Part shown: positions 1 through 64,000 of the stretch, piece after piece | Numbering within the stretch: position 1 is the first letter of the stretch | How the letters are laid out: each line of letters begins with the position of its first letter | Source of the DNA: a virus | DNA: 64,000 nucleotides | Virus record (IMG/VR): IMGVR_UViG_3300047496_000382 | Strand: one strand, 5' to 3' | Notes under the pieces: generated by a model | Database searches by the model: none | Seen by the model: only the letters and a program-made list of their open reading frames with translations | What the model was told of the DNA's origin: nothing | Translations under genes and position numbers: made by a program

Positions 1-3000
1 CACTGACGTTGAACGGTACGTCTGGCGCGAGCGCGAGGATGAAGTTCTCAACGAGGGGCTCGACAACATCGGTGCCCGAGCCGCCGACATAGCTCGCGTC
101 AAAGCGAACGAAGTACGGAGTGAGGTGCCTTGCGAGAGGGCTCTCGTTGATGACGCGTTCAGTGTCCGACAGGATGTAGTTGTTCACGCTGTCGGTCAGT
201 GACGACCGCTCGTAGTTGAGCTGGATGTTCTGCCCAGCCAGCTGTGTCGCGTTGTCAGGGTCGTCCGAAACACCAATCTCGAGCATCGACTTCGAAATGT
301 GCAGTTGCGGACGCTCCACCGGCGAGAAGCTCAGGTTTGGGTCATCCGTCGACAAGAAGTAGCCGTCGGACCTGTAGCCAACGACCGTCATCGGGACGTT
401 GGCCACGACGTTGTACGCATCACCGGTGCCCTGTGAGAGCAGCTCGACGTCGAAGTAGTAGAGGCTTGCGATGCCGACCTGTGTCGCCATCACAGTGGAG
501 GAGATGCGCTGCAGGCTCGCGCGGAAGACCTTGAACTGTTGTGAAGATGCAGCCGTCGGGAAGTCCGGCGCGTCGATGACGAGGCGGTTCACGTTCCCAC
601 CCGGCGCGGTCTGGAAGACAGTGTACGTGCCCTTGTTCGGCGAGTCATTGTTCTGGTCAACGCCGTTCACCGTGGAGAAGCCGAGAAGCGCGTTAGCACT
701 GGTCCCTGCACTCGAGCCGCGCACGATGACCGAAGCATCGGGATTGAACTCGAGCAGGTTGCCTGCGGTAAGCTGGCAGATGACCTGTCCGACGGCCTTA
801 TTGATTTGGTCGACAGCGCCCTGGCGCGTGACATCGGTCGCGGCGATACCGGCGTTGTCGTGGATGAAGATGATGGTCTTGTCGATGCCGCCACCGATAC
901 TCAGCGTGATGTTCTTCACGTTGAGACCTGCAATGGGGTCGGTGAGGACAACAGTGCCGTCGAGAGGCACGTAGTCGATGACGAGTTGGTCGCCCTTTTG
1001 AATGCCCTTCGCGAGGAAGTCCGTCGACAACGACTCGAAGGTGAAGGGAGGAATTGCCCCACCCGTGTTGCCGTCGAGCGGCTTTGCACCGCTCGGAAGC
1101 GAGGGGATGCGCTGGTAGCTGTTCGTGGGGTCTGGGAAGTAATTGAGGACCGAGCCATCAGACTGTGTGACGGTGAAGAGGCTCGCAGCGTCGACCTCGA
1201 AGCTCGTGGGGTCGAGGAAGTAGACACGTGCCGTGCCGAGGGAGCGCGCGCCAACTTGAAGGTGGCGCCGAACCTCGGGATTGAAGTCCTCCGACGTCTG
1301 CAACGGGTCGTACTGCGCCCCGTTGAAGGGGTAGTTCGGCACGGTGAGGCCGCCATAGAACCCAACCTGGAGACCGTCGAGGACTTGCGCCACATCGAAG
1401 GTGGCATCAAGGCGCGGCTTCAACGAAGCCCAGCCTCCGAGCTGGAAGACCTCGAGCGAGTTGATGTCGCGCGAGGTGATGTCTTTGTCGTTGAAGCCGA
1501 ACAGCGGCAACGCGGCGGTGCTGACCGCACGCACCGTTGTGTTGGTTGAAACAGGGATGATGCCCAGGCGTGTGCCGTTGTCGAGGACAACGGCGACCTC
1601 GGAGATAGCGCCTCCTGTTGCAGCCGCTACGGAGGCATTCAGCTGCAGAACGAGGTCTGTCAGTGCAAGAGGATTCACGCCCACGAACGTAGTGGAGATG
1701 TCCGCGATGTGGTCCCAATACAGGATGAACGTGAGACCTGCCACGTTGGCGGCCTCTCCGGCGAAGGGCAACGAGACGATGCCGAGCGTGGCATCCGTGA
1801 CGTCGCTCTTGATGCCGTGCGCCGAGTTCGCGAAGCCGTTGGTGCGCACATCGACGGGCTTCGCGTAGGGAATCGTTGCGCCCACCGGCTGCCCAGACGT
1901 GTCGAGCAGGTCGATGGTGTCGATACGCACCAATGGCAGAAGAAGACCGCCCGCCGCGTTCGGCGTGAAGATGTAGTACTGCGCGCCGTTGACCGTTGCC
2001 GGCAGCGGGCGGTCAACTTGCAGGTGCGTGAAGAGCGGCGACAGCACCTGCACGATGGTGTAGTCCGCGACAATGAGACCACCGGTGACGATGCGCAAAA
2101 TGTCATTGGGCCCAACGCCGTAGGTGTCGAAATCGGCACCTCCACCCGTTGTAACGATGTTCGTGCCGAGAACGGTATCAAGGTCCGAACCCTTGATTTT
2201 CGTGTCCTTTGGCTCAAGAAGGTCGATGTCGATAGTATTTGTCAACTTCCATCGATAGTGCGTGCCCGGCGTGACCGCGAGCGTGGGCGTCACCGTCAGC
2301 ACCGGCGGCAGACCTGCAGTCTGTGTGAGGTCGAGAACGCGGTAGCTACCGGCATTGGGCGGGTCGAGCAACTGGAGGGAGAGCCCATTCTCCAACGCAT
2401 TCACGAGCGCTAGGTAGGTGCTGTCGCCTACGGAGTAGTTGGCGCCTGCACCAGGTGCCAAGACGAGGTCGTAGAGCACTAGCTGGGTCGCACTTGCTGT
2501 CTCTGCGTCAAGCCCCTGGAGCAACGGAGAGTCCGCCGTGATGCTGTTGATGACGAGCGTCGCAGGGTCGAAGGCCGCGCCTCTCACGTAGATGTCGGTC
2601 GCGCCGCCAATGTGGACGGCGTCGTTCTGGATGGTGACCGTGCCATCTGGGTTGTTGGGAAATAGAATGCCGCCAGGGATGCCGGAGAGCGTGAGCGTGC
2701 TGGCACGCAGCACCCAAGGCACGTTGGCCGCAACCGGAGAGAGAACCTGGTCTTGGAGGTCAAGCGTTCGCGTATCGACGACGCGCAAAATCTTCAGGTC
2801 GCGTACGAGAGGAAGCGACGCCAAAGGGAAAGCGCCGTGCAGCGTGACCACAAAGCCAGCCGGCAGGCTGCCTGTCGGACCGATGAGCGCGGTGAAGTCG
2901 ACAGCTTCGGAAAGGTCGACCTGCAGCCGACGCGTCAGCACTGCGTTCTCCCCATCAGGGATGGCGTAGACCTTCACACCGGCTGCGAGGATTGCACCGA

Positions 3001-3856
3001 GACCGCCACCACGCAGCACATCACGCTGCATCTCTGGGTCTTGGAAACCGACGACGCTGAGCTGTGTGAGCTCGGGGAAGTCGCCGGTGAGGCGTGCTGT
3101 GATGCCGCGCTGGGTGACGAGCGAACGCTCGGTGAGCTCCTGTCCGATGCGGTCGACGTACGTGACCGTGTCCTCATCTGCTGTGCCGTAGCGGAAACGC
3201 GCCTTGTTGGTGACGCGCACAGCACTACCCATGTTCGCAACCGACGCGAGCTCGTTGACGTCGAGGTTGTACGCGTCGCCCGCAGCTTCAGCGATGAGTG
3301 AGACGTCGAAGTAGTAGAGCGACTGCTCCGTGTTGAGCAGCATCTCGCTCATCGCGATGCTCTGCGTCTGCGTCGGATAGAAGTGCAACCCGCTGCGACT
3401 CGTGAAGAAGTTTGCTGGCGTCACGGTCGCGTTCTGGGCTTGCGCGAAGTAGATGCGTCCCGTTCCACGCGCAAAGTCGCCGACGTTGCGGGGTGCGAAG
3501 AGATTCGCGCCGAGCGCCTCTGCTTCATCCGTCGTAAGGATGGTTGGGTCCTTGAACGACAGGTTGTTCTGGACTCGAGAGACTTCGCGAACCAGCGGGT
3601 TCCAGAGGAGAATGGCCGCCTTGATGAGGAGGTCCGCGATGGCGTCGCCCTCCTTCGTCGGCATGTCCGGGAACGTCTGGTTCAGTCGCGTCTGAATGAA
3701 GAGCCCAATGTCGATGGTGAAGGGGTCGGTACCGAGTCGCCGAAGAATCGGCTGGATGAGCTGCACATCGACGGGCGACCCAGACGTCGTGTCTGCGTTC
3801 GGGTCGTACTGCGCAAAGCGCTCGATGATGAATTGCTGCAGGTCGTTCGAAGCCAT
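1..3856 (-). CDS. Baseplate J/wedge-like protein (>1280 aa; runs off the left edge, absent from the ORF track)
   Basis: ATG at 3856 (MASNDLQQFIIERFAQYDP...). Frame open where read or spot-checked down to base 2. N-terminal YFDVSLIAEAAGDAYN...DEDTVTYVDRIGQELTERSLVT resembles baseplate-J; adjacent to a gp25-like gene. Confidence 0.7.
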   Translation of the reverse strand, partial: MASNDLQQFIIERFAQYDPNADTTSGSPVDVQLIQPILRRLGTDPFTIDIGLFIQTRLNQTFPDMPTKEGDAIADLLIKAAILLWNPLVREVSRVQNNLSFKDPTILTTDEAEALGANLFAPRNVGDFARGTGRIYFAQAQNATVTPANFFTSRSGLHFYPTQTQSIAMSEMLLNTEQSLYYFDVSLIAEAAGDAYNLDVNELASVANMGSAVRVTNKARFRYGTADEDTVTYVDRIGQELTERSLVTQRGITARLTGDFPELTQLSVVGFQDPEMQRDVLRGGGLGAILAAGVKVYAIPDGENAVLTRRLQVDLSEAVDFTALIGPTGSLPAGFVVTLHGAFPLASLPLVRDLKILRVVDTRTLDLQDQVLSPVAANVPWVLRASTLTLSGIPGGILFPNNPDGTVTIQNDAVHIGGATDIYVRGAAFDPATLVINSITADSPLLQGLDAETASATQLVLYDLVLAPGAGANYSVGDSTYLALVNALENGLSLQLLDPPNAGSYRVLDLTQTAGLPPVLTVTPTLAVTPGTHYRWKLTNTIDIDLLEPKDTKIKGSDLDTVLGTNIVTTGGGADFDTYGVGPNDILRIVTGGLIVADYTIVQVLSPLFTHLQVDRPLPATVNGAQYYIFTPNAAGGLLLPLVRIDTIDLLDTSGQPVGATIPYAKPVDVRTNGFANSAHGIKSDVTDATLGIVSLPFAGEAANVAGLTFILYWDHIADISTTFVGVNPLALTDLVLQLNASVAAATGGAISEVAVVLDNGTRLGIIPVSTNTTVRAVSTAALPLFGFNDKDITSRDINSLEVFQLGGWASLKPRLDATFDVAQVLDGLQVGFYGGLTVPNYPFNGAQYDPLQTSEDFNPEVRRHLQVGARSLGTARVYFLDPTSFEVDAASLFTVTQSDGSVLNYFPDPTNSYQRIPSLPSGAKPLDGNTGGAIPPFTFESLSTDFLAKGIQKGDQLVIDYVPLDGTVVLTDPIAGLNVKNITLSIGGGIDKTIIFIHDNAGIAATDVTRQGAVDQINKAVGQVICQLTAGNLLEFNPDASVIVRGSSAGTSANALLGFSTVNGVDQNNDSPNKGTYTVFQTAPGGNVNRLVIDAPDFPTAASSQQFKVFRASLQRISSTVMATQVGIASLYYFDVELLSQGTGDAYNVVANVPMTVVGYRSDGYFLSTDDPNLSFSPVERPQLHISKSMLEIGVSDDPDNATQLAGQNIQLNYERSSLTDSVNNYILSDTERVINESPLARHLTPYFVRFDASYVGGSGTDVVEPLVENFILALAPDVPFNVS

Positions 3857-3866
3857 AGGCAAGCCC

Positions 3867-4523
3867 TCAGACGGTGAGATTCGCGGTTGCCGCGCTACCG
3901 GCCTGCGAAGTGATTTCGACGCCTACGATGAGAGCGCCTTCGTTCGCGTTGAAGCTGGCATTGAGCACCTGTGCGGAGAGCAATCGCTCATCCGGTGGGA
4001 TGCTTGGGTCGCGCGCCTGGAGCGCGATGACTTGGCGCTGCGTCGTGTTCACGGCAACGACAAAGTCCGCAACGAGGTTGCTCCCGTCCTTCGTCCCGAC
4101 CGTTGCACCGATGCCCTTCAACGCGCCGGCGCCAATGACCGGAGCAAAGATGTCCGAACCTGCCGAGGTGAATAGAATCTTCAGAAAGAGCTGCACCAAG
4201 CGCAGGATGCCCGAGACCTTTTTCGGCGAAGGGCCGAGCTGGAAGCGCAGCAAGCTCTTCCCGTTGAGGCTCAGCGAGTTCGAGATGACCGTGACCGACG
4301 TGAGCGTCGCGCGCTGAAGAAGCGTCGGTACCTGTGCGAAGAGGCGCGTTCTGCTCACCACGATGACGTTGGGCGAGGCCACATCGTTGATGAGCACCTG
4401 GTCGAGGTACCGAAAGTCGGTGCCGATGATATCGAGCGAGCGCGGCGTCACGCCTTGAAGCGTGCGCACCTGTGACAGCGGCACGACAACTTGTGGAAAA
4501 ATGACCTGGATGTCGACGGCCAC
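3867..4523 (-). CDS. gp25-like baseplate wedge subunit with N-terminal Ig/IPT-like domain
   Basis: LVQLFLKILFTSAGSDIFAPVIGAG...LLSAQVLNASFN...LIVGVEITSQAG fits the gp25 pattern; GAGGAG SD before GTG. Confidence 0.55.
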   Translation of the reverse strand: MAVDIQVIFPQVVVPLSQVRTLQGVTPRSLDIIGTDFRYLDQVLINDVASPNVIVVSRTRLFAQVPTLLQRATLTSVTVISNSLSLNGKSLLRFQLGPSPKKVSGILRLVQLFLKILFTSAGSDIFAPVIGAGALKGIGATVGTKDGSNLVADFVVAVNTTQRQVIALQARDPSIPPDERLLSAQVLNASFNANEGALIVGVEITSQAGSAATANLTV

Positions 4524-4544
4524 CTTCGTCTCCTCGCAGCGGGC

Positions 4545-4550
4545 ATCCTA
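4545..4550 (-). promoter_or_regulatory. TAGGAT -10-like element upstream of baseplate genes
   Basis: Lies between terminator and SD; same TAnnnT class as other structural-gene promoters. Confidence 0.4.
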
Positions 4551-4563
4551 CATCAGAGGCTAG

Positions 4564-4592
4564 AAAAAGCGACGGGCCCCGAAGGGCCCGCG
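4564..4592 (-). terminator. Intrinsic terminator
   Basis: GGGCCC-UUCG-GGGCCC hairpin followed by GUCGCUUUUU. Confidence 0.8.
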
Positions 4593-4601
4593 CTGTCATG
4601 T

Positions 4602-4712
4602 CGGGAGCTGAGGAGTTGAACCTCGATTCCGCGCCTCAGCACCAGCCGTCACCGGCATCGACGCGGTCCCCCTGGTCCGCCAGGGTCCTCTGTCCGCCGA
4701 GGACACGCTCCC
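4602..4712 (-). ncRNA. tRNA-like structured RNA (111 nt, non-canonical anticodon arm)
   Basis: Acceptor-like GGGAGC/GCUCCC, U8, arm UCCUC/GAGGA, arm CCCUG-GCGGAC-CAGGG, long arm with GCCG-GUGA-CGGC tetraloop, T-arm GAGG-UUCAACU-CCUC. Intergenic between a stop codon and a terminator. Confidence 0.6.
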
Positions 4713-4719
4713 GGAATCA

Positions 4720-5346
4720 CTACTCCGGTGAGAAGACTACCGCGACCTCGTTGGAAGAGTCCCACGTTTGAAGCGACGCGCGCTTGTTCGCTACCCAGCC
4801 ATCGAGTGCCTTCTGGAACTCCTCGACGCTCTCCGGCTCGAGGACGGGGTGTTCATCGAGCTCGTAGTCCTGGCTCTCGAGCAAGCGCGTGAGCACGTCC
4901 TCGGCGTTGAGCTCCAAGTTCCGCTCTTTGCGGCCCCACACGAAACCCGGAAGGTCGACGCCTTCTTGTTCGCAGTGGTCGAGTACTTCATCGACGTCGG
5001 CGAAGTACCCATCGCCCAGAGACCCCGAGTGTCCCTCCCAGTAGACGGGGTCGCTCCACTCTTCGGCCTTGACCTTCTTCGCCTTGTCGAAGCGTGCTCC
5101 TTCCTTTTCTAGCTCCCACTGCTGGCGGCAGTTCTCGCAGAAGCGCAGGTGGTGACCGGGCGTTGGGTCAGGGCACCGCTCGCACCTCCGTGGAGTGCAG
5201 TGCTCTCGCGCACGTGCGTACGCTGCCGCACGTGCCTCCTCACTGAGCGCGCTAGCGAGCGGGAGGACCGCACCGCATGTTCCGCAGGCGAGGGCCACCG
5301 TCTTGTCGTGACCACGAATCTGCAACTCGAAGGGTTCAGCGCTCAT
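4720..5346 (-). CDS. Hypothetical protein with CxxC motifs
   Basis: 208-aa ORF coupled to the rnhB stop; CGTCG, CERC, CENC motifs. Confidence 0.7.
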   Translation of the reverse strand: MSAEPFELQIRGHDKTVALACGTCGAVLPLASALSEEARAAAYARAREHCTPRRCERCPDPTPGHHLRFCENCRQQWELEKEGARFDKAKKVKAEEWSDPVYWEGHSGSLGDGYFADVDEVLDHCEQEGVDLPGFVWGRKERNLELNAEDVLTRLLESQDYELDEHPVLEPESVEEFQKALDGWVANKRASLQTWDSSNEVAVVFSPE

Positions 5347-5942
5347 GTCGCGTTTTTCTCCAACGCCTCACGAATGGGGCGGTAGGACTTCCTGTGGATG
5401 GGCGTGACGCCGTACTGGGCCAAGGCTGCCGTGTGCGCCGCACTGCCGTACCCCTTGTTACTCGCGAATCCGTACGCCGGATAGAGCTTGGAGTGCTCCC
5501 GCATCTCAGCGTCACGATTCACCTTTGCGAGGACGCTCGCTGCCATTACCGCGGGGTAGGTTCCGTCAGCCTTCGGTACGCAGCGTGTTCCGGGTGGGAG
5601 CTCCTGCACGGCCTCCTTGTTGTAGCTGGCGACCTCGCCATCAATGATGACGTCGCTGCCGGGAAACTGGGCGTAGAGCGTCTTCACCGCAGCTGCGTGG
5701 AGCGCGAAGAGGACAGGTCCCATCCCGTAGTGGTCGATGGCCGCTACAGACCCGAAGACGAGCGCGCAGATGACCTGCGGCCGCACACGCATGTAGACCT
5801 CCGAGCGCTTCACCTCAGTGAGCTTCTTGGAGTCGTTGAGGCCCTCGCAACGCCAGCCGACTGGGGCTGCGACCGCACAGACGTAGATGGGTCCTGCCCA
5901 CGCGCCTGTCCCGACTTCATCCGAGCCGATGACGTACTTCAC
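5343..5942 (-). CDS. rnhB: Ribonuclease HII
   Basis: GSDEVGTGAWAGP, LNDSKKL, IIDG, PKADG...AASVLAKVNRD, YGFASNKGY...HRKSY motifs. Confidence 0.95.
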   Translation of the reverse strand: MKYVIGSDEVGTGAWAGPIYVCAVAAPVGWRCEGLNDSKKLTEVKRSEVYMRVRPQVICALVFGSVAAIDHYGMGPVLFALHAAAVKTLYAQFPGSDVIIDGEVASYNKEAVQELPPGTRCVPKADGTYPAVMAASVLAKVNRDAEMREHSKLYPAYGFASNKGYGSAAHTAALAQYGVTPIHRKSYRPIREALEKNAT

Positions 5943-7284
5943 GTCGTCGCGGGCTCTTCTGGCGGGTTCACGTCGCGGTCAGGGTCCGCTGCCGCGAAGG
6001 CAGAGTCCGGCAGCGCCTTCAGCTGCGCGACCGAATCCTGCACGCCCTTGAGCACCTTCTGGATGCGGTCGAGCGGACACGGACGGAGGGCCGAGGTCGG
6101 CTTAGTGATACGGTCTATCTGCTGCTGCAGGGCATCCTCGAAGGTGAAGGCAGCGAAGGACTGCGTGGTCTTCTGCCCCTCGACAGCGGCGTAGGCGTCG
6201 CTCAGTGCCGTGCGTAGCTCGATGTTCTGCGACTGGAGCGCCGGGTCGTCTCGCTTGTCAGTGGCCATCGATTGTCTCCTTCGGCGGCGGGTACGCGCGC
6301 AGCAACTTGCCCAGAGCCTCCCGGCCTTCGAAGGCGACGCGCCGTACGTGGTGCACGCCCGTCGGACGGATGTTGTCTTTGTTCAGGTCCGCGCGCAGCC
6401 GGTCGATGACCTCTTGCTGCGTGTCGAAGTCGACGATGCTGTGCTCGTCATTCTCCTCGTACGCGTACATGTACACGTCCGAGACCGACGGCTCTCCTTC
6501 GACGGGCAGAGCCATCGGACGGCTCATCGCGTAGAGCTCCGGTAGCGTCGCCGCGAGCTGCCCGCCGCGCATCACCTTGTGCCCTGTGAGGATGACCGAG
6601 CCGTCCATGCGGTGCATCTGGCCAGTGATGGTGAAGCCCTCGCTGCTGAGCGTCGTCAGCGCTGCTTGCAGCTCCTCTGCGAACTCCTTTGGTTCTCGAG
6701 ACGTGACCGCGATGACGCGGTAGACAGCGGGGCCCACCAGCGGCATAGGAACAGGGGCACGCAGTGGACGAGGATTCACGGCTTCTTCTCTCCAGTGCTC
6801 GGCGTCTCGCACATCTGGTTCTCCGTGTCCTTGAGGTCGAAGTCTACATCTTCCTCGAGCGGCGTGTTGCGGCGAACGAGCTGTCCACCCGCCACGTAGA
6901 GAAGCGTTCGCTTGCCCGGGAAGGGCACGGCGGGTGGGGCAGGCATCTCGTCCTTCGCGCGGTCTTGGTACGTCGACATCAACACCTTGATGCGCTCCTG
7001 CGACGCGTTTTTCTCGCCGCACACGGCGCGCTCGAGTGCGGCCAGCTGCTGTTGCTCCTTCTTCGGGTTGCTCATCCTGCCGGACCTCCCGTAGCTGGGA
7101 AGCGTCGAGGCTTCCTGCCCAGAATCACCAAGCCCGTCTCGCGACGAAGGGCGGGCTTGATGACTTCTTGGACTTCGAACTTCTCTTCCTCGAGCTGGTT
7201 GAGGGCCGTCTCGAGGTCCGCCGCGAACTTCTTCACATCAGATGTGCTCTCGACGGGGACTGCACGCCAGTGAAAACTACCCAT
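5939..7284 (-). other. Four small coupled hypothetical CDS (5939-6268, 6258-6746, 6776-7075, 7072-7284); two carry a DUF4177/DUF1737-like domain
   Basis: Overlapping start/stop codons; ...EELQAALTTLSSEGF... and ...DLETALNQLEEEKFEV... patterns. Confidence 0.6.
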
Positions 7285-7296
7285 GGTTCGCCTCGG

Positions 7297-7854
7297 CTAG
7301 GAGGAGAACCTCCTGGCCAGTTGATAGAGCGCCTCCCAGCCGCCGAGGCGATTGAGGTGCGTCCCCTTGTTGTGCAGGTGCGGCCAGACCCAGGCCTGGC
7401 CCTGTGGATTCGCTTCTTGCCACTCGATGACGTGGCTCGGCTTGTCGTCGACGAGGATGTCCCCGCGCACCATGAACTTCTTGTGCGTGAAGATGACGTC
7501 GTCGCTCTTGAAGTACTTCAAGATGGCTGCTTCGCGCTCACCCATCCAGGTGAGGGAGCCTCTGAACTGAGCGGTGACGAAAGTCACATTCGCGACCTCG
7601 CGTAGACGCTGCACTCCCTCGATGGCGCCTGGATAGACCGGGATGCGCGTGCAACCGCCCGGCGCTTTCACCACTCCATAGACCTTGTCGCGCAGCAGCC
7701 TGTATTCAGGGAGACAGTCAAAGACCTCCCACTCGATGAAGCGGTCCGGCGAGATGGGCGCACAGTTCGTGAACTCCTCGATAAGCAGCGCCGCCTCTTG
7801 ATGGAAGTCGAAGACCACGCCGTCGCAGTCGAGGAGTACTTCCGGCTTGCGCAT
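7297..7854 (-). CDS. HAD-family 5'(3')-deoxyribonucleotidase (NT5C-like)
   Basis: LLDCDGVVFDF (motif I), FVTA, KFMVRGDILVDDKP (motifs III/IV); TGATG coupling. Confidence 0.88.
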   Translation of the reverse strand: MRKPEVLLDCDGVVFDFHQEAALLIEEFTNCAPISPDRFIEWEVFDCLPEYRLLRDKVYGVVKAPGGCTRIPVYPGAIEGVQRLREVANVTFVTAQFRGSLTWMGEREAAILKYFKSDDVIFTHKKFMVRGDILVDDKPSHVIEWQEANPQGQAWVWPHLHNKGTHLNRLGGWEALYQLARRFSS

Positions 7855-8483
7855 CACGCCTTCTTGCCGCCGTGGCGATAGGAACGGCCGGCGTTGTACT
7901 TCTCCTTCTCCTCGATGGCCGCCCAGATGTCGATGCCGTTCATCTTGCAGAACGAGAAGAGCGCATTGAGCGCGTCAGCAAGGCCCTGCACCTTTCCATC
8001 ACCAGCGAGGAAACCCGCAGCGGTGTACGCCAGGAAGGACTGCGAAACGCGCAGATGCAGAACGGCCAACAGCAGCTCGAAGCTGGGGGTGTGCACGGGG
8101 ATGGCAACAGAGATGTAGCGCACCAACGTTCCAGTCCATCCCTCGGTTCCACACTGCTGGCAGACTCTGATGACGAAGTCCGCCAACTCCACAGGAATTC
8201 CTGCGGGCTTTGCTCCCTCAGACCCAGCGGCCGTCGAGGACTGTTCCGCCGCTTCGCGCGTCGCGAACTTCGCGCCGTTGGTGTCCTCGTAGTAGACCTC
8301 GTCGAGTGCGCGATGCGCACGATAGTCCTCGAGCGCTTCTGACAACTCAGACTGCATCAGGACAGTCATCAACGGGTAGGGGCGCGGCTTGTCTAGCCAC
8401 CCCTTCTCTTTCGCAACGGTGTGCGCGCGTTCGCAAAGGGACTCGATGTTGTGGGTGGGGTGGCCGGCGACGTCAGTCAACAT
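7854..8483 (-). CDS. MazG-like NTP pyrophosphohydrolase
   Basis: AKEKGW...LMQSELSEALEDYR...KPAGIPVELADFVIR...IDIWAAIEEKEKYNAGRSYRHGGK. Confidence 0.85.
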   Translation of the reverse strand: MLTDVAGHPTHNIESLCERAHTVAKEKGWLDKPRPYPLMTVLMQSELSEALEDYRAHRALDEVYYEDTNGAKFATREAAEQSSTAAGSEGAKPAGIPVELADFVIRVCQQCGTEGWTGTLVRYISVAIPVHTPSFELLLAVLHLRVSQSFLAYTAAGFLAGDGKVQGLADALNALFSFCKMNGIDIWAAIEEKEKYNAGRSYRHGGKKA

Positions 8484-9049
8484 GTAGAACTCCTCGTGAC
8501 GTAGGTTCGTAGTTTCTCGATGCGCGCGGGGTCGTCTTCGAGAAGACCCAGCGCTCGGTTGCAGTTGCCACAGAGAAAGCCCCGCGGCTTTCCTGTCTTG
8601 TGGTCATGGTCCAGATGAAGACCGCCTTCAGCTCCGCAGACGGCGCAGCCTTCTGTCTTCTGACGCTGCAACCATGCGCGCGCCATCTCCTCGGTGAAGC
8701 CGTATTTCTTTACCCACTCGTAGATGAAGTAGCAGTCCTTGCAGTGCGTTTGCAGCCCTGATGACGTCTTGTTCGATTTGTGGAAGAGGCTGATAGGCCG
8801 GGGTGCTCGGCACTTCGAACAACGGCGCATCCCCTCTTCAACAGGCACGCGAGACCCTTGATTGTGCGCAACAAGCCGCTCTGCGCGCAGACAGCCGCAC
8901 GACTTGTGTTCTCCCGAACGCAGTTTGCCCGTTCGAACGTAGCGGGTGTTGCCGCAGTCGCAGCGCACCTCCCAGATGGACCCCGAAGGCGTCTTGTCCC
9001 ACAAGCGGACTACTACGAGTCGTTCGAAACGCTGCCCCGTCAGGTCCAT
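8477..9049 (-). mobile_element. Free-standing homing-type endonuclease (endonuclease VII/HNH domain, N-terminal DLTGQRFxRL...CxCxCG DNA-binding module)
   Basis: CAVCG...LHLDHDHKTGKPRGFLCGNCNRALGLLEDDP. Confidence 0.8.
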
Positions 9050-9087
9050 AGGGCTTACTTAGCCCCATTCGGCTTACCGCGCAAGTC

Positions 9088-10571
9088 TCAGACGGCACCT
9101 AGCGCTTCTGCGCTCTGCTGGACGGTCTTCAGGTTGTCTTCGAGGGACTTGATGGTCTTCTGGGCTTCGTCGAGGAGGGACACCACCCTCTCCAGGTTCT
9201 GTGTGCCGAGCTCGTTGTTGCGGAGGAGCAGGAGGAACATCTCCTCGAGGTCAGAGCGCTCAATAGTCTTGAGGGTCTCTTCGCCGCGTTTCTCGGTCTC
9301 CTGCGGGAGCAGCGCGTACGCCGCGCTGAAGCGCTGCTGGAGTGCGCAAAGCAAGTCGGCCTCGTCAGGTGAGTAGCCATAGCCGCCACCTTCGGGGTCG
9401 TGCTGGATGGCCGCTAGCAGCTCATAGAACTCCTCCTGCGCGAGGTCGTCATCACTCGTACCGCGCGCAATGGAGATGTTCAGCTGGTCAACGACCTCGT
9501 TTTTCTCATCACGGTCCCCCTCGAAGTCGTCACGAGCAAGGTCCGCAACCTGGTCGTCGCGCACGGATTTCAAGTACTCGAGCGCGTGGTACGGGTGCCA
9601 TACCCTGCGCAGGAACTTCTCGCAGAGGTAGTCTTCACCAAGCTGGCCAGCGAACCACTCAAGGCCGTAACCAAAATCACTGATGACGCCGTTCTTACAA
9701 CTTCGCACGGAGACGTCACCAACAATGACGATGCCTTCGGGCGAGAAGATGAAGCACGTGGTCAGCATCCGACGACCTGGGCGCGTGCCGCGCAGCGTCA
9801 CGTCCGGCGGATGAAGGTAGAAAATGCGCGTGCCCGCGACGAGGGCAGGCACTTCAGTCAGAACATGCTTTTCGAGCAGACGCCGCGTCGAGGCGTGAAC
9901 GAAACTACTACTTGCCATCCAGGTCTCCGATGCGTTGCTCCATCATGTACTTCTCCGTGCAGAGGGCATCAGCGCAGACACTGCCTACCGCTCGTCGGTG
10001 TGTCTTCCAGTACCGTGCGGTGCACCGCGCCACTGCTTGATGCCCAGAGGTCTCGGCTGCGTGCGCGGTCCAGTCTTCAACGGCTGCGAGCTTCCAGGTG
10101 CCGCTGGCGTGGTGGAAGAACGGCCAAACTTTCAGCTCATCGCGAACGCGCACGAGGACATCGCTTTCCTCGTACGGCATCTCCGCCCTGTACCAGAACG
10201 GCCACTTGCCGTTCGTGATGTATTCCCAGAGGTAGTACTCCGCCCAGCCGCCGCCTCCGTACGCGCCGATGAGCTCAATGGCGCGCACAACATCCGGGTG
10301 ATTCTCCATCTCAGTCCTTTCCGTAGGGAGTGCCCCGCCAAGGGACTTATGCCCCCTACGGGAGTCTGTTTTCCTGTGAGCGTCAGGGCTTCCACGTGGG
10401 CGGTACATACGTCCACGGCAAGGTCAACTTCGTGAATTCGTCCAGCTCCGCCGTCAGCTGCCTCTGCAACGCCGCGCGCTCACGAATGAGCCCGAACGTT
10501 GGAGAAGGTGCCGTAGCGATGCGCTTGTCGAGCTCACAAAGTTGAACCGCACGTGTGTCGATGATGCTCAT
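9088..10571 (-). other. Three hypothetical CDS (9088-9918, 9908-10309, 10383-10571)
   Basis: ORF track with starts refined by SD; codon pattern consistent with the coding strand. Confidence 0.65.
10346..10353 (-). promoter_or_regulatory. GGCATAAG -10 element (phage class; upstream element degenerate)
   Basis: Same octamer as at 24442, 37570, 44490, 52547; about 36 nt upstream of a start codon. Confidence 0.5.
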
Positions 10572-10615
10572 GGAAACACTCTCCTGGATGTCGTGTCAGC
10601 GCGCTGAAATGAGGA

Positions 10616-11299
10616 CTACTTGCACTGCTCCCCACGGAGCCAGCGCGCCTTCAAGTCGCCCAGGGTGCCCCGGAACCAGCTGAAGTCTGCGTCGACGCCG
10701 TTGGGCAGAGCGAGGCCACCGTCACCGTCGAACTGCCAGGCTGCGGCAGCGAGCCACGGCTTGGGGACGGTCGGAGCCGTGATGTTCGCGTACTGGGCCA
10801 CCCAGAGGTCGCAGTGCGTTGCGATGTCGGCCATGCGCGCCGGCGCAGCTTCGTAGAGCATCTGGATGAAGTACACGTACGAGTAGAAGATGGGAGGGGT
10901 GCCCCACAGGTCGATGGTCTTGTTGATGAAGACCTGGAGGCGAAGCACTGCGTCCGCAGGCGCCACGCCGCCGATGGTCTCGAAGTCGACCACCGGCTTC
11001 ATCTTGACCAGCTTCTCGGTGGTCGCAGCGTAGTGCGTGGCCTGCCCCACCGCATCGAACTTCGGGTTGAAGAAGTGGTAGCTGCCAACGACCTCGAGGG
11101 CCTGGTCGGCACGGTGCTGATTCTGGAAGAAGAGCGGGTCGATGTAGCCCGTCCCTTCCGTGGCCTTGATGATGGCGAACTGAACTCCGGCCTTCGTCTT
11201 CAGTGCATCGAAGTCGACGACCCCCTGGTTATCGGATGTATCGACACCCAGGGTCCAGCCCTCGTGTACAGGGTATTTGGTGGAGTTCAGCTGCGTCAT
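10616..11299 (-). CDS. GH25 muramidase (endolysin)
   Basis: GVDTSDNQG, FAIIKATEG, GSYHFF, PVVDFE, LWVAQY, WQF...VDADFS. Confidence 0.92.
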   Translation of the reverse strand: MTQLNSTKYPVHEGWTLGVDTSDNQGVVDFDALKTKAGVQFAIIKATEGTGYIDPLFFQNQHRADQALEVVGSYHFFNPKFDAVGQATHYAATTEKLVKMKPVVDFETIGGVAPADAVLRLQVFINKTIDLWGTPPIFYSYVYFIQMLYEAAPARMADIATHCDLWVAQYANITAPTVPKPWLAAAAWQFDGDGGLALPNGVDADFSWFRGTLGDLKARWLRGEQCK

Positions 11300-11315
11300 G
11301 GTCAAGCTCCTTGGT

Positions 11316-11825
11316 TCACTTCGCCGTGGCGTTCACGCGCGAACGCTGCACCAGCTTGAGCGAAACCTGAAGCTCGGGGAAGCCAAGCGGTTCAGGGGGC
11401 GCAACAGAAGCAGAACCGACGGTCGCCGACGCGGGCACCTTGGTCTTCAGGTCATTGACAATGGCGACAACTTTCGTGACCGCGTCGGTGACATCGCCGA
11501 TGAGCTTCGAGAAGTCCGGGTTGGGGGTCTGCGCCTCGAGGGCTGCCTGGACTCCGTCGTCTAGCGCGCCCAGCGCGGTGTTCACCGCCAGGACGGCCTT
11601 GTTGTAGTCGGCCTGTGCCGTGACGAGTTCCGCTGCCGGCAAATAGACCTTCAAGCTGTTCCAGGCGACGTCGGCGATGCCGAGTGTGATGCGCGCCCCC
11701 TCCTCGAACGTCTGCACCTGCGCGACGGGATTGTTCTTGAAGTTCTGCCACCACGCCGCACCACACGCAGGAGTGACGCAGACGGTAGTGACGAGGAGCG
11801 AGAGCGCAACGAGCTTCTTCAACAT
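11316..11825 (-). CDS. Lipoprotein next to endolysin (possible spanin-like lysis component)
   Basis: Signal peptide MLKKLVALSLLVTTVCVTPAC followed by an amphipathic helical body. Confidence 0.5.
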   Translation of the reverse strand: MLKKLVALSLLVTTVCVTPACGAAWWQNFKNNPVAQVQTFEEGARITLGIADVAWNSLKVYLPAAELVTAQADYNKAVLAVNTALGALDDGVQAALEAQTPNPDFSKLIGDVTDAVTKVVAIVNDLKTKVPASATVGSASVAPPEPLGFPELQVSLKLVQRSRVNATAK

Positions 11826-11835
11826 GGAGTCTCCT

Positions 11836-12438
11836 TCAACGACCGAACCGCGAACGGTTCGCGTACTCCGCCTGCCCCAAGAGCTCGCGGAATGCGGACT
11901 CTTCGGCAGGGAAATTCCTAACCTTGTGCATCGCCAAGAAGATGTTGCCTGCGGTGCGCGCATCCACGGCGGCACGATGCGCATCTTCCTGCGCGACACC
12001 GTAGCGCCCGGCGACGTCGCCGAGCTTGTTGACCCGCGCGTTGTCGAAGTAGCGCGCGAGCTGCAGCGTGCACGCAGTCATGGAGGGGCTCAGCGCGCTG
12101 TGGCCCAACCGTGCGAGCTCCTGGTTGAGCATCTTCAGGTCAAACTCGGCGTTGTGCGCGACCCAGAGCGCGGACGCGAGCTCGAGCTGGAGCTCCATCA
12201 CGATGTCTGCGAAGTCAGGCTTGCCCTCGAGGTCCGCCACGTTGATGTGGTTGATGGCGAGCGCCTCCTGGACGCGAGAGTTGCCCCAGTCGACGTTCTT
12301 CGGCTTCAGGAGCCGCGACCACTCGTTGACGACCTGTCCCCCTTCGAAGGTGACCACCGCCACTTCGAGGATGCGCGCTTCGGGGCCGAAGCCCGTGGTT
12401 TCCGTATCGATGGCGACGAAGCTGTCGTGATAGTTCAT
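11836..12438 (-). CDS. DEDDh 3'-5' exonuclease (DnaQ/Pol III epsilon-like)
   Basis: FVAIDTETTG, VAHNAEFD, HRAAVDA. Confidence 0.93.
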   Translation of the reverse strand: MNYHDSFVAIDTETTGFGPEARILEVAVVTFEGGQVVNEWSRLLKPKNVDWGNSRVQEALAINHINVADLEGKPDFADIVMELQLELASALWVAHNAEFDLKMLNQELARLGHSALSPSMTACTLQLARYFDNARVNKLGDVAGRYGVAQEDAHRAAVDARTAGNIFLAMHKVRNFPAEESAFRELLGQAEYANRSRFGR

Positions 12439-12446
12439 CGGCTCTC

Positions 12447-12989
12447 TCAACTGGCACGCGGAGGCAATAGCTCCAGGTGCTCGGTGTTCTGTTTGTGCAC
12501 GCCACGACGTTTGCAACGGCGACAGCGTCCGCCTCTGTCTGCGTCTGCACGAATCTCAAACATCTCGCGCGCGGCGCGAAGCATGCTGGCATCTCCTGGA
12601 ACAACACCCATCGCGCGCTCGGTGAGCGTGATGCCCAACTCGACGTCGTTGTTGCCGGCCAAGAAGGCGCTGGCGTACGTCGCACCGAGACGGAAGGGAA
12701 GTGAGTCTTCGTTCAGCGCGCGCAGCACACGCTCATGGAACCGGGGTAAGTCCTGACAGCACGCCGCGCCGATGATGAGGTGCAGCGGCTCAAGCGAGCG
12801 AGTACCGCGCAGTCCCTGAAGAATCGCCCCTCTCAATGCGTCGAAGCCGTGCCGCCTGTGAAGCGCAGCTGCCGCGTTGAGCGCGATGTACCGCTTTGCG
12901 TGGTCCTCGCCGAGAGTCCCATCTTGTTTTCGCAGCTCATACCAGTGCTGCAGGACGCAGAGCAGCCGGGGGACGAACGACTCGGCCAT
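12447..12989 (-). CDS. Hypothetical all-helical (TPR-like) protein with C-terminal CxxC
   Basis: ORF track; TAGGCT -10-like element 12 nt upstream. Confidence 0.6.
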   Translation of the reverse strand: MAESFVPRLLCVLQHWYELRKQDGTLGEDHAKRYIALNAAAALHRRHGFDALRGAILQGLRGTRSLEPLHLIIGAACCQDLPRFHERVLRALNEDSLPFRLGATYASAFLAGNNDVELGITLTERAMGVVPGDASMLRAAREMFEIRADADRGGRCRRCKRRGVHKQNTEHLELLPPRAS

Positions 12990-13030
12990 GTGGACGGGCG
13001 GAGCCTACTGCGTCGGGAATCTGGGGGATA

Positions 13031-13061
13031 GAAAGACAGGCGCACCCCGCAGGGCACGCCC
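13031..13061 (-). terminator. Intrinsic terminator
   Basis: GGCGUGCCC-UGCG-GGGUGCGCC followed by UGUCUUU. Confidence 0.7.
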
Positions 13062-13066
13062 ACCTC

Positions 13067-15029
13067 TCACAGCGCGCTGAAGAGGACCGAGGGTCCTGGC
13101 GTGCGCGAGATGACCTTCTTGGCTACCAAGCGCCGAAGGCGGCCACGCAAACTGCCCGAGTCGATGGTAGTACCGAGTGCCTGTGCGAGGTCACGTGTCG
13201 AGGAGAAGGGCTTTTTCTTGATGGCCTCGATGATGGCCTTCTCGGTGACGCGCGGTGCCTTGTATGGATGCCGAGGGTCTTTCGGCAGCGGGGTCGCGAC
13301 GGTCGCGTTCGAGGTCTTCGGAGCAGTCGCTTGGCGGTTGTTCTGGTAGCTCATCTCGCTGTCCCTCCTGAGACGAGAAGAGTTGTTCCGCACCTTCTTC
13401 TTCTCGTCAAGGACTTCTTTCGCCCAGAACCTCGAGACCGAGCCACTGACGCCCCGCGTCTGTTGCGTGATACGTCGCACCGACCGACGAAGCGCCCACT
13501 TCCTGCACGAATCCCTTATTCTTCAGCGCCAACGTCGTCGCGTTGAAGAGGGCGTAGAGCCCCGCTGGTCGTGCCGACTTGCGCAGGAACGTCTCTTGCG
13601 TGCCGCTCAACTGCTCCTTCTTCTGACCCTTCGCCATCATTTCTCCTGAACATAGAAGTTCGACTCACCCTCGGGACACTCGCTTTTGAGAAGCATGAGG
13701 CACCGCGTGATGCTGCGCTCGCCGGTACCGAACGACTCGGTGCAGTGGTCGCAGCGACTGCACTTCACACGAACGCCGGGCTGCTCGCCACCGCGGTCGT
13801 TCTCAACCATCACCTCTTCGACTTCGCACTCAACCTTCACGACTTCCTCTTTTTCTTGTCTTGCGCGTGGTGGCAGTCGAAGCACCAACGGTAGCGCGAC
13901 TTCTTCTTGCAGCTGACGCACTTGTGTTCGGCGCGCTTCGGCGTCGGCGTGATGTCTAACGCAGCGAACTTCCCGAGCACCGTGCGTAAGGCGAGCTGAC
14001 GTTCCACCGAGGTATTGGGTAGGACACGGCTGAGAGCCCAGACGACCTCCTGGGCCTCGGCCACGGTGAGGTTGAGCTGCTTCATGTACCGGCAGGCCTC
14101 GGTGGCAGGAGGTGCCGCGTGAAGGAGGTCTGCTTCAGACGCATCCGAATGTGCTCACCCATGTACCAGCCCAACAGCGCCTGTGACGCAGCACGCATTG
14201 CCGGCGTTCGCCATCGATACGCCACCTGCACTGTGAGGCGTCCGAGCGGCATGCGCAAGAAGGCACGGGTCGCGTGCTTCAGTTGCGAAAGCGTCTTCGG
14301 GGCAAGTGGAGGTTTGGGGGCTACGAGGCGATGAAAGAGGTCATTGAGCGCGTTGGCGGGCACGGAGCCTCCTGAAGGCAGCGTTCTCGTCCATCCGACG
14401 AATCTTCGCATCGATGACCGCGATGGCAGTCTGGTGACCGGCCTTGCTGTCGAGCAGCTCGCAGCGGGCACACTTCGACCAGGAGTACACCTCCTTGCGA
14501 AGAATCGGCTTGTCGCAGCGACTACATTTGCCCGCGACCATCACGACTTCTTCTTTCCGCTGCGCGCTTTGTACGGTTGGAAGGTCAGCTTCATCGCCTC
14601 TAGCTCTCGCGGCTTCCAGAAAGTCGACCCGTTGGTCACGCGGAACTGTGCCTGGGAAGAGGGGCGCCACACGTCCCCTTGCTTGTCGTACCACGTCAAC
14701 GGTTCACCCTCTGGAGTGAATAGCGGACTGAAGTGCACGTTGAATTTGTCGAACAGCTGGATGTCGACGCGGGGGTGAGGCACGCATTTCCGACAGACGT
14801 CGTTCTGGTAGAACTCGAGCAACTCGTTGAACTTCCCCGTCACCGGGAGCGTGCGTAGAGCGAGCAGGTCGAAGAAGGACATCTCGACGCTGCACGCAGG
14901 ACACGTGACTTGGGGCTTGTTCCACTCCAACACGTTGGCCAGCCGCAGCTGCGTCTCGACGGGCGCGCCCTCGTTCAAGATGACGCGAATCTCGAGCTCG
15001 ACGACTTCACCACTGCACTTGTTGCTCAT
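13067..15029 (-). other. Run of seven small coupled CDS (13067-13354 and 13407-13640 HTH-like; 13637-13840, 13837-14085, 14082-14363, 14341-14541, 14541-15029, mostly Zn-finger-like)
   Basis: GTGA/ATGA overlaps; STRDLAQALG...LRGRLRRLVAKKVI helix-turn-helix pattern; several CxxC pairs. Confidence 0.6.
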
Positions 15030-15277
15030 CGCCCACGCCTCTGTGTCCGTCCGTCCGCATCTGCGGAGTCAGCGCCGTCTTGCGGAAACGCGCGCAACAG
15101 CAGGCCGTCGTTCCATGACAACGTCACACCGACGTTGAGTCTGACGGCCAGTGAGCCGTCGCGATTCAGCCAGCAAACACCGAGGCGATTGCCGTGCTTC
15201 GCGTTGCCGAGACGGCCCATCAACACGTGCGTCGGCTTGGTCGAAGTCTGGTCATCGTCACCGAAATCTACTGCCAT
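15026..15277 (-). CDS. Small DUF736-like (putative ssDNA-binding) protein
   Basis: RLGVCWLNRDGSLAVRLN motif; SD GAGGAG. Confidence 0.45.
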   Translation of the reverse strand: MAVDFGDDDQTSTKPTHVLMGRLGNAKHGNRLGVCWLNRDGSLAVRLNVGVTLSWNDGLLLRAFPQDGADSADADGRTQRRGR

Positions 15278-15312
15278 CTTCTTCTCCTCTGGGCGATTCT
15301 TCCGCCCCTACT

Positions 15313-15341
15313 CTTGTACTCGAAAATGACTTGTTCTTGCC
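15313..15341 (-). promoter_or_regulatory. Phage-class promoter CAAG-N17-TACAAG
   Basis: Exact 17-nt spacing shared with eight other sites. Confidence 0.65.
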
Positions 15342-15353
15342 AGAACCAGTGGC

Positions 15354-15359
15354 TACGGT
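15354..15359 (+). promoter_or_regulatory. Leaderless-type -10 TACGGT
   Basis: 7 nt before ATG 15367; no SD. Confidence 0.55.
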
Positions 15360-15366
15360 GCGCGCC

Positions 15367-15834
15367 ATGACGCCGACCACCCTCCTCGCCTTCCTCACCG
15401 CGTTCGCGTTGTCGCTCTCGAACGGGAAGTACATCCCAAAAGACCGACTCGACGAGAACGTGCGTGCGGTGCAGACAGTCGTCACCGAAGACGGCGCCAT
15501 CGACTTCCCTGGAAGCACGCCGGCCGAAGATGTTACGAAGACCGAAGAACTCATGCTCGTGATGGCCAACTACGAGACGGCCTTCGACAAAAGCCCAGTT
15601 GGCGACGGGGGCCGCTCGTGCGGTCCAATGCAGACGAACCCGTTCTATGCGCATCTCACGTGTGACGAGCTGAAAGGCAGCTATGTCGTGGGGTACCGCG
15701 CGGGGCTCAAGATGCTGAAGCACCACATTGAAATCTGCCGCGGCATCGAGAAGGGTCTGGGGCGCTACGCAACGGGCACCTGCGGCGGGGCTCCAAAGCT
15801 CGTGAAGTTCCGACTCAGCCTCATCGGACGCTAG
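15367..15834 (+). CDS. Lytic transglycosylase (SLT/lysozyme-like) with N-terminal hydrophobic anchor
   Basis: TLLAFLTAFALSLS anchor; MANYETAF (catalytic E); SCGPMQTN; GLGRYATG. Confidence 0.75.
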   Translation: MTPTTLLAFLTAFALSLSNGKYIPKDRLDENVRAVQTVVTEDGAIDFPGSTPAEDVTKTEELMLVMANYETAFDKSPVGDGGRSCGPMQTNPFYAHLTCDELKGSYVVGYRAGLKMLKHHIEICRGIEKGLGRYATGTCGGAPKLVKFRLSLIGR

Positions 15835-15874
15835 AAGAGAAGAGGGGCCGGGTCACTCCCGGCCTTCCTCATTT
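15835..15874. terminator. Bidirectional terminator between convergent genes
   Basis: GGCCGGG-TCACT-CCCGGCC hairpin flanked by A/G-rich and T-rich tracts. Confidence 0.7.
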
Positions 15875-16700
15875 TGGGGCTTCGATGGCGTTGAACAGTG
15901 CCCAGGCGATGAAGCTCAACGCCGCGAGAGTGAAGGTCAGGAAGAGGTGCGCGAAGAAGCGACCCCGCCGCTCCTTCCATCGACGGTCAGCCGCCGGCGG
16001 CCCGTACACTGAGGCCCTCCGCCTGACATTTCACGCAGCGTCCGCCGATGGCACTCAGACGTTGCTGAAGCCCATGCTTCGGACAGTTCTCCTCCCACCA
16101 GCCATTTCGTGAGCCTGGTGGAGAGGGCGGCATGCGCCTGGTGGTCTCACGTCGCTCCTGTGCCTGCGCACGTTGGTTGTTCGCTTGGTAGCCCATCAAC
16201 TGCCCTCCTCGTCCATGCACTCCACCAAGAGGTCGTGGAACTTCTGGCAGAGGCGCTCCGCGCGCGCAGGGTTGATGTCGCCCACCACGGGCACCATCAC
16301 CGCGGTGCGCAGCTCATCGTCTGCAGAGTACGCGAGCACGGGCCTGCCGTGCACGAGGTAGAGGCCCACCTGGATGGTCCTCGGCGCGCGTGCCTTCCGC
16401 GCAGCCGCGAGGTCGATGACGTTCCCGGGCTTCGTGTCGCGGTCCCCTCGGTCAGCCATCCGGCTTCTCGGCGTTGCCCAGGTACTCGAAGACGTCAATG
16501 CGCGCCTCCACAGGGTCACCGCCGATGCCCTCGAGCGCCTTGGTCACGAGGTTCAGGGCGTGCTGCCGAAGCGCCATCTTCACCTCGTCAGCCGTGCTCA
16601 CCGGGAAGCTGCCCGTGACCTCGAGGACCAGCTTCGCGCTGAGCGTCACCTTCGCGCGCTTCTTGTTCTTCTCCGCCGGCGGCGCCGACAGCTTCTTCAT
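15869..16700 (-). other. Four small CDS (15869-16009 membrane peptide not in track, 15987-16196, 16196-16459, 16452-16700)
   Basis: Manual translation; coupled starts and stops. Confidence 0.55.
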
Positions 16701-17047
16701 TGGAAGACCTCCACCAGCTTGTTCCTCGCACGAGCCTGCCTCACCACGTGCATCGTGCCCGTCGAAATGCCGTCCCAGAAGGCCACCATGCGCGTGCACT
16801 CCTCGGCGATGGTGATGTTGCGGATGAGCGGAGCCCTGGGACCGTACAAGTCGTAGTTCGGCTTGTGGATGCGGACTTCCATCCCGAGCTGGCGCGCTGC
16901 TTCTTCCGCCGCCGTGTCCACCCCGACAGCACCACCCGAGAGGATGATGGTGCCGTTGGGGAGGAACGAGACGTAGTCCTGGACTTCATGAAGCCGCGCC
17001 TTCGGCCACCCACGAGAGCCGACGATGGCGACGACCTCTTGGGTCAC
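16697..17047 (-). CDS. SLOG/DprA-like (YspA/DUF2493-type) protein
   Basis: VAIVGSRG, LSGGAVGVDTAAE, RNITIAE...VAFWDGISTGT. Confidence 0.85.
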   Translation of the reverse strand: MTQEVVAIVGSRGWPKARLHEVQDYVSFLPNGTIILSGGAVGVDTAAEEAARQLGMEVRIHKPNYDLYGPRAPLIRNITIAEECTRMVAFWDGISTGTMHVVRQARARNKLVEVFQ

Positions 17048-17630
17048 CGCGCCTTCTCGCAGTACAGCTTCAGTGGAGCTTTGCTGTCTGCGTAGCCGGC
17101 AGCCACCACGCAGTGGATGAGCCCCATACAGACAGCACTGCGCATGCCGAAGAAGGTGTAGTCACCGTCGCGGGAGTAGTGCATCTCCTGTGATGGAGGA
17201 CGATGCGCCCAGTAGGACAAGCGCGAGTTGACCACGAAAGCGCCGAGGTAGAGCGCGAAGTGTGGCTCGCCGAACCAGTGTCGCGTATGGTCTTCTGTCT
17301 CCGTACAGTTGGCCTCTCCCGTCGACAGCAACAGGGAGAGGAGTGACGCGAAGAAGACCATCACTCTCGACAGGCCTCCTCCGCCCACTGTTCCGCCGTG
17401 AGGAAGTGGAACTCCGCCAACTTGCCGTGACCGTAAGCACCGACGTCGATGCGCGTGAATGCCTCCCAGTGCTGCAGCATCGCGAGGAAGTCCTCGCCCT
17501 TGCCCTGGAAGCACTTAGAGTCGTATGCGGCGACCGGACCGTCTACGCGCTTGAACCAGTTGGTCCATGTCGCAGTCTCTACCTTGTACTCGAAGAGCAC
17601 GTAGCACTTGGTTGCGTCGATGTCGGTCAC
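17044..17630 (-). other. Two hypothetical CDS (17044-17361, 17361-17630)
   Basis: Coupled ORFs; the first has a hydrophobic N-terminus. Confidence 0.55.
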
Positions 17631-17691
17631 GTTGTGTTCCTTTCAAGAGTCACGCTTCCGGGCGCGGGTACTTCGCTGGTATCTTGGGAGC

Positions 17692-18129
17692 ATGAACAGC
17701 TCGACCATCTACGGCGCCACAGGACCCACCCGCGAACACCTCGTCGTTGCCGGCGTTGGTGCCGAGGTCGCGAAACTACGACGAGACACCGAGAAGACCA
17801 CGGGGTCCGGTGTTCAAGTGATTTCCATCACCGACGGGTCCGCCGTACCGGAGCTCACGACTTCCGGAACGAGTGTGGTTTTGAACACGAGTGGCCTCAG
17901 CCCTAGTGTGCCCCTGCCGAACGGTGCCGACGGCGATGAGAAGGAAGTAGTGAACGGCGCGAACGGCCAAGGGGCCGGCGGCTTCATCTTCCTCGTGTGC
18001 AACAACAACATCGGCAATGACGCGTACGACCTACCGTACGGCGCGGCCGTGAAGCTGCGTTGGGTCACCGCTCTCGGCGGCTGGGTAGCGACGAACTACT
18101 GCGCGAACGTCAACGCTTACTGGGACTGA
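17692..18129 (+). CDS. Putative virion decoration/structural protein (leaderless; TATCTT at 17680-17685)
   Basis: G/T/N-rich beta-type sequence resembling fibre C-termini; -10 element 6 nt before ATG. Confidence 0.5.
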   Translation: MNSSTIYGATGPTREHLVVAGVGAEVAKLRRDTEKTTGSGVQVISITDGSAVPELTTSGTSVVLNTSGLSPSVPLPNGADGDEKEVVNGANGQGAGGFIFLVCNNNIGNDAYDLPYGAAVKLRWVTALGGWVATNYCANVNAYWD

Positions 18130-18130
18130 C

Positions 18131-20225
18131 CTACTCGTGCGGGGGCGGCACGGGTTCCTTGACGGGAGCCAGCGGCAGTGGCGCAGCAGCCGGAGGCACT
18201 CCTGTTCCTTGTGCAGTGAAGCAGACCTCGCGGTCAGTTCCGGTCACACGAACGAGGATGGTGCCTTCCGGCTGCTTGGTGGGGTCGACGGGCGTCTTGG
18301 TCGCATCACCCTGCACGTAGACGAACTTGGTGGCCATACGGTGAGGCTACCAGAGGTTCGCCCTCTGCTTCCAGTGCTCAGAGCTCGATGCGCAGAGCAT
18401 GCGTGCGCGACATGAACGCGTGGTCCTGCAGAAACACCGGACGACGCGTGACCAGCTCTTCTTCTTCCAGCATTTTGACGTCCACGGGCTCGTCAGCGTA
18501 GTTGCCTTTCTTGTTGCCGTTCTTCAGGAATACTTGCGGCTTTCCAAAGCCAAATCCGAAGCGCCCGCGCGTCACGGAGAAGTTGAAGTGTACCGACGGG
18601 TGACTGGGAAGGTTCGCACGGTCGTGTACTAGCCTCTCGTCCGACAGCGCGAACAAGTAGGTCGGTACGTGGAGGCGCACGATGACCTCCCCACCGCACG
18701 ACTCCAGCGTCGGTTTCTGCTTCCGGCGCCCCTCCTTCTCCTTTGCGTAGCCTTTCTGATATTGTGCCGCCCACATGTACAAGCCGAGCATCAGACCACC
18801 TTGCCCTTCGCACGCAGCGGCTTCTTGCCGGCGAGCTTGAGCTTCTGGAGCGCCGTCTTGAACGTGGTCGCGACATTGGCACTGACCGTCAGCTCGTCCT
18901 TCTCGAAGTGCCGCAGCAGCTCGACGGCTGCGTCGTTCTGGCCAAACTTCACGTGCTCGCCGACCCGGCGGGTCATCGCGTCCATCGCCGTCGCGCGCTC
19001 GAAGTGCTCTCGCACCACGGTCACGACAGCATCCGACAGGCCGGGCAGCCCTTGGTAGAGCCGCTTGTAAACTTCGCTCTCGAGACGCGCACCCTCTTCG
19101 CCGAGGTCGTTGAGTCGGTCGATGAGCGTTCGGCGACGCTTCTCACGGTCCTTCACCATGGTGCGGAACTCGAGCATCGTCATCGTGTCGGGGAGCTCGG
19201 AGATGATGATGGTCTGGGTCACCTCGTTCAGCTCCTCGAGGTTCTTGTTCCCCTGTTCCTTGAGCACCTCCAGACGCGCGAGCTTCTTCGCCGTCTCGAC
19301 ATCGATGACAGCCACGGCGTCCTTCAGTGTCGGGAGGTTGGTGAGGACTTCATCAGCGCGCTCCTGCGCGAGTGTTTCGAGCTCCTCCACGCGGCGACCG
19401 CCCACACTCGACACGCGGTAGCAGTGTCTGCGCGCATCGTCCTCGGTAAGAAACTCGTTCGAATTGAAGTAGTCTGAACGTCCCTCCTTCGCACGAATCA
19501 CGTGCTTCGGTCCAATGAAGTGTCGACGCTCTGCCGTCTCGAGGATGATGTACGCGGCGCGGAGCAGGATGTAGCGCGAGGCCTGTGACCGGTCCGCGAA
19601 GGTCCGCACGAACTCGTTCTGACGGGTCTCGCTCCATGTGGCGAGCGCGGTTGTCGGAAGAGCCTGGGTCATGGCGGTGACTTCGTCGTGCGACGTGCTG
19701 TTCATAGTGTTCTCTCTTTTCTCTGGTGGTGGTTGGCGGTGTACTTCAACGCTCGATGTGCGCGCGGTACAAAGAGACCACGAACTTGGGCGCGGAGTTG
19801 TTCTTGATTTGTGTGGACGCGACAGCAGTGCTCTCGCCTGTCGCGCGGAACGCCTCAACGTAGCTGTCGACGTGTTCTTTTCTTGAAGACGTGCCTGACA
19901 CCCCCGTCCACATTTCGATAACTGCCACGGCATGCTCCGCAGCCTTGCGCGGGTCCGCGAAAACGCGAACGGAGTCCACGCCGTCGTACGGCCCGTCGTC
20001 TTTTTCTCGTCGGCCGCCGACGAGGTCGCGTGCCCGCGTAGTAACGACGAACGCCACGGTCGGTGACCAGTACTTGTCGTAGGCGTCCTCGAGAACACTC
20101 CTGCTTCTGTTCTCGTCACTACAGTCCAGGCACAAGGCCAGGCCGAGGTAGTGGCCGATGGCGGGCTTACCGCACGGTGATTCAGCTCCTCGAGCGACGC
20201 GTGCGCACTTCAATTCCACGGGCAC
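18131..20225 (-). other. Four hypothetical CDS (18131-18337 leaderless, 18378-18791, 18791-19705 coiled-coil, 19746-20225)
   Basis: ORF track with starts refined by SD or coupling. Confidence 0.6.
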
Positions 20226-20751
20226 GGTCTTTCTCCTCTGGCCACCAGATGTACGAGCGCGGTTCTTCCGTGCCCACGGGTTCGAATCCCAACTTCTCGA
20301 GCTTCCATCCGAAGCGCGGGTCCAAGACGTTCTCGACGTAGATGGGCAACGTCGGGTGCTCTGCGCGGATGCGCTGGACCAGGCGCGTGAATACGCCCGT
20401 GCCTCGCTTCTTCTCCGCAACAGTGACGTTGGCGATGTCGAGCATCGGCGTGCCCGGGTAGTGCTTGTCGGCACCAACGCTGATTTGCCTGTGTGACTTG
20501 CGCACGTAGAGCCCCTCGAAGTCGGGCTCCTTCACGTACTCGTTGCGCAGGCTGTCGGTGCGGAGGAAGCGTTCGAGCGTCGGCTGGCGCCAGTGACTGT
20601 GCCGCATCGACGGCAGGTGCTTCGGACGCTCGCCAGCCTCCACACGCTCCTTCATCCAGTTTGCCCGGCAGGCCGAGCACTGCATACAGTTGCCGCCGCA
20701 CGCAAGGTGACCACACCACGCGCACCGCAGCCGTTTCACCTGGTCCGCCAC
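20182..20751 (-). CDS. GNAT-fold acetyltransferase-like protein with N-terminal Cys cluster
   Basis: LDIANVTVAEKKRGTGVFTRLV (motif A) ... VENV...LEKLGF. Confidence 0.65.
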   Translation of the reverse strand: MADQVKRLRCAWCGHLACGGNCMQCSACRANWMKERVEAGERPKHLPSMRHSHWRQPTLERFLRTDSLRNEYVKEPDFEGLYVRKSHRQISVGADKHYPGTPMLDIANVTVAEKKRGTGVFTRLVQRIRAEHPTLPIYVENVLDPRFGWKLEKLGFEPVGTEEPRSYIWWPEEKDRARGIEVRTRRSRS

Positions 20752-22081
20752 TGCTGCAGGAGCTCAGGGAAATGCTCAACTGCGAAGAAGCCGGCCGCTG
20801 CAGCAACCGCACAGATGAACACGAAACGTGCGATGAGGAAGGTCATCTCGCTTTCTTCTGCGCATTTCGAACAGGCCATGTCCTCGCTGAATTCCACACG
20901 ATGACGGCGACATTCCGGGCGCGCACCGTCGGGGTCATCTTCAGGCATCGATAGTTCTCCTCGACACACAGCTGCACGTGCCGCTGGTGTCCTTGCAGTT
21001 GAGACAGACGAGTTCGACAACGCGGAGTAGGAACTGTTCTCGCTCCCCCGCGGTCATGTCCTGCAGCGCATCGTGGAATCGCTGGACCTCTGTCGAGACG
21101 AGGTGCTCGCGCCGCCACACTTCGCACGCGTTGAGCGTGCAAGTTCTATTCGGCGCAACGGTGATGACCTTGCAGCATCGACAGCGGAAGAGCGTCTTGC
21201 CGCTGGGCGAGGTCCTTGATTGCGGGAGAGTCTCCCAGCGCTCTCGCCACGTCTCATCAGGTTCTGGGCGAATGCTCATGTAGTCGTGCACCTCTCCACA
21301 GACGATGCAGCACGGCTTGGCGTCCAGCTCGTCGGTCGCGAAGACAGGTGTGACCTCTTCGTCTTCCACGTCGACACTGTCGGGCAAGCAGCCCGTGCAG
21401 TAGTACGCCTCGTGGTACCAGACGACCTGGAAGTCATGTCCCTTCATCAGGCTTCTCCGGTCGGAAGAAGGCGCGTGTCCCTGCCTGGACTTGTTTCATG
21501 TCGCGCTTCTCGTAATCGCTCGGCAGTGTCAGTGGGGCCGTCGCCGCCTGGAACCACGCGGGGTCTCTCTTGAGGTCTTCGAGGAGGTTATTGTCGAAGT
21601 AGTGGCCGCGCAGCGTTTTGTCCGACACGAGTCCGACCATCTGCAGCTCGACGCTCAGGAGCTGGTCGCGCCACCAGTCGTCTGCGCTCACGGCAGGCCA
21701 GGCATCAAGCACCTTGTCTTTGCCGACGCACGGAGGCTGCGCCACCCAGACACGGACGGTGGAGTCCCGTGCCCTTTGTTCTTGTTCCCGTTCCTTGACC
21801 GAACTGTCCGTCAGCTCGATGTTCGGCACAGGCAGCCCGATGGCCTCACAGAGCTTCTTCGCCTCTGCCTCTTGGAAGGTGCGGAAGTTGATGCCATCTG
21901 GGGCGCAAAGCATTGGCATGAACGGGATGGCGGCCATCAACGAGAAGGTGTCGCCCTTCTTGATGAAGCCGCCGGAAGGAAGGGATGAGAAGCGCACTTC
22001 CAGCTTTCGCGATGACGCACTCAGCAGCTGCGTGTGAACCAGCATCTCCAAGACCTTCCTGACGAGCGGTGTCTGCGCCAT
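20736..22081 (-). other. Three hypothetical CDS (20736-20948, 20941-21447, 21434-22081)
   Basis: Coupled ORFs. Confidence 0.6.
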
Positions 22082-22503
22082 CACTTGTGCTGCCAGAACT
22101 CCATCTTCTTCTTGGACAGCGTGCTCGGTCCATAGTTGATGAAGAGCTCGTCACCGGCGACGATGCGCTTGCGCGCCCGGAACGTGATGAGCTCGCTGCG
22201 CTTGTCCATCGCGAACTCGAGGTTCGGCGTCGCACTGTGGTTGTAGAGCGAGCCGAAGCCGAGAGCCAGCGCGTCGTAGACGTCCGACCAGGCGAAGACG
22301 TAGTAGTACGCTTTCGTCTGCTCCGTCTGGTCCCGCGATGGCAGGAGGAGAACGGGCGCCTCCTCGACGAGCGCACCCTTCTCGTAGTTGACCAGCGCGA
22401 AGACGCCGCGCCCGTGCGTAGGGCTGACGCCAACGCGGATGCCGCAGGCCGGCAACACCGAGTGGAGTGGTGTGCCGTCCGCCATTCTCTTCGCGCGGGC
22501 CAT
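22081..22503 (-). CDS. SET-domain (protein lysine) methyltransferase
   Basis: SPTHGRGVFA, GFGSLYNHSATPN, IVAGDELFINYG. Confidence 0.92.
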   Translation of the reverse strand: MARAKRMADGTPLHSVLPACGIRVGVSPTHGRGVFALVNYEKGALVEEAPVLLLPSRDQTEQTKAYYYVFAWSDVYDALALGFGSLYNHSATPNLEFAMDKRSELITFRARKRIVAGDELFINYGPSTLSKKKMEFWQHK

Positions 22504-24381
22504 CAGGTCTTCCGCTCGCTGAGCGCGTGCTTGAAGGACTCCTGAAGGCGCAGGACAACAACGCTCTGCGGCAGCTTTCGCCAGTTGAAGGCGGTGTCGT
22601 CGAGAAGGAGCCCGAGGCCGTGGATGATGGTCGCGATTTCACTCGCCGTGCAGCAGAAGGTCACCTCGCACATGCGCCTGGGGTCGGCACCCTCGAGCTT
22701 CTGCTTGACGCCCGCGAGGAAGACTAGCTCCGCCTGGCTGAGCTCTTGGTGGACAGGGGGGTACTCAAGCTTTTTGAGCAGCACCGAAACTTCTTCTAGT
22801 TCTAGGTCGAGCTTGGGCATCTACTGTTTCTCCAATGCGTCGGTGAGTACCTTCGCCAGGCTGTCGACCGCGTCTCTGTCGTCTTGGTCGTTGTCGCGAT
22901 TCTCCGTGAACCCGGAGAGAACACTGAGACAAGCCTCCAGCTGGAACGCCATCAGGCGGTAGCCATCGAGGTTGATGGTCCGCTTCCTGGCCGCTTGGTG
23001 GAGCTTCTTCTGCAGCTCCGCATCCAGGCGACCGGCGCTCTTTGTCTTGAGGCACTCCATCAACCGACCGAGTTCCTCCTCGGTCACATCAAGTCTGGGC
23101 ATCGGTCTTCTCCTTCTCGCCGGGCTTCAGGTACGACAACATCCCCGTGAGCTTGTCACGCATGGACGTCTCTTCTGGAGACATCTCGAAGCCTTCGTGC
23201 GCCGTCGAGAGGTTCTTGATGAGCAGGCGCACCTCCTCGAAGGAAAAGCGCGGATGGAACAACCACTTCGCCGCAATCTTCGCGACGGCCTCCGGACGCA
23301 ATGTGAAGACGTGTTTGTCGAGGTCGTCACCGACCAGCCAGCCATCGCGCGCAGCACGAACCCAGTCCGGCTTGCAGAAGGGATTGCGCATCAAGTTGTA
23401 GAGCCACCCTTCGTGGCCGTACTTCTGCATCACCTCGCCGAGCTCCTTGCTAGGCAGAGAGCGCCACGTGTTGGTGGTCTTCTGGAGCGCGAAGACGATG
23501 ATTGCCGCCGAGAGCTCGGTCTCTGCAGAGCCCAGCGTGTCGACGAACGGAATGGGCGCGAGGTAGAGCTCGGACGGGTAGCAGTAGATGCCGTTGTTCA
23601 TCATTTCCTCTTGTTGCCGCTGGCGGCGGTACTCATCCAAGAACTCGTCAGACAGCTCGCGCGGTGGGAACTTCTGGCGTACCAGGGCGTTCACCAGCCG
23701 GTTCTCGTGTATGTGGCGGGTCATCTGCATCGCGAGCACCACGCGCCCCTCTTTCGAGAGCAGCTTCTTCTCGAACTCTTTGTCAGCCATGCTCAGTCCT
23801 CGTCAGGAAGGATGTCGTCGAGAGCGATGGCGAGCTCTTGGTACAGCTCGCGCTCACGGATGGAGTCGCTGATGTGCGGACTGGTCCTGTTGGTGATGCA
23901 GGCCTCGGTCCACTCCTTGAGCGAGGCGATGATTCGCGCGCACATTCGGAGGCTTCGCCTCGGAGGGAGGTTCGTCGTCTCCGCGTAGGAACGAGAAAAC
24001 CGCGGCTGGTAACCGCGGCTTTCTCTGGACAGTCCGGAGTAGTTCGACCGACTCGTTGACAGCGTCGCAGTCCGCGGTCCGGCCGCGTGCCTCCAAGACC
24101 ACCCGCTTCGCAGCGTGTGCAGGATGGGCGCAGCGTGAGACAACGTCAACGTGTCCTTGCACGCAAGGAGGCAGCCCCATGGTCTGCACTTCATCGCGCT
24201 GTCGCTGCGGGCAGCGGCGCAGCGCATCACGAACCAAGTCCGCTGCAGCATCGTCAGTCTCGAAGCGCGCGCACTCATCGCACCTCTCGACGTAGGCGAA
24301 GTCCGTGCGCCCACTGGACGCCATCGGGAAGACCGCACCGGGCACCAGCGCCATGCGGCAGTACTCACACCAACGCGGCAT
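22503..24381 (-). other. Hypothetical CDS 22503-22820, 22821-23102, 23089-23790, 23854-24381 (plus a possible ~50-aa ORF ending at 23793)
   Basis: ORF track; SD GGAGG before 24381. Confidence 0.6.
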
Positions 24382-24441
24382 GAATCCTCCAGAACGACGA
24401 GCTTCCCAGCCCGCGGGATGCGGAGGGGCGTCGTCACTTCT

Positions 24442-24470
24442 CTTATGCCCTGGAGGGCGTTGTGGTTGCT
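24442..24470 (-). promoter_or_regulatory. Phage-class promoter CAAC-N17-CATAAG
   Basis: Exact spacing; intergenic. Confidence 0.7.
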
Positions 24471-24627
24471 AGTAGACGCCGGTGGCCCGACAGTTGTGGA
24501 ACGAGCCCACGACCACCCGAAAGCCGTAGCGCTTGAAGAACGCCAACCAGCGAGCGCCCGGGAGCGGGAACACGAGGCGCCCGTAGCTCCAGGTGGTGTG
24601 GTGCACGCAGTCGGTAGGCAGGTTCAT
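24469..24627 (-). CDS. 52-aa protein translationally coupled to the glycosyltransferase
   Basis: TGATG overlap; MNLPTDCVHHTTWSYGRLVFPLPGARWLAFFKRYG...; below the ORF-track cutoff. Confidence 0.55.
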   Translation of the reverse strand: MNLPTDCVHHTTWSYGRLVFPLPGARWLAFFKRYGFRVVVGSFHNCRATGVY

Positions 24628-25616
24628 CACTCGTCCCGCAAGTCGTCTTCGAGCCGCGCGCGGTTGTAGTTGCGGATGGCGATTTCGAGCTGGGGCTTGT
24701 TTCCCTTCAGGCGCACGAGGCCGCTCTCGTCCCAGATGAGGTCCGTGTCGGGGTCGAACTGGTGCTCGGCGAGCGCCTTCCAGCGGCTCTCGTACTTGCG
24801 GTTCGGACGCCCACCGTGGAAGTTGTGCTCGATGTGCCCGTACGAGCAGCCGACCTCACCGTGCGTGAGCTGCAGCGCGCGGTCCTGCCACTCGAGGATG
24901 CGGCGGCGGTAGCCGCCGTTGATGGTGCTGTTAAGGCTCTTGCCGCCCTCGCCGATGGCCGAGTACGCCATGTGCCAGTCGCCGGCGCCGAGGATGGCGA
25001 AGTCCATCAGCCCGCCGACGCGCTCGTAGAACTTGCGCGTGCACGCCCAGGCGTAGCCGGTGTGACCGTTGCCGTAGGGGCCATCGAGCCGCAGCTGGTC
25101 GTGTCGAAGCCCGCGCGATTGGCAGACGTAGCCGAAGCTGTTGACCATGCGCTGCGCGCGCCCACGGAAGCCGAGGTCGACAGCGCTCTCCCACGGCTGG
25201 ATGAGGTGGAAGTGCTGGAGCTGGTGCATCGCCTCGAGCGCCCACTTCGGGTCTCGGAAGAGGATGTCCATGTCGACCCAAGCGAGGTACTTCCAGTCGC
25301 GCGGAAGCAGATGCTTCACACCGAGGTTCACCATCGACTCCTTTATCCAGCACTGGCTCTCAGTGCGCAGATGCAGGTGCCGCGAGTGTCCCATCTCGAC
25401 GATTTCGTGATGCCTGTCGCCGTACGCCGTTTCGACGACGTAGGCCGCCACGTTGGGCGTCTCTTCCATCTGCGCGACCCAATCGCGCGCATGTCGGTAG
25501 CGCGCCTGGAAGCGCTCCGGGTTCGAGACCACACCGATGACGTGCAACGTGCTGTCGGTGACCAGGTCTGGATGTCTGACGTGCTGAACGAGGTGCTCTC
25601 GGTGCGTGCTGCTCAT
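24627..25616 (-). CDS. GT-A fold glycosyltransferase-like protein
   Basis: WIKESMVNLG...YLAWVDMDILF (DxD), HTGYAWA...GGLMDFAILGAGD, H..HG C-terminal motif. Confidence 0.7.
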   Translation of the reverse strand: MSSTHREHLVQHVRHPDLVTDSTLHVIGVVSNPERFQARYRHARDWVAQMEETPNVAAYVVETAYGDRHHEIVEMGHSRHLHLRTESQCWIKESMVNLGVKHLLPRDWKYLAWVDMDILFRDPKWALEAMHQLQHFHLIQPWESAVDLGFRGRAQRMVNSFGYVCQSRGLRHDQLRLDGPYGNGHTGYAWACTRKFYERVGGLMDFAILGAGDWHMAYSAIGEGGKSLNSTINGGYRRRILEWQDRALQLTHGEVGCSYGHIEHNFHGGRPNRKYESRWKALAEHQFDPDTDLIWDESGLVRLKGNKPQLEIAIRNYNRARLEDDLRDE

Positions 25617-25639
25617 GTCCCCTGAACCTCCGGCAGGAG

Positions 25640-25668
25640 ACAGTAGCGCCCGTGCCGCGGCTTGTCAT
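25640..25668 (-). promoter_or_regulatory. sigma70-like promoter ATGACA-N17-TACTGT
   Basis: Canonical spacing; SD GGAGG downstream. Confidence 0.55.
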
Positions 25669-25690
25669 GTGACTACTGCGTGCTGCGCGT

Positions 25691-27427
25691 TTAGAAGCTC
25701 GGGGTCGAGAAGCGCGCACCCGTCGTTAGGTCCAGCGCGGCGTAGACGCCGTCGGTCGAGAAGTTCGCAGTGAGCTGCGCCCACGTCGTACAAGCCTGTG
25801 CGGGCAACGTTGGAACACCCGACACAAGAGGCGGAAGAGACGTCTTACCCCCGATGGACAGTTCTGTTGTTCCGGTGATTGTCGGAACAACGCCGAAGTC
25901 TGCCTGCACATTCGCGCCGGAATCAACGGCCAATCCGACGTCGTTGCCCGCGCCGAAGATAGTTGCCCCGCTGAAGAACTGCACAGTTGCGCCCTGACCG
26001 GCGAACATCCCACCTGGTGTATTTGCAGACCCGAGGTGCGCACCGAAGATGCTCAGACGTCCAGAGATGTCGAGCAGGGAGTTACCCCCATAGACGGCAT
26101 AACCGCCACCTGCAGCACCGCTTCCGAAGAAGGCGGTGTCATGCGTCTCAACTGTCGCGCCAGTGACCTCCAACAGGCAGTTGAAGAAAGTGCAGCCCGC
26201 GAACGCCCAGTACCCAAGGTTGACCTTGAAGAGGCCGCCATCGATAGTCGAGGTAGTGATGCAGCCCAAAAGGTTGCCTCCGGACCCGAAGGGCGTGCCG
26301 GTGATTTCGCATCCTTGAAAGATGTCGTCGTTGACGTTCTCAAGGCCAACGAGGGGACGCACCTTCACGTTTGAATAGATGACCTGCGTGTTCTGCGCAT
26401 GCGAGCATGTGCGGTTGATTTGCACGGGGTCAACGAACTGCACCGTGTCGCCTGGCTGCGGATTGTCCAGCACTCCAGACGTCGGGACAACCCACTCCCC
26501 CGTCAAGTAGGACAGAAGACCGCCGCCAGTGAGATAGCCGACACAACGCACCGCGGGGCCGGCCCCAACAAGACAAATGACCTTCTGATAGCTGGTACCC
26601 AGCGGCGGTCCCGCCCCTACGAAGGCGATGGTGTTGGCGAGTGGCCCGGCGCCGGGTGTGTAGCTCGAAACAATTTGCGTGCTATCGACGTTGACCTGCC
26701 CTTGAAGGGTAAGCGTGATGAACGACAACGCCGGGTCGGCGCTCTGGAAGAGCCACATCGGTCGGTCTGCCCCCGGAAGGTCAGACAGGATGGTGATGGT
26801 GGTGCTTTGATAGAACTCACCAGACGTTCGGCGGTCAATCTCCGCCATCGTGCGAACAGGCGAACCTGGGTGTCCGTTCGCTTCGTCATTGCCTGAAGCA
26901 GGGTCCACCGTCCAAGAAGCCTGTGACTGCCATGTGACCGAGGGGATAGGCACCCAAATCCAGAAGCCACTCGTCGACACATCAGCGAAGACTGTTGTCG
27001 GGCCAACAACCGCGCCTGCTGGAAGTGCACCAGGGCTCCACTTGAACCACCTATCAAGCGACGCAACAAAGGCCTGCTGCCCTGCCCGAAGACCCGAAGC
27101 GTCCACGGCGGCAAGTCCGGCCACGTTCGCAAATGAGTACGACACTGGCGTCGTGGACAAGTTGACCGGTGTCCATGTCACCAAGTCGGCTGAGAGCTTG
27201 TAGAGCTGCGCCGGCGAACCGGGCTGCGACTCATCAGCAACAACGAGCGCGTGGCTGTTTAGTTTGCGCGTCGCAGGGATGATGGTCGTTCCATCTGTCA
27301 GCGAAGCAAAGGTAGGAACAGGGCGCAGCCCTCCCTTGAACCAGATGTCTTCCAGAAGGTACTTGTCCCCTCCACCGAGCGGCTCGAGGAACGAACTGAC
27401 GAGTGTGGCGCCGGGCGTATTGGGCAT
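25691..27427 (-). CDS. Fibre/spike-like virion protein (578 aa, beta-helix-like)
   Basis: SGNDEANG...PVRTMAEI motif typical of parallel beta-helix N-termini; G/S/T-rich. Confidence 0.6.
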   Translation of the reverse strand: MPNTPGATLVSSFLEPLGGGDKYLLEDIWFKGGLRPVPTFASLTDGTTIIPATRKLNSHALVVADESQPGSPAQLYKLSADLVTWTPVNLSTTPVSYSFANVAGLAAVDASGLRAGQQAFVASLDRWFKWSPGALPAGAVVGPTTVFADVSTSGFWIWVPIPSVTWQSQASWTVDPASGNDEANGHPGSPVRTMAEIDRRTSGEFYQSTTITILSDLPGADRPMWLFQSADPALSFITLTLQGQVNVDSTQIVSSYTPGAGPLANTIAFVGAGPPLGTSYQKVICLVGAGPAVRCVGYLTGGGLLSYLTGEWVVPTSGVLDNPQPGDTVQFVDPVQINRTCSHAQNTQVIYSNVKVRPLVGLENVNDDIFQGCEITGTPFGSGGNLLGCITTSTIDGGLFKVNLGYWAFAGCTFFNCLLEVTGATVETHDTAFFGSGAAGGGYAVYGGNSLLDISGRLSIFGAHLGSANTPGGMFAGQGATVQFFSGATIFGAGNDVGLAVDSGANVQADFGVVPTITGTTELSIGGKTSLPPLVSGVPTLPAQACTTWAQLTANFSTDGVYAALDLTTGARFSTPSF

Positions 27428-27428
27428 C

Positions 27429-28355
27429 TCACACCCCCTTCATGTTGATGGGACCGAGGCCGAAGTTGAACGTACGGTTGAGGATGTACACCACGTCAAT
27501 CCCGTTTGTAGGAACTACAACACTTCCAACTTGGATGACGCCGCCTGGGTACAAGGGCGACCCTGGATTCGGGTAAACGAACCAGTTGGACGGTGTACCG
27601 AGCGGGACTGGGATGGCGACAAAGCCGTAGTTCGAGGCACCGGTATCCATCTGCGCGTCGATGCCATAGCTCGTTTGAAGACTGTTCGCGCCGAGGCCCG
27701 TCACGAACGCCGCGTCGTAGGAACCCGGGTCAACGGATGCACCATAGTAGATGCGCGCACCGGCAATGGTTTGCCCGACTGCCGTCTTGGTGTCCGCCCC
27801 GAACACAGCAGAAAGGGTGAAGACCTCTGTGCCCAATACCGCCGGAATGGAGATGAGCGTGCCATAGTTCCAGCTCGTGAAAGGCGTCGAGAGTGCCTGC
27901 GCAGGCGGATGGCCAGCGCGCAGCACCGACACGCTGTCTGGCGTCCCTGCGTAGCTCGCTGTTCCTGTCGCCGCGAATGAAGCGCCGACCTCAACTAGGG
28001 AAGGCAGCACACTCCACTCCGTGATGCCGAGGGCAGGCACCGAACCCGGAACGGCAAAGACAATCTTCGAGCCGTCCCAGGTCAGCACACTTCCTGGTGG
28101 TCGGGTCGCGAAGGACACGGGGTCAAAGGGAAGACCGAGGGCTGCAACCACGCGCGCGACGCCAGAAGTAACAGTCACATCTCCGCTGGTGATGCCGCCT
28201 AGTGCCATCGCAAAGACGGCGTCGAAGGCGCTCCCGAGCTCCTGCCGCAGCTCATAGAAAAGACCGCCCCACCCTTGGCCTGGCTTCACCAGGCTCACGG
28301 ACGAAGCAGTCAGCTTGCTGCTACTCGGCTTCGACGAGAAGAACGGGTTGCCCAT
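27429..28355 (-). CDS. Virion fibre/decoration protein (shares PGQGWGGLF N-terminus with 28557-31859)
   Basis: MGNPFF...KLTASSVSLVKPGQGWGGLFYELRQEL; leaderless TAGTCT at 28362-28367. Confidence 0.6.
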   Translation of the reverse strand: MGNPFFSSKPSSSKLTASSVSLVKPGQGWGGLFYELRQELGSAFDAVFAMALGGITSGDVTVTSGVARVVAALGLPFDPVSFATRPPGSVLTWDGSKIVFAVPGSVPALGITEWSVLPSLVEVGASFAATGTASYAGTPDSVSVLRAGHPPAQALSTPFTSWNYGTLISIPAVLGTEVFTLSAVFGADTKTAVGQTIAGARIYYGASVDPGSYDAAFVTGLGANSLQTSYGIDAQMDTGASNYGFVAIPVPLGTPSNWFVYPNPGSPLYPGGVIQVGSVVVPTNGIDVVYILNRTFNFGLGPINMKGV

Positions 28356-28398
28356 GCATCGAGACTACCACCGCACCGTGTTGGCCTGGAATCGACGC

Positions 28399-28542
28399 CT
28401 ACACCTTCCCCACCACACGACGCTCCATCGCGCCATTTTGCCCGACCTGGCGGAAGTACACCGTAGCAGGAGGAAGTGCTGCGAGCTGCTCCTTCGTGAG
28501 CAGCTTGCCCTTCTCGTCATAGAAGCGAACCGTGAAGTCCAT
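28399..28542 (-). CDS. 47-aa protein between fibre genes
   Basis: MDFTVRFYDEKGKLLTKEQLAALPPATVYFRQVGQNGAMERRVVGKV; fills the intergenic gap; not in track. Confidence 0.55.
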   Translation of the reverse strand: MDFTVRFYDEKGKLLTKEQLAALPPATVYFRQVGQNGAMERRVVGKV

Positions 28543-28556
28543 CTAATTTTTGCCTT

Positions 28557-31500
28557 TCACGCGACACGCCACCACTGCGTGCCATCAGACTCCAAGGTCA
28601 CCGATTGGTAGTCACCCATGAAGAAGTTGGGTGTTGCACCGTTGACCACGTTGTAGATGTTCTGCCCCCCACTGGTGAAAACTTGTAGCGAGCCCGTTCC
28701 CCCCTTTGTGATGCGAACGCGCGGAAAGCCAAGCGTTGCGTCGGGAAGGTTGATGACGTTGGTGGCGACAAGATTCGCAGTGTACGAAATCCAATCCGCC
28801 GAATGCGCGGTGACAGTTGCGCCATCTACGGGGGTAACAGAGTTCCAACCCAGCGCACCGATGACGGGGGTGGGCCCCGTCAGTGTATCGAGCGACGGAT
28901 TCCGCCACACGCTCGAGAGCGCGTAGGGACACGTGCCCGTCTTGTTGATGGTGCCGAACGCAGCACCACCTTGGTAGAGCGTGCAGTGCGAGATAGTCAG
29001 CGAATCCGTACCGCTGTTCGTGGTCGAAACGATTGAAGGACAGAATCCACCTTCAATCGTCACTTTCCCGGCGGCGTGCGTGAGAAGCCCAAGCCCTTCG
29101 GTGTCGACAAGAAGAAGCGCGCAGTTCACCGTCGATTGCGTAATCGTCGCACCCCCTCGTGTGCGCCACATCGAGACCTGTGAATTCGCAGCAGGTGCTC
29201 CGCCGATACTAACGGGACCGCTGATGGTGCAGTCAGTGAACTCATGCCACCGAGCCCACGCACCCGTGAATTGGATGCCCCCACCACCCTCGAATCCAAC
29301 GTTCGAGAAGTAGTTGCGCCCTGCACTTGAGTCGATGAGGTCAGGCTGCGTGCCGCCTGGGTACGCGAACTTGATGTCTTTGACCCGCACGTGCGTCGCG
29401 GTGCCTGAAATCGTCAAGTTCCCGGTGACGACGATGTTCTGTGAATCCTTCGGCGTCGGTTGGAACGCCGCCAGATACAGACCCCCGTTGTAGTTGTTGA
29501 TGACGAGATTTTCATTGTACGTGCCGGCATGCACGATGATTGCGGCGTTCGCGACACCCAGCGCGATTGCCGCGTTGATGCCCGCCTGGATGGTCGTGTA
29601 CGGATGCGCGTAGCTGCCATCGGAGACACCAGAGTACGACCCCCAAACATGAACCTCCCAGTAGCCAACACCGGTGATGAACTTGCCCGTGCCGACAGGA
29701 GCGAGCGTGCTGTTGGCGTAACTCGCACCACGGAGGTCGACGGTGACGCCGTCACCTGCCGTGATGACGCTTGCGCCTGCGCCGTTGAAGAGGTTGCCGA
29801 ACAGCTTGGCACCACCCCAGTCGACTACAAGCCCTGCGGGGTCGGCAGTCTCGACCGCCAGCGCGCCGGCAATGGTGCCGCCACCGAGGCAGAAGAATGC
29901 CGGGCCAAGCATTGGCGCAGGAAAAGCCGTCATGTCGGGGAACTGCACCTGCGAGGCATTTCCTGGGCCAAAGACGGACCCGAGGAGGCCCTGCACGCCT
30001 ACGATGGGACCGATGTTGACCGCACCTGGTCCAAGTGTGTTGACCAGCGTAGCGCCGACCCAGGGTGCACCACGATTCGGCACGGTGATGTTCTCGAACG
30101 CCGTACTGACGTCGGTGTCGAGCGGGTAGCTCTCGATGTAATTGCACGTGCCGCTATCTGGGACGAAGATGACGGGTGTGCCCTGCGCCTGCACACCGTT
30201 GATGCTTGCGCCGTTACTGACTTGCACTGAACACAAGCCGTTCGCTGTGGGGGGCGCTCCTGGGCGGTAGTCAGCGCAAAATTGGATGACGCTGCCGATG
30301 CCCGCGTTCGGCCCGCTGACACTGAGCTGCCCATTCCAGACGCGAACACTCGGTCCGGTGCCGTTTGCATTGACGCCGACACCGTTGCCCGCGCTGCTGA
30401 TGAAGTTGACCTGCGCGCTCTTGATGTAGAGTGGAACCCCTGTGCCCGACGGATTCCCGCCCGCGTTGTTGATGTTGCAGTTGAGGAAGCAGACGTCACT
30501 GAACGCGCCCTCCTGTGATGCCGCGGCAGACCCGTCCAAGTGAACCGTATTCGACACAAGGTCTTGCGTGTTGAATCCGATGTCTTCGAACGAAATGTTG
30601 CTCGGAGGGTACGAGCCCATCGGCGTCGCACCGAGCTGCCAGAAAAAGGAGGGTCCTGACTGCGCGCCGATGTTGGTTGCGTTCGAGCCCGACCCCCGGA
30701 TGCGGATGTTGTTCGCGAGAGACAAAGGCCCCATCGAGAGGGACTCATTAGAGTAGCCCTCCGTGATACGGACCTCGTAACCGGAGTAGCCGAAACCGCC
30801 AGGAAGACGCGCAGCCGCATCTGCGGCCATGATGGCGTTCAGTGCCGACTGGATGAGGTTGAAGGGGTTGTTGAACGAGCCATCGCCGACGGGAGCTGGA
30901 CCTCCAAGACGCCCGCTGATGTCGACGAACCAGAGGCCCGGCACCATCCCGCCCTGTGCAAGCGGAAATAGGTTCACAGTGCCCTGCCAAGCACCCTCAT
31001 TCAGCGCCGACGCAGGCACTGTGTCGTCGTAGAAGACGTTCAACACGGGTCCAGGGCCAGCACTGAAGCTCGGCATCTGGAAGGGGTGCGTTGCGTCTGT
31101 CGGCAGGGCTTCTGTCACTACAACATTGAGCGTGCTGCCCGTGCCCCCGATGACTTGGGTGTTCCACGCACCCCCGTCCATGAGGTTCGGGAACGGGTTG
31201 TTGCACTTGTCGATGTAGAGGGTGAAGTCCGGGTTAGGAAAGATGCCCAGAGCAAGATTGTCGAAGTCACCCGCGCGTTGAATGCCTGCATTGTTTCTCA
31301 GCGAGAAGCGCGGACTGAACTCAGCGCCAACGTAGACCATGAACTCTGACGTCGAGTTGACGTTGACTACCAGCACTCCGTCGAGCTCGGCAGGCACGTA
31401 TAGAGCTCCCAACGACGGCCCTGCTGTATTGGGGTTGGTGCCGTTCACCGTTCCCAACACAGCGGGTGCGCTTGTTCCTGGTGCTGCGTGAAACACGGCA

Positions 31501-31859
31501 CCGTAGATGAGCTGGTCGATGGGCCAAGGCGCAGGAGACTGGTAAGTACAATCGACGAAGACGTGAACGATGGCCGAGCCGTTGTTGAGACCTGCGGCAA
31601 TCATTGCCGTGTAGAGCTCCCAAGGGTCGGTGTAGACGTTGCCGCCTGCGGTGCCTCCTGGTTGGTACACGAGCGCGCCGCCGCCACCTCCACCGCCCCC
31701 AGCGAGGATGGCGAGGTTCACCAAGTCAAAAGCCTTCTGCAGGTCTCTCCGCAGGTCGAAGAACAACCCGCCCCAGCCCTGTCCGGGCTTGATGAGCGCG
31801 ACCGAAGAGCTGGTCAGCTTGTCCGAAGCGGCGGTTTCCTTGAAGAACGGGTTGGCCAT
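28557..31859 (-). CDS. Large fibre/tailspike protein (1100 aa) with two pectin-lyase-like modules
   Basis: DGSFNNPFNLIQSAL and DGSYAHPYTTIQAGINAA...HAGTYNENL motifs; promoter TTGGCG-N17-TAGTCT at 31868-31896. Confidence 0.7.
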   Translation of the reverse strand: MANPFFKETAASDKLTSSSVALIKPGQGWGGLFFDLRRDLQKAFDLVNLAILAGGGGGGGGALVYQPGGTAGGNVYTDPWELYTAMIAAGLNNGSAIVHVFVDCTYQSPAPWPIDQLIYGAVFHAAPGTSAPAVLGTVNGTNPNTAGPSLGALYVPAELDGVLVVNVNSTSEFMVYVGAEFSPRFSLRNNAGIQRAGDFDNLALGIFPNPDFTLYIDKCNNPFPNLMDGGAWNTQVIGGTGSTLNVVVTEALPTDATHPFQMPSFSAGPGPVLNVFYDDTVPASALNEGAWQGTVNLFPLAQGGMVPGLWFVDISGRLGGPAPVGDGSFNNPFNLIQSALNAIMAADAAARLPGGFGYSGYEVRITEGYSNESLSMGPLSLANNIRIRGSGSNATNIGAQSGPSFFWQLGATPMGSYPPSNISFEDIGFNTQDLVSNTVHLDGSAAASQEGAFSDVCFLNCNINNAGGNPSGTGVPLYIKSAQVNFISSAGNGVGVNANGTGPSVRVWNGQLSVSGPNAGIGSVIQFCADYRPGAPPTANGLCSVQVSNGASINGVQAQGTPVIFVPDSGTCNYIESYPLDTDVSTAFENITVPNRGAPWVGATLVNTLGPGAVNIGPIVGVQGLLGSVFGPGNASQVQFPDMTAFPAPMLGPAFFCLGGGTIAGALAVETADPAGLVVDWGGAKLFGNLFNGAGASVITAGDGVTVDLRGASYANSTLAPVGTGKFITGVGYWEVHVWGSYSGVSDGSYAHPYTTIQAGINAAIALGVANAAIIVHAGTYNENLVINNYNGGLYLAAFQPTPKDSQNIVVTGNLTISGTATHVRVKDIKFAYPGGTQPDLIDSSAGRNYFSNVGFEGGGGIQFTGAWARWHEFTDCTISGPVSIGGAPAANSQVSMWRTRGGATITQSTVNCALLLVDTEGLGLLTHAAGKVTIEGGFCPSIVSTTNSGTDSLTISHCTLYQGGAAFGTINKTGTCPYALSSVWRNPSLDTLTGPTPVIGALGWNSVTPVDGATVTAHSADWISYTANLVATNVINLPDATLGFPRVRITKGGTGSLQVFTSGGQNIYNVVNGATPNFFMGDYQSVTLESDGTQWWRVA

Positions 31860-31909
31860 CAACGGCCAGACTACTCCGCGCGACAGATTGCGCCAAAGAC
31901 GCCTACAGC

Positions 31910-34900
31910 TCAGGCAGTGTTTGATGCGCCCGTTGGCGGGTCTACTTGCGCGCCCTCGGTGATGTCGGAAGAAGTGAACTCGAAGTCTTCTGACTGCGAC
32001 TGGCCGAGCAGGCGACCTGTCTGCGTCTCAGGACGGCTGTATTTCCGGACTGGCAAGTCATTGCGTGCCACCGCGCGCGTCGCATCTTGGAAGGCGCCAG
32101 CGTAGCTCGCGTTGTTCACGGTGAGCCCGAAGAAGGCAGAGAACTGCCCACCCAATAGAAGGTCGACCGCCCGGTCAGAGCCCTTCTCGATGTAGCTCTT
32201 GATGAGCGCGTCAATGGCGGGCACGGGCTCCGCTGTGTAGCCCTTCACCGCGCCCTCGAGTGGACCCACGCCGTTGTAGGTCGTGGCCGCTGCGATGGTG
32301 AGCTGCTTGAAGAGTGCGATGAGCGCGTTCGCTGCCGTACTGAGCTGCGCGACCGTGGGGTTCTGGTTGGCGAGCAGCGGGTTGATAAGCCGATTGAGAG
32401 ACTGGAGGAAGAGCGGGCTCTGTGTTGTGTTTGCGAGCCACGCGGTGAGCTGTGTCTTGTAGACGCTGTAGTCATTCATCGTGCCGACGCGCAAACGCGC
32501 CACCGGTGGAGGCTGCGGCGTGAACGTCCACGAACCTGACGCTACGGGCACATCGGGTGAGACGCCGATGAGCTTCAGCGTTGTATCGACCGAGGTGATG
32601 AGGAACTCACTGCCTACGACGGCATAGTTGGTGGGGTAGAACTGAAGCAAGTCTCCAGGTTGTAGTCCCCGCGGAATAGAAGGCAGCTGGAACCAGGGGG
32701 TGGTCGCCTTCGCATCTGCAGGCGCACCGAAGATGTAGTCCGAAGCGTTACCGCTTGGAGTCACCCTCGATGCGGTCGTTGTGTCTAGCGAGGTGAGCAC
32801 AACATCCATCCACCCGAAGTCGCCCGTCATGAAGACCGGGTCAGCGCCCGCACGCACCGTTGGCAACGGCGTCTGCAAGACGAAGTCGAGCGGTGAGGTC
32901 TGCGAGTCGATGCAGTACGTGCCCTTGTTCGGCCCCGCCGAGACGTTGAAGGTGGCGTACTTGGTGAAACCACTGACCGTATCGCCGAGCTCGAAGGCCA
33001 TCGCGCCATCATTGGTGCCTGCGCCAGTGAAAACCAACACGTCTCCGACAGCGAGCGCCTTCGCCGTCGTGCCGCCGTTGATGGTCTGCAGCATGTACGA
33101 CTGCAGAAGGTTCGCACCGCTGCGCACGACCATTGCGTAGCCAACAGAAGCTGTTCCGCCGTAGGCAATGCTGGTGACAGTGAGCGTGAGCGTGCCCAGC
33201 GCGAAGACTGCTGCTCCAGCGCCCTGTACTTCAGAGACCGTCACGGTCAATGCGTCAGAGAGATTCGAGCGCACAGGCAGGCCAGAAACCTGTGCACCGA
33301 ATACTGTCGAGGGCGAGACTTGCGGCACGACGGCTGTCGTCGACGACGTCTGCGAAGTCTTGTTCTTGATGTCCTTCACCAGTGTGTCGGCCGTCGTGAG
33401 CAAACAGTTCGAAGGCACACCCACCGGCATGCCGAGGAGCTGCGCGCTTCCCTTCGACGGCGTGTCATCGCCGATGACTTCGAGCGCGAGCTCGGCAGGC
33501 ACTTGCACCGCGGGGTTGGTACAACGCACACGCACGAACTTGTTGGGTGGCCCCACCTCACAGGGCGCACTGCCTTGAAGCACCGTCGTGCCGGCAATCG
33601 TCAGAGTGGTTGATGTCACCGCAGTGATGGGCCAGTAGCCTGTGTTCGCACCACTGGTGACCTGAAGGGAGTAGCCGGGCTGCACGCCCAGCGCGACGAA
33701 GTCTGTTCCCCCGAACGCCAAGGACACAACAGGGTTGAGCCCCGCTGGGATGTTCACCTGGCCAGAGAACACGAGCGGATTGAAGAAGCTCTCGGCCACA
33801 ACATCGAGACCCACCAAGGCGGCATTGATGTCGCTCGCTACTTGGTCAGCAGAGCGCGTCGGTGTTCCGCCCGTGTACGTGCCGGCGGTGAAGCCCAGCA
33901 CGGCCATCGCAGGTCCACCAACGATGGTGAACTGCGACGCTTTCGCCCCCACGTGCTGCACGTCTTGTAAGAAGATGCTCGTGAAGAACAACCCTGCCTG
34001 GACGCCGAGTGGTTGAAGTGGCGCATTGAGCTGCGCGACCACGGCATTGATGTCCGCCGGCGCGTTGAAGGTGACGGCGAAGGGGAGCGAGCCAAACTTC
34101 ATGTTCAGTGTGAGTCCGTCGAGACTGCCGCCCGGTCCATACGTGAGCCCGGAGAGGTCACCACCGGCCGCCACCGCCTCGGTCGCACCCCCACTCGAAG
34201 TGAGCGTCGCAACGTACGTTGTGTTCCCCACCTTGAGCTTGAACTTGTTGTTGTTCGCCTGGGGGAAGCCGCTCTCTGGCACTGGGCTCGAGCCGTCGCC
34301 GATGACGAAGGGCTCGGCCTGGTTGCCGTCGAACTCTGCGATGGGCGAGGTGGCGAGCTGGATGGCGATGGGTGCGCGCCCGTCCATCGCGAGCGCGAGG
34401 GTGTCATTCACGCCGGCGACGATGGCGAAGGCACCGACCATGAGGCCGTTCACCAGCTGCGCGGGCGTCGCCTTGTGGTTCGCATCCGAGTAGCCGAAGC
34501 CGGTGCCCGTCAGCGCAAAGAAGTCCGTCGGCGGGTTGAAGGTGCCGAACGTGGTCACCGCACTCTTGGCCGCGAGCAGGTTCAGGATGGCGGTGCGCAC
34601 GTAGCCAAGCCGGTCCTCGCGCGACAGCGAGTTCAAGACGTCGGCATCTGCCCCGACCAAGGCCGCTGCGTTGTTGAGCACGTTGGTCGCGAGGAGCTGC
34701 GGCAGGTTCAGGCCGGCGTAGTCGTCCAGCGCCCCCGCCAAGAGCTGCACCTTCGCCACCAAGGCCGCATGCTGCGCCGTCAGCTGACTCATCAGCCCCG
34801 GAATGGCTGCGCGCGCCTGTTGAGGCGTGAGCACAATCGCCCCATTCTGCTTCACAGCCTGTCCCGCAGGCCCATTTAGGAAGCTCGCGGCGTTGGTCGC

Positions 34901-35305
34901 AAACCGTTGGTACGCCGCCGTGCCCGTCACATCCGTGAACCCGGCAGTGCGCGAACCTGCAGCAGTTCCAAGCTCTTGCAGCGCCGCCTTTGCATTGTAG
35001 AGCGGCGACACGTCCTCCACCGGCAGGACCTTCCTCCCGAGGGAATTCACCGCGTCGAGCAAACTCGAAATCGTTTGTGATTCAGCGGGGATGTCTGTCG
35101 TCAGCAGCCTGTTTGACCCCAAAAATACAACGTAGAACGGCGCGTTGCCGTACAGGACGAAAACCCCGGCGGCAGCCTGTTGGACATCCGTGAAGGTAAC
35201 GTCAGTTCGCAAAACCCCGAGCGTATCCAGGGGTCTAGCCACCGTAGACAGAACAATCTGCTCGACCGCTGCCTGAATCTCGTCGGGGGTGTAATTGGCT
35301 GTCAT
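31910..35305 (-). CDS. Large virion structural protein (1131 aa, probable baseplate/tail)
   Basis: GANTGYW/GPNKGTY motifs also seen in the baseplate-J-like ORF; TACAAT -10 at 35345-35350. Confidence 0.55.
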   Translation of the reverse strand: MTANYTPDEIQAAVEQIVLSTVARPLDTLGVLRTDVTFTDVQQAAAGVFVLYGNAPFYVVFLGSNRLLTTDIPAESQTISSLLDAVNSLGRKVLPVEDVSPLYNAKAALQELGTAAGSRTAGFTDVTGTAAYQRFATNAASFLNGPAGQAVKQNGAIVLTPQQARAAIPGLMSQLTAQHAALVAKVQLLAGALDDYAGLNLPQLLATNVLNNAAALVGADADVLNSLSREDRLGYVRTAILNLLAAKSAVTTFGTFNPPTDFFALTGTGFGYSDANHKATPAQLVNGLMVGAFAIVAGVNDTLALAMDGRAPIAIQLATSPIAEFDGNQAEPFVIGDGSSPVPESGFPQANNNKFKLKVGNTTYVATLTSSGGATEAVAAGGDLSGLTYGPGGSLDGLTLNMKFGSLPFAVTFNAPADINAVVAQLNAPLQPLGVQAGLFFTSIFLQDVQHVGAKASQFTIVGGPAMAVLGFTAGTYTGGTPTRSADQVASDINAALVGLDVVAESFFNPLVFSGQVNIPAGLNPVVSLAFGGTDFVALGVQPGYSLQVTSGANTGYWPITAVTSTTLTIAGTTVLQGSAPCEVGPPNKFVRVRCTNPAVQVPAELALEVIGDDTPSKGSAQLLGMPVGVPSNCLLTTADTLVKDIKNKTSQTSSTTAVVPQVSPSTVFGAQVSGLPVRSNLSDALTVTVSEVQGAGAAVFALGTLTLTVTSIAYGGTASVGYAMVVRSGANLLQSYMLQTINGGTTAKALAVGDVLVFTGAGTNDGAMAFELGDTVSGFTKYATFNVSAGPNKGTYCIDSQTSPLDFVLQTPLPTVRAGADPVFMTGDFGWMDVVLTSLDTTTASRVTPSGNASDYIFGAPADAKATTPWFQLPSIPRGLQPGDLLQFYPTNYAVVGSEFLITSVDTTLKLIGVSPDVPVASGSWTFTPQPPPVARLRVGTMNDYSVYKTQLTAWLANTTQSPLFLQSLNRLINPLLANQNPTVAQLSTAANALIALFKQLTIAAATTYNGVGPLEGAVKGYTAEPVPAIDALIKSYIEKGSDRAVDLLLGGQFSAFFGLTVNNASYAGAFQDATRAVARNDLPVRKYSRPETQTGRLLGQSQSEDFEFTSSDITEGAQVDPPTGASNTA

Positions 35306-35351
35306 CTGTTCAGTCCTCGGGGTCGAGCGCTACGTCGAGCACAGATTGTAT

Positions 35352-37004
35352 TCACCACCACCACTCAGGGTCGTCGGGCGTCAGGGCCGGAGCCCTCGCC
35401 TTGCCGGCAACTTCTGCCAGGCAGGCGCTCACCTTCAGGGCGTTCTCTACGGTGAGCTGGACGGAGACCTTCTGGAGTGGCCTGCCATCGAGCTCCGCCG
35501 TTATGAGCACCACGTCGACGGACCCTGAGCGATGGTAGCCTTGGATGTCCCAGACGAGCTTGCCCGGACGGCCGCGTGCCTGCCCGCGTCGGACGCTCCG
35601 CGAGGGGATTCGCGCGAGCACCAACAGCACTTCAGCCAAGAGCGTCCAGACCACCCCGCAAGCGAATGCGACCCACATCAGAAGCCCGCCTTCGCAAGGA
35701 GGCACTCGCCCATGTCGACCATGGCGGACGACAGCAGCAGGTGGAGCGTGAAGAGCTTCTCGTAGGGGGTGTCATCCCCGTCGAAGGCCGTGCCCCGCAC
35801 GTTGTCGGCGATGCCTGTGCTCGCGTAGTTCCACGAGAGGTAGACGACGCCGTCGTCGAACACCTCGAGCTGTACGTCTGGTGCTGCAGCCAGGCAGAGC
35901 GCGTAGGCACGCAGGATGCCCCGCTTCAGCTGTTCTTCGGTCGGCTTCTGCATCACATCGCTCCGTTGGTCTGCGGGCGTCGGTACTTCGCGTCGTACGC
36001 CTCGGGGGTGTTCTCGGGGTCGAGGAAGAGGAGCCAGGCCTTCGGCACCTTGCGCACCCAGCCCTTCTCCCCGATGGTCAGCTCGTAGTCACCGCGCACC
36101 ATGCCGCTGACCACCGCGCGGGTGCCCTCCGGGTACTTCAGCCCGCCGCGCGTGTTGATGTCGGCAGTGAGCACCACCCGACGACCGATGTCACGCCAAC
36201 CGGCTGTTCGACGACGTTCGGGCATGGTCAGTCTCCCAGGGGGTCGACGTCATCGGTGGAGTCGGCTGATGGGCCGCTGCGCGGAGCTTCCCCGCTATCG
36301 TCGATGTCGTCAGTCGGCGGGTGGCTACTCCGCTTCGCGGTCGGCGTCTGCGGGTCGGTGGGCATGCCGAGCGAAGGAAGCGTCGCCGGCAGGAGCTCGC
36401 TGGTGCCCCCGAGGTCGAGGGGCAGGCGTGTGTCGAGCGTGCGCTGCAGCCGCTCTACGTGGAGCTCGAGCCACGGCAGCTTCTTGAGCAGCTCCTCGGT
36501 ACGGTCACCAGCCTTCTCGTAGTTCAAGAAGTCCACACGTCCCTTCGGATGGAAGACGGTGGACTGCCCCACGCTCAGCGAGAACTCCTGCACCAGGCCG
36601 ATGAGCTCGCCGTCCACGCGCAGCATCACGATGCCCTCGTCCACTTCGATGGTGAGCTTGGCCATGAGCTACTCCCCCAACGAGACGGCGAGCCCATCGG
36701 TACGCTTGAAGCCGACGAGCTTCATGTTGTCGTCAAAAGTCGCAGCGATGTAGCCCCAGCCCGCGTTCTTGCTAGTCCCGTGGACACCCACGAGTCCGTT
36801 GAGAATCCCGAGCAGACCCACACCCCACTTGCCTGCATCCCGAGATGCCTGGATGGTCGGATGCTGCAGCACGGCGTCGTTGATTTCGATGCGTCGCTCA
36901 ACGAGCTGTTCGACGAGCGCGCGCACGTCCTCGTCCTTGATGATGGCGTTCAGTCGCCGAATGAGTTCATCAGCGAGCTGCGAGTCGGTGAGGGTCTGTT
37001 CCAT
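35352..37004 (-). other. Five hypothetical CDS (35352-35678, 35678-35956, 35953-36225, 36228-36665, 36669-37004 leaderless)
   Basis: Coupled ORFs; TAGACT 7 nt before ATG 37004. Confidence 0.6.
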
Positions 37005-37044
37005 GCGCGCGAGTCTACCTCGCGAGGGCGGAAGAAGGAGCTAG

Positions 37045-37070
37045 AAAAAGAAGCGGACTTGCGTCCGCTC
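37045..37070 (-). terminator. Intrinsic terminator
   Basis: AGCGGAC-GCAA-GUCCGCU followed by UCUUUUU. Confidence 0.8.
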
Positions 37071-37078
37071 CCTTCTCG

Positions 37079-37471
37079 TCAAGACAAGAAACCCATGTGG
37101 TACACGCGCGTGATGTGCTGGCCCGTGAGCGACACGCGCTTCGGCGTGCCGCCCTCCGTGCCACGTGGAGCGCGTCCGCCGGCCAAGTACTTCGGCCACA
37201 CGCAGCACTCGGAAGAAGGCGTGTCGTACGAGCAGTACTCCAGCTTGGTGGCGAGGAGGTCCATCACGTAGTTGAGCGCCTTGTTCGCGGCGAGGTCAGC
37301 CTCGTTGTGAACGGGGTCGTTGATGAAGCAGCCTGCCGCGAGATGCAGCGCCTTACGCTGCTTGTCGGTGATGTCCGCGTCGGGGATGACGTAGAACTGC
37401 ACCATGGCGGGGACATCTTCCCAGACGAGCAGCGTTGACGGGGCGGGCACAGGCACAGCAGCTCCAGACAT
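37079..37471 (-). CDS. Hypothetical protein
   Basis: SD GGAGG; own promoter at 37570. Confidence 0.65.
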   Translation of the reverse strand: MSGAAVPVPAPSTLLVWEDVPAMVQFYVIPDADITDKQRKALHLAAGCFINDPVHNEADLAANKALNYVMDLLATKLEYCSYDTPSSECCVWPKYLAGGRAPRGTEGGTPKRVSLTGQHITRVYHMGFLS

Positions 37472-37569
37472 GATGAACCTCCAGGTAGGTAGAGCAGTCG
37501 AGGCCCCTCGTGGGGGCCTCGGCGGATTCGAACCGTCAGCACAGGCTGCTGTCGGCCGCGGTCATTGTT

Positions 37570-37598
37570 CTTATGCCTGAAGCACTCGATGAATTGCA
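37570..37598 (-). promoter_or_regulatory. Phage-class promoter CAAT-N17-CATAAG
   Basis: Exact spacing; follows a terminator and TTCTAGC. Confidence 0.7.
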
Positions 37599-37604
37599 GA
37601 GCTA

Positions 37605-37640
37605 GAAGAAAGAGTGCGGGCTTTCGCCCGCGCTCTTCCT
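37605..37640 (-). terminator. Intrinsic terminator
   Basis: GCGGGC-GAAA-GCCCGC followed by ACUCUUUCUU. Confidence 0.7.
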
Positions 37641-38343
37641 CAGACCTCGCAGGTGCAGACCGCACCGCACGAGTAGCACTCCCACCACCAGGCACACTCC
37701 GGGTCGAAGTCCGCAATGCATTCGCCCCGGTTGTGCTCTTCTTCGATGAAGCTGACTGGAGCCGCGCGCACGCAGCACGTGGCACTGCAAGGACAACCAC
37801 GACCAGACGGGACAGCGCGCCTTTGCGCGCAACCACGGCACTCTCCGTTGCGTCGATGCCCCTGTGTCCTACCCCCGCATGTTCGACAGGTGTGGGCTTT
37901 TCTCTGAACCGGCGGCAACGCGCGCAGTAGCTGCAACGGGTCGAAGCCGTGACGAAGACTGTTCTCTACGTGAACGAGCATGGCAAAACCTCCCGTCTCT
38001 TAGCTACTCAGCCAGTGAATACGTGACCTTCGGCTTCCATCTCACGGCGGTCGACCTCGTCCATCGCGCGAATGCCCGATTCGCTGAGAACCTCGATGCC
38101 ACCTGTTGCACTGTCACAACGAAACCCACGAAGCAGCGCACGGGCTGTCTCCAGGTTGAGCTCCAGAACCGCCTCGTCGTGCACCTCGAGCTTCAGCGTG
38201 CGCAACTTCTTTGCGTTCTCTCGCGCCAAGAGACGCAAGCCCGCAACTAGAACAGCCTGAATGTGTGACGGGTCGAAACCTTCTCCCGGGATGTTTGTTG
38301 TGAATCCGTAAGCGACCTCGGTGCTCTTGGTGGGGATGTGCAT
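37640..38343 (-). other. Two CDS (37640-37981 Cys-rich; 38008-38343)
   Basis: SD GGAGG before both; promoter CAAA-N17-GATAAT at 38363-38391. Confidence 0.6.
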
Positions 38344-38402
38344 GTGAAGGACCTCCATGGCTATTATCCCCAATTCCCTGCTGTTTTTGCTTCAAGACCG
38401 TA

Positions 38403-38437
38403 AAGAAGAAGGGCCCACCCCGAAGGGTGAGCCCGTC
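38403..38437 (-). terminator. Intrinsic terminator
   Basis: GGGCUCACCC-UUCG-GGGUGGGCCC followed by UUCUUCUUU. Confidence 0.8.
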
Positions 38438-38440
38438 TCC

Positions 38441-41010
38441 TCAACCAGCAGCTGCAGGCGGTGCATCCCGCACCACCGGCTTTGGCGCCGGCGGGCTCAC
38501 CCACGTGATGGTGGGCCACGCGCCGACACTCTTCTTGCCCGCTTTGTGGAAAGCGCGCAGGACGGGGATGTGCGGTGCGAGGGAGGTGTCTTGCTTGGCC
38601 ACCTCTGCCTTCTTTGGATTGTGGCCGTGGTTGCAGTTGGGTCCGTGTACGTGGTCTTTCATGTACCCCTCGTAGTTGTTTCCGCCTAGCGGTTCAACAT
38701 GCCCGCCCACTTCAACTTCAACAACGCCGACAGACGCGCGCACTCGGCGGCGTATCTGTCCGCACAACGCGTATGCGTCGGCTGGTCGACGGCAGGACTC
38801 TCTGCCGAGTCCCTCCATCGCTTCTCGCAGACCTCTGAAGCCTCCAAAGCCTCCTCGACCTCGAGCAACGTCGAGTCCATCGAGATGGTGGCTCGCGTCA
38901 GCTTCAACATCGAGAGCTCAAGCTCTTGGGCAGTAGCGCCGACGGGCGTCATGCCTTGTACCCCAGCACGGGCTTCTCTTCGGCACCGTGGAACTGCTCG
39001 ATGAACTCTTCTATCTTACAGTCGTTGATGCCGAGCTCCAGCTCCGGCACTATCTGGCGAACAGTCTTTATGTTCGCCGCGAGCTCAGACGGCAGCGTGT
39101 TGACGCCCGTGTAGTGCTTCACGAGCTGAACGCTCTCTTTGCGCTGCTCCCGCATGCCTTCCTTCGCCGCATCACGCTCTGCGCGTGAGACATGGGAGAG
39201 AAAGCGGGGCGTCGCCGTGTCGTTGAACAAGCGCATGATGATGGCCTCCTACTTCTCTTGTGCCTGAAAAATAGCTGGAATTGCCGAGCTTGTCTGCCCA
39301 ACAGGGCGGCACCTTCTTCATGCGCACCCACGCGCAGTCGGATGTCGCGCGGTAGTAGTTCTTGGTCTGGGTGCGCCCGCGGTACTGGAGGGAGCACTTC
39401 GAGCAGATGTGCACGGCACCTGAGCTCTTGGTCGCGTTCCTCCAACGGTGTTTTTCACTCACGGGCCGTCCCACATCGCGCGGTCCATCGCTGACATTCC
39501 GCACACCGAGCACGACGCCGAGGAGAAGGTCTCCCCCTCAATGCCGGGCCCGTCGGTGTCGCAGACATGCTTCGGGTCCGGGCCGCACATGAAAATCTGC
39601 GGCTCCGGTCCGTCAGCGTCGAAGCGCATCTTGAGCACTTCGCGTTGTTCCAACCAGACACGTGCCCGGCGCTTGATGCGTGTGCTCACGTGCTCTTATC
39701 CTTCCTGCAGTTGGGGCAGACCCAACCATCCTCTTTGGTCAGCACCCAGCCTGCCTTACGTGCCCAGGTGCGAAAGCGGCTGATGAGCGTGATGTCTTTG
39801 TCTGCAAGCCGCCAGAGCTCCAGCACTTCTTCAAGGAGTTCGCGGGTGAATACAACGGGCTCGTGCTGCTTGTACGTGCGCACGCCGTCTTCCATCAGCG
39901 CCTCGCCACACCATGTACTGGAGCCACTGTGGCACTCCTTGAGATGGGGCGGTTGGCGGTCGCCCATGATGCACTTGCCGCAGCGGTCTTGCCCCGGCGC
40001 ACACATGTCTGGGCATCCGCGTTCTTTGCAAGCGCCCGACTTCGCACGCAGTCCGTAAATGTGCTCACGTGCCACAGTGCGATGCGCCAGCGCGTCCGCT
40101 TCTTCAACTGCCACCGCGAGGGCATCGTTGTGCGAACTGCGCATGATGGAGAACGCCGCGTCCTCGGAGTACTTCCCAGCCTGGTCGAGCGTGAGCGTGT
40201 ATCCCTGCGAGTCGGCCTTCCACCAGAGGCAGAAGTCACCGCGCGTCCATTTCCACGAGAGCAGGTAGTACTGCTTCTCAGCGGCCACGGCGGTAGTGCC
40301 CCGTGTTGTTGCACCCTTCGCACTTGAGACCGGGAGCAATCTTGCTGTCTCCCGTCCCCTCGCACAGGGGGCAGATGAGAAGTACGGTGTGAATCTCCTT
40401 CACCATCTTGAACAGGAAGTACTCGCGAATGGAGTTCACAAGCAGGAACACCCAGATGGACACGAGCTGAATCCAGATGGCGTTCATACTGTCCCTTTCG
40501 ACGCAGCGACCATCTCGCGAATGCGCTTGTCTTTCGCCTCGCTAGAGTAGTGTGCGAAGTCGCCTGGTTCCGCATCCTTCGCAGAAACAACTCTCAGGAT
40601 GCCGTGCGGGTCAGTTTCGTCGCCCACCATGAGCTGCTGCACCGACCGCAGATGGTTTGTGGGGCAGCTGTTCTCCTCATAGTGGAAGGCGTCGTGCTGC
40701 GCCTGCGCGTCAGGGCCCCCGTCTTGGGTCGAGAAGCGCATCCCCTTCACCAGCACGAAGATGGGCTCTTTCTGCGGAAGAATCTGCAGGAGCACGTGCC
40801 GGTGGATGAGACGCTCCGCGATAGGGTCAATGAGTACCGTCCCGTCGTGGAGCACCTCGACCCGATACCCGTGACCGCAGTCGTCGCAGTACCAGGGCCC
40901 TGCGGTGCCTCCTGGTTTGATGTGGTCGACGCGCTTCCCCTTCTGGTTATCAGGGCAGTGCGGACAGAGCACGTGCACGTACTTCACCGTCTTTGCAGGT
41001 TGCATCGTCA
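38441..41010 (-). other. Array of small hypothetical CDS (38441-38662, 38686-38952, 38949-39236, 39172-39461, 39459-39689, 39686-40288, 40278-40487, 40484-41010)
   Basis: Coupled ORFs, many with CxxC; promoter CAAT-N17-CACAAG at 39257-39285. Confidence 0.55.
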
Positions 41011-41240
41011 TCGCTCTTGCGGCTCCCCGAACTCGTTGAAGAGCTCGTCCATGTTGGTGATGAACTTCGCCTCGCGGTACATCAGCTCCGGCTCGAAGTT
41101 GTCGAACTGGATGACGTAGCCCTTCGCTCCACGCCCCATCGCGTAGCCGAGCTCCCACGAGGCCGAGCGGCCCGAGGGGAGAATGAGCACGCACGTAGCT
41201 GGAGGAGATTGCGCCACGAGGACGCGACGTAGAGGTGGTG
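41008..41240 (-). pseudogene. Internally deleted, frame-broken nucleoside 2-deoxyribosyltransferase-like gene
   Basis: N-terminal LYVASSWRN directly abuts C-terminal CVLILPSGRSASWELGYAMG in another frame; the usual middle part is missing. Confidence 0.6.
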
Positions 41241-41313
41241 ATAGAAGTCGGGCGCTGAACCTACAAGACGAATGAAGAAGGTCTCATCCTTCTTCGGTCC
41301 GAAGTCGACGCCC

Positions 41314-41362
41314 ACCGTCAGCCACGCCGGCGGTACCGTCAGCCACGCCGGCGGTACCGTCA
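41314..41362. repeat. 21-bp tandem repeat, 2.3 copies (encodes TVPPAWL x2)
   Basis: accgtcagccacgccggcggt at 41314-41334 and 41335-41355, partial copy at 41356-41362. Confidence 0.95.
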
Positions 41363-41451
41363 TGCTGTGCTCGATGCGCTTGAGCGTTTTGCGACAATCG
41401 CGGCAGTGGTCGCAGTTCGAAACCGCACGGCACTTGAAGTGCCCGCAGCGC

Positions 41452-42391
41452 TCACACGCTCGGCGGTTGTTCATCGGTCTCGGCCTCCCTGAGCACGCCC
41501 ATCTCGTCGAGGATTACGTACAGGTCCTTGTCCTTCTTTTCCTGGACGAGGCCCAGTGGCTTGAGCCACTCGATGAACCGGTTTGTGGCGTCGTCCCCGA
41601 ACTCGAAGCGCAGGTGCTGGTCCCACCGTGCGCTCGTCCAGGAGCCGATGCGCACGAGAAGGAACTTGAGCATCTGCGCCGGCGTCGCCTCTCCCGGTTC
41701 GTAGTTGCCCTCGTTGGCTACATCTTGTGCCGCTGCGCGTTCGGCACGTAGTCGTGTACAGGCCTCATCGCGCTGATTCCGCATCAGACGGTTGGCGATG
41801 AGCAGGCGCCCCACCAACGTGCCAGGTGCTGCTTCGGCCATGTCGACGAGCAGCTCGCCGGCGGCAGCAATCTTGTCGGCTTCAGCCGCCGCCAACGTCG
41901 CGATGAAGCGGCGAACGAGCTCACCTTGCGAGCTCTGGGTCGAAGCCCAGTCGCGCGCAACAGCAATGAGCTCGTCGTGCGTATACGGCTGCGCGTCAGC
42001 CATCGGTCGTCACTTTCAGCTCCACGCCCTCGAGGGGGAAGAGCACTCCGTCGTCGACGTTGATGAGGAAGATGCGCGCGTCCGGGATGCTGCCGGGGCG
42101 TGGGGTGTAGCTGCCCTCGAGCTCGGGCATCATGTCGTCGTAGTCGTCCTCGTTGTCTGCGTCGTTGTGGAGGTTGACCTTCACGCCGCGGTGGTCGAGC
42201 AGTCCGCGCAGGCGGTCCACCTCGCCCACGAGGTCCGTGACCGACACGCGCATCTCCACCACTGCGCGGTCTTCGCCCGTCTGCTCGTTGTGCTTGATGA
42301 CGTCGAAGTCCAACGTCTTCAGCCACGAGACCGTTCGCGTGATGGGGAACGTCTCTTCGTCCTGCTCGGTGTCCGTCTCACTGTCCGACAT
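41452..42391 (-). other. Two hypothetical CDS (41452-42003, 41996-42391)
   Basis: Coupled ORFs with SD. Confidence 0.6.
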
Positions 42392-43184
42392 TCTTCTTCT
42401 CCTCGGTTGTAGGTGATACACCGTCTTCGAGAGTCTTCAAGACCTTCCTGGCGCCGGCAATGCTTTCTTCCGAAGCACCGGCCAGCGTTGCGAAGGTGAC
42501 TGCCGCCGCCCAGCCAGCCATGGCTGTCGAACGCAGCACGGCGGCCTCTGCATCGCGCAGGTTGCACTTGTACCGCTCATGGAGGAGCGGCTTGAAGACG
42601 TTGCACCCACAGGGCCCGGAGAGACCCTCACGAGTCTCGCAACGGAAGGACGCTGACGCCCCACCGACACGAATCAGCATGTCGCCACCGATGGGCTCGT
42701 TATAGCCGGGCGTTCGCTGAAGAACACCCTTCGCCAAGTGCCGAGTAGTACGCAGCTCCTCGGCCAGCTTCTCCATCGTGCGCATGTGCTCTACGAGGAC
42801 GGCGACGATGCCCTCGTTGATGTCCGTGCGCGGTTCCTGGATTCGATAGCTGGGGTAGGGGTAGCCCTCCTTCGTGCTCGAGGTCCAGAACTCACCGGGC
42901 ACCATCGCGCGCAGCTGCACCATCGGCAGCGCCCCGACGACGTAGATGTCGAGGATGTGGTTTCGCGCGTACTTCTCCAGCCACAGTCAGGAGTGGTCGA
43001 CAGCGTAATAGAGCCCGTCGTGTACCGGCAGCTCGAGCACCTGCCCAACTGCGCGTACGAGCTCGTGGCAGCGTAGGCGTGTGGAGAGCTTCACCTCGTC
43101 GAGGTTGGCGATGAGCGAGTCAGCACACCGCATGAGCTCCTTCTCCTCTTCCGAGAAGACCTCCACCTCGCTGTAACCCTTCAT
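42378..43184 (-). pseudogene. Gene interrupted by in-frame TGA at 42987-42989
   Basis: ...AVDHS*LWLEKYARNHILDIYVVGALPMVQL... is continuous in one frame. Confidence 0.6.
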
Positions 43185-44468
43185 GTGCCGGGCTTGCTCT
43201 CGGTGGGCGTCTGCGGCACGCGTACCTCACCGACGTCACCCTGCTCGACCAGGTCGGTGATGGAGGCGTTGGTCTTGACCTGCTCCTTCGCCGCCTCTGC
43301 AGAGTCGGCCTCGACAGTCAGCGTGCCTGTAATGGTCAGAACGTAGTTCACGTCGAAGTGCGGCATGACGCCTCCTTGTAGCGGTTGAAAGCACGACGGC
43401 CGAAGTAGACGGCTTCGCGCCCGAGCCACATGCCCATCGTGATGGGCCAGGTGACCGCGATGCCGATGCCGGTGAAGAGCAGGTCAGTGCTCTGGTGTTC
43501 GAGCGCCTCGATGACGGCTTGCCCGGAGAGCGCGAGGACACCGCCGGCGTAGAGGATGAGGATGGTGGTCATACCGGGTCTCCACTGAAGGGGTCACGGT
43601 GATTGGCCAAGCGCCAGGCCTGTTGAAACGCCTGCGCGTCTGCCTCGGTCACGAAGTACGCGCGCTTCTCCTCTTCGAACTCGCAGGACCACAGCGCGGC
43701 GAGCTCCGTAGGCGGGTGTACGACCAGGTCAGGCGCGGTGTACACGTACTCGAGGTCGCAGTTGTTGCACCAATAGAGGAGGCGCCCGCGCGTATCAGTC
43801 TGGGGCGTCTGCCCATCCCAATGCATACGCGTATCGCCGGCGTAGTTGAACCCCTGTCCATCTTCCGTGCGACGAAGCAACGCGACACCAGGAGTTGTCT
43901 CACAGGTGCCCTCGGGGTCACCGCCACACTTCGGACAGAGAGCAAGCGGGAATTCGGCCATCACTTTCCTTTCTTTCGGTTGAGACGTTCTTCGAACTTC
44001 TTGATGTGCTCCCGAACGATGTCGTCGGGAACCACGGGAATGACCTCCTTGGCGGAGATGAAGACCGAGCCGCCACCGAAGGCACCGTCCTCCATCTTGC
44101 TGCAGGTCATCGCGTAGCTGAGGACGAGGTACTCGTTCTTGCGGAAACGCTTGAGGAACGCGTGGAGCAGGAACGCCGCCTGGCCGACGCTGCCTGCGTC
44201 CTCAGAGAAGAGACGTGCAGCGTAGTAGTTGCTGCGCACGTACTCCCCCTTCTCCTTGTCCCACTCCATGTCATCGATGACCTGGAGCTCGAAGTCGGGG
44301 AAGATGGTGGTGTCGAACTCGCGCCCGAACTTCTTGAGGAAGGCGGCTTGCTCCGGGCTCGTGCCCTCAGCATCCTCCGTGCGCACACCCATCAGGTCCC
44401 ACCAGTTCTTCTCTTCGAGAGTGACCTTGGGCACCTTCACGCAGAAAAACGTGTAGTAGTCCGGCATG
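43181..44468 (-). other. Four hypothetical CDS (43181-43366, 43348-43572 membrane, 43569-43964, 43961-44468)
   Basis: Coupled ORFs; promoter CAAC-N17-CATAAG at 44490-44518. Confidence 0.6.
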
Positions 44469-44524
44469 CAGAGTCTCTCCTTCACCCTTCTTATGCCCGA
44501 GCAGCGCAGGAAGTTGAGGGGCTA

Positions 44525-44558
44525 GAAGAACAGGCGACACCCCGAAGGGCACGCCTGC
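44525..44558 (-). terminator. Intrinsic terminator
   Basis: CAGGCG.GCCC-UUCG-GGGU..CGCCUG followed by UUCUU. Confidence 0.7.
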
Positions 44559-44564
44559 TCACCC

Positions 44565-45127
44565 CTACACCGCGTCGAGAATGCCCTGCGGGACGCCCTC
44601 CGCGTCCATGCAGACGAGACTGTGGTCGTCTGAGCCGAGCACGCTCTCAATGGCATAGACAGCACGCTCTGCTACCTCGGGGTGCAGCCCCTTGATGTGC
44701 ACGAAGAGCGGCGAGTCTCGAGGTACTTGCCACTTCGTCATGAGGTCAATGAACGCACCCACCGTCAATCGAATGCGCGGCGTGGGCGGTCGCAGCGTGC
44801 CCGGCTTGGGACGAAGGGGCTTGTCCTCCTGGAGCGACAGCCCGAGCTCCCCGAGGACGAGGCTCACCTCCTTCAGGCACTTTCTCCAAAGCGCATTCGC
44901 GCCTTGAGCATGCGCGGTGACTGTCGAATGAGCTGCCCCAGGAGCAGCACCGGGTTCGACCCCATCGTGAGCGCGTTCGCCGTGCGTACCGAAAACGGAA
45001 ACCACTCGAGCGGGCACTTCAACGGGTCGTTGAGCTCCTCCAGCTCATCATTGTAGTTATCGCCGAGCAACGTACCCAGCTTCTTGAGCAACAGCTCCTT
45101 CTCGTCCACGACATTCACCTCGGTCAT
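44565..45127 (-). pseudogene. RNA polymerase alpha-CTD-like protein, broken by a 1-nt frameshift near 44886
   Basis: PLEWFPFSVRTANAL...LGQLIRQS...RFG (frame 1) plus RKCLKEVSLVLGELGLSL (frame 2) aligns with RpoA-CTD VDDLELTVRSANCL...IGDLVQRT...[21 protein letters not shown]. Confidence 0.7.
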
Positions 45128-45145
45128 GCAGGCCTCCTCGTAGTT

Positions 45146-45174
45146 CTTGTGCCCGAACCCTCGAGAAAGTTGGC
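45146..45174 (-). promoter_or_regulatory. Phage-class promoter CAAC-N17-CACAAG
   Basis: Exact spacing; SD GAGGAGG downstream. Confidence 0.7.
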
Positions 45175-45176
45175 TA

Positions 45177-45211
45177 GAAAAAGACGAAGGGCGCCGAAGC
45201 GCCCTTGTCCT
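45177..45211 (-). terminator. Intrinsic terminator
   Basis: AAGGGCGC-UUCG-GCGCCCUU followed by CGUCUUUUU. Confidence 0.8.
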
Positions 45212-45230
45212 TCTCACGTGCTCACCGACG

Positions 45231-46570
45231 TCAGTCGAAGAACAACTTCATCGCCTCGTTGAGGTACCGCGACGCTGCTATCGCAAGGCTCTTGGTCACA
45301 CCTATTTCGAAGTCGTGGAAGACACACTCGATATAGGCCGCGGGCACCAGTGGGTTGGTCCAGAAGTCCACTGGCATGTGTGTCTTGAACGCATGCATGA
45401 CCAAAAGCAGCTCTTCGGTCTTCTTGCCGTTGGTGTTGTAGATGTCACGCAGCGTCGGGCTGTAGAACATCACCAACTCAAAGTCGTCGCTGTCCTCGAG
45501 GTCGCTCAGCTCCTTCTGGAAGTTCAGAACGACCGGGCTCAGTTCGTCTGGCTCGGATATCGGTTCCGACACCGCCTCCGTGGTTGGTGCTGCAATGTCT
45601 ATCAACATCTCGTCTGATGTCTCCAACGGAGGGAGCTTGGCTGTCATGGCGTCCTCACTGCAGGGATGTGCGGAGGTGCTCGTCGACAGCGGTGGCAAAG
45701 GCCTGCCACACGTCGCCGGTTCGGCACGTCGGGTCTTTACAGCTTTGTCGGTGCTCCTGGACCCGCTTCACGAGGTGCGCGCTGACGCTTCGAAACACTT
45801 CTGTGTTGAAGGGAAGCTCGCCCGTGCGCGCTCCTCGCGCCAGGATTCCAGGCCCCTCTTTTTGCAGACGCGCAAGTACTCCCTCAGCTGTCATATCCTG
45901 CGTATGCACCTGAAGGTACCGACACACCTGCCGCGCCGTCTCTTCTACCGCTGCCTCCTCCGGAGACTGCGCAGGCGGTGAGTCATGCGAAGAGCGCGTG
46001 CCGGAGAGTCGGGCAAGCACCTCCTCTATGGGAAGCAACAGCGCTTGCGGGCCTTCCTCATCACCAGCGTAGCTGGCGATGAGCGTGATGCCCGTCGGCG
46101 TCAGAACGGGCGGCATCACCTTGTAGCCCTCTTCCGCCAGGCCGTTGAGCATGTTCTCGATGTTGCGCGCGTAGAGTTTGCTGCTCTTCGCGGGCACGAA
46201 GTTCACGTGCTCGACCCGGTACAACTTCTTCTTCTTTTCCTTCGTCTCATTCTTGGCCATTGGTGTGCCTCCTTGCACGCTTGAGCCTTCGTCTGCTGAC
46301 CAGGACGTCCGTCACGCAGCCGTAGGCCAGGCGAAGAGCAATCAGTCCGGGGACACGGAACCACCAGCGGTCCGCCCAGCACTTCTCATTGAGCCACGGC
46401 GTGCAGAAGAGCAGCACACCGGCCATCAGCATGAAGACGCTGTCACGCACGTTCGCGTAGTACGCCGCCTCGAGTTCTTCCTTCGTACACACAGGCGCCC
46501 TCCCGTTCTTCTTATTCCAGAAGGCGACCACAAGTTGTACGTGAGCACTACTCGTTGTCGCTACGCTCAT
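45231..46570 (-). other. Three hypothetical CDS (45231-45649, 45655-46260 with DUF4177-like N-domain, 46247-46570 membrane)
   Basis: ORF track; ...NIENMLNGLAEEGYKV... pattern. Confidence 0.55.
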
Positions 46571-47180
46571 CGTCTGCGGGCGGAAGAGCGCGTGCCGCAG
46601 AGCCTGCGAGCTCGCCGCGCCGGCGGTACTCCGCAGGACGACCGACGTTCATCACGTTGTGCGGCGTGAGCTTTCGGATGTGCATCCGGAGCTGCTCTGG
46701 GTTGAGGTCGAGGGCGTCGCAGATGAAGAGGAAGCTCGTGCCTTCCTTGTCTTCGCGCTTGCGCAGCTCCCAGTCCGGATGCCCCGGCTTCTCGAGGAAT
46801 AGCCAGGTGTACGCCTCCTCGGCGAGCTCCTTGCGCTTCATGCGTCGGCTGGTGCGGTAGAGCACCCAGTCGGAGGCCGCGCGTCGGATGATTTCGAGGA
46901 GCAGCGCGCGCGTGCCGTACGCGTTCTGCAGCGACTGCACATAGGCCTCGTGCGTGCCCGGAGGCGGCGGCGGGGGAGGCAGGCAGCGCGCGGGGAGCGG
47001 TGGCGAGATGAAAATGCGCGGCTTGGGCGGCTGCCGCTTCTTCGGCGCGCGCGGCGGGGGCTTGGGGCGCGCGAGCGCGAACTCCTCACGCAACTTCTCG
47101 ACGTCGAGCTCGACCTTCGACGTGCGCACCAGCTGTCGCATGGACGACAGCAGCATTCGGCGAAGGACGACGGCGCTCAT
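46548..47180 (-). CDS. Conserved phage protein (Pro-rich linker plus EIIRRAASDW...AYTWLF...SFLFICDALDLNP helical domain)
   Basis: TGATG coupling to the structural gene upstream; motif common in phage hypotheticals. Confidence 0.6.
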   Translation of the reverse strand: MSAVVLRRMLLSSMRQLVRTSKVELDVEKLREEFALARPKPPPRAPKKRQPPKPRIFISPPLPARCLPPPPPPPGTHEAYVQSLQNAYGTRALLLEIIRRAASDWVLYRTSRRMKRKELAEEAYTWLFLEKPGHPDWELRKREDKEGTSFLFICDALDLNPEQLRMHIRKLTPHNVMNVGRPAEYRRRGELAGSAARALPPADDERSDNE

Positions 47181-48082
47181 CAGGGTACGACCGTCACTGT
47201 CCCGCCCGGCACACTCACGCCCGGGTCTGGGATGTGGACGATGCTGAGGTCCAGGCGTCTGACGATGATGCTCGCGGTGCCTGGCGCGACCGGGCGCAGG
47301 ACCAAGGTGTTGTTGGTCGGGAGGAGCAGGAGCACGGTCGGGTCGCTGCTCGCGTACGCCACGTCGCTGATGGCCGAGCCCTGAAGCAGCTCACCGTCGC
47401 TCGCGTACACCTGCGGCTGCACAACGTAGTCGCCGGCAGCGACCGACAGCGTGTACGGCCCCGGCGCGTAGAGCTCGACGAGCTGCACGATGGGGAAGAG
47501 CAGGTCGACGAGGTTCACGTTCACCGCGTCGGGCACCGAGATGTGCCTCACTATGTCCTCTGCGCCAGCGACGGTGACGCTGTACTTGCCGAAGCGGATG
47601 AGCGGAATCTGCGCGTAGCCCTTGTCGTCCGTCGAGACGATGACGCGCTCCTTCAGGATGCCCGCGCCGTCGAGCCAGAGCGGGTTGAACTCTGGCATGA
47701 AGTGAATCTCAGTGTTGCTCGCCGGCGAGCCGTCCGGCCCACGGAAGTACCCGAACGCGACGCACAGTCGCGGGTCGGTCGAGAGAGGCGGTGCGACGAG
47801 CTGCCCCGTCACCAGGAGGGTGTTCGTCTGTCCCGGTGCGAGCGGCGTCGGCAGCACCTCGAAGTACTGCGGGTTGGGAAGACTCACCGCCTGCTTGAAG
47901 TAACGCAGCTGGTAGGTCTGCCCCGAGGGGAGAAGAAACCCCGCCTGCCCGTTCACATCTGTAGTTGCCGTCGTGAAGAGAATGCGCCCGTCTTGCGAGA
48001 GCACCTTCACGAAGACGCCGGCGATGGGAGCCGCAAGCGGGGTTGAGTCGGTGACGAGGAGGTCGACGCTTTCGTAGCCCAT
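47180..48082 (-). CDS. Virion protein with carboxypeptidase-regulatory-like/Ig-like domains
   Basis: PIAGVFVKV...TATTDVNGQAGF...; STDDKGYAQI; beta-sandwich composition. Confidence 0.6.
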   Translation of the reverse strand: MGYESVDLLVTDSTPLAAPIAGVFVKVLSQDGRILFTTATTDVNGQAGFLLPSGQTYQLRYFKQAVSLPNPQYFEVLPTPLAPGQTNTLLVTGQLVAPPLSTDPRLCVAFGYFRGPDGSPASNTEIHFMPEFNPLWLDGAGILKERVIVSTDDKGYAQIPLIRFGKYSVTVAGAEDIVRHISVPDAVNVNLVDLLFPIVQLVELYAPGPYTLSVAAGDYVVQPQVYASDGELLQGSAISDVAYASSDPTVLLLLPTNNTLVLRPVAPGTASIIVRRLDLSIVHIPDPGVSVPGGTVTVVP

Positions 48083-48089
48083 GGTGCCC

Positions 48090-49115
48090 TCAGAGCGTTC
48101 GGCGTACTGCGAAATCGATGTTGGGCTGTTGGACCGTGAATGCGTCATTTGGGCCGGCGGGGCCCGTGAGCATATTCAACGCCGTCACAGTCGGGTCGGT
48201 CGGCACGGTGATGTCGCGCGAGAGGTTGGTGCCTCCGATGGCGACACTCACGGCAGCTCCGCGCACGAGCAGCACCTCTGCGTGGCCGGTCCTATCGGTC
48301 AGGAGCTTCAGCCCTCCGCCAGCGACGGTGAAGCCCGCGACCTGCGTACCGTTGAAGGCGTTGTAGATGTAGACCTCTTGCCCGTAGAGGGGAGCGCCGG
48401 TGACGTCGACGAGGTCGACGTAGCAGCGCACCTGGTTGGCCGGACCAACGCCCTGCACCACGCGGCCGCGGAAGGGCAGCGAGTAGTCGCTCAGCAAGCC
48501 CGAGGTGCTGTTGTAGAAGCGCCAGCGATACCAATAGGCGGGCGCCCCATTCGGGTCGACGAAGCCGTAGGTCTGTTGCGTGGGCTGGAGCACGAGGCGT
48601 CCGTCACGTCCGAAAGCGACTGACTGCGGCTCCTGCGTCGGCAAGCCGAGCAAGGGCGCCGCGTCTCCACCCACCACACGCAGCGTGACCTTCACGCCCA
48701 CGGCAACAGTGCTCACGACGAGCTGCGCACCGGCCACATAGGCGACGAGTACGCCCGCGCTCTGCGCCTGTATTTGCGCCGCAGCGTCGGCAAATGTCAG
48801 CGGGTCGACGCCGGTGAACGTCACGAGGACGTCGGTCTCGCCCGGCGTTCCCTCATTGAGAAGAAGCTCGAGCGTCTTGCCTGAGAGCACGACGCTCGGC
48901 CCGGTGACGGGGGATAAAGGGGCTGCCGGTGCGTTGGGTGGCTGAACTGCCGGCATCCATGTGTTGTCAGTGAGGGCGTCGTAGGGCCCCTGCTCCGTGT
49001 CGCGCGAACGCCAGAGTTCGAGACGGTCATACGACCCAGACCAGAGCGCCGGGTCAAGAAAGAGGTCGAGCTCTATGCGTTCGTTCGTCACAAGGACGAC
49101 AGGGGCCGGGTTCAT
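48090..49115 (-). CDS. Virion structural protein (Ig-like/prealbumin-like domain)
   Basis: YGFVDPNG...YWYRWRFYNS; LLTDRTGHAEV; coupled in a structural operon. Confidence 0.55.
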   Translation of the reverse strand: MNPAPVVLVTNERIELDLFLDPALWSGSYDRLELWRSRDTEQGPYDALTDNTWMPAVQPPNAPAAPLSPVTGPSVVLSGKTLELLLNEGTPGETDVLVTFTGVDPLTFADAAAQIQAQSAGVLVAYVAGAQLVVSTVAVGVKVTLRVVGGDAAPLLGLPTQEPQSVAFGRDGRLVLQPTQQTYGFVDPNGAPAYWYRWRFYNSTSGLLSDYSLPFRGRVVQGVGPANQVRCYVDLVDVTGAPLYGQEVYIYNAFNGTQVAGFTVAGGGLKLLTDRTGHAEVLLVRGAAVSVAIGGTNLSRDITVPTDPTVTALNMLTGPAGPNDAFTVQQPNIDFAVRRTL

Positions 49116-49116
49116 G

Positions 49117-49713
49117 TCACGCCCGCGCCGTCTGGGGTCCGCGGACGATGGTGCCGTCGGGGCGGACGGTATTCGGGCCGACCGGAATGCCGTACTTCGC
49201 GGAGAGCTCGACCTGGAGTGTGCGAAGCTCGGTGCTCTCTTGCGTGAACTTCTCCGTCGCCTGCTGGCGCGCGTTGTCGAGCTGCTGCATCTGCAGCTGG
49301 ATATTCTGGACGCGAAGGAACTTGTTCTCCATGCGGAGACGGTCCTCTTCCGTGAGGCGCGTGGGCAGCGCCGGCACGACCTGGGCAGGCTGCGCGCTCG
49401 CGCCCTCGGCGGGAGTCGGTACGCCCTTTACTGTTTCTGTGGGGGCCTCGACAGTCATCTCTTCTTTCGGGTCCATGCTCACTCCTCGGTTTCAAGTGCC
49501 TACGAGAAAATCGTCAATCTCAGAGGCGACCAGGTCGGAGGTCGCAGACACAGCGGACTGTGCCAACGTCTCCGACCCGGTGCGCCCCTGGAGGATTGTC
49601 TTCGCAGACGTCACGCGGTTGTTCAACTCGGCGGTCGCGGCCGTCGCCCAGTCCTGGGCAGCAGAAGCGAGTGCGTCAAGTCGCGCGTTGCGGTCCGCGA
49701 GTGTTCCCGCCAT
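49117..49713 (-). other. Two small CDS (49117-49482 coiled-coil; 49492-49713 leaderless)
   Basis: TAGACT 8 nt before ATG 49713. Confidence 0.6.
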
Positions 49714-49746
49714 GGCGGCGGAGTCTACATCAGTCTCTGGCCGTTA

Positions 49747-52530
49747 CTAGCGGCGGAGTGCACTGGGCGGAAAACCGCCTTTCTTCAGCCACTCTTCGAG
49801 GCCCCCTACCGCCTGCACGAGCTCCAAGACCTCGTCGGCGTCGGCGGTGATGGGGTTGCTGAGCGGGTCGCCGCGGTCGAGGTCGTCCCTCAACTTCTTC
49901 GCCCGTTCACAGATTTGTCTCCACGCTTCGTCAGGGTCCATCTGGTACAGCTCCCTGCTGCAGCGGCGCGCGCTTCTTCTCCGCAGCAAGCTCCGCCGCA
50001 CTGAGGAATGCATCGAGCAACTGAGGGTTGCCATGGAACGTGGTCGCGAAGATGCAGCCGAACTTCTCACCCAGGTACGCGGCTTGATAGTCCGCGATGG
50101 GGAGAGAGCCGCCGACGTGGATGTTGGTCTGCGCGAAGTCGATGCCCGCGTTGAGCGCGTCTTGCGCAATCTTGATGTACTCGTTCATAAAGCCCGTGAG
50201 CTCGATGAACGGATGTGCGCCGATGGAGACGGCCTGCGCGTAGAAGCTCGAGCTGAGGTTGCTCATTCGCGAGAGCATGAGCTTCAGCTCGGCACGGCGT
50301 TCTTCGGTGAGCTCTTCACGCGGGGACATCGGTACCTCGTGGAAGCCCGAAGCGGTCCCAGACCTCGTCGGGGAGGAAGGCGACGCGCTTCTTGAGGATG
50401 TCATCGCGCAGCTCGACCGACGACACCGCGCGCTCGATGAGCGCGTCCTTGACGACGACCCACCCACCACTGCGCCAGGGGTTCTTCATGTCATCAGTCT
50501 TCTTCTCGTCGACCGAGATGAGGATGATGCCCTGCTGCATGTAGCCCTTGCACGTGTCGCAGGGCTCGTAGTTGATGACCACGGCACGTGGTGCCTCGGC
50601 GTCGTCGCGCAGCCGGCCAAAGAGGATGACCCCCTTGTCGCCGTTGCAGAAGAAGCACTTCTCGATGGACGAGTTCACACCGTGCTTCGGGGACAGGTAC
50701 AGCCCCATGGTCAGCCCTCCACTGGTACGCCGAAGGCGAGGATGAGGTCCTTGCCTGCGGTCGAGATGACAGTCATTCCCTTCTTCAGGGCAGCGGCGCT
50801 GGCGTGGTCGAAGAGGTAATTCTCCGTCACGCTCTCGAGCTGGGTGATGAAGCTGTTGCCATTGGGCTTGTCTGCCTGACACTGGAAGAGGTCCGGCGGA
50901 GTCAACGGAGCCACTTCCTTCTTGGGCTTGCTCATCCTGGTGTCTTCTCCTTCTTAGGGCGTGGTTTCTTCGGGCTGCCGAGCCTGATGATGCTCTTGCG
51001 GTCGCGCAGGTCGAGGTCAGCGCAGCACGAGGCGCACGCGTTGTACTTCCACGTGCAGTCGTCGCAGAGCTTCGGCACACCTGTGTTCGGGTGCGACTGC
51101 TCCTTCTCGCACGCGAGGCACTTCCAGTTGGTGAACGCATGGCCGACGAGCTGCCCGCGCTTCAAGTAGAAGCAGGAGGCGCAGAGCCTCTGCTCGAGAC
51201 GTTGCGTGCGGTCGCGGTCGGCGAGGACGTTGAGCGCGCGAGAGACGGTGCTCTCGATGAGCTGCTTCGCCCAGTGGTTGGCGTGGAGGATGGATGAGAG
51301 GTCGAACTTCATGGGGTTTAGTCCTTCCACTCCACGCCGTGCGCGGTGCGATGTGGAGGTGAGTGGTTCTTTTCACGGTCACAACTCTCCATGAACCGAA
51401 CCCGCATACAGAGCGGATAGTGCCGCGCGCACATGGCGCAGTAGCCAGTTCTACCCCCATCGCGTGGATACTCGATGCGGAGCTGAACGTGCGTATGCAC
51501 AGGGCAGTTCATGCTGCCTTCTCGCAGAGTGCCCGCCACTCGACGAAGAGGGGCCTGAGCTCCTCTCGGCACTTCTGGATGACCGCCAAGCGCGCGGGCG
51601 TGCTGTCCTCCGAATAGCAACTCACGTTGAAGTGCGCGCAGCTGACCCAGAACTTCCCGCCCATGCCGAGGCAGCCCTGGAAGCGAAACTCGGTGGTGTT
51701 CCCGCAGCTATCCGACGCCGGGTGGTGCCGCCACGTGTGGAACTCGACGAAGTCGAGCTCATTGTTCTCGTTCGCCTTGGCGTAGACGACGAGGACTTCG
51801 TACGCGCGCTTGAAGATGCTCTCGAGCTGGTCGGGGATGGTGGTCATCACTTCACCTTGCGACGGTCCTTGCACGCCACGCTCATTCGGCCACCGTCATC
51901 TCGCTCCAGAACAATGCGCAGCCCGCCAGGGTTCGCCTGCGTGAAGGCTGCAAAAAACTTGTGGGCTGCCAACAGCGTGTTGTTCGTGTGGATGCTGTAC
52001 GCAAACGAAGTCCCGTGCACGACTGGCGACGGGACCACTGGCGCGGGCGCAGGCTCAATGAGGGCTGCGGGAGGTGTAGGGGCGGGAAGAGGCAGCTGCT
52101 GCGGGTACTGCTTGGTTACTGGGGTTGAAGACGCCGCTGTCTTCGCGGCCGCGATTTCTTCCGGGGTGCGCGGCGACTTGCGCTGCACGTACGCCGGTAC
52201 GGCGCACGCACGTTCACGCGCAGCTCGAATGGCCGCGGCGGGGCTGCCTGTGCGCGTTACTTCTTCATGGCGCTCGGCAATCGAGAGAGCGTTCTGCTCG
52301 GAGATACGCTTGTAGTTCTCAAGCAGGTATTTCAGAGGGAATGTTCGTTTGCTGGATTGCCCAGGCGAGAGGTAGTCCACGCACACAACCCCACTGGGCC
52401 CGCGCACGCTCTCAAGAAGTACGACGACTACGTCACCGGCTGTGTTGTTGGTCCACTCTGAGCGGACCGCCCAGTACTGTCCCTTTCTCACCAAGACCGT
52501 CTTCTCGTTGTCGTTGTTCGTCGTAGTCAT
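49747..52530 (-). other. Array of hypothetical CDS (49747-49943, 49931-50329, 50316-50708, 50711-50935, 50932-51311, 51318-51512, 51509-51850, 51847-52530)
   Basis: Coupled ORFs, several Zn-finger-like; GGCATAAG at 52547-52554 upstream. Confidence 0.55.
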
Positions 52531-52547
52531 GCAATCCTCCACTGTTC

Positions 52548-52742
52548 TTATGCCGGAATTTCTAGGCGTTTCGCGTGTTTCATCTTCCACGCACGCCACT
52601 GGTCGCACTCATCCGTGTGTCACCACCCACCAACCGCGTTGTATGCAAGGCGTGTCTCAAGACTGCAGCCACAAGGACATCCGCTGGGTTCCGGCGGCTC
52701 TAGTTCATCGCCTTCCAGAAGAGCCGGCGTGCGATAGTCCAT
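52548..52742 (-). pseudogene. Small Cys-rich gene with in-frame TGA at 52620-52622
   Basis: MDYRTP...GCPCGC...AVGGW*HTDECDQWRAWKMKHAKRLEIPA*; ATG coupled (TGATG) to the upstream gene. Confidence 0.55.
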
Positions 52743-54376
52743 CATTGCTTCTGACGTGCCTCAACAGTCTTGTTCAGCTGGTGCGCGTCTATGGCCTTGT
52801 TCAACTCACCAAGGACCGCCGCGTCCTCCATCTGCTGGATGTCGTGGATAGCCAGGTCCATGAGTGACATGGGCCGGTCCTCGAGGCCTTCAGCGAAGAA
52901 GTTCCTGGCAAGCTCGATGACGTCTCCGTTGGGGAACTCGAGCGTGAGCACGCGGAAGTCCGGCCTACTCACTAAGCAGTACGAGCCCTTGGGGTGTTCG
53001 CCGTGTGCGCGCCGTGTGGTGTACGGCTTCTTCTCCGGACCGAGTCGCATTACGGCACCACGTGAACCCGCAACTCACCCGACGGCATGGTCGTGTGCTC
53101 GCAGTTGGTTTGGAACATGAAGCCCGTGAAGATGGACCACGCAATCCAGAAGAAGCCATTGCCGACTGCTTTGATGAGTCGCTCTGCCTGTTGTTCCGTC
53201 ATCACTTCGCTCCCTTCAACACCTGCTTGAAGGACATATCGAAGGCGTAATTCCTGCCAGGCTTGAACCCGACGAGCTCGCCTCTCTCATCGTGCACAGG
53301 CACGGACTCTCGCTTCGCCTCGAAGCTCAACGAGATGTCGCCCTTGTCCGCCCTCCCATCCAGGACGTCCTCGATGTGGATGTTGCCGTTCTCATCCTGC
53401 ATCACGATACTGACGCGTATGTGCAGGAACTTGGTCTTGTTCTGCGCCTTGGGCTCGTCGCTCATGTCTCCTCCGGTTCGTAGCGGTAGACCTTCACCAG
53501 CTGGTCGAAGACCACGATGATAAGGCCTGGTGCCTGCAGTTCAATGCGCTTGATGGGCTGAAGGCGCTCGACCAAAAGTATGTGCTCGTCGAGCAGCTGC
53601 AGAAGTGCGAGCCTCTTCTCTTCACTCAAGTTGCTGTCCCACAGCACCAGATACCCGTGGTGCGACCGAGTCGGCAGCATGCTGTGTAGTGGGAGCTCAG
53701 GATTTAGGTCGGTGAGGCTCACAGGGTCAGCTCCGTCTTCTGTGGTGAGAATTCGTGGTCGACGCCGCGCACCACCACGCTGAGTCGCCAGGGATTCGGA
53801 ATCACACGCGAGGCGCACACGACGCTGACGATGCGCCAGGCACGCTCCCCCTGGTGAAGGAGCGTGCCCACGCGCAAAGCACCCTTCGGTGTCCCCTCGG
53901 CGTCAAGGTCCACGACGAGGCCGCGGCCTGTCACCTTGCGGACGTCGTGGACTTTCATGCGCGTTCCATCGACCAGCCACTGCGCTTGAGCCGATTCAGA
54001 ATCGTCGATGTATGCATCCCTAGCTCACGTGACCACTGGGCCAACGTTTGTGTTCGACCCCGAAGGGTGAGGAGCTTACGCTCTGCCTCGGAGCGCTTCA
54101 CTGGTCTCCGATGCCCAGCAAGTAGTTTGTATGATTCCGGCGTGCCTCCCGCAGCTGTTTGAGCTCCAAAGCCATGGCCTCGACGTCGTACCTCTCGAAG
54201 GCCTCCGTCACCTCCTTCAGCGTCTGGATGTAGACGGCCTCGCGCAGCTCTGCGTTCTTACGCGCCTCCGGGTCCGCATGTAACTTCTGGATGCGTCGGT
54301 TCATCCCGATGCGCCCGTTGAGGAACTCCGCGATGCGCTCGAGTGGATAACGCCTGTCTTCTTGTTGTTCCGCCAT
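52742..54376 (-). other. Hypothetical CDS (52742-53050, 53050-53202 membrane peptide, 53202-53465, 53462-53722, 53719-53958, 54098-54376)
   Basis: Coupled ORFs; manual translation for the short one. Confidence 0.55.
53955..54101 (-). CDS. 48-aa stand-alone HTH resembling the DNA-binding tail of HNH homing endonucleases
   Basis: LTLRGRTQTLAQWSRELGMHTSTILNRLKRSGWSMERA; GTGA and ATGA overlaps on both sides. Confidence 0.6.
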   Translation of the reverse strand: MKRSEAERKLLTLRGRTQTLAQWSRELGMHTSTILNRLKRSGWSMERA

Positions 54377-54413
54377 GGTGCAAACCTCGCGAGTCTCCTA
54401 TCGGCAGCCAGTC

Positions 54414-54449
54414 AAAAAAAGAAGCCGCGCCCCGTGAAGGGCGGGCTCC
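54414..54449 (-). terminator. Intrinsic terminator after NADAR
   Basis: AGCC.CGCCC-UUCAC-GGGCG.CGGCU followed by UCUUUUUUU. Confidence 0.8.
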
Positions 54450-54455
54450 TCCTGT

Positions 54456-54947
54456 TCACGCGCCTTTGCGCAGCTCTGTACGTGCTTCGGTGATGGCCTG
54501 CCCGAGCAGGTTCTGGCCTAACCAAGTCGCTTTATTCCAAGCGCGCGGGTCGGCCAGCGAGAGACCGATACCCCAGATTTTGTCGTGTGGACTGGCCTCA
54601 ACGAAGATGTCGGTGTCAGCTGTTGCCAGCAGAAACTCTCTGAGTTTCGGATTCTGCCTGTACTTCTCCATCGTCCCTGCGAGCACAATGGGGTAGCGCG
54701 TCTCTGCCCACTTCGCGTCGTCGTAGTTGCGGACCTTGCGGCCGAACTCCTTCTGCGCTCTTGGATACGGGGACGCCAGAATCTTCGCCCGCACTTCCTC
54801 GTCGCCGAACGTTCGGGCCTTCTCTGCCATCATCCACTGCTCGACGCAGTTGTATTGCTGCCCGTTGAGGAGAAAGACCGAGGGCTCCCAGTTCGACGGC
54901 CAGCCGCCCCAGAAGAGTATGAATCCGTTTCGAGTCACGATGTCCAT
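54456..54947 (-). CDS. NADAR (YbiA-like) family hydrolase
   Basis: FWGG..SNW..S.F...YNCVEQWMMAEKA..FGD, EASPHDKIWGIG, GQNLLGQAI. Confidence 0.93.
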   Translation of the reverse strand: MDIVTRNGFILFWGGWPSNWEPSVFLLNGQQYNCVEQWMMAEKARTFGDEEVRAKILASPYPRAQKEFGRKVRNYDDAKWAETRYPIVLAGTMEKYRQNPKLREFLLATADTDIFVEASPHDKIWGIGLSLADPRAWNKATWLGQNLLGQAITEARTELRKGA

Positions 54948-54964
54948 GGTGTACCTCCATGGTT

Positions 54965-54993
54965 CTTGTGCCCGAACAGCGCTACTTCTTGAC
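54965..54993 (-). promoter_or_regulatory. Phage-class promoter CAAG-N17-CACAAG for NADAR
   Basis: Exact spacing; overlaps the ART stop codon. Confidence 0.65.
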
Positions 54994-55641
54994 GCGCACA
55001 ACCTCGACATTCACCGACGGTGCTGAGATGAGGTACTCGCCCTCGGTGGGGCGGAAGGACTTGCCGATGACGTGTGCGTAGAGCTCGTTGAACCACGGCT
55101 TGGTACGCTCTGGCGGCGCGAGCACCGGAGTGACGCCCTCGCCATCGACGAGCTTGATGATGAGCCCGACCTTGCCATCACCGGCACCAGAGAAGCGGTT
55201 CGTCGCCGCCTCTGAGGTAGACCACGAAGAGAACCCATGATTGCGCGTGACCGGAAGAGCTAGGCGCTGTCCGACCTGGAGTTTGGCGAGTGGGTCGTCC
55301 TTCGGCACCTTGAAGCCGCGATAGATGCCCACAACATCCGAGGGCGCAAGGTCCATCACCTTGCTGAGAGAGTCGCGGTGCTCGAGGAGCTTGCGCGCCA
55401 TCGTTTGGCCTGTGTACCAGCGCCGTGCACTGTGCAGTGTCTCGAAGAGCTTCTCAGGTGTCGTCTCGCTCATGTGTGCGATGGCGGCATCACGGTGCGG
55501 ACTCTCCCAGTTGTGTATCGAGGACACGAAGCTCTCGATGTGCGCCTTCGTTCGCGGCGGCATCCGGTCGTTGCTCTTGATTTTCACCGCAGCAATCTTC
55601 TCGAGCTCATCGAGGAAGGCGCCCCATCGTGTCCGGTCCAT
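54982..55641 (-). CDS. R-S-E class mono-ADP-ribosyltransferase-like protein
   Basis: IYRG ... FSSWSTS ... TEGEYLI catalytic triad pattern; leaderless TAGACT at 55648-55653. Confidence 0.75.
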   Translation of the reverse strand: MDRTRWGAFLDELEKIAAVKIKSNDRMPPRTKAHIESFVSSIHNWESPHRDAAIAHMSETTPEKLFETLHSARRWYTGQTMARKLLEHRDSLSKVMDLAPSDVVGIYRGFKVPKDDPLAKLQVGQRLALPVTRNHGFSSWSTSEAATNRFSGAGDGKVGLIIKLVDGEGVTPVLAPPERTKPWFNELYAHVIGKSFRPTEGEYLISAPSVNVEVVRVKK

Positions 55642-55666
55642 ACGTGCAGTCTACAACATGCACCGC

Positions 55667-57750
55667 TCACTCCTTCGGTTCCCAGTTGAGAGGGGACCAC
55701 TTGAGCATCTTCTCGATGAGCTCCGCCGTCGCCTTGAGCAGCCCGCTTGCGATTTGAGCCGCGACAGCACGGTCGTCGCCAGGTCCACCGTCGAGGATGT
55801 ACTGGTGCGCCTCCGCCTTCATCCAAGCGGCGATTTCGGCGCGCATCCGCTGACCGCCGGCGATGAAGGATGTCTTGTCGTAAGCCTCTTTCTCTTCACG
55901 CGGACGCCCTTTGGTGCCGGGCAACGTCGCGAACGCGTGAGGGTCTCCGTCGAGCTTGTTCGCGTGGATGAGGCCGTTGAGACTGGCGCGCAGGCGTTGC
56001 GCGTCGGTGACGATGCCGAGCCTGACCGTAGGAAGGTCGTTGCCTTCCTCGGAGCGCGGCAGCACCTGCACGTTCGGCTGGCTCGCTGTGGTGCGCCCGC
56101 TGGTGACCAACAGCGTGCCCAAGGGCTGATTCAGCCCCTTGAGGCGCCACTCGGGAACGCCAGCGGCGATGCAAGCACGGCAGAGGAAGAGCGTGTTGCT
56201 GGCGCTCTCCGGGTTGACCCCGCACGTCGAGCAAAGCCCGAAGCGTTCGGCCACCTCCATGGCTTCGACGCGCAGGTCGTGGGCGAGGAACGGGAACTCC
56301 ACCTCGCAGGCACCAGCGTAGGCCAGGAGCGCCGCTGCCGAGAACTTGTCGTGGTGCTTGTCGAGCATGAAGAAGGAACACTTCTCGTGCTTCCCCCCGG
56401 GCACGGAAGTCCCGTCGAGGCGCGTGACCTTGTACTTCGAGTAGGCGCCTCGGCGCCGGTCGGTCGCTCTGCTCATGAAGTCTCCTTCTGGATGGCGTCG
56501 TACGCCTTCTTCTTCAACGGCGGCGGCAGTCGCACGATGATGGAGCCCTTGGTGCCGATGACCTCGCCGGTGTCTCCCTTGCCGGTGAACATCGCGACGA
56601 AGCGCCAGTCCCCGCCAACCCCGGCCCAGGTGACGCCGCCCTTCTCCCACTTCTTCACGCTGGCGAGCGCCTTGTCTGCCTCGGCGACGATGGCGGCCAT
56701 CTCCGTCGGCGTCACGAGCAGGTCATGCCTGCAGCGCGCGCCTGTTCCCGGGCTTCGTCAGGAGTGACGCCCAGGTCCGAGGCAACGAGCTGCCAATGGT
56801 GACTGTCCAGGTGCATCCCCATCGCGTCGATGAGCCGTGCGATGGGCGCGGGTTCCGGCTTGCTTGTGAGGAGCGCGTCGACATTGGAGATGAGCGAGTA
56901 CGGGAAGTGCCCCGCCAGCTCCTCCTGCTGCAGGCGTTTGTACATCTGGCGCAAGTAGAAGAGCGCCTTCTCGCCGCCGACCGGCTGCATCGGTCCTGGA
57001 CCATTCGGCGGCGGGTGAACAGGGCAAGGCCCCTCGCAGTGGTCATCACAGTTGCAGCGCGCAGTCGGCTCCGCACCTTTGGCCAGGCGCGTATTGATGC
57101 CCCGGCGCAGCAGCAACGGCAGCTGCGTGTGCGCGTTGTGGCTCTCGAGGTGGTCGTGTAGCCGTTTGAGCAGCGCGAAGCTGGAGAGCTCCGCGGCGTC
57201 GTGGACGGTCATCACCTCTTCCTGCTCAGCAGCCGGTGCGGGCAGCTTCTGCTCCAGCGCGTCGCCGATGCGCTCGAGGGCGCGAATGAGCTTGGGCACG
57301 TGCCCATCGAAGAACATTCGCCCCATCACCGTTTCGAAGAATTGCGGTCCCATCAGTTCCTCTTTTCCAACACGCCATTGTCAATGAGTAGCCCCTCGAT
57401 GCGGTCGAGCTTGTAGGCGGTGTTGACGGCCTCGCTCTCGATGCCGTCGAACTTCTTCTTATCGACCACCGTCTCGGTGATGCGTTCGAGCAGCAGACGA
57501 AGCTGCCGCTCGTTGAGCTTCTTCAGGTTCTTCTTGTAGGACTCGCCCATGGCTACCTCCCGTGGGTCTTGAGCTCCATCTCGACCCACTGAACGATTTT
57601 GTCGTAGGTGTTTGCCTCTCCGAACGCGCGCTCCTTACTGAGCGGGTCAGTGAAGTCACGAGCCATCTTCCTGCTCTGGGCGCGCTTGTTCTTCAGCAGC
57701 TTCAGGAGACGCCCGAGTACCGCCGGTGTCGATTCGACAACCATGGTCAC
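55667..57750 (-). other. Five hypothetical CDS (55667-56476, 56473-56715, 56712-57353, 57353-57550, 57553-57750)
   Basis: Coupled ORFs; 55667-56476 has the GGKHEKCSFFMLD..HDKFSAAALLAYA motif common in phage hypotheticals. Confidence 0.6.
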
Positions 57751-58916
57751 TTCCCCACCACGGAGCCAAAGAGTTTGCCCGCCTCACGCTGGAGCTCGAG
57801 CTTCCGCTCCAGGTCGTCGACCTTGTTTGCGATGTTGCCGACGACAGAAGCTGCCCACCACAAATTAGCGACGCGCTCGCTGCCCTCGAACGAGATGGGC
57901 GGCAGGTCGATGATGGTCTCGCCCTTGCCGTCGAGGAGGTTCTGCACCGACTCGACGTCGGCCTTGCCGAGGAAGCGCGAGAGCTGCGTCTTGAGCTTGC
58001 TCCAGGGAATCTTCTCCTCGTGGGCCACGCGCACGGCCTCGACGAGCTTGGTAACGACGCGCTCGGAGAGCTGCTCCTTCACGGCGTCGCCGATGGCACC
58101 CTGCTGAGCGATGACCTCCTTGCGGAGTGTATCCTCCGACAGCTCGAGGTCGCTCTCCTCGATGACGCTGCCGATGTGGATGCGGCTGATGGTCTGGTCG
58201 AGCACCGTGGAGGTGGCCGAGGCCACGCGCCAGAGCGTCATGCAGACCGACAGCTTGCCGGCGCCGAAGTCGCTGTTGCTCCACTCGACACCCATGCAGA
58301 CGTACTCGCCAGGGAACGCCTCGTAGACCTCGGGCAGGAGGCACTTGAGGGAGACGCGCACGTCGGTCGCCACCGCCTCCACCGGGCGCGCGCCCGAGGC
58401 ACGGCAGGCCTCGACGAACGCGCGCAGCAACGGCACACTGGCGAGGTAGCGGTTGTAGCGCCGGCTCAGGAAGCCACGCAGCTCATTGCCGACGATGCGG
58501 TGGAGGAAGCGCACCTGGGCACCGTTCTTCTCCGTCCACTTCGGACGAGCGAAGAGCTCGTTGAGGTTGTGCGCTGCGAGCTCGCGACGCCACGCGACGG
58601 TGGTGTACGTCTCGTTCGCTGCCGGGTTGAGCAGACTGCCTGCGTACTGGAGCGGGAAGCCGACCTTCGAGCAGAGCTGCGAGAAGGCGTGCTTGTGGAT
58701 GGAGAGCCCCGTCTCGCCGATGTCGAGGCGCAGCCCGGCCATGTCGAAGTAGCACGAGAACTTCATCGTGCTCGGCGCGACGAGCTTGTCCACAATCACC
58801 ATTTTCTGGACCGACGCGATGAGTGCGGCCTCTTGTTGTGCTCCGGCGAGGAAGCGCTGCTCCATGCGACGGGTGGCGTTGTCACGAAGCTCGAACAGAT
58901 TTCCCTGAGTACCCAT
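57747..58916 (-). CDS. DUF932-like protein
   Basis: AFSQLCSKVGFP..YA, LRGFLSRRY, GVEWSNSDFGAGKL patterns. Confidence 0.6.
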   Translation of the reverse strand: MGTQGNLFELRDNATRRMEQRFLAGAQQEAALIASVQKMVIVDKLVAPSTMKFSCYFDMAGLRLDIGETGLSIHKHAFSQLCSKVGFPLQYAGSLLNPAANETYTTVAWRRELAAHNLNELFARPKWTEKNGAQVRFLHRIVGNELRGFLSRRYNRYLASVPLLRAFVEACRASGARPVEAVATDVRVSLKCLLPEVYEAFPGEYVCMGVEWSNSDFGAGKLSVCMTLWRVASATSTVLDQTISRIHIGSVIEESDLELSEDTLRKEVIAQQGAIGDAVKEQLSERVVTKLVEAVRVAHEEKIPWSKLKTQLSRFLGKADVESVQNLLDGKGETIIDLPPISFEGSERVANLWWAASVVGNIANKVDDLERKLELQREAGKLFGSVVGK

Positions 58917-58945
58917 GGTCGTTCTCTTCTCTCGTTGGTCGGGGA

Positions 58946-59401
58946 CTACTTCTTCGTTTGCGCGCGTGCGGTCTCTTGCGCGAGGCGGTGCAACTCCTCG
59001 TCGACGAGCGCCTGAAAGCGACCAGGCAGCGTCTTCAGGTACTGCTGGATGTCGTACTTCTTCAGCAGGTCGACCACGATGCGATGTGCCGTCTCACCGA
59101 CAGCACGGTTGCTCGCCTCTTGCAGCCAGCGGTCGGCGTTGTTCTCGAAGTAGTGGTCCGCCTTCGCACGGAACACAGCACTTCCGACATACGCCGCGCC
59201 CTTGCTCTCGGCGTAGGCCCCCACATGCTTCCACATGTGCTCGCTAGCCGCCTTGGGAAGTAGCTCCAGCACCGCGGCGGTGAAGCGCTTCCACATCTCC
59301 TTGTCTTCGACTTGGAGCATCCGGCGAACCAGCTTGTTCGCCATCTGATGGTTGCAGTAAGCGAGCAGCGCGCGTGCAGCTCAAGTGTCACTTGTTGCCA
59401 T
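58946..59401 (-). CDS. Hypothetical protein; strong SD/ATG at 59401 with in-frame TGA at codon 7, second ATG at 59344
   Basis: GGAGG-ATG GCA ACA AGT GAC ACT TGA GCT...CAG ATG GCG AAC, all in one frame. Confidence 0.55.
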
Positions 59402-59415
59402 GCATCCTCCCTCAG

Positions 59416-59453
59416 TCAAAAAGAAACGGGGCCAAGCAGTACGCCTGGCCCCG
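59416..59453 (-). terminator. Terminator downstream of tmRNA
   Basis: ACGGGGCCA...UGGCCCCGU followed by UUCUUUUU. Confidence 0.8.
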
Positions 59454-59476
59454 TCTACCTACTTCTTCTATTTTCG

Positions 59477-59846
59477 TGGACCTGAAGGGAGTCGAACCCT
59501 TGTCCGCAAGAGCGCTACAGAAATCTTCATTCACGTGCGTAGGGAGTCTTGACCTCTTCGGCTCCCGTGGTGCCCGTCTCTCCGGGCTGTCCACGCTCTT
59601 CTTGTTCTCCCCCACCCGAGTCAAGTGGTCCGTGTTTGCGGAGCTGGAGTTCCAGCGGAATAGCTACCCTCTGGGGTTACACCGCCGAGGCTACTGGGTG
59701 CTGTTTCACCCTGGCGATGGCTCAGGCCGCGAGGCGCTGGGCGACTTCGTTGTCGTTGGCAACTAGCGTTGCTCGAATTGAAGGATACGAGCGCCCCTTG
59801 CACGCAGACTTCCGTTCTTCTCCCACGTCGAAACCGGGACAGGCCC
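59477..59846 (-). ncRNA. ssrA: tmRNA; tag ORF 59760-59722 = ANDNEVAQRLAA*
   Basis: 5' GGGCCUGUCCCGGUUUCGAC; 3' GCGGACAAGGGUUCGACUCCCUUCAGGUCCA; G3:U70 alanine pair; UAGUU before the GCC resume codon; tag ends LAA; 370 nt. Confidence 0.95.
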
Positions 59847-59869
59847 TTTCAAGAACTACTTCTACTACT

Positions 59870-60061
59870 TCACTTCTTCTTGTCCAACTGTTTCATCAGT
59901 CGCATCTCGAGCTCGGCGAAGTCCACGCCCGTGACGACGAAGGGGTCCTTTCGTGTGAAGGCATCACGCAAGCGGCGCCCGAATTCGGTGCGCAGCGGGA
60001 GGTTCTGTAGCGCCGGCACATCGCTCACGCGGCGGCCGGTCTCGGTCACTCGAGTGCTCAT
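59870..60061 (-). CDS. 63-aa protein matching the DNA polymerase I palm segment (TGRLSS motif through motif A)
   Basis: TETGRRVSDVPALQNLPLRTEFGRRLRDAFTRKDPFVVTGVDFAELEMRLM vs Pol I [51 protein letters not shown]; TGATG-coupled to the sigma gene. Confidence 0.8.
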   Translation of the reverse strand: MSTRVTETGRRVSDVPALQNLPLRTEFGRRLRDAFTRKDPFVVTGVDFAELEMRLMKQLDKKK

Positions 60062-60849
60062 CAATCATCCTCCAGGTTCAGGCCCATGTGCTGCCGAAGA
60101 GTCGCACCCATCTGCGTCTTCAGCTTGCTCACCTGCGGCGCCGTCATGTTCATCTTCTTGGCGAGCTCGTTGGTCGAGGTGATGTGCGCGTAGCCGTTCG
60201 TGCCGAAAACGTGGTTGAAGAGTGTGTGGAGATGCGGCTGGTTCGGGAAGATGTCGGGCAGGATGTTCTGCGCGATGGCGATTTGCTGCTCCTCGAACTC
60301 GAGCGGGTGCTGCCGGCTGGTCGGGTCCGTCTCGAAGGCGCTCGAGGGAACGTCGCCGGAGCGCGCGGCCTGGATGCGGCCAACGAGCTTGGCCGAGAGT
60401 CCCATGTGCCCGCCAATCTCCTCGTGCGTCGGCTGACGACCCAAGTCCTGGCGCAGCGTGTCTTCTGCCTTGATGAGCTTGCCGATGTGTCCTGAGACAC
60501 CCTCCGGCACGTAGCCGATGTTCTGGTGGCGGTTGTTGTACCGCATCGCCTTCTGCAGCCGTGTGTGCACGTGCGTATTGAGCGCCGCCCCTCGGTTCGG
60601 GTCGTACGTCTCGAACGCCTTGATGAGGTGCTTCTGGAGCTCCGCGCGCATCGAGGCCTCGGGCACGTTCGGCGCGCGGTACTGCGTCATCTTCTGCGCG
60701 ATGACGGGCTTGTAGAGGTCGAGCAGCGGCGACAAGTCCTCGGGCTTCTTTGAGGTGCGCCACGTGTTGAGGAGCTCAATCTCGTGCTCCTTGCGATTCT
60801 TCTTCTGCGCCTCTTTGCCTTGGAGGTACTCGTTGACGGGGTTCGACAC
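60061..60849 (-). CDS. Phage RNA polymerase sigma factor (sigma70 family, FliA/SigF-like architecture)
   Basis: Region 2 AFETYDPNRGAALNTHV; region 3 LGRQPTHEEIGGHMGLS; region 4 TNELAKKMNMTAPQVSKLK. Confidence 0.85.
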   Translation of the reverse strand: MSNPVNEYLQGKEAQKKNRKEHEIELLNTWRTSKKPEDLSPLLDLYKPVIAQKMTQYRAPNVPEASMRAELQKHLIKAFETYDPNRGAALNTHVHTRLQKAMRYNNRHQNIGYVPEGVSGHIGKLIKAEDTLRQDLGRQPTHEEIGGHMGLSAKLVGRIQAARSGDVPSSAFETDPTSRQHPLEFEEQQIAIAQNILPDIFPNQPHLHTLFNHVFGTNGYAHITSTNELAKKMNMTAPQVSKLKTQMGATLRQHMGLNLEDD

Positions 60850-60857
60850 GGCGTCTC

Positions 60858-61280
60858 CTAGATGGTGAGGCTGATTTTCACGTAGTCGAGTGACTTCTGC
60901 AGCTCGAGGGTGGCGTCGAGGTACAGAGTATCCCCACGCACCTCGGCGTTCGTCACCGTGCTGCCCGGCGGGAAGAGGAAGTCCTTGGCTATGCTGACGA
61001 TGGCTTCAGAGAGCCCTGACATCTTCCCGCCGGGCAGCACGGTGACGAACGCCTCTACCGCGAGCGAGAGGGGCTCGAACGCCGGCACCATCATCTCTTC
61101 GACGCGCACCAGAGCCGCACGCTCGTCCCGCTCCTCTTCACGCTGGTCAGCGCCGCGCGCGTAGCACGCCGACGCTTCTATGCGTGGGTCCGCAAGACAA
61201 AGAAAGACCACCGGACCGTGCTGTTCAGGGGGGACCAAACATTGGTGCACGTGCCGGTGGTCGGGGTGGAACTGTACCAT
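60858..61280 (-). CDS. Hypothetical protein containing the 32-bp inverted repeat
   Basis: ORF track (refined start). Confidence 0.55.
   Translation of the reverse strand: MVQFHPDHRHVHQCLVPPEQHGPVVFLCLADPRIEASACYARGADQREEERDERAALVRVEEMMVPAFEPLSLAVEAFVTVLPGGKMSGLSEAIVSIAKDFLFPPGSTVTNAEVRGDTLYLDATLELQKSLDYVKISLTI
60945..61053. repeat. Perfect 32-bp inverted repeat with 45-bp spacer
   Basis: ggcgttcgtcaccgtgctgcccggcgggaaga (60945-60976) and its exact reverse complement (61022-61053). Confidence 0.95.
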
Positions 61281-61314
61281 CACACCCTCTTCCGCCCAAC
61301 CTGGGCGAGCGGTG

Positions 61315-62349
61315 TCAGCGAATGCCGACGACGCGGACGACCTGGTCAGCCAACGTCTCGTCCAGATGCATGTGTGCGTGCTTGTGCTTCCCGTGCTGGA
61401 GCATCGGCGAATGCGGCTCACCCTTGTCCGCGTTGGCGAAGAGCTGTCGCATCTCTGCCTGCTCTGCTGGCGCAGTGGAGCGAGGGCTGTCGAAGAGACG
61501 GTCGATGAGCGAAGCGCGCCCGTCGTGGCTCTCGTGCATCACGGCCGTGGAGTAGACGTCCGGATAGCCGTTCTGGCCCTTCGGCGGCTCATCGCCCCAC
61601 TTCGCGTCGAGCGTGCCCGGCGCGCGGTCGGCCGGGTCTTTGCGCACGTCGATGATGCCCTTGACCGTCTGGTCTTCGTTCGTCGGGGTCGTCAGTTCCG
61701 CGAGCTTCGTGCCGAGTGCCGTCTTCATCTCCTCGAGGTCCATGGCTACTCCTTGTCAGGACACCGGCGCAGGAACGCGACGATGTTGTCCTTGATGCGC
61801 CGTGCGACGTCCATCTTACCCTGTGCCTGGGCCGATTGGTACTGGCGCAGAGCCGGCAGCTGTTCTGGCTGCAGGCCGGCAGAGGTCACCAGTGCAAGGA
61901 GGTTGTCGGTGCTGTCAGCGGAGGGAGACTGCGAGGACATCATGGGAATCGTACCGAGGGGAGGGCGCGCGCTGGAAGTGTCACCCAAGTGAGCGACCGA
62001 AGACATCGAAGGCGCCGCGGTACTTAGCACACTCCGTGACCGCAGCATCTTTCTCGGCAACCGCGGACTTCAGCTGTTCACCGAGCTGGAACTTCTCGCG
62101 CTCGAGGTCGTGCACCTTCTCGCGCATCACGGACATGACCTCCACGTGGAAGTCGTCCTCGGTGAAGAAGCGCACGCCCTTCGGGTCCGTCAGCTTCTTC
62201 GAGACCTTCTCCCAGAGCTCCTCGTCACGCACCACGCACTCAAGCAACAACTCCGTGCGCAGCTTCTCCGTGCCGACCGTCTTGGTCAGCGTGTTGGCCT
62301 TGAAGAACAACGTGACGCCGGGGACCTGCTCTTCGAACTCATCGGCCAT
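61315..62349 (-). other. Three hypothetical CDS (61315-61743, 61746-~61943, 61981-62349)
   Basis: ORF track; SD before 61743 and 62349. Confidence 0.55.
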
Positions 62350-62935
62350 GATAGGTGGCTCCCTTGGTGATGTGCGTGAGATTGATGAACAGCTCCATCG
62401 GCACCCCGCTGCCGACAGTCATTGCGTACGCAGCCGCGGCCTCCCCGACAGCCAGACCCGATGTGCCGGGCCCGTACACGAGGATGAGACGCAACAGCAC
62501 GCACACTTTGCCGAGCGTCTTCAGCGATTGCTCGATAGCCACACCCTTGCGCTGGTTAGCAGAGAAGGGGTCGCGCTCTAACATCGCGAACTCCACCTGC
62601 TCCATCTGCTTGCGTCGTTCACTCTCCGCGAAGAGCTGGAGGAGGAAGTTGACGTGCCCGGCAGTCAGTACGCGGGGGCGAGCGAGTGGACTCCCAACGG
62701 TCACGGCGACGTGCTCGAAAATCAGAGCGACGCGACACGCGGAGTAGTCGGCGCCGCGCTGCTTCCCCTCTTCCCACAGTGCCTCGGCCTCAGAGTAGAT
62801 GGTCGGCGGCGGGTCGGGGTCGTTCGGGTCTTCAAGACCAGAACGCGCAGAGCGCTGGAGGGCACGGTAGTAGCCCTCGTAGACAGGACATGTGTCGTCC
62901 AGAAGAACCTCCCGGAGGACAGAAACATCCTCCAG
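62339..62935 (-). CDS. Hypothetical protein whose coding frame lacks an in-frame ATG (CTG start at 62935, or 1-nt deletion after ATG 62928)
   Basis: Frame EDVSVLREVLLDDTCPVYEGYY... is continuous with ORF 62339-62704; promoter CAAG-N17-TATAAG at 62940-62968. Confidence 0.5.
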   Translation of the reverse strand: MEDVSVLREVLLDDTCPVYEGYYRALQRSARSGLEDPNDPDPPPTIYSEAEALWEEGKQRGADYSACRVALIFEHVAVTVGSPLARPRVLTAGHVNFLLQLFAESERRKQMEQVEFAMLERDPFSANQRKGVAIEQSLKTLGKVCVLLRLILVYGPGTSGLAVGEAAAAYAMTVGSGVPMELFINLTHITKGATYHGR

Positions 62936-62959
62936 GTCTCTTATACCCCTGCGCGTGAA

Positions 62960-64000
62960 CTACTTGTTGCCGCCGGGGCTCGAAGCACCGAGGTCGACTG
63001 GCGTCGTCCCTCCAATGGAGCCCTTGAAGGCGCCGGCGATGCCGCTTCCGAATCCAGCGCCCTTTGGCTTTGCGATGTTGGCGATACTCGGACCTTGCGG
63101 AGTCGGAAGGCTCATGCCGGGCAGGCCGACCTTCTTCGCAGCGCCCATGGCGGCCATCGGCGAGGTGCCGGCGCCCATCATCGCTGCGTTCTTCTCGAGG
63201 AGGTACGCAACGTACTCGCTGAGCTCTGACGGTGACATCGCGTACTTCGACTTCTTGAAGTCGCTCGCGCTGAAGGTGACACCGTCGGGCAGCGCATCGG
63301 CCGACTTGTCCTTCGCACGCCCGCCGTCGATGTTCACGTCGGGGAGCAGCTCACTGCGCTTCTGGATGGCCTGGTCGAGGCGCGGCATCTGGAAGGATGG
63401 CAGGTCGCTCGCCATCATGAAGTTCCCGCGCGTGGGTGCACTCGCCGCGGTCTTCTTTGCCTCGAGCTCCGCGCGGAGTGCCGGCGCGTGCTTGAGCGCG
63501 ATGTACCGCTCCAACATCCCCTTGCCGTAGCTGCCTGCCATCACACCGGCCGCAGACAGACCTGCGTGCTCTGCGAGTTCCGGCCCACCCAGGGCGTGCG
63601 TGATGAGCGGAGCGATGGCATCTCCGATAATGTTCCTTCGTCCAAGAGCACCAGACGACCGTCCTGCGTCACGAAGAAGCTCTTCCTTCTCTTCCTCCGG
63701 TACGTCTTCGAGCCGAAGCATGTCGCTGCCGCGTAGCATCCCTTCGCCCATCAACGCGCCGAGCCCGAGACCCGCCAAGCCGCCGGCCACCGCGCCTCGG
63801 TTGCCGCCGCGAAGGTGGCCAAGGTTCATGCCGCTGACCGCCATCGGCGCACCCATGCCGAGGTACGCGCCGAGACGTCCCTTCCAGCGCGAAGGCGCCT
63901 CGTTCGGGTCCGCCTTCGATTTTCCGAAGAGCATGTGTGCACCGAGACCGGCAGCAACAGCGCCTCCTCCGACGTTTGCGGGCGTTCGCAGAGAAGCAGG
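62960..64000 (-). CDS. Gly/Ala-rich putative head-internal protein (frame open to the right edge)
   Basis: Glycine-zipper-like segments and repeated K-x-A/S motifs (KKTAA, KRS, DKSA, SKYA, EKNAA); no stop between 63934 and 64000. Confidence 0.5.
   Translation of the reverse strand, partial: PASLRTPANVGGGAVAAGLGAHMLFGKSKADPNEAPSRWKGRLGAYLGMGAPMAVSGMNLGHLRGGNRGAVAGGLAGLGLGALMGEGMLRGSDMLRLEDVPEEEKEELLRDAGRSSGALGRRNIIGDAIAPLITHALGGPELAEHAGLSAAGVMAGSYGKGMLERYIALKHAPALRAELEAKKTAASAPTRGNFMMASDLPSFQMPRLDQAIQKRSELLPDVNIDGGRAKDKSADALPDGVTFSASDFKKSKYAMSPSELSEYVAYLLEKNAAMMGAGTSPMAAMGAAKKVGLPGMSLPTPQGPSIANIAKPKGAGFGSGIAGAFKGSIGGTTPVDLGASSPGGNK

Follow-up and report, generated by a model that had tools for sequence, protein, structure and literature searches.

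A 63-residue stand-alone segment of DNA polymerase I in a large phage belongs to a dispersed family of mini-PolA proteins

What use could a phage have for a gene that encodes a short internal stretch of DNA polymerase I and nothing else of that enzyme? The question is raised by a 63-aa open reading frame (P0001) in a window of 64,000 nucleotides (G000:C1:96000-159999) from the 177-kb virus record IMGVR_UViG_3300047496_000382, which is 95% complete. The gene lies at 59870..60061 of the window on the minus strand. Its translation starts MSTRVTETGRR and ends QLDKKK* (63 codons), and it runs from motif 2 (TGR..QNLP) to motif A (D47, E52), followed by a short helix and a KKK tail. Directly upstream is the gene for a 262-aa phage sigma factor (60061..60849, minus strand; Pfam Sigma70_r3, 39 bits). 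The two genes overlap in the sequence TGATG, in which the small gene's ATG (60061-60059) and the sigma TGA (60063-60061) have two bases in common. A Shine–Dalgarno motif, GGAGG, can be read at 60069..60073 (minus strand), 7 nt before the ATG and within the last sigma codons. We infer that the protein is translated from its own GGAGG–ATG and read together with sigma. The coupled start and the lysine-rich end had both been pointed out in an earlier, sequence-only reading of this DNA, and the translation and the overlap coordinates agree with it.

The homology to Pol I is clear. Residues 3-59 match positions 113-170 of the 381 in Pfam PF00476 (DNA_pol_A) with 44.5 bits (E 1.3e-11), which passes the domain cut-off of 34.3 bits. 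A phmmer search against the PDB placed residues 4-62 without gaps on residues 339-397 of the Klenow chain, which correspond to Pol I 662-720 (E 4.8e-11); by our own count the two are about 45% identical over this stretch. In this alignment R10, Q19/N20, R24, R32, D47 and E52 fall on Pol I R668, Q677/N678, R682, R690, D705 and E710, with the Pol I numbering counted from the residue that we take to be D705 of Klenow. The gapless alignment through motif A proposed from the sequence, with its list of retained residues, is thus borne out by the phmmer alignment. The near-universal S-x-D-P-N of Pol I reads S-D-V-P-A in the phage protein. Only 15% of the polymerase domain is represented; thumb, fingers, motif B, motif C and exonuclease are all lacking. 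GC content by codon position is 0.63/0.42/0.81, the same pattern as in the adjoining genes. A separate Logan assembly, made from a moss metagenome run, contains the same 4.1-kb stretch with the gene and without a single difference; it does not count as an independent occurrence if that run is the source sample. Misassembly, which had been named as a possible reason to dismiss the gene, is unlikely because of this identical copy, even though it possibly derives from the same sample. The gene is a real, bounded open reading frame homologous to Pol I 662-720.

We next consider whether the protein could be a polymerase or a part of one. The Asp and Glu of motif A that an active family-A enzyme needs are present (D47 and E52, at D705 and E710). 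The fingers with motif B (R754, K758 and Y766 of the O-helix) and motif C (HDE, D882) are missing, as the protein ends 11 residues past E52. It fails the curated Pol I equivalog models by a wide margin (48.3 bits with NF004397, where 720 are required, and 43.7 bits with TIGR00593, where 600 are required). A PF00476 search of the whole 177 kb returned, besides the small gene, one complete 687-aa PolA (G000:C1:68954-71017, outside the window) and no other pieces. This PolA lies 85 kb away, has its own motif 2 and motif A (DYEQLEMR) and is 38% identical to the small protein. Pfam searches of the neighbouring genes found no intein, HNH, GIY-YIG, LAGLIDADG or other homing-endonuclease domain, and Rfam found no intron, in agreement with the earlier observation that no polA pieces, intron or intein signatures flank the gene.

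Phage PolAs do come apart in this very region. At seven IMG/VR loci (L030, L025, L031, L047, L065, L085 and L091) an N-terminal PolA ORF of ∼ 400-450 aa stops after the RxAF helix and short of motif A. The one of these that was checked further (L030:1897-4210) has a 404-aa gene that carries the exonuclease and profile positions 3-149 and, 350 nt later, a 248-aa gene with the rest (profile 152-381). Another phage PolA, 1154 aa long and fused to a uracil-DNA glycosylase domain (L012:1247-4711), contains an HNH intein in motif 2, between GRN and SSHDPN, a site that coincides with the N-terminal border of the protein family described below; the same phage encodes a 61-aa member of that family 1.3 kb downstream of its intein-bearing PolA. 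With such cases at hand, a split family-A polymerase that has the 63-aa protein as a subunit, or a polA gene broken by an intron or intein that has it as the middle exon, gains some plausibility. The naturally split enzymes resemble it in that PolA sequence is divided among small genes. They differ in that their adjacent pieces sum to one enzyme and in that the break falls inside the segment that our protein spans, whereas here the segment has no complement and a whole PolA, containing the same segment but only 38% identical in it, is encoded elsewhere. Moreover, many phages with an intact PolA carry the same stand-alone form, and homing elements are absent from the neighbourhood. The split-polymerase proposal is therefore scarcely credible, and is refuted for this genome unless further pieces lie beyond the 95% that the record covers, and we conclude that the 63-aa protein is neither a polymerase nor a piece of one.

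Instead, it has relatives with the same borders. An exhaustive phmmer scan of 1.84 billion representative sequences gave 1931 hits and, together with scans of IMG/VR, yielded ∼ 20 stand-alone proteins of 53-83 aa, a few of them with C-terminal extensions. The existence of such similarly bounded homologues had been put forward as a check on the gene. We refer to them as mini-PolAs. They start at or just before TGR, end ∼ 10-15 residues past motif A and carry charged tails that are not PolA sequence; on the PF00476 profile the 63-aa protein occupies 113-170 and the other members 115-175. Most of the other short hits were broken genuine PolAs with canonical motifs, which were read and then left out of the set. 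The same broken genes dominated a profile search of near-length proteins. With the 63-aa protein alone as query, an index search of near-length proteins returned only the query and one piece from a short contig, nothing useful, and an index search of longer proteins gave no match. A pattern scan of IMG/VR added six mini-PolAs, on contigs of 8.9 kb to 206 kb. The genes sit in tight arrays of small genes with overlapping starts and stops, on phage contigs of up to 94 kb, and one mini-PolA was found identically on nine contigs from several samples. In one metagenomic phage (L005:376-843 and L006:695-1141) the mini-PolA gene lies between paralogous genes of 155 and 148 aa, which are 44% identical and have no assigned function.

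The family is also present in catalogues of phage proteins. PHROG 12116 (phrog_12116, an 81-position profile automatically labelled ‘DNA polymerase’) was the top PHROG match for all eight mini-PolAs tested, our protein and seven others, above the PHROGs of full-length PolA. For the 63-aa protein the score is modest, 31.2 bits compared with 28.3 bits for the full-length PolA phrog_17, and the PHROG is a catalogue entry only. Cultured members exist as well. An 81-aa mini-PolA gene occurs in 26 records of phiCbK-like Caulobacter phages; the phiCbK record JX100813 annotates it as ‘putative Pol I DNA polymerase, palm domain’. The phiCbK genome paper treats the T7-like polymerase and GcrA, not the small mini-PolA gene (PMC3556154). 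No publication on the family or on the small phiCbK gene came up in our literature searches. The 63-aa protein thus belongs to a dispersed phage family with common borders that includes PHROG 12116 and the phiCbK-type protein Karma gp233, and this family has already been catalogued.

Karma gp233 (YP_006989613.1, 81 aa) is a useful comparison. Like the 63-aa protein, it stands alone and covers this part of PF00476 (profile ∼ 120-170), retains P..QNIP.RTE and D..E.R, and comes from a phage that encodes a full PolA separately; in both phages the gene upstream codes for a transcription factor, to whose stop the start is coupled. It differs in its length of 81 aa with a C-terminal extension, in following a GcrA-like rather than a sigma gene, and in the absence of an adjoining tmRNA; the two proteins are about 35-40% identical. 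Karma gp233 (L068:2998-3240) is one of several longer members with C-terminal extensions, the others being P0025, whose tail is Cys-rich, P0102 and L026. At the end of the phiCbK type stands GRVHDEFSYTV, a predicted beta-hairpin with a resemblance to polymerase motif C. The GRVHDEF stretch is possibly motif C-like, with no Pfam match there; if it is motif C, the phiCbK type would be a fingers-less, ‘palm-only’ protein.

Conservation within the family is concentrated on a few positions. Among 20 mini-PolAs, P16, Q19, P22, R24 and E52 are invariant and N20, I21, T25, E26 and R54 nearly so, which gives the signature P..QN(I)P.RTE ... E.R. In the 63-aa protein P16, Q19, N20, P22, R24, T25, E26, E52 and R54 are all present, with L21 for the usual I. 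Three of the 20 lack the aligned motif-A Asp, TGR is lost in some members, and motif B is absent, so that the constraint on the catalytic Asp is relaxed in this family. Since fingers and motif B are absent, motif C is missing from the protein studied here and the aligned Asp is absent from some members, mini-PolAs as a group do not appear to be polymerases.

How the family arose can be addressed by comparison with full-length enzymes. Each mini-PolA is ∼ 40-65% identical to the other mini-PolAs and 25-42% identical to the full-length PolA of its own phage. In a leave-one-out HMM test the 63-aa protein scored 83.1 bits against the other mini-PolAs, 65.2 bits against bacterial Pol I segments and 41.1 bits against phage PolA segments; the test is conservative because the bacterial set consisted of the best matches to this very protein. 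Mini-PolAs cluster on a tree (two label changes, compared with 18.6 in shuffles), and a tree in which all 21 form one clade was 35.7 lnL units better than the free search (AU p 0.86). As the tree is built on 60 columns and is poorly resolved, the clustering and the constrained-tree result are compatible with a single origin and do not prove it. Against curated NCBI models the mini-PolAs score best with bacterial Pol I equivalogs and not with the exonuclease-polymerase type. A bacterial-type origin rests mainly on these models, because the bacterial and phage comparison sets were picked by similarity to the query or by the pattern QNIP.RT[EK]. Taken together, the data suggest that mini-PolAs may have arisen once, from the motif 2–motif A stretch of a bacterial-type Pol I, and would then have spread among large phages that already had a full PolA of their own.

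A recent origin from the host was considered and rejected, because the closest full-length PolAs in the exhaustive scan come from unrelated phyla and are only about 47-49% identical to the 63-aa protein. The sequence-only reading had offered a recently captured host fragment kept under selection as one explanation. Its ‘recent’ part does not hold, as no full-length PolA is more than 49% identical and the nearest relatives are other mini-PolAs; its ‘under selection’ part stands at the level of the family, as follows.

Selection could be measured in the phiCbK clade only, since the sole other copy of the 63-aa gene is identical to it and the G001 copy, from the nearest relative found, has diverged beyond the range of dS; copies of three mini-PolA genes from within populations were likewise all identical. 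Among five phiCbK-like phages the mini-PolA gene has a dN/dS of 0.21-0.32. For both neighbour genes the ratio is 0.44-1.07 between the more diverged phages, in pairs of comparable divergence, and 0.11-0.18 in the closest pair, Rogue and BL10. One in-frame indel of five codons was seen among the phiCbK-like mini-PolA genes. The refuting case named earlier, a lack of similarly bounded homologues together with neutral dN/dS, therefore fails: such homologues exist, and dN/dS is 0.2-0.3 in the phiCbK clade, the one clade in which the mini-PolA is shown to be under purifying selection.

These results bear on another explanation, namely that the 63-aa gene is a decaying, neutral relic of a polA that was captured or duplicated, and that it has stayed open by chance or by its position in the operon. 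Short broken PolA pieces are indeed abundant in public databases, the gene is the only member of its 90% cluster, and no variants were seen at the locus. Broken pieces keep the canonical 16-residue stretch, however, and our protein does not; its highest score comes from a family of proteins with similar borders, which is under purifying selection where this can be tested. It also has a strong Shine–Dalgarno motif and a coupled start, its coding GC3 pattern is kept despite its ≤ 49% identity to any full-length PolA, and the relative G001 retains a mini-PolA. We regard the relic as very unlikely and largely refuted.

The surroundings of the gene raise the question of whether its position after sigma matters. 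A one-piece phage tmRNA gene with the tag ANDNEVAQRLAA (59476..59846, minus strand; ARAGORN; Rfam RF00023, 94.4 bits) begins 23 nt past the mini-PolA stop, and a strong intrinsic terminator with a 15-pair stem and a T-run (59424..59456, minus strand) ends the sigma/mini-PolA/tmRNA unit. A promoter-like box, TGGACAAGA (59878..59886, minus strand), lies on the D-K-K tail codons, 31 nt before the tmRNA 5' end, and has one mismatch to GGNAYAAGA, a motif with 27 exact copies in the genome, mostly just before gene starts. The box is a possible, weak candidate for the tmRNA promoter. Two moss/plant metatranscriptome libraries, which may be a single data set deposited twice, contain a 206-nt contig identical to 59481-59686, a hint that the tmRNA is made; this contig was the only match among the RNA runs, which are uninformative either way for expression of the mini-PolA gene. 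Several repeated words were seen in this region. AGAAGAAGT(G/A)..GTAG words stand on both sides of the tmRNA (59855-59886 and 59455-59469, minus strand). AGAAGTAGT-like words are enriched sevenfold in the window (35, compared with 4.9 expected) and often fall in the interval from a GGNAYAAGA box to the ribosome-binding site. About 100 nt upstream of the sigma start, within a 187-aa ORF, lies a perfect inverted repeat of 32 nt (60945-60976 and 61022-61053, with a 45-nt spacer), at which the Logan contigs end.

The nearest relative found, the 183-kb G001, allows the locus to be compared. Its PolA is 63% and its sigma factor 50% identical to those of our phage, and the gene order around sigma is kept. 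A search with the sigma gene found no close relative in viral_contigs and only distant ones among cultured phages. At the G001 site between sigma and a 389-aa gene (L102, G001:C1:59953-63765) there is no mini-PolA, tmRNA or terminator; unrelated ORFs of 78 and 88 aa are found instead, the former coupled after sigma, and no tmRNA was detected anywhere in G001. G001 does encode a mini-PolA, of 137 aa, 24 kb from the sigma site. It is 50% identical to ours over 52 residues, so that the two have diverged about as much as the sigma factors. This comparison makes the position after sigma look like a site at which cassettes are exchanged. A general functional link with sigma was rejected as an explanation of the coupling, which is local, because G001 has another ORF in the slot. 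In the phiCbK-like phages the mini-PolA gene directly follows the gene for a GcrA-like regulator wherever the neighbour is named and in all five loci that were read, and in those five its start overlaps the GcrA-like stop. Two mini-PolAs come after a sigma or sigma cofactor-like gene, perhaps by chance. Across 14 mini-PolA loci no neighbour gene or domain is conserved that would indicate a pathway, and PADLOC gave no defence matches at these loci except a PolA-type match of 15.8 bits to one extended member.

Could the stretch then act mainly in cis, providing the tmRNA 23 nt downstream with a spacer and a promoter, while the ORF itself is incidental? The near-consensus box on the last codons, the joint absence of mini-PolA, tmRNA and terminator from the syntenic G001 site, and the fact that the RNA-library contig covers part of the tmRNA only would fit such a role. 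Near-matches with one mismatch are common, however, no tRNA or tmRNA adjoins any other mini-PolA, and membership of a protein family together with the Shine–Dalgarno motif accounts for the whole ORF. A cis role is highly improbable.

Structure prediction gave a further hint about how the protein may work. The AlphaFold2 model of the 63-aa protein, built with the family alignment, has a pLDDT of 80 and a pTM of 0.30, with a hairpin (residues 3-13) and two helices (26-35 and 48-62), that is, confident secondary structure and no compact fold. The model of the phiCbK type (pLDDT 75, pTM 0.34) adds a C-terminal hairpin. Fold searches of the 63-aa model against the PDB (Foldseek and VIA-align wide) gave nothing meaningful. 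Because the predicted monomer consists of a local hairpin and helices without a compact fold, we infer that mini-PolAs would fold on a partner or as oligomers. The net charge of the members varies from -4 to +9, which weakens the case for a general role in DNA binding.

On balance we favour, by a small margin of confidence, the reading that mini-PolAs are selected, non-catalytic binding proteins, which would act by binding rather than by catalysis. The conserved P..QNIP.RTE and E.R are the parts that selection has kept. Their equivalents in Pol I line the primer-terminus side of the cleft in Klenow structures. A mini-PolA could accordingly be a non-catalytic mimic of this conserved cleft surface and would occupy whatever docks there, either the primer 3' end or a protein that recognizes family-A polymerases, for which host Pol I contacts or an immune sensor are candidates; it would presumably act during host takeover. 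That the protein is such a mimic, competing for the primer terminus or for a protein that recognizes family-A enzymes, is a tentative proposal. It fits because bacterial Pol I models match best and the aligned catalytic Asp is not always kept. A dominant-negative mimic of host Pol I, as suggested from the sequence, may also fit in the same two respects. More speculative still is the extension that mini-PolAs are natural ‘fragment mimics’, 50-80-aa copies of the most conserved surface of Pol I that obstruct enzymes of the Pol I type in the host or keep a host sensor or defence protein from recognizing family-A polymerases, and that they represent a general class of decoys in large phages.

Binding might also serve the phage's own replication. 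A mini-PolA could be an accessory or regulatory factor of the family-A replisome of the phage, binding phage PolA or its DNA substrate and tuning replication. Every complete or near-complete genome with a mini-PolA has a separate full-length PolA (the genome studied here, G001, G003, G005, the L012 contig and the phiCbK-like phages, about five independent lineages), and several mini-PolAs lie near replication genes such as primase, RNase H or the PolA operon. This co-occurrence is weak evidence, because many large phages encode PolA anyway. Mini-PolAs are also least like phage-type PolAs and most like the bacterial Pol I models, and their distance from the PolA gene is usually large (85 kb in our phage, > 100 kb in G001). 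We consider an accessory role in the phage replisome unlikely.

We found no characterized protein that works like a mini-PolA. The motif 2–motif A stretch cannot polymerize by itself, yet it is kept beside a complete polymerase in phages of very different hosts, which points to phages turning a conserved surface of the enzyme into a small module for binding or mimicry. Inhibitory protein fragments of synthetic origin are familiar from laboratory work; if mini-PolAs are inhibitors they would provide a natural precedent, and a phage example would be new. Because some members come from cultured phiCbK-like phages, whose host Caulobacter is a genetic model, the function is directly testable. If a mini-PolA proves to be a decoy or inhibitor, it would be a new type of host-takeover or anti-defence protein.
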